Shown piece by piece: positions 1 through 64,000 of a stretch of DNA of 64,000 bases (its first letter is position 1; every line of letters starts with the position of its first letter). Both the position numbers and the translations under genes were made by a program. The DNA is from Styela clava (taxonomy: Eukaryota): positions 9,610,001 to 9,674,000 of the forward strand of contig NC_135256.1 of NCBI RefSeq assembly GCF_964204865.1, read 5' to 3'. The notes under the pieces were generated by a model. The model saw only the letters and a program-made list of their open reading frames with translations, was not told the DNA's origin and did not search any database.

Positions 1-174
1 CGTTCACTAGAGAATATATTACAGCAAAAGGTCCGGCACAGAGATCGGGTACATCTTGACCTCGATTCGTTAATCTGCTGTAATTTTTTAATATTGCAAC
101 GATGTTATTTGTAGATATTGTTATGTATTTAAAGCACTGCAGCATTTTACATATATACATATTTATTTACATAT

Positions 175-480
175 TTATCAAGGAGGTGAGGAATTCTGAT
201 AAAGACTTAATCCCATGGGATGGCGGACCACGGCCTCTTGTCCATTCGCTAGTTCATGTCGTTTAATTAAGGATTAGTAGACAGTTATTTTTTGCTTTAT
301 TTCCAGATACATGAACATGAGGTTACGTGAACTACCATACAGCCGCGAAGAGTCCAACAATTCTTTCACACATAATCATCCCATACGAGATTCGAACCTG
401 CGAATACCACACAGGGTAATCACAGGTGCTGTAGGAAAGGTATTCCTAACGCTTAGCACGATGTGCTATAAAGCCGAGCC
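175..480 (-). mobile_element. tRNA-derived SINE-like element
   Basis: A-box-like head near 470 and B-box GGTTCGAATC (388-400) on the - strand. Head is related to those at ~30.0 and ~43.2 kb. Boundaries approximate. Confidence 0.6.
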
Positions 481-3197
481 TCCTATGCTAATAAATTCCT
501 TTTTGCTTCAATCCTACCAAGTGCTGGTTCGAGTATTAATATAATAGCATATTCCGCTTGTTATCTTGCTTTAAAAGTACAACAGCCCTAAAGTTTAATA
601 CAATCGCGTATTTTTTGTGCCAAAGACTCGTTTTACCTAGTTTTTTTGTGTTTTTTTTGCTTAACATTTTGTGTGTGTGTGTTGGTGAGCGGGCATATGA
701 TACCTCTCATGTTTTATACTTTTCCAATGTTTCTGCTCGCTCTTCATTTTTTTTGTATATATATTATCGAGTATCGATCTATCTAATTAGAGTAATACTG
801 AATGTGACTGGTTTTGTTTGCTCTCCTAATCTATGATCATATTTTATTTATTTACTTCTATCAATCATCTTTCATTAATAGATGTTGTTTTGGTCCATGC
901 ATTTGAGCATTGCAAATATTTATGGGTTGTAGGTAGCCATAAACATCTCAGTGGAAGCTTCTGTCTTTGCATTCTAATAAGTTTTCATCTATACACAACC
1001 TTAACCGTGAGCCACTCTTTATAGTGGTTCACCCTTTCTCGTTTGCGGACTGGTAAAATTTCAAAACAACTAATTTTGCGGACTGGTGAACCTTCAAAAT
1101 CAACTCAAAATGTCAAATACATAGAACATAATCAAACAAATGTAATTACGACAATTAAAATCAGACAATTCAATTTAATGAATATTTGGTTGCTGTCTTT
1201 CTTATATATATCATACTTGTTAAACGCCTTTCTAAAGAAGTTCTACAAAGCGAAGTGCAGCGTTGAATTTTACACGATCTTTGTATTTGGTAATGATGAG
1301 AGATAACATGGAAAGATTTTCTCACATAAATACAGGACTTTGTCACAGGATTTTCCTCTTTAAGAGAGATAGAAAAGTGTTACAACGGCGAAATATCAGT
1401 TTCTCCTTATGTCATGTTAAACCCACTAACTTTTTGCAGGTTCCTTTCGAAATAACTGAACTGACAGTCACAGGGTCCACCGGATGATGCCTTTTAGAGG
1501 CCATGAGCAATTATGATTTTGGTGTCCAATATAAAGAATGAAACTGATTGAAGTCATGTCTGCAAGATATTTTTTTGGAAAACAGTTTGTGAAAGTGTTG
1601 CCCCAGTCAGTCTCGATGACTCTTCTATTACATCAATTCTTACTATTTTTCTCGGGGACTCGCTGATATCTAGTTTCACTCAATGTGATATTTTTATCAA
1701 TGGCGCCGAAATTACTCTTTTATTCCTTGCTATTTCTTGCTCGTCGGCATGCCTTCACTTTCTCGCCCACCTGTCTTGCCTGCTGGCCCTTCCCTACAAC
1801 TCATTTCACCCTGTGGTGGGGTTCGGACCCACTCCCTCTCCCCCTCATACTTGGTCTGATGTTTGTCCGTGTATGATTCCCTTGCGCCACTGCTACTGAT
1901 GGAGATTGGGTGGATCAGATTATTACTTACCAAAGTCACGCTTGGCAGCCCGCGACGAGGCTAATCAACCCGAAAAGTTACGCTAACATACGGATGCGTA
2001 GATAAAGAAGGTATTGATGACTCAATGTCATCTTGAACTATCGCGTGCGCTGCTTTAACTATTGAATGTGTGGATATCTAGTTTTCAATCGTTTTTCATT
2101 TTAGTTCACTTTTTCAAGAAAAGCGTATTTATGAAATCTTCGGCGAATGTTTGAATCATGTGAATATTTGTACAAATACTATCATATTCCGTTTTTTATC
2201 GTGGTTCATGTTAGTTTACCTTTTACAAGAAATATTAATATTATGCAATCATCGGCGACAAGACGCATAAGATAATTTAAAGGCATGAATCTGGAAACCA
2301 AATTTCTAACCGTCAGCGGAGGAATACTAAGACTTGAAAACGGTCATCTTTTTGATCATTTCTATCTCTTGGGTTAACTGACCGTCTTATATCTGGTTTA
2401 CTGTTTCTGAATTCTCACAAACATCTCACAAAAAAATGTTCAAATTCAGGACCAGATCATACCTTTCGTGGCTCCAACCACTTATAATTTGGTTCTTTGT
2501 ATATAAATATTAATAATTATAAAACTTGTGTTTTATGTTATCTGAAATTAAATATTTGAGTTTCCGTGTTCATTACTAATTGAGGGCCAAGTTACGAGTA
2601 ATTGTCATGATTTTTTTTTTATATATTGGAACAGTTTCCATACTCACAAACATTGATACAGAGATTTAAGATGATACTTGACCGATTTTATTTTAACCGA
2701 GCCATTATCGAGGTCTGTGTTGTCTGACCAACTCGAATTATTTCATTAAATACATAGGTACCATTGAAATATGGTCTATGGAAATTTCTTTGGTACCTCT
2801 TTGCCTTGATGCCCTAAGCACGTGCTTATATTGCTCAATGGTTAATCGAGCACTGCCACGAACAGATCGATTCGAACAAAAAAAAATATACCGTTCGTTA
2901 GCAATATTTATTATGCGATTACTAACTATAGCAATAAATAAGAGAAAGCACAAATTTTAAATAAGCAGTTCGAATCGAAATTTGAATATCAATCGTATGC
3001 ATAAACTCATTTTAATTCTCAGGGAACATTTTGAGCATAGGCATGTATTCGTTTTCGCTAAAGTACCAAGACATTATATTCCAAGTCAATTGAAAGTATA
3101 TATAACATTTGATTGTGGAGTGGTTGAATGAAAGAAGCATTTTCAGTGGTAAGGAGTCCACGGGCCGACTGGAATAACATATTCGCAAGCTTGTTCG

Positions 3198-6100
3198 TTA
3201 ATATTTGCAAGCTTGTTCATTACAACTTCTTACTTCTTCAGATTCTCCAAGACAAAATGCACCAGCTGGTCTGCAAACTCTTCTTCTTGTTTGAATTCCT
3301 CCTGGATAGCAAGTGCTGGGGCATGGACTGTATTGACCCCACTGACTCCATGAAGCGCAAGGTTGGTCTTTGCATCTGCTTACTTCAACCAAAGGTTTTG
3401 TACATTTGCTTTTATCCTCACTAATGCATTTCCTGTAGCGACGCTTTTGCCCAACACCACATGTTGCTGAACAGGACGAAAACAGGCTCCATTCGGTATA
3501 ATAATGAGATGGACCAGAATGCATTTTTAAGATGTCAGATTTAGGGAGATAACACAAATTAATCTCGCAACATCCGTCGAATCTTCCCTTGAGTGGAGCA
3601 AATCTTGGGACGTGGAATGGTTTGTACGGACAGTAGCTGTTGGAAGGTAACTGAGGAACAGTTGGAGGACTGCATGGTCTTGCTCCGTATGGCCTGAAAA
3701 TGTGACCGCATGCTTCACTTTTACCTGGAATCATATGCATAGACGACAAAGAAGAGAATGATTCTGATGGTGTAGCAAATGGATTTGAATTTTTTGGAGG
3801 GGTAAATGGGGATGGACCTGTTGGAACAGAAAATGAATTACCAGATGGTAATTCGAATGGATTGTTTTCCTTCGGAGGAGTCGAGGGTTTTGAATTCTCC
3901 TTATCATCTGTGTTTTCATAATTGGTAATTTTGTCATCAATATTGTAAGCACCAATCTCTCCTTTCTCCACTCCGGCCCAGTAATCCCAGTGCTTATCAA
4001 CAGTCATACCTTCACCGACAGCGAAAAGATTTTTATAATAATTAGTTGTGACCGAAGAATCAACAGTGCATCCAGCACTGAGACATTGATGATAACTCAG
4101 AAGTATGCGAACGGGAGAACTTGTATCAAATATCTGGCATCTAGGTCTTCCGTAAATGATCTCATGCTTGTTGAATCCAACATGACGTTGACCTGATTTG
4201 ACCCTGACATTTGAAATGTCAACTGAATAAAAACAACCGTACCCGTATCTAAAACATCCATCAATCAAAGAACATTCTCTGGGATTAATATCTGAAAATA
4301 CAAAAGAGTATATTATATAAATATTCTGAAAATATCGTGTATAAGAATATGAAAAATAGAAACTTGGCTTACCTTTCCATCCGGCCAATTTTGGACTAAC
4401 GTGAAAAACGTCAAGAATTGGAAGAAGTTCACAACCTTTTGGTGTTTTCATCTCCAATTGGAACTCTTGCAGAATGCAGTTTGTGAAGTAAGGATTCCAT
4501 ATTCCGTGCTATGAATAGTAAATAATAATATATCATATACCATGTAAAAAATGACAATAAAATGATTGTAATTGCGACCTATAAAATATAACATATTTGT
4601 ACCTCCTTCACGACTAATTGAGCTTTTTGTTGGAAAACTGCATTTCTTATTGCCATATGACAAACTGGAACTCCTGGTAGAACGCTTGGTCCAAAAGCTT
4701 CTCGGAAATCAAACAATTCTTTGTCAAAATAACAACCAGGTTGTGAACCACAGAGATGGTGATCGGTGTCTAATTCTGCATTGTCGACTGAACATGGGAT
4801 TCTGGTGAATGTAAAAGTAAAATAATATAGTTTATACTTGTACAAGGTAATATGACTGTTCAACTTTCGAAAGCTTTAAATGTGTAAAATATCAGACAAA
4901 TTATAGTTTCCGCATTTTCTTATTATCGTTACGATAGAGTCTTTTACGAAAAGTAAGGGATACAGTTTCAAACAAGGTATGATAACAAAGACCGATAATC
5001 TTGGGTAATAGTATTCTACCGATTTAACTTTTCTCACCTGACACAATAGGGAACATCAACTGGTGGATCAAGAACGTAAGGTTCATTCCTTTGTGGATTA
5101 CAACTTGCTGGAAATGGAGTCGGTTGAGGACATCCAGGAAATCCTGTTGTAAAAAAATAGAATAATGAATTAAAAAAGTAAAAATGTATTTATTTTAAAA
5201 TCTATTATGCAGAATAAAATAATCCGAAGCAGTTTGATAAGATATTTGCTTATTTTCTATTGTGCCAGCCTCATACATAAAGAAAATATTTTTCTAATTC
5301 TTCATTAATTTTTCAAAAATGTGACAAAACATTTTTATTTCTACCTGGTGGTCGTAAGTGAAGAAATCTTGCGCTGTCTTTCTTCATTTTCATAGCTTTT
5401 TTAAACAGATCATCAGTATCGTCGACATTACCAGCCTTTGAAGCTGCTGCCGTAACTGAAAATTAGAATATATACCATAAGACGACTTTATATGATGTAA
5501 ATTTATAGAGTATGCATTATCATTTTCATGCTGGAAGAGCAATGTCTGTTTAATTAATTTCATATTTCTCGTTTTTTTAGTTTTTTTTAAGTTTTACAAG
5601 TTTATATGAGATCAATCGAAAAACTTGGGAAAACCAACCGTCTATATTCACACCTGGATAAGGTTAGTTGATATAAACTAGTTGTGAAAAAAACTAGCTA
5701 TCAACATCTTGAAAGATTTGCATCAGAATGAGCTAGATTGGATCGTTGATGATACTTTGGTTATAAATAAAATTAACTAATGAAAAATTGCCAAGATAAA
5801 CGGAATTTTGATTCTATTATTTGAATCCAGATATCTGTAAAATTATTATGGAATAATTGCATTGATATACTTACGTTTTTCTGTATCAGGTTGAGCGTAA
5901 CAAACTGCTGTTTCTCCTTCACCGATTTTACAACAATCTTTATGTTTGTGACAATCATCAGCATCGACTGTTTCTGAAACACCGTCCTTTACAACAGTGC
6001 ATAATAATCCTCCTTCGCTTCCGAGTCCTGTAAATTATATAAAATCAGTTCAAGTTTTGAAACTACATCAAAATATGGGCGCATATGGAAATAATGTGCG

Positions 6101-6523
6101 ACCAAACAACCAGGGTTAGTAAATGGAATAGCAAAGACGGAACAATCTTCCATGAATATTTTTTTTATCGCCGAGTGACAATTCAACTTAGTAAAAATGG
6201 ACTAACACTAGGAGCGTATGATATTCAGTTGTTTGCTGTTCTAGTCGAATTATCGTAAATGTTTCGCATTACATTGTATAGTCTGTTTTAAACACTTGTT
6301 CATTATCAACACGATGCTCCACCGCAAAGCAATAGAAGGCATTACAATTCCGTTTTTCTTCACATTTGACCACTGCCTACAGAATCGACTTATCAAAGGA
6401 AGATTATGATAAGGAATAAAAGTTTAAAAAAAAATTCATACCCATCAGTGGAGTACATTGCTTCTCAGCGGCAACAGCAATCACCACGCATAGAACTGCA
6501 ACAAAAAATGTTCCAACTTTCAT
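3198..6523 (-). CDS. Secreted Cys-rich protein (~626 aa) with several divergent trefoil (P-type)-like modules, a Pro/Ser-rich linker and two C-terminal thrombospondin type-1 repeats; 7 exons
   Basis: Exons 6442-6523, 5875-6027, 5345-5455, 5038-5143, 4603-4801, 4373-4508, 3198-4291 are all GT-AG and phase-compatible (1881 nt). Signal-peptide-like N-terminus MKVGTFFVAVLCVVIAVAA. Trefoil-like Cys spacing (C-x13-C-x15-C-x5-CC-x9-CY; ..LCGSQPGCYFD..; ..GWKDINPRECSLIDGC..GCFY). TSP1 motifs WSLFSSCSATCGVGQKRRYRKC and WSQWGQYSPCPSTCYPGGIQTRRRVC. The trefoil call is by pattern only. Confidence 0.85.
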
Positions 6524-6630
6524 CTTCTGATATATGTTTCGTCTCAGTTTTATTTGACGATTCCAAATAGATCTAAATTTTAAATTTCAAATTTGTTTCA
6601 ATTTGAATCTGATTCTCTGAAGAATCGACT

Positions 6631-6641
6631 CAGTATTTATA
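6631..6641 (-). promoter_or_regulatory. Putative TATA box of the left secreted-protein gene
   Basis: GTATAAATAC on the - strand ~110 nt upstream of the ATG, inside a promoter block conserved with the right copy. Confidence 0.5.
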
Positions 6642-9600
6642 CCTGAAATGTGCCGCCCAGGGGCAAATTTCGTATGTTCATATCAGTATTTTTCACTTTC
6701 ATTGAGCTTGAATCATCGATGCTGGGCATTTGTTAAAATGTAGGATTAATGTGTCAGAATTTCGATTTCACACAAATAAAATACGCGCTAATTAAATATC
6801 ATCCATATGCTAATTATAATGAATCTTACGAGTTTGTATCAGTGGATATTTTCGTAAACTTTACCTAATTTTCGTTATTAATTATCTTCACACAATTTTT
6901 CGTTATTTTTGTTATATTTAAAGTAGCAATACGAAATACTTTATGTGTGTCTCGTGTTTCGTTATATGGTGAATAATTCAAATTCCGTCGTTACTTCTAA
7001 TTTTCATGTTAAATTTAGCAAAGTTTCAGCACTGATTCATTACATATTCACTTCATACGATTAGTAACTTTTTGGTTGAATTTTCCAGTCTCGCCCTGTA
7101 CTACGTGAGCCAAGATATATTATGTCATTTACATTCGAAATGATCTCACAAAACATGTATAATATATTTCTGTTGATCAAATATCATTTCAGAAATAAGG
7201 TGAAATTGCGACTTCTATTTTAGTGAACTTACTAGTATAGACTTTAGCGTTAGATTTTCCTAACCAGTCCGGCTGTTAACAATGTATTATGTGTTCCGAA
7301 GCTTCTTGCAAAAAAAGGGGATGATTTAATCTTTTACTATTCGAAATCTGTGGGTTTGTGGATCTAAGTTTTTAAAAAATTCTTCAAGTAGTATAATTTA
7401 GATATTTCACATCGGCCATGACAATGACCACTTGATTGAAAATAGGATCTCGGTTTATGAAATACCGTGTACTTATCAGTCTGTCAAATCCTACCTTATT
7501 TTTCCTATCCTAGGCGGTAAACTTTTTATGAGTATATTTCCGCAAATCACTCCAAATGTGAGTCTAGAAAAGCAAGCACTCATTTGAAAAGTACCAAAAA
7601 GTCGGCTATTCCTACACAATTATTGACAAATTGAGATTGTAGGCTTGACGATTTTATCTTAGATCTTTAATCTACGGCACCAAAATGGTCCAACGCTCTA
7701 ACAATCAGGCTATTACGTCATAGACTTGAAATGAATAGGTTCCGAAATTAGGTCCTATCAATAAAAGTATTCGAAATATTACGGGAATTTTACAATAACT
7801 CTATTTAGTGTCTATTTAGTTTTGAATTATTGCGTCTGGGCATGAATGCTCGGTCTTTTACTTCTAAACTGACCGAAATTGTCTCATACCATGTATCGAT
7901 AAAAAAAAATATTCCATAAAAATACCCGGTTTCGATCGAAAGATGACCAGGTTTCAGTCTTCGATCAAAAGATTAGTTAATTTCATTTTGATCAACGGGT
8001 AAGCCGTAAACTGATAAAATGCAGAGTAAACACATATTGGAGACGTCATAGAATTTCTTGTTTCAATGCGTAATAATTGCGCTACCTGCATTAATGTTGG
8101 TGATGTAATAATTGAAATTCACCTGACCACTCGCGAATGTTTTCACATGACGAACTTTCAAGCATGCTTGTTAATATTGACTCGTCACCGCAATTTTAGG
8201 TTTTAAGAAACATATTTTAATTAAGTTTCCAAATTTTCTTTTCAATCAAATAACTTAGTTATCAGTTACCAAGTCTTCGAAAGAATTTTATTTCAGTTGA
8301 GGTGATCAAAAAATAGCCACGAAAGAGAAAAGATACAATAATCAAATTAGCTGTTTGGGTGGAAATACCGCAATTAACCTAATATTCAATATATGATTTC
8401 TTTCTTGATTATCAGTTATGATGTAATACCAAATTGAAAAAGAAAAGGCAATTTCATACAGCTATCTCAAAATCGCGGAATACAAAATGACGTAAATTCT
8501 AATGGGATTACCGATATCATGTTTTGTGACACTAATTCAAAAAAGCGAAAATTGTCTAATATTTCGATACCAGTATTATTTATGGATTTTTAGGAAAATT
8601 TTTATGAACTCGTCGTTGTTGGAATTTGTTATTTTCTGGTGATAATGATGATTTAAACGCACTGAACACCTTTGTATTTTAATTGAAAATTCACATACAC
8701 TTTCGCTAGTACTCCAACCCATTTTAAAAAATGTTCTACTTTTGATTCCCTTGTCTTCATAGTAATTCAAATATTGATTTAAAAGTAGCTGATATTGACA
8801 ATTTTAATATGAAACGTAAATTAATTGCTTCTACATCCTATTCCATGTCTTTTTTTAATTAATCAATTTTTTTTTTATTCATTTACACATTTATTGTCGT
8901 AACAGGGCTTTGACGGGAAAAACACAATACAGATTAGAATCAACTAAATTTGAAAAGATAGAATATTTCCATGTGAGCATGTCTCGACATAATACTGATG
9001 TCCTATTGAAATGCATTGCATAGTACATGTGCATGCTGTGCTTAAAATGGAGAATCTTTTTCATGCAATGATTTTAGCCCGTAAACATTGTGTCACATTG
9101 CTCTGAAAGAAATTCCCCTATGCTTTAGTCTTATTCTCAATAATTTACATAAATAGCAAAGATTCATTTTCTGGAATCTTGAATGTCCCAAAATATCCCA
9201 ATCAATTATATCTGTTATCACTAGATAGATTAAAACACTGCTTTACAAAAAATATGAAACTTATGAATAAGATTGTAAAATTTTTTTGTTTCATATGCCC
9301 ATGTTAGAGCCAGTATATTTGGAAAGCAAAGCCGGGCCAGAACCTATCTATACTGTTCTGTATTTCTATTGTATCCTACTATTTGTTTCCGAAACAAATA
9401 TGATCATCATTTAATTCTAAAAATAGACATCTAGACAAACCTAATGAGTTGTTGTCTCTCAATAAGTCACAATGACGTAATTTTAAGCGCGTCATTTTGC
9501 GTAGAAACGTAGGTTTGCCCAAGGCCAATTTTAAGGACACTTACTCATACAAATTATGTCATTGATTACCGTTCACTCAATTATAAAATATTTCATACGA

Positions 9601-10739
9601 ATTAGATTCTTAAATTAGATGGAAACACATGCAGAATATCCCATTACGCCAAGGATGAGAAGGCATTATTTTCTGTCATTAAAAAGAAGAAAGTGGGTTT
9701 TGGATTCAATTAATGTCTGGGTCAATATAAAACTTGTGGTTGCATGTTGGAAACGGAGTGTATTGACCGTTTTGTTGTTGTTGGCGATGGTATTCTTGTT
9801 TTATTATTGTTGTTGTGAAATAATCGCTTTTCTCTTTAAATCATCGAACCAATTGCTTTAAAACTTTCAGGTACTTCTATTTATATCCTGAATTTTTGTG
9901 GGCTCCATGAAATTTATTTTCGTGCGATGATGTCATAAAAACTTTTGCGCACCTTGCGACAGTTTCGCGTTTGCGTTGGTTGCTTTCGGGGTGATCGGAA
10001 GAAGTGGTGAAAACTGCAGTGTCGGGAGTCTAATGAGAAAGATTGCATACTCATACAACTTCGTTTAGAGCTTAGAAGAGCCGACTTTTTCAGCGTATAC
10101 CGACTTTTCTGTCACGTAAAATATTCAATTCTTTCCAGCTACGAGAATCTAAAATTTCCTTCTATATTAATATGATTGTGTCCAACGTAACTCGCAGTTG
10201 CGTCTTCTTTGGACAAAATAAAAACATTAATTACTTTTTTAAAATACCACGTCAATCTGTTGACATAAAACATGAGATAAATGTTGACATGAAACTGTAG
10301 TTTTGATACTTATTTTTGCGCTCTTGCGAATTCGTTATCACCGTTACAAAAATCTCAAGATATGTAATAAAATACCGCAGAGTACAAATGTAAATAAAAT
10401 GAATATGTATTCATGGCCTCGAAATCCCCGCAAAACGACGGATAATAATGATTGTTCTATAGTGCAAAGTCATCAATTCATGACCGATACGGGTATATTT
10501 AAAATACCTTGCTTTATTAATTTAATTGTCTTCAATTTTAACCTGTGGTTGCGTCGACAAATAGAGGAATCAATACTCTAAATTTCTAAAAAACCACGGC
10601 AATCCGCCGACTTAAAAATTGGTGGTAAACTGCCGAATATCTAGATTTGGTGAGTATTTTCGCCATTTTGCGAATTCGATAGTTCTGAGCGTACTTGCAA
10701 CACTGAGCTCCGCTCTATCGCAAAGCTGCAACTCAAAAT

Positions 10740-10868
10740 ATTGGGCACGTAGTGGTCATATGGATCGTTTTGGTATTTTTGTTGTTGTTATTTTACATAG
10801 TTATGAAAAAGTCGCCTTTCTCTTTGATTACTAGACCAATTGCATTGAAATTTTCAGTGGTTAAAGAT
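10740..10868 (+). mobile_element. Older, truncated copy of the HINE-like family
   Basis: TTGGGCACGTAGTGGTCATATGGATCGTTT..GACCAATTGCATTGAAATTTTCAGTGGTTAAAGAT matches 58570-58730. Other remnants at ~9760-9870, ~20715-20743 and ~35978-36007. Confidence 0.6.
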
Positions 10869-10869
10869 G

Positions 10870-12290
10870 GAAGTACTATCACGCTCACTCAATTCAAGTG
10901 AAGACAACTCACTTCATGAGATTAAAAGAATATTACACGCCGTAACAAGGTGTACGAAGAACAATCGAGAAACTTAGTAGTTCAATAATATTCGGGTGAC
11001 GGTACGGTTGAAATCAGTATATGAAAAACTGCTCCGTAGCAGGAAGTCTTAAAGGAAAATCTTCGTTAAAACGAAACATATCGAGTTGTTATAATATACT
11101 TTTTTTCAGTTTTGCCCTGTGCCTCAAGACTGAGGTAATAACAAATAACTTGAACCATAAGTGGAAAGAATTCGAATATCTGTTGGCACTTTATGTGGCA
11201 AAAATCTCGACTGAAAAATCCAAATAGAAGGGATCGTTATACAAGGCAAGCATTGTAAAGCAAGGGATATCAAAGTGTTTATATGTGCAAGTATGGTCTA
11301 CTATACAGATTACGTGAGTTTTGCTCCAAAAGGCAATTATTTAAGTTGATAAGTTAAAACGTCTCATAGCTAAAGGACGGTTGTTTTATTTTTTGATATT
11401 TTTCAATCTCAGATTTACTATTTTTCTGCCTGCGATTAGTCAAAATGCTTTTTTATTTCACACTGACTAAACACTTGGAAAAAATAATTATGGGTTCTCA
11501 TTTTATAATGATTTAACGGAACAAACTGTTCTGCCATCGCCGCGATAGTTACACTAAAGTTTTATGAGTAAACTAAAGAAATTGTTAAATCATCGTTTGT
11601 AAAATTATTTGAATGAATTATGTAATATGTATTTACGCCCCGACCTTTTTTCATGTTTTAGCCACAGTCTTATCGGAGTATTCAGAACGCGTTTGGAAGA
11701 ACTCAGAGTCGATCATAGTACATACGGGGTGATATATTTTTAAATAGTTTATTCTTTCGATTTTCAATAAAAAGCAAAAATAATGAAAATATATTTATTC
11801 AAATTTAGCTTTGAATAAATACAAATGAAGTTATTCTACGAAATTGTCAAAGTCTCGATTGAAAACTCAGTCTAGAACAGTGGTTCTCAACCATTTTTTC
11901 TCGCGCGCTCCACCTTCGCTGCACAAACATGCCGTGAGGCAAAAACTTTCTTATGCGAGCGAAAACCTGTAAAAAAAATTAAAAAATTTTTTTTCAAAAT
12001 AGACAGCTCCACTTTATAATTAAAATGAGAATGGCCACTCAGTGACAAAAATAACATCATCATTCATTACTACCATACAATCAAATTGACCTAATAAATG
12101 TATTATCTCGAAACTTTTTTAATAGGTTTATAACCCTCCTGAAAATGCTTTCGGTTTTAAATATAGCCGTTCAAGATCAGTAAATATGTGGATAATATTT
12201 TTTTTCAACAGCTCTTTTCTGAGAAAGGAAAGAAAGGAATTTCTGATACTCTTAAATTGGAATGCAAAACATTCGACAAACTAAGCAATG
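10870..12290 (+). pseudogene. Copine pseudogene fragment E (part of intron 7 plus exons 8-10)
   Basis: Remnants at ~11110-11244, 11662-11728 and 12212-12285. Exon 8 has a 1-nt deletion (GAATTCGAA-TATCT), AGA>TGA, a 3' deletion and a GT>GC donor. Flanking introns match copies B and C. Confidence 0.85.
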
Positions 12291-12625
12291 CAAATGAATA
12301 AATTTTGGAAAGTTCGAGCAATGGCAATTGGTGCTTGATCTTACATGAAAATATATCAAGATATTTGAGTATCGCTCTCTTGTGTATGGATCGAATAACT
12401 CAAATGGTACCAATGGTAAAGTATAGGAAGGATTTTTCGCGGGTCAAGGGTCGGGAAACATCCATTACCCTAGAATTATGCAACAACAGATTGTACAAGT
12501 AAAATTTTACAAGATTGTACATGCAAATGAAAGAAAATCGGTTATCAATTAAATAAACGTGACAGAAAAGTTGCCACTTTTTCCTGATTAATCATGTTAT
12601 GCATTCATAAATCAGCACTTCCCTT

Positions 12626-12775
12626 CTAAAACACATGAGTTTCTACGTGTTTGCCTATTGAGCTAGACCTCGATTCTTCAGAGGTTTGACCTGCAATCGA
12701 TAAATCTTTTTCATCGGGAGTTGATGTTGCTAGAACTGACAGACATTTGAGGACAAACTGTGACCAAATAGGAGA
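12626..12775 (-). mobile_element. hAT (Ac/ZBED1-like) transposase C-terminal relic
   Basis: Translation SQFVLKCLSVLATSTPDEKDLSIAGQTSEESRSSSIGKHVETHVF follows the hAT dimerisation consensus (L..PATS..SER.FS.AG......RS.L....VE.L.F). Confidence 0.65.
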
Positions 12776-12799
12776 ACTCATGTACCTCTGATTTCTCTG

Positions 12800-13790
12800 A
12801 TTAGGTTCGTAGTTTCGAATCCTTTGGGGATAATTATGTGTGAGTACATTGCCGGGTTCCTTGCCCGTTTCACCTCCGGGAGTCCACAACACGAGGCACG
12901 CGTGCCAAATTTGTCACGCCATACGCTCAAACGTGGCACGCGAATGGTTTTTTAAAAAAAAAAAATTTATGACTTACATTAAAATATTATGCTTCTATCA
13001 AAATCAGCAGTTTTTCAGGACATTAAATTGTTTCAATAAATTGAATGAATAGATATTCGTTATTAGGTATTATTATTGAAATTTGTTTGATGTGTGTTCT
13101 ACGGGAGTTTATTTACAAAGGTTGTTTCCCTGAGCATCGACTTCCTTGTTTACTTCGTGACAGATTTTAAGGCGTGGTCGTTTTCATTACATCGTTTTCG
13201 CGTTTTTGAATTCTATTCTTTAGTTTTCAGTTGTGTTACGGATATGAAAATATATATAAAATATTTCAATGATCACTTTGTCTTCTTAGAAGTTTCAGTT
13301 CAATTGCAGTAATCGAAAATTAGTGTAGATATATATACCGGTAGCTGTGATAGGCTAAAATTCAGATTGTTGAATGCTATGAATCCGAATGATGGCTTGG
13401 AACAAATATCCCATTTTACAAGCGCCTCGCGTAACCACTCTTAAAATAAGCACCGAAAATTTTGCAATGGTATATTATAGGAATAATTTTACGGGGGTCA
13501 GAGGTCGGGGAGAAGTCTATACCAACGATTGTGCGTGGCACGCGACAAGATTATTTTGAAAAATTTGGCCCGTGTCCTCATTCGAGTGCACCCCTGATGT
13601 CCTAACCGCTGGTCGGTTGCAGCTTCCACCACCATCAAGTATATGCATCTAAAACAAATAACTATCTAACTAATACCATACCCTTCTTGGATTGGTGACC
13701 GGGAGAAAAGCCGGGTACGCCATATAATTAAGCCGTCCAATCGGGTTTCGCGTCAGGGATGAATATATAAAAAATATCCTAAGTCGATCA
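12800..13790 (+). mobile_element. SINE copy upstream of copine A, interrupted by a hAT-type MITE (~12876-13596)
   Basis: 12800-12875 and 13597-13790 are reverse-complement homologs of 29700-29950. The insert has GGCACGCG motifs near both ends and ends in ...GTGCACCCCTG. Confidence 0.65.
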
Positions 13791-58826: not shown

Positions 58827-60143
58827 GCTAGAATACCTTTGCGAAAATTATCATTTCGTCATGAAAGCATTGTAGTCAAAAGCTTTTTATTATTCATATT
58901 GACATGTAAGAATTTCTAAATAGCCGCCCAGAATTGACGCATAGTGGTGGGCTTGAAATCCAGTTCACAGCCAAGGCGCACATTGACCCACGTTTACGTT
59001 TGGATTATTGCTGCCAAAAAAAGAAGAAACATATATTTTTAGATTGATTCAACAGCTTTCTGCGGAACTATTATGGAAAAAATATGAGCTACGACGTATG
59101 TTTGTGAGCGCGCGATGCTGTAGCATGGTCAAAAACGTGTTTTTCTACTTTCACATTGTGAAGTCACGGATTCGGAGGATTCGATTCGAGTCCTTGACCT
59201 ACTACTCGGATTCGTCGAATCCATGTAATGCCGGACTCGTCCCATCCCTAGTAGATATAGGATCCTAACTTGAAACATATTATCAAATCCAGTTTATCTA
59301 CAAGCACTGTGCTTGAATGTATTTCTTGTCACATAAGGTTTCTGCCAAAACCGCGGTGAATGAAATCATATAGGGCAACCTACGGCCTCATTTACCAAAT
59401 GTGACCCCAAGGAAACTTGTGCGACCCGCGGAAAAACGTCACTTTTGAGTAGTGTGCGGCCCGCAAAACCAGTTTCAAATTTAATCTAGTATGTGCGAGT
59501 AATTCCATTTCTTTTATTCCGAACAATCAATCATCTTTCACGCATCAGGGCAAAGAACGATTAAAGAATTGTAATTCACAAAAAAAATACTCTATTTGCT
59601 TAATTCCTATTTAATTGTTTGGGAAATCCACATTCAAAAGTGATATGATATTGGATTATTTTTTATCAATGACTACAGGTATTCCGGCGCTCAGCGTAGC
59701 GTTATCGCGTGCTTTGTTGCTAAACTTGATTTGTTTTAGTTCAGTCTAACATTTGTTTTGTATTGATGAAATTCTGTCTGTGTGTACTGAGCACTTAATA
59801 GTAAAATACCACTTAACACTTCCCGCAGTATAGGTTAATATATAACTTTTATAGAAAGTGTCAGTTTCAGCGCACTATAATAGTAATTCAATTACTTCAT
59901 GTATGTTTTTTTGTGAGAATATTGTAACACATTATACATTAATTGGAATTTGTCTTCTTATGGTGTATATTATAGCAAGATGTCACTCATTCTACTTCAG
60001 CCAAACTAGGCATCTTCACATTCGATTTCAATGATACCTCTTCCACTCACCACCAAAAGTGCGTTAGAAAGAATATTACATTGACTTTTTTATTTGATTT
60101 GACGTTGATGTTTCAGTCTGACTTCATTCGATTCATCTTGAAA

Positions 60144-60384
60144 ACAAGAGAGCTATGCTCAAATATATGGACACGTAGAGTCACATAATTTTAATAACGT
60201 CATAGCGAAAAAAAAAAGTAATAGCCTTCTGGAGAAAATTTTTATCTTTAACCACTGAAAATTTCAAAGCAATTGGTCCAGTATTCGAAGAGAAAAGCGA
60301 CTTTTTAAAAACGTGTCAAAGAACAAGAACAACAACAACAACATAATATTGAAACGATCGTTATGTCCACTACGTGTCCAAAAA
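60144..60384 (-). mobile_element. Second, near-identical HINE-like element in opposite orientation
   Basis: Reverse complement of 58570-58826, differing mainly in microsatellite length and a few substitutions. Confidence 0.65.
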
Positions 60385-62289
60385 TGTTAGCATCTCCGCG
60401 TAGATTTCAGACGACGTCATATTGTACTGTAAGTGGACTGAAAATTGTCCCCCGGCGAATTTCGTTTTCGTACGAAAATGAGCTCGCGATTACGTAATCG
60501 AGACACATATACGCAAACAAGTTGATTTTATCATGATGACTATTTTTAGAATTGGATGACGACAAAACTTTGTTACGGTAACTAAGACAACAGCAAGCCT
60601 TTTGGATCAGATGAAGTTAGAACGTGATTCAAAATAAAGTGTTTGTGATTGTCTGATTGAGGCTCACAAACAGACATTTTTTCACAACACCACTATTAAA
60701 TCCCTTTTGTAATTTTGTAGTTTTTTACTTCGGTACAAATAATTAATGCGTGTTAAATTACTAACATAACTGGGTATGTTTGAATTCATATTCGATTGTG
60801 CGCATTTCAGATTGGCTTCCACCTCAGTTTCGTCATATTATTAATATATCCCCCTGAATAAAATAGACATAACTTTGAATTATTGCGATAAAAATTCACG
60901 TTTCACTTCAAACGTAGAATAGCGAAATATTTATTTGGCATTGTGTAATATGTCATATATATGGGGAGAAGTTAAGTATTTGTGTTGTCGATGCTGATTC
61001 AAACAACTTCTGGTTCTTACAATTATAGTAGTCTCTACTCTATGTCTGAACCCAAAGAATCGAAAATATTTTCAAAGTATCGAATGGCAATATTTTAGAG
61101 GTTTTCCTAAATATTATAAAATTAAAAAATAAGGTATAAACCTTTGAAGCAAATTCACTTTAAAACTTTTGTGAAAATTTTGATATTACTGAGGTTTAAG
61201 TGGAAATCTAGTAAAATGCTCTTCATACGGTAGATTTTAAATCTTTTAAAGTCGATAGAGGTGAAATAAATGATCCTCTAACTACGACTGAAACCTGGTC
61301 ATCGGTAACCGAAACAAGCTATTTAAATAGAATTTTTGCTAATTATTACTTGATATGAGAGAATTGTGATCACTTGCTTTTTCTACGCACACGTACACCT
61401 TCAATCAAGCGTGTTACCTTGAAGTTTTGAATAAGATTATCGTAAAAACAGCCCAAGATCTGTTGTCTCATTTTTTATATAGATATATTTCCATGTAAGA
61501 TCAAGCATTAAAATTAATACTCATTGTCATTGTTCTATCTTTCCTAAATTTGATGATGTGCATTTATCCGTCCCTGTGATTAACATGAAAAAGTAGAAAC
61601 ATGTGATATAAATAATAAGAAAAAACAATGTACAGTAGAAATCTGCACTGTTAAATTTACGAAAATGAGAATTAGATTTTCGTATTACTTTTCATTCTAT
61701 ACTCATATTATCGTTATCGGAACTGAAAAAATTACATCAGAATATGTTATGAGGTCATTTCGATTGAAAACAACATAATATCTCTGGTTTCGTGTACCAA
61801 GTAGGAACTGAAATTTCGAACAGATAACTAACTTAATGTCTTAAATAAAAATTTAATGAATCAGCCAGACATGGAATGATAAAATAAAGTTAATTTAAGC
61901 TGAAAAGTTTAAATTAGAAATATTTTAGAGTAATTCAACAATGATACGACACTATTTGTATCACCTTTAAATAAACAAGCATAGGATAAGTAGACAAAAA
62001 TGTTTATTCATGACTCCATAGAGTGAGACTTAAAAAGATGAAGTAAAACAAAAATTTGGTAATTTTACAGATAATTTCAACATTGCAAACTAATTAGTTG
62101 CAACAACGTGATGATCAACATAAAGATAGCTAGCTTACACGTATATATATATACATTGTGTGTATAAAAATAGAAAATCTGATTCATTAATCTCATTTTT
62201 CATCAAATTTCCAACATCGGTGATTCAAGCTTAATGAAAGTGAAAAATACCGATAACATACGAAATCGCCCCTAGGCGACGTATGTCAA

Positions 62290-62299
62290 GTATAAATAC
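62290..62299 (+). promoter_or_regulatory. Putative TATA box of the right secreted-protein gene
   Basis: GTATAAATAC at the equivalent position. 62200-62330 is the reverse-complement homolog of ~6600-6730. Confidence 0.5.
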
Positions 62300-62405
62300 C
62301 GAACTCATTTTTCATAGAACCAGATTCAAATTGAAACACATTTGAAATATAGATCCAGTGGAAATCGTAAAATAAAACTGAGACAAAACTTATACATATG
62401 AGAAG

Positions 62406-63982
62406 ATGAATGTTGGAAAACTTTTTGTTGCAGTTCTCTGCTTGGTGGTTGCTGTGGCCGCTGAGAAGCAATGTTCTCCACTAATGGGTATGAATTTATT
62501 TCTGTTTATTTTCTTCGCATATGATGTGCCGCTTTTATCATGAAACGCTGTCACTGACAAAGGTTCTAGATTAAGAGGCTTTTCCATGTTTCTTCTATTC
62601 TTAACTTTATTACGACACGAGTCATATGCGTTGCGCTAACCATAACAAATAATGAAGTTTTGAGTGAGATTTTGCGCCATTGAAAAATATGTCAATACTT
62701 TAACCCGCTGGCATTTGACACTCTTTTCTCCCATATTTGCAGGCACAAGAGATGGCTGTTCAAAATACACATTTCGTTATTCTTGAATTTTTCAAATTCT
62801 CAGCAGTTTTTTGTTATAATATTTTTCCAATAGTTAGACGAAAAATTCCACTCATTTGTATTGAACATGCAAATATGTTTGTTTTATAAAATCTCTTTAA
62901 CATAGGATTCGGAAGCGAAGGAGGATTATTATGCACTGTTGTAAAGAACGGTGTTTCAGAAACAGTCGATGCTGATGATTGTCACAAACATAAAGATTGC
63001 TGTAAAATCGGTGAAGGAGAAACTGCAGTTTGTTATGCCCAGCTTAATCAAGAGAGACGTAAGTATATTATTTTTTTGAAATCAAAACTAAAGATAACAG
63101 AATTGAATTAAATTGGTGAAAAATAATTCATTAGAGAATTACAAAGTTACCGAGAAAGTGCAGATGCTGTTCAAAATCCTCGCCAAAACCTAAAGTCTAT
63201 AGAAAATGATGATGAAAGTCAGGAGTTGAAAAAACGTTGATGTTTGGTTCCGAACTATATCTTGCAAAATAAGGATAAATTTCACTCATTACAAATTTTG
63301 ACGTAATATATGAAGAATTTGGATTCATTTAATTTAGCAAAAGATTATAATAACGGATTGTTTCTAAACCGAATTCTAGCCTATATGCTTGCATGCTGGA
63401 TGCACGATGTTACACTACAAGTACATGTCTAAGAGTTTACAAGACACGGGAAGTCGTCAACATTATTCTAATTTTCAGTTTCAGCAGCTACTGCGAATGC
63501 TCGAACAGTCGACGATAGTGACGATCTGTACAAAAAAGCCTTAAAAATGAAAAGAGACAGCGCAAGATTTCTCCATTTACGTCCACCAGGTATTTTATTA
63601 TGTTCACATTTCTTTTTAGGGACGTGAAAAAGATTTTGTTTATGACCAAGTAGTCTTTTAGACTCAATCAAAACAAAAACGAAGCATGCATTGTGGGAAT
63701 TTCTATTTGCTTTTATGCATGAAATCTGAAAAGAACAAAAACAACAGAAATCTTTCACTCTTCATCTGAGAACTATTTTTCCGCTACAGAATGCCGTTAC
63801 TTAGATAAACGGGTGGTTTACATTTTTTTTTTCTGTTTTACCAAATATATACCTATTTTTTTTTTTATAACAACAGCATTTCCTGGATGTCCTCAACCAA
63901 TTCCATTTCCAGCAAGTTGTAATCCACAAATGAATGAACCCTACGTCCTCGATCCACCAGTTGATATTCCTTATTGTGTCAG
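62406..63982 (+). CDS. Paralog of the secreted trefoil-like/TSP1 gene, first four exons (continues beyond window)
   Basis: Exons 62406-62487, 62906-63058, 63479-63589, 63877-63982 have the same lengths (82/153/111/106 nt) and phases as the left copy. Protein begins MNVGKLFVAVLCLVVAVAAEKQCSPLMGFGSEGGLLCTVV. Confidence 0.88.
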
Positions 63983-64000
63983 GTGAGAAACTTTGAATCA

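What the first reader, a model, noticed from the sequence alone, without database searches (positions are those of the whole stretch)
3198..64000. ~60-kb inverted segmental duplication: a copine array bracketed by two outward-facing secreted trefoil-like/TSP1 genes
Seen: left arm = secreted gene(-), spacer, copine E(+, pseudogene), SINE, copine A(+). Right arm read backwards = secreted gene(+), spacer, copine C(-), SINE, B(-), SINE, D(-, truncated). Inverted homology extends into non-coding DNA: ~6600-6730 vs 62200-62330; GATGACCAGGTTTCAGTC at ~7942 vs its reverse complement at ~61286; 14.1-14.7 kb vs 59.3-60.0 kb; 25.6-26.3 kb vs 30.0-30.9 kb. Inference: a head-to-head cassette of one secreted gene plus tandem copines was duplicated as a unit, with the inversion centre at ~26.3-27.2 kb. 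I know of no described copine + trefoil/TSP1 cassette. A shared role, such as regulated secretion or membrane repair in a mucus- or tunic-secreting epithelium, is speculation.
Basis: partly seen in the sequence, partly recalled or inferred. Interest (0 to 1): 0.75.

Follow-up and report, generated by a model that had tools for sequence, protein, structure and literature searches.

The report
Mirrored copine gene cluster, sea squirt
A sea-squirt chromosome carries three copine genes and two copine fragments in mirror-image order between two outward-facing secreted-protein genes, which looks like ordinary repeated local gene duplication and not a new functional unit.

Summary
Inverted matches to the right arm cover 65% of the left arm (3201-26319); same-strand matches cover only 99 bp.

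Layout: S1(-), copine fragment E(+), copine A(+) | centre 26320-27182 | fragment D(-), copine B(-), copine C(-), S2(+).

The genome is the ascidian Styela clava.

The inference of one cassette copied as a unit is only partly supported, because divergence is uneven:
- Copine bodies differ by 13-15% in every pair.
- S1/S2 introns 1-2 and the S-copine spacer, which lie between the similar parts, differ by 28-41%.
- D-B differ by 6%, and a 1.66-kb B-C tract by 3-5%.

The history therefore has several steps and includes gene conversion. S1 lacks a third TSR-like module that S2 and two other paralogues keep.

The secreted genes belong to an uncharacterised family found so far only in ascidians. Seven copies lie within about 205 kb here, and others lie on six further contigs away from any copine. 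Functional coupling is unsupported. "Trefoil-like" fails every sequence test. Interest is low.

The parts
3198..6586 (-). S1: secreted cysteine-rich gene. ATG at 6523-6521, signal peptide, last exon 3198-4291 with two TSP_1 repeats. It lacks the third TSR-like module that S2 has.
   Evidence: Pfam TSP_1 E 1.2e-18. Exons mapped with homologues P0002/P0003/P0007. Splice sites read. Signal peptide seen. Truncation shown.
6524..6768 (.). Conserved block upstream of the S1 ATG (5'UTR and proximal promoter), mirrored at about 62168-62405.
   Evidence: Exon 1 plus upstream (6441-6768) differs at p 0.158. Flanking intron and spacer differ at 0.32-0.41. HSP 6428-6768 / 62501-62168.
6769..9560 (.). Left S-copine spacer with three colinear inverted homology blocks: 6769-7244, 7867-7996 and 9382-9560, matching 62235-60413.
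   Evidence: p 0.319, 0.280 and 0.282; E from 3e-12 up to part of a 7e-174 HSP. The 18-mer is confirmed. 60386-60700 has no other copy in the genome.
10741..10868 (.). Partial copy of the 243-bp high-copy short interspersed element. Other copies lie at 58569-58826 and 60142-60385, with a degenerate one at 9747-9870.
   Evidence: At least 2159 candidate genomic copies, 96-98% identical to the copy at 60142-60385.
10871..12282 (+). E: 1.4-kb copine fragment covering the C2B-exon region only. It is a pseudogene piece.
   Evidence: HSPs to A 20834-21702, B 35888-34724 and C 50493-49365. p 0.138-0.162 to A, B and C. A single degenerate exon hit at 11108-11185.
12283..13607 (.). Interspersed-repeat filler between E and A.
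   Evidence: 2794 candidate genomic matches.
13608..26319 (+). Copine A. First coding exon near 16.0 kb; last exon ends with a stop at about 25559-25561.
   Evidence: Pfam C2 on one exon. PF07002 matches at window 22899-23021 and 24069-24233. Exon hits. Last exon intact. Homology limits.
26320..27182 (.). Centre of the mirror. Mostly unique DNA, with small dispersed-repeat pieces at 26726-26881 and 27104-27185.
   Evidence: Bridged by X1 contigs except for 26602-26651.
27183..29926 (-). D: copy of the 5' part of copine B only. It carries a 671-bp transposon insertion at 27985-28655 that is absent from one allele.
   Evidence: D-B p 0.058 (1490 aligned), D-A 0.127, D-C 0.134. An X1 contig joins 27984 to 28656, and word depth reaches about 15,000 inside the insert.
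30035..42053 (-). Copine B.
   Evidence: Pfam Copine E 5.3e-18 on exon 32158-32445. Exon hits. Homology limits.
30896..32539 (-). B side of a B-C gene-conversion tract; its partner is 43911-46830.
   Evidence: p 0.029 over 1444 aligned and 0.047 over 213, against about 0.15 elsewhere between B and C.
42054..43180 (.). Transposon-filled gap between tandem units B and C. It includes a roughly 208-bp element that matches on both strands.
   Evidence: 4745 candidate genomic matches.
43181..60030 (-). Copine C, with extra insertions such as 54744-56844.
60386..62167 (.). Right S-copine spacer, the mirror of 6769-9560.
62168..64000 (+). S2, 5' part: ATG at 62406, signal peptide, exons at 62890-63108 and 63882-63983. 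The gene continues outside the window to 66906 and keeps a third TSR-like module.

Best explanation
This is a lineage-specific gene cluster in Styela clava, built by several rounds of local duplication. It is not one 60-kb event.

Proposed order of events (inferred):
1. An old inverted duplication produced the divergently oriented S1 and S2 with about 3 kb of upstream DNA, probably together with the neighbouring head-to-head copine. The right arm was the parent, because S1 ends exactly where homology to S2 stops and lacks the third TSR-like module that S2 and other paralogues keep.
2. At roughly 14% divergence, the copine copies A, B, C and fragment E, the tandem S0/S1 pair and the 3' half of S1/S2 were created or made alike. 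The mechanism would be tandem or inverted copying and gene conversion.
3. A partial copy of B (fragment D, 6%) and a B-C conversion tract (3-5%) followed, together with many transposon insertions.

The S-copine neighbourhood is most likely an accident of position that segmental duplication propagated. It is probably not a co-selected functional module.

Shown: the arrangement, the divergence classes, the truncation of S1 and the conversion tract.
Inferred: the order of events and the lack of functional coupling.
For: - Mirror arrangement and colinearity.
- Divergence classes:
  - A-B 0.143 (10,125 aligned), A-C 0.153 (8,894), B-C 0.127 (8,498), with a tract at 0.029.
  - E to A, B and C: 0.138-0.162.
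  - D-B 0.058; S0-S1 0.141, contiguous through the introns; S1-S2 3' half 0.117.
  - S1-S2 introns 0.329 and 0.407; spacer 0.28-0.32; exons 0.08-0.13.
- S1-S2 nucleotide homology stops at 3201 / 66717, which is the S1 stop codon.
- S2's extra 64 residues (66712-66906) have relatives in the S copies at 126 and 140 kb but none near S1 or S0. They align to P0002 residues 574-634.
- S0 shares S1's 3' flank: 2668-3010 matches -7176..-6842.
- The cluster is wider than the window: S genes at -63, -48, -6.5, +3, +65, +126 and +140 kb, and a canonical copine at 92-120 kb.
- There is no S-copine linkage elsewhere in the genome.
- The junctions are present in contigs of other runs.
Against: - The three intact copines are almost equidistant, so the order of duplications cannot be resolved. 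The four-copy tree is a star, with site patterns 13/10/10.
- Faster decay of the spacer and of S introns 1-2, instead of an older age, is not formally excluded.
- The head-to-head S-copine pairing is kept on both arms, and an upstream S block is conserved (p 0.158). This leaves room for shared regulation.
- No expression comparison and no cross-species synteny could be done.
- X1 may be the sample the assembly came from, so its support for the junctions may not be independent.
Confidence: 0.6

Rival explanations
1. A two-copine cassette (S2, C, B) was copied once in inverted orientation, giving A as the mirror of B, E as the mirror of C, and S1. The left arm then suffered deletions that reduced E to 1.4 kb.
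For: - The order and orientation fit exactly.
- E lies between the spacer homology and A, and is as far from C (0.162) as A is from B (0.143).
- A is slightly closer to B than to C in the 5' third: 0.12-0.15 against 0.17-0.18.
- The spacer homology is colinear.
Against: - The S introns and the spacer lie physically between the S 3' half and the copines, yet are two to three times more diverged (0.28-0.41 against 0.12-0.15).
- The four-copy tree does not pair E with C or A with B: site patterns are 13/10/10.
- The model requires loss of more than 10 kb of E.
Confidence: 0.2
2. S and copine form a functional, co-regulated module, for example a secretion or membrane-repair pair driven from a shared divergent regulatory region. 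Selection has kept the pair together on both arms.
For: - The head-to-head orientation is kept on both arms.
- There is a conserved block upstream of the S ATG.
- Contigs of run X6, which is only guessed to be RNA, cover the 3' end of copine A.
Against: - S paralogues on six other contigs lack copine neighbours, and four other copine loci lack S neighbours.
- The fourth local copine and the S gene at 126 kb lie tail-to-tail.
- The intergenic distances are 2.4 kb and at least 7 kb, and the sequence is mostly unconserved.
- The literature searches found no such pairing.
Confidence: 0.1
3. The mirror arrangement is an assembly artefact: a false inverted join or a haplotig.
For: Inverted duplications can be created by long-read assemblers. 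X1 may be the sample that was assembled.
Against: - The arms differ by 13-40%, far beyond allelic divergence.
- The window has no N.
- X1 contigs with 0 differences bridge 26319 and 27183, and an X5 contig from a differently labelled organism bridges 27183.
- Each arm has its own transposon insertions.
Confidence: 0.03

Closest known systems
Inverted segmental duplications or palindromes with arm-to-arm gene conversion, such as the sex-chromosome palindromes of primates (named from memory)
   Same: Two arms lie in inverted orientation around a short unique centre. They carry a multi-copy gene family and show evidence of gene conversion between copies.
   Different: The arms here are unequal (23 kb against 37 kb) and 13-40% diverged, not near-identical. 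Conversion is patchy. Tandem copies and fragments are mixed in.
Birth-and-death evolution of tandem gene clusters
   Same: The locus has repeated local duplication, partial copies (E, D, S0), transposon-filled gaps between units, and paralogues in both orientations over about 205 kb.
   Different: Two unrelated families, S and copine, are interleaved.
Copine family (two C2 domains plus a vWA-like Copine domain, PF07002)
   Same: Exons of A, B and C match the Copine domain, and an exon of A matches C2.
   Different: A, B and C are far from the canonical copine-3-like genes of the same genome: 27-64% identity exon by exon to the intronless copy at C8:12.51 Mb. I did not test that.
TSR-containing secreted proteins (properdin, thrombospondin-1, 'coadhesin-like')
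   Same: The C-terminal TSP_1 repeats match by Pfam, by Foldseek and by profile.
   Different: The roughly 250-residue cysteine-rich, largely helical core (P0002 residues 140-390, pLDDT 84-95) has no Pfam match and no PDB fold match. Named relatives come only from ascidians and are all 'uncharacterized'.
Bidirectional (head-to-head) gene pairs
   Same: S and copine are transcribed divergently on both arms.
   Different: The gap from the S ATG to the edge of copine homology is about 2.4 kb on the right arm and 7 kb on the left. The classical limit of about 1 kb is recalled from memory. No shared promoter has been shown.

Membership tests
Inverted segmental duplication (single event) | Two arms in opposite orientation with colinear homology that includes non-coding DNA | tested here: met
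   65% of the left arm lies in inverted HSPs, against 99 bp in direct ones. Colinear spacer blocks.
Inverted segmental duplication (single event) | Roughly uniform neutral divergence along the arms | tested here: not met
   Copine bodies 0.13-0.15 and S 3' half 0.117, against S introns and spacer 0.28-0.41.
Copine (PF07002 plus C2) | Copine/vWA-like domain and C2 domains | tested here: met
   PF07002 E 5.3e-18 on a B exon and C2 E 1.8e-08 on an A exon. PF07002 matches in A, B and C in the genome scan. Tested exon by exon only.
TSP1 repeat (PF00090) | Match above Pfam's gathering score | tested here: met
   67.4 bits against a cut-off of 21.6, two stretches, in the last exon of S1.
Trefoil / P-type domain (PF00088) | Sequence match to the Pfam model | tested here: not met
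   No hit at E up to 10 for the S1 exons, P0002 or P0003. One relative, P0137, reaches E 0.01 and 16.2 bits, below the 21-bit cut-off. The family profile against PDB sequences finds only TSR proteins among 54 matches.
Trefoil / P-type domain (PF00088) | Trefoil fold | tested here: inconclusive
   Model residues 142-204 align to acid alpha-glucosidase 8cb6_F residues 81-134: Z 3.3, rmsd 2.3, 46 aligned, 24% identity, rank 49. That this stretch is the enzyme's P-type domain is my recollection. The Z score is in the noise range given by the tool.
SINE | Short, high-copy, interspersed element | tested here: met
   About 243 bp, at least 2159 candidate copies, 96-98% identical.
SINE | Head derived from a tRNA, 7SL or 5S RNA | tested here: inconclusive
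   ARAGORN finds no tRNA-like gene in the window. Rfam was not run.
Bidirectional-promoter gene pair | Divergent orientation with a short shared intergenic region | tested here: not met
   The orientation is divergent. The gap from the S ATG to the edge of copine homology is about 2.4 kb (right) and 7 kb (left).

The most novel reading that the evidence does not exclude
The head-to-head S-copine pair is a true co-regulated unit of one ascidian cell type, for example a tunic- or mucus-secreting epithelium or blood cells. In this reading a divergent, possibly metal-independent copine handles regulated release of a tunicate-specific TSR protein with a new cysteine-rich fold, and duplication of the pair as a unit raised the dosage of both.
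Probability: 0.08. Interest if true: 0.55.

Novelty: new member of a known kind. Interest (0 to 1): 0.2.

Why it matters
The locus is a clear, well-resolved example of how segmental duplication, inversion, partial copies, transposon insertion and gene conversion together build a mixed gene cluster in a tunicate. It does not call for any new mechanism.

Two by-products may be more useful than the arrangement itself:
- The S genes belong to an uncharacterised secreted family, found so far only in ascidians, with a confidently predicted core that matches no known fold.
- A, B and C are a divergent, Styela-expanded copine subgroup next to a canonical copine.

If later work showed co-expression and conserved linkage, the pair would link copines to a specific cargo, which is not known for any copine as far as I recall.

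Tried and rejected
1. Multiple-alignment distances. MAFFT three-way and four-way alignments suggested that E was twice as diverged as the others (0.27-0.28) and that C was far from A and B in the 5' third (0.22-0.24). Pairwise local alignments showed that this came from misalignment around indels. E is 0.138-0.162 from the others, and A-C in the 5' third is 0.17-0.18. I withdraw the idea that E is an older relic. The four-way alignment that included D was also unreliable, so I used BLAST HSPs instead.

2. A global MAFFT alignment of the S1 and S2 5' halves gave p 0.4-0.55. This is inflated, so I used the local alignment.

3. Synteny through accession numbers. I looked for a Clavelina copine whose accession falls among the clustered Clavelina S genes. 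The search returned only copine-3 orthologues. The Clavelina one lies on a different contig (20.45 Mb, against 28.79 Mb for the S genes). No orthologue of A, B or C was found, so nothing can be concluded.

4. Fold of the S core. Foldseek and VIA-align on the 635-residue model found only TSR matches. The core was not folded alone, so I do not claim a new fold.

5. Literature. 'copine'+'ascidian' gave 0 papers. 'copine'/'thrombospondin type 1'/'tunicate' gave 42 papers with at least two of the terms; none of the 15 listed was relevant. 'Styela clava'+'copine' gave 1 irrelevant paper, and 'copine'+'Ciona' gave 1 irrelevant paper. I saw only the listings and abstract starts. No paper text or supplement was read.

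6. Earlier notes of the scan on this window concern metal sites in the copines. I did not test them. One search found nothing.

Exons were searched one at a time and the joined step was left out.

Full report
WHAT THE WINDOW IS
The window is G000:C8:9610001-9674000 of a 377-Mb assembly. It has 34% G+C and no N. The protein P0007, which its source names 'uncharacterized protein LOC120329040 [Styela clava]', sits on a contig of 24,301,187 bases, the same length as C8. Five of its seven exon matches are 100% identical at -48.6 to -44.8 kb from the window start. The genome is therefore that of the ascidian Styela clava.

CHECK OF THE OBSERVATION
Self-BLASTN gave 52 inverted and 29 direct unique HSP pairs at E<1e-10. 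The parts are:
- S1 (-) at 3198-6586.
- Copine fragment E (+) at 10871-12282.
- Copine A (+) at 13608-26319.
- A centre at 26320-27182.
- Fragment D (-) at 27183-29926.
- Copine B (-) at 30035-42053.
- Copine C (-) at 43181-60030.
- S2 (+) from 62168 to 66906, which runs past the window end.

Of the 23,119-bp left arm, 15,059 bp lie in inverted HSPs to the right arm and only 99 bp in same-strand HSPs. By segment the inverted coverage is S1 67%, spacer 23% and copine A 88%.

With a permissive scoring scheme, 5021-7244 aligns to 63999-61639 as one HSP (E about 1e-174). Two further colinear blocks follow, at 7867-7996 / 61375-61251 and 9382-9560 / 60585-60413. These blocks are not repeats: in a genome search only 60142-60385 was repetitive.

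Pfam on single exons confirms Copine, C2 and two TSP_1 repeats.

IS THE ASSEMBLY SOUND?
- The arms differ by 13% or more, which is too much for haplotypes.
- Contigs of run X1 (25482-26601 and 26652-27307, no differences) bridge both edges of the centre.
- A contig of X5, labelled as another organism, bridges the D edge (27070-27324, 5 differences).
- The 51 bases at 26602-26651 are not covered by a listed contig.
- X1 may be the source sample.

HOW ALIKE ARE THE COPIES?
My first numbers came from MAFFT multiple alignments. They overstated divergence around indels, and I replaced them with pairwise local alignments. Gap-free mismatch fractions are:

| Pair | p | Aligned bases |
|---|---|---|
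| A-B | 0.143 | 10,125 |
| A-C | 0.153 | 8,894 |
| B-C (whole) | 0.127 | 8,498 |
| B-C tract 31093-32539 / 45387-46830 | 0.029 | 1,444 |
| B-C tract, adjoining part | 0.047 | 213 |
| E-A / E-B / E-C | 0.138 / 0.143 / 0.162 | 465 / 958 / 932 |
| D-B / D-A / D-C | 0.058 / 0.127 / 0.134 | 1,490 / 1,300 / 744 |
| S0-S1 (contiguous through the introns) | 0.141 | 2,948 |
| S1-S2, 3' half | 0.117 | 1,687 |
| S1-S2 exons 3 and 2 | 0.078 and 0.134 | 102 and 186 |
| S1-S2 exon 1 plus upstream | 0.158 | 317 |
| S1-S2 introns 2 and 1 | 0.329 and 0.407 | 680 and 376 |
| S-copine spacer blocks | 0.28-0.32 | 464, 125, 170 |

The four-copy tree of E, A, B and C is unresolved, with informative site patterns 13/10/10.

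There are at least four divergence classes. The most diverged DNA lies physically between two much more similar parts. A single duplication with uniform decay does not fit. Two readings remain:
- An old unit duplication, after which the copines and the S 3' half were later made alike by gene conversion. Conversion is clearly active here.
- An old inverted S pair whose intervening copine was later amplified in both orientations.

I cannot separate these two readings.

DIRECTION OF THE DUPLICATION
- Nucleotide homology between S1 and S2 stops at 3201 / 66717, which is the S1 stop codon.
- S2 continues for 64 more residues, a third TSR-like module.
- That module aligns to P0002 residues 574-634 and has relatives in the S genes at 140 kb (E 3.7e-5) and 126 kb (E about 0.1). 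It has no trace near S1 or S0.
- S0 shares S1's 3' flank.

S1 is therefore the truncated, derived copy, and S0 arose from an S1-type gene.

THE WIDER NEIGHBOURHOOD
- S genes lie at about -63, -48, -6.5 (S0, degraded), +3, +65, +126 and +140 kb.
- A further TSR-rich gene lies at 76.9-78.4 kb.
- A fourth copine (+), closer than A-C to the copine-3-like query, spans 92.0-120.3 kb. It has no nucleotide similarity to A-C.
- No copine lies at -70 to -40 kb or at 144 to 164 kb.
- Elsewhere, S-like loci with the family's core occur on C1, C3, C14, C16, C17 and C19. Copines occur at C8:12.51 Mb (two intronless genes), C17:5.12 Mb, C18:12.44 Mb and C19:14.42 Mb. None of these S loci is near any of these copines.

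The pairing is therefore confined to this cluster, as expected if a chance neighbour pair was copied locally.

WHAT THE S GENES ARE
- The last exon of S1 finds 6 proteins. The named ones are a S. clava 'uncharacterized protein' and an oyster 'coadhesin-like' protein that matches only the TSR part.
- An exhaustive search with P0002 gave 1804 proteins at E<=0.001, mostly through the TSRs. A subset matches the core at about residues 100-390.
- Of 10 such clusters looked up, 7 carry names. All are 'uncharacterized' or 'unnamed', from Styela, Ciona, Clavelina (four, with neighbouring accession numbers) and Phallusia. The other 3 are unnamed.
- Pfam sees only TSR families.
- An AlphaFold model of P0002 has mean pLDDT 73.8, with the core blocks at 84-95. 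It matches only TSR structures in Foldseek (22 hits at E<=0.001) and in VIA-align (7 hits at Z>=5).
- The one hint of a trefoil is a Z 3.3 alignment of residues 142-204 to acid alpha-glucosidase residues 81-134. The family profile against PDB sequences finds only TSR proteins.
- 'Trefoil-like' is therefore not established.

REPEATS
- The 243-bp element at 60142-60385 has at least 2159 candidate copies at 96-98% identity. Copies also lie at 58569-58826 and 10741-10868.
- The gaps between copine copies are mosaics of interspersed repeats.
- ARAGORN finds no tRNA-like sequence.

EXPRESSION
The only hint is run X6, which the tool only guesses to be RNA. Its contigs cover 25503-26067, which runs from the end of copine A's last exon (stop near 25560) into the 3' flank, and 27340-27673 inside D. 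Nothing covers B's last exon. This does not test co-expression.

LITERATURE
Four full-text searches found no description of a copine-TSR or copine-trefoil pairing in tunicates. I saw only listings and abstract starts, and no supplements.

VERDICT
The single-cassette inference is only partly supported, and the functional idea is unsupported. This is an ordinary, if tidy, product of repeated local duplication in a lineage-specific gene cluster.

Noticed in passing
window 27985-28655: A 671-bp transposon inside fragment D is polymorphic. An X1 contig and two X7 reads join 27984 directly to 28656 with 4 shared bases. The element reaches a word depth of about 15,000, so it is a very abundant and probably recently active family. 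A related copy lies at 82.2-83.1 kb (L006).
   Followed up: partly
window 57675-58032: A perfect 180-bp tandem duplication (57675-57854 and 57853-58032, 100% identity) lies in the 5' region of copine C.
   Followed up: no
window 29240-29593: This stretch matches its own reverse complement in several registers (68-76% identity). It is a degenerate palindromic or low-complexity block inside fragment D with high read depth.
   Followed up: no
L013 (G000:C8:12506001-12516000) 2940-4670 and 7550-9169, minus strand: Two tandem intronless copine genes (576 and 539 aa) are the genome's closest relatives of copine-3 of Ciona, Clavelina and vertebrates (60-67% identity). The canonical copine-3 orthologue of S. 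clava therefore seems to be intronless and duplicated.
   Followed up: partly
L008-L010, window coordinates 92.0-120.3 kb, plus strand: A fourth copine, closer than A-C to the copine-3-like query, lies 28 kb right of the window. It has an intron of about 18 kb and no nucleotide similarity to A-C. It is probably the ancestral copine of this locus.
   Followed up: partly
L006, window coordinates 76.9-78.4 kb, plus strand: Another gene with several TSP1 repeats lies between S2 and the fourth copine. It lacks the S-family core.
   Followed up: no
window 27340-27673: A contig of run X6 (only guessed to be RNA; depth about 3, 0 differences) covers the part of fragment D that corresponds to the copine's first coding exon and upstream region. 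The truncated copy may still be transcribed.
   Followed up: no
window 42054-43180: The gap between copines B and C holds a roughly 208-bp element that matches on both strands (a MITE-like inverted repeat), nested in another repeat. An open frame nearby (42449-42685, minus strand) looks like a transposase remnant. The transposase reading is my impression and was not tested.
   Followed up: no
P0002 model residues 140-390 (S-family core): The core is confidently predicted (pLDDT 84-95), largely helical and cysteine-rich, with no Pfam family and no PDB fold match in whole-protein searches. It was not folded alone.
   Followed up: partly
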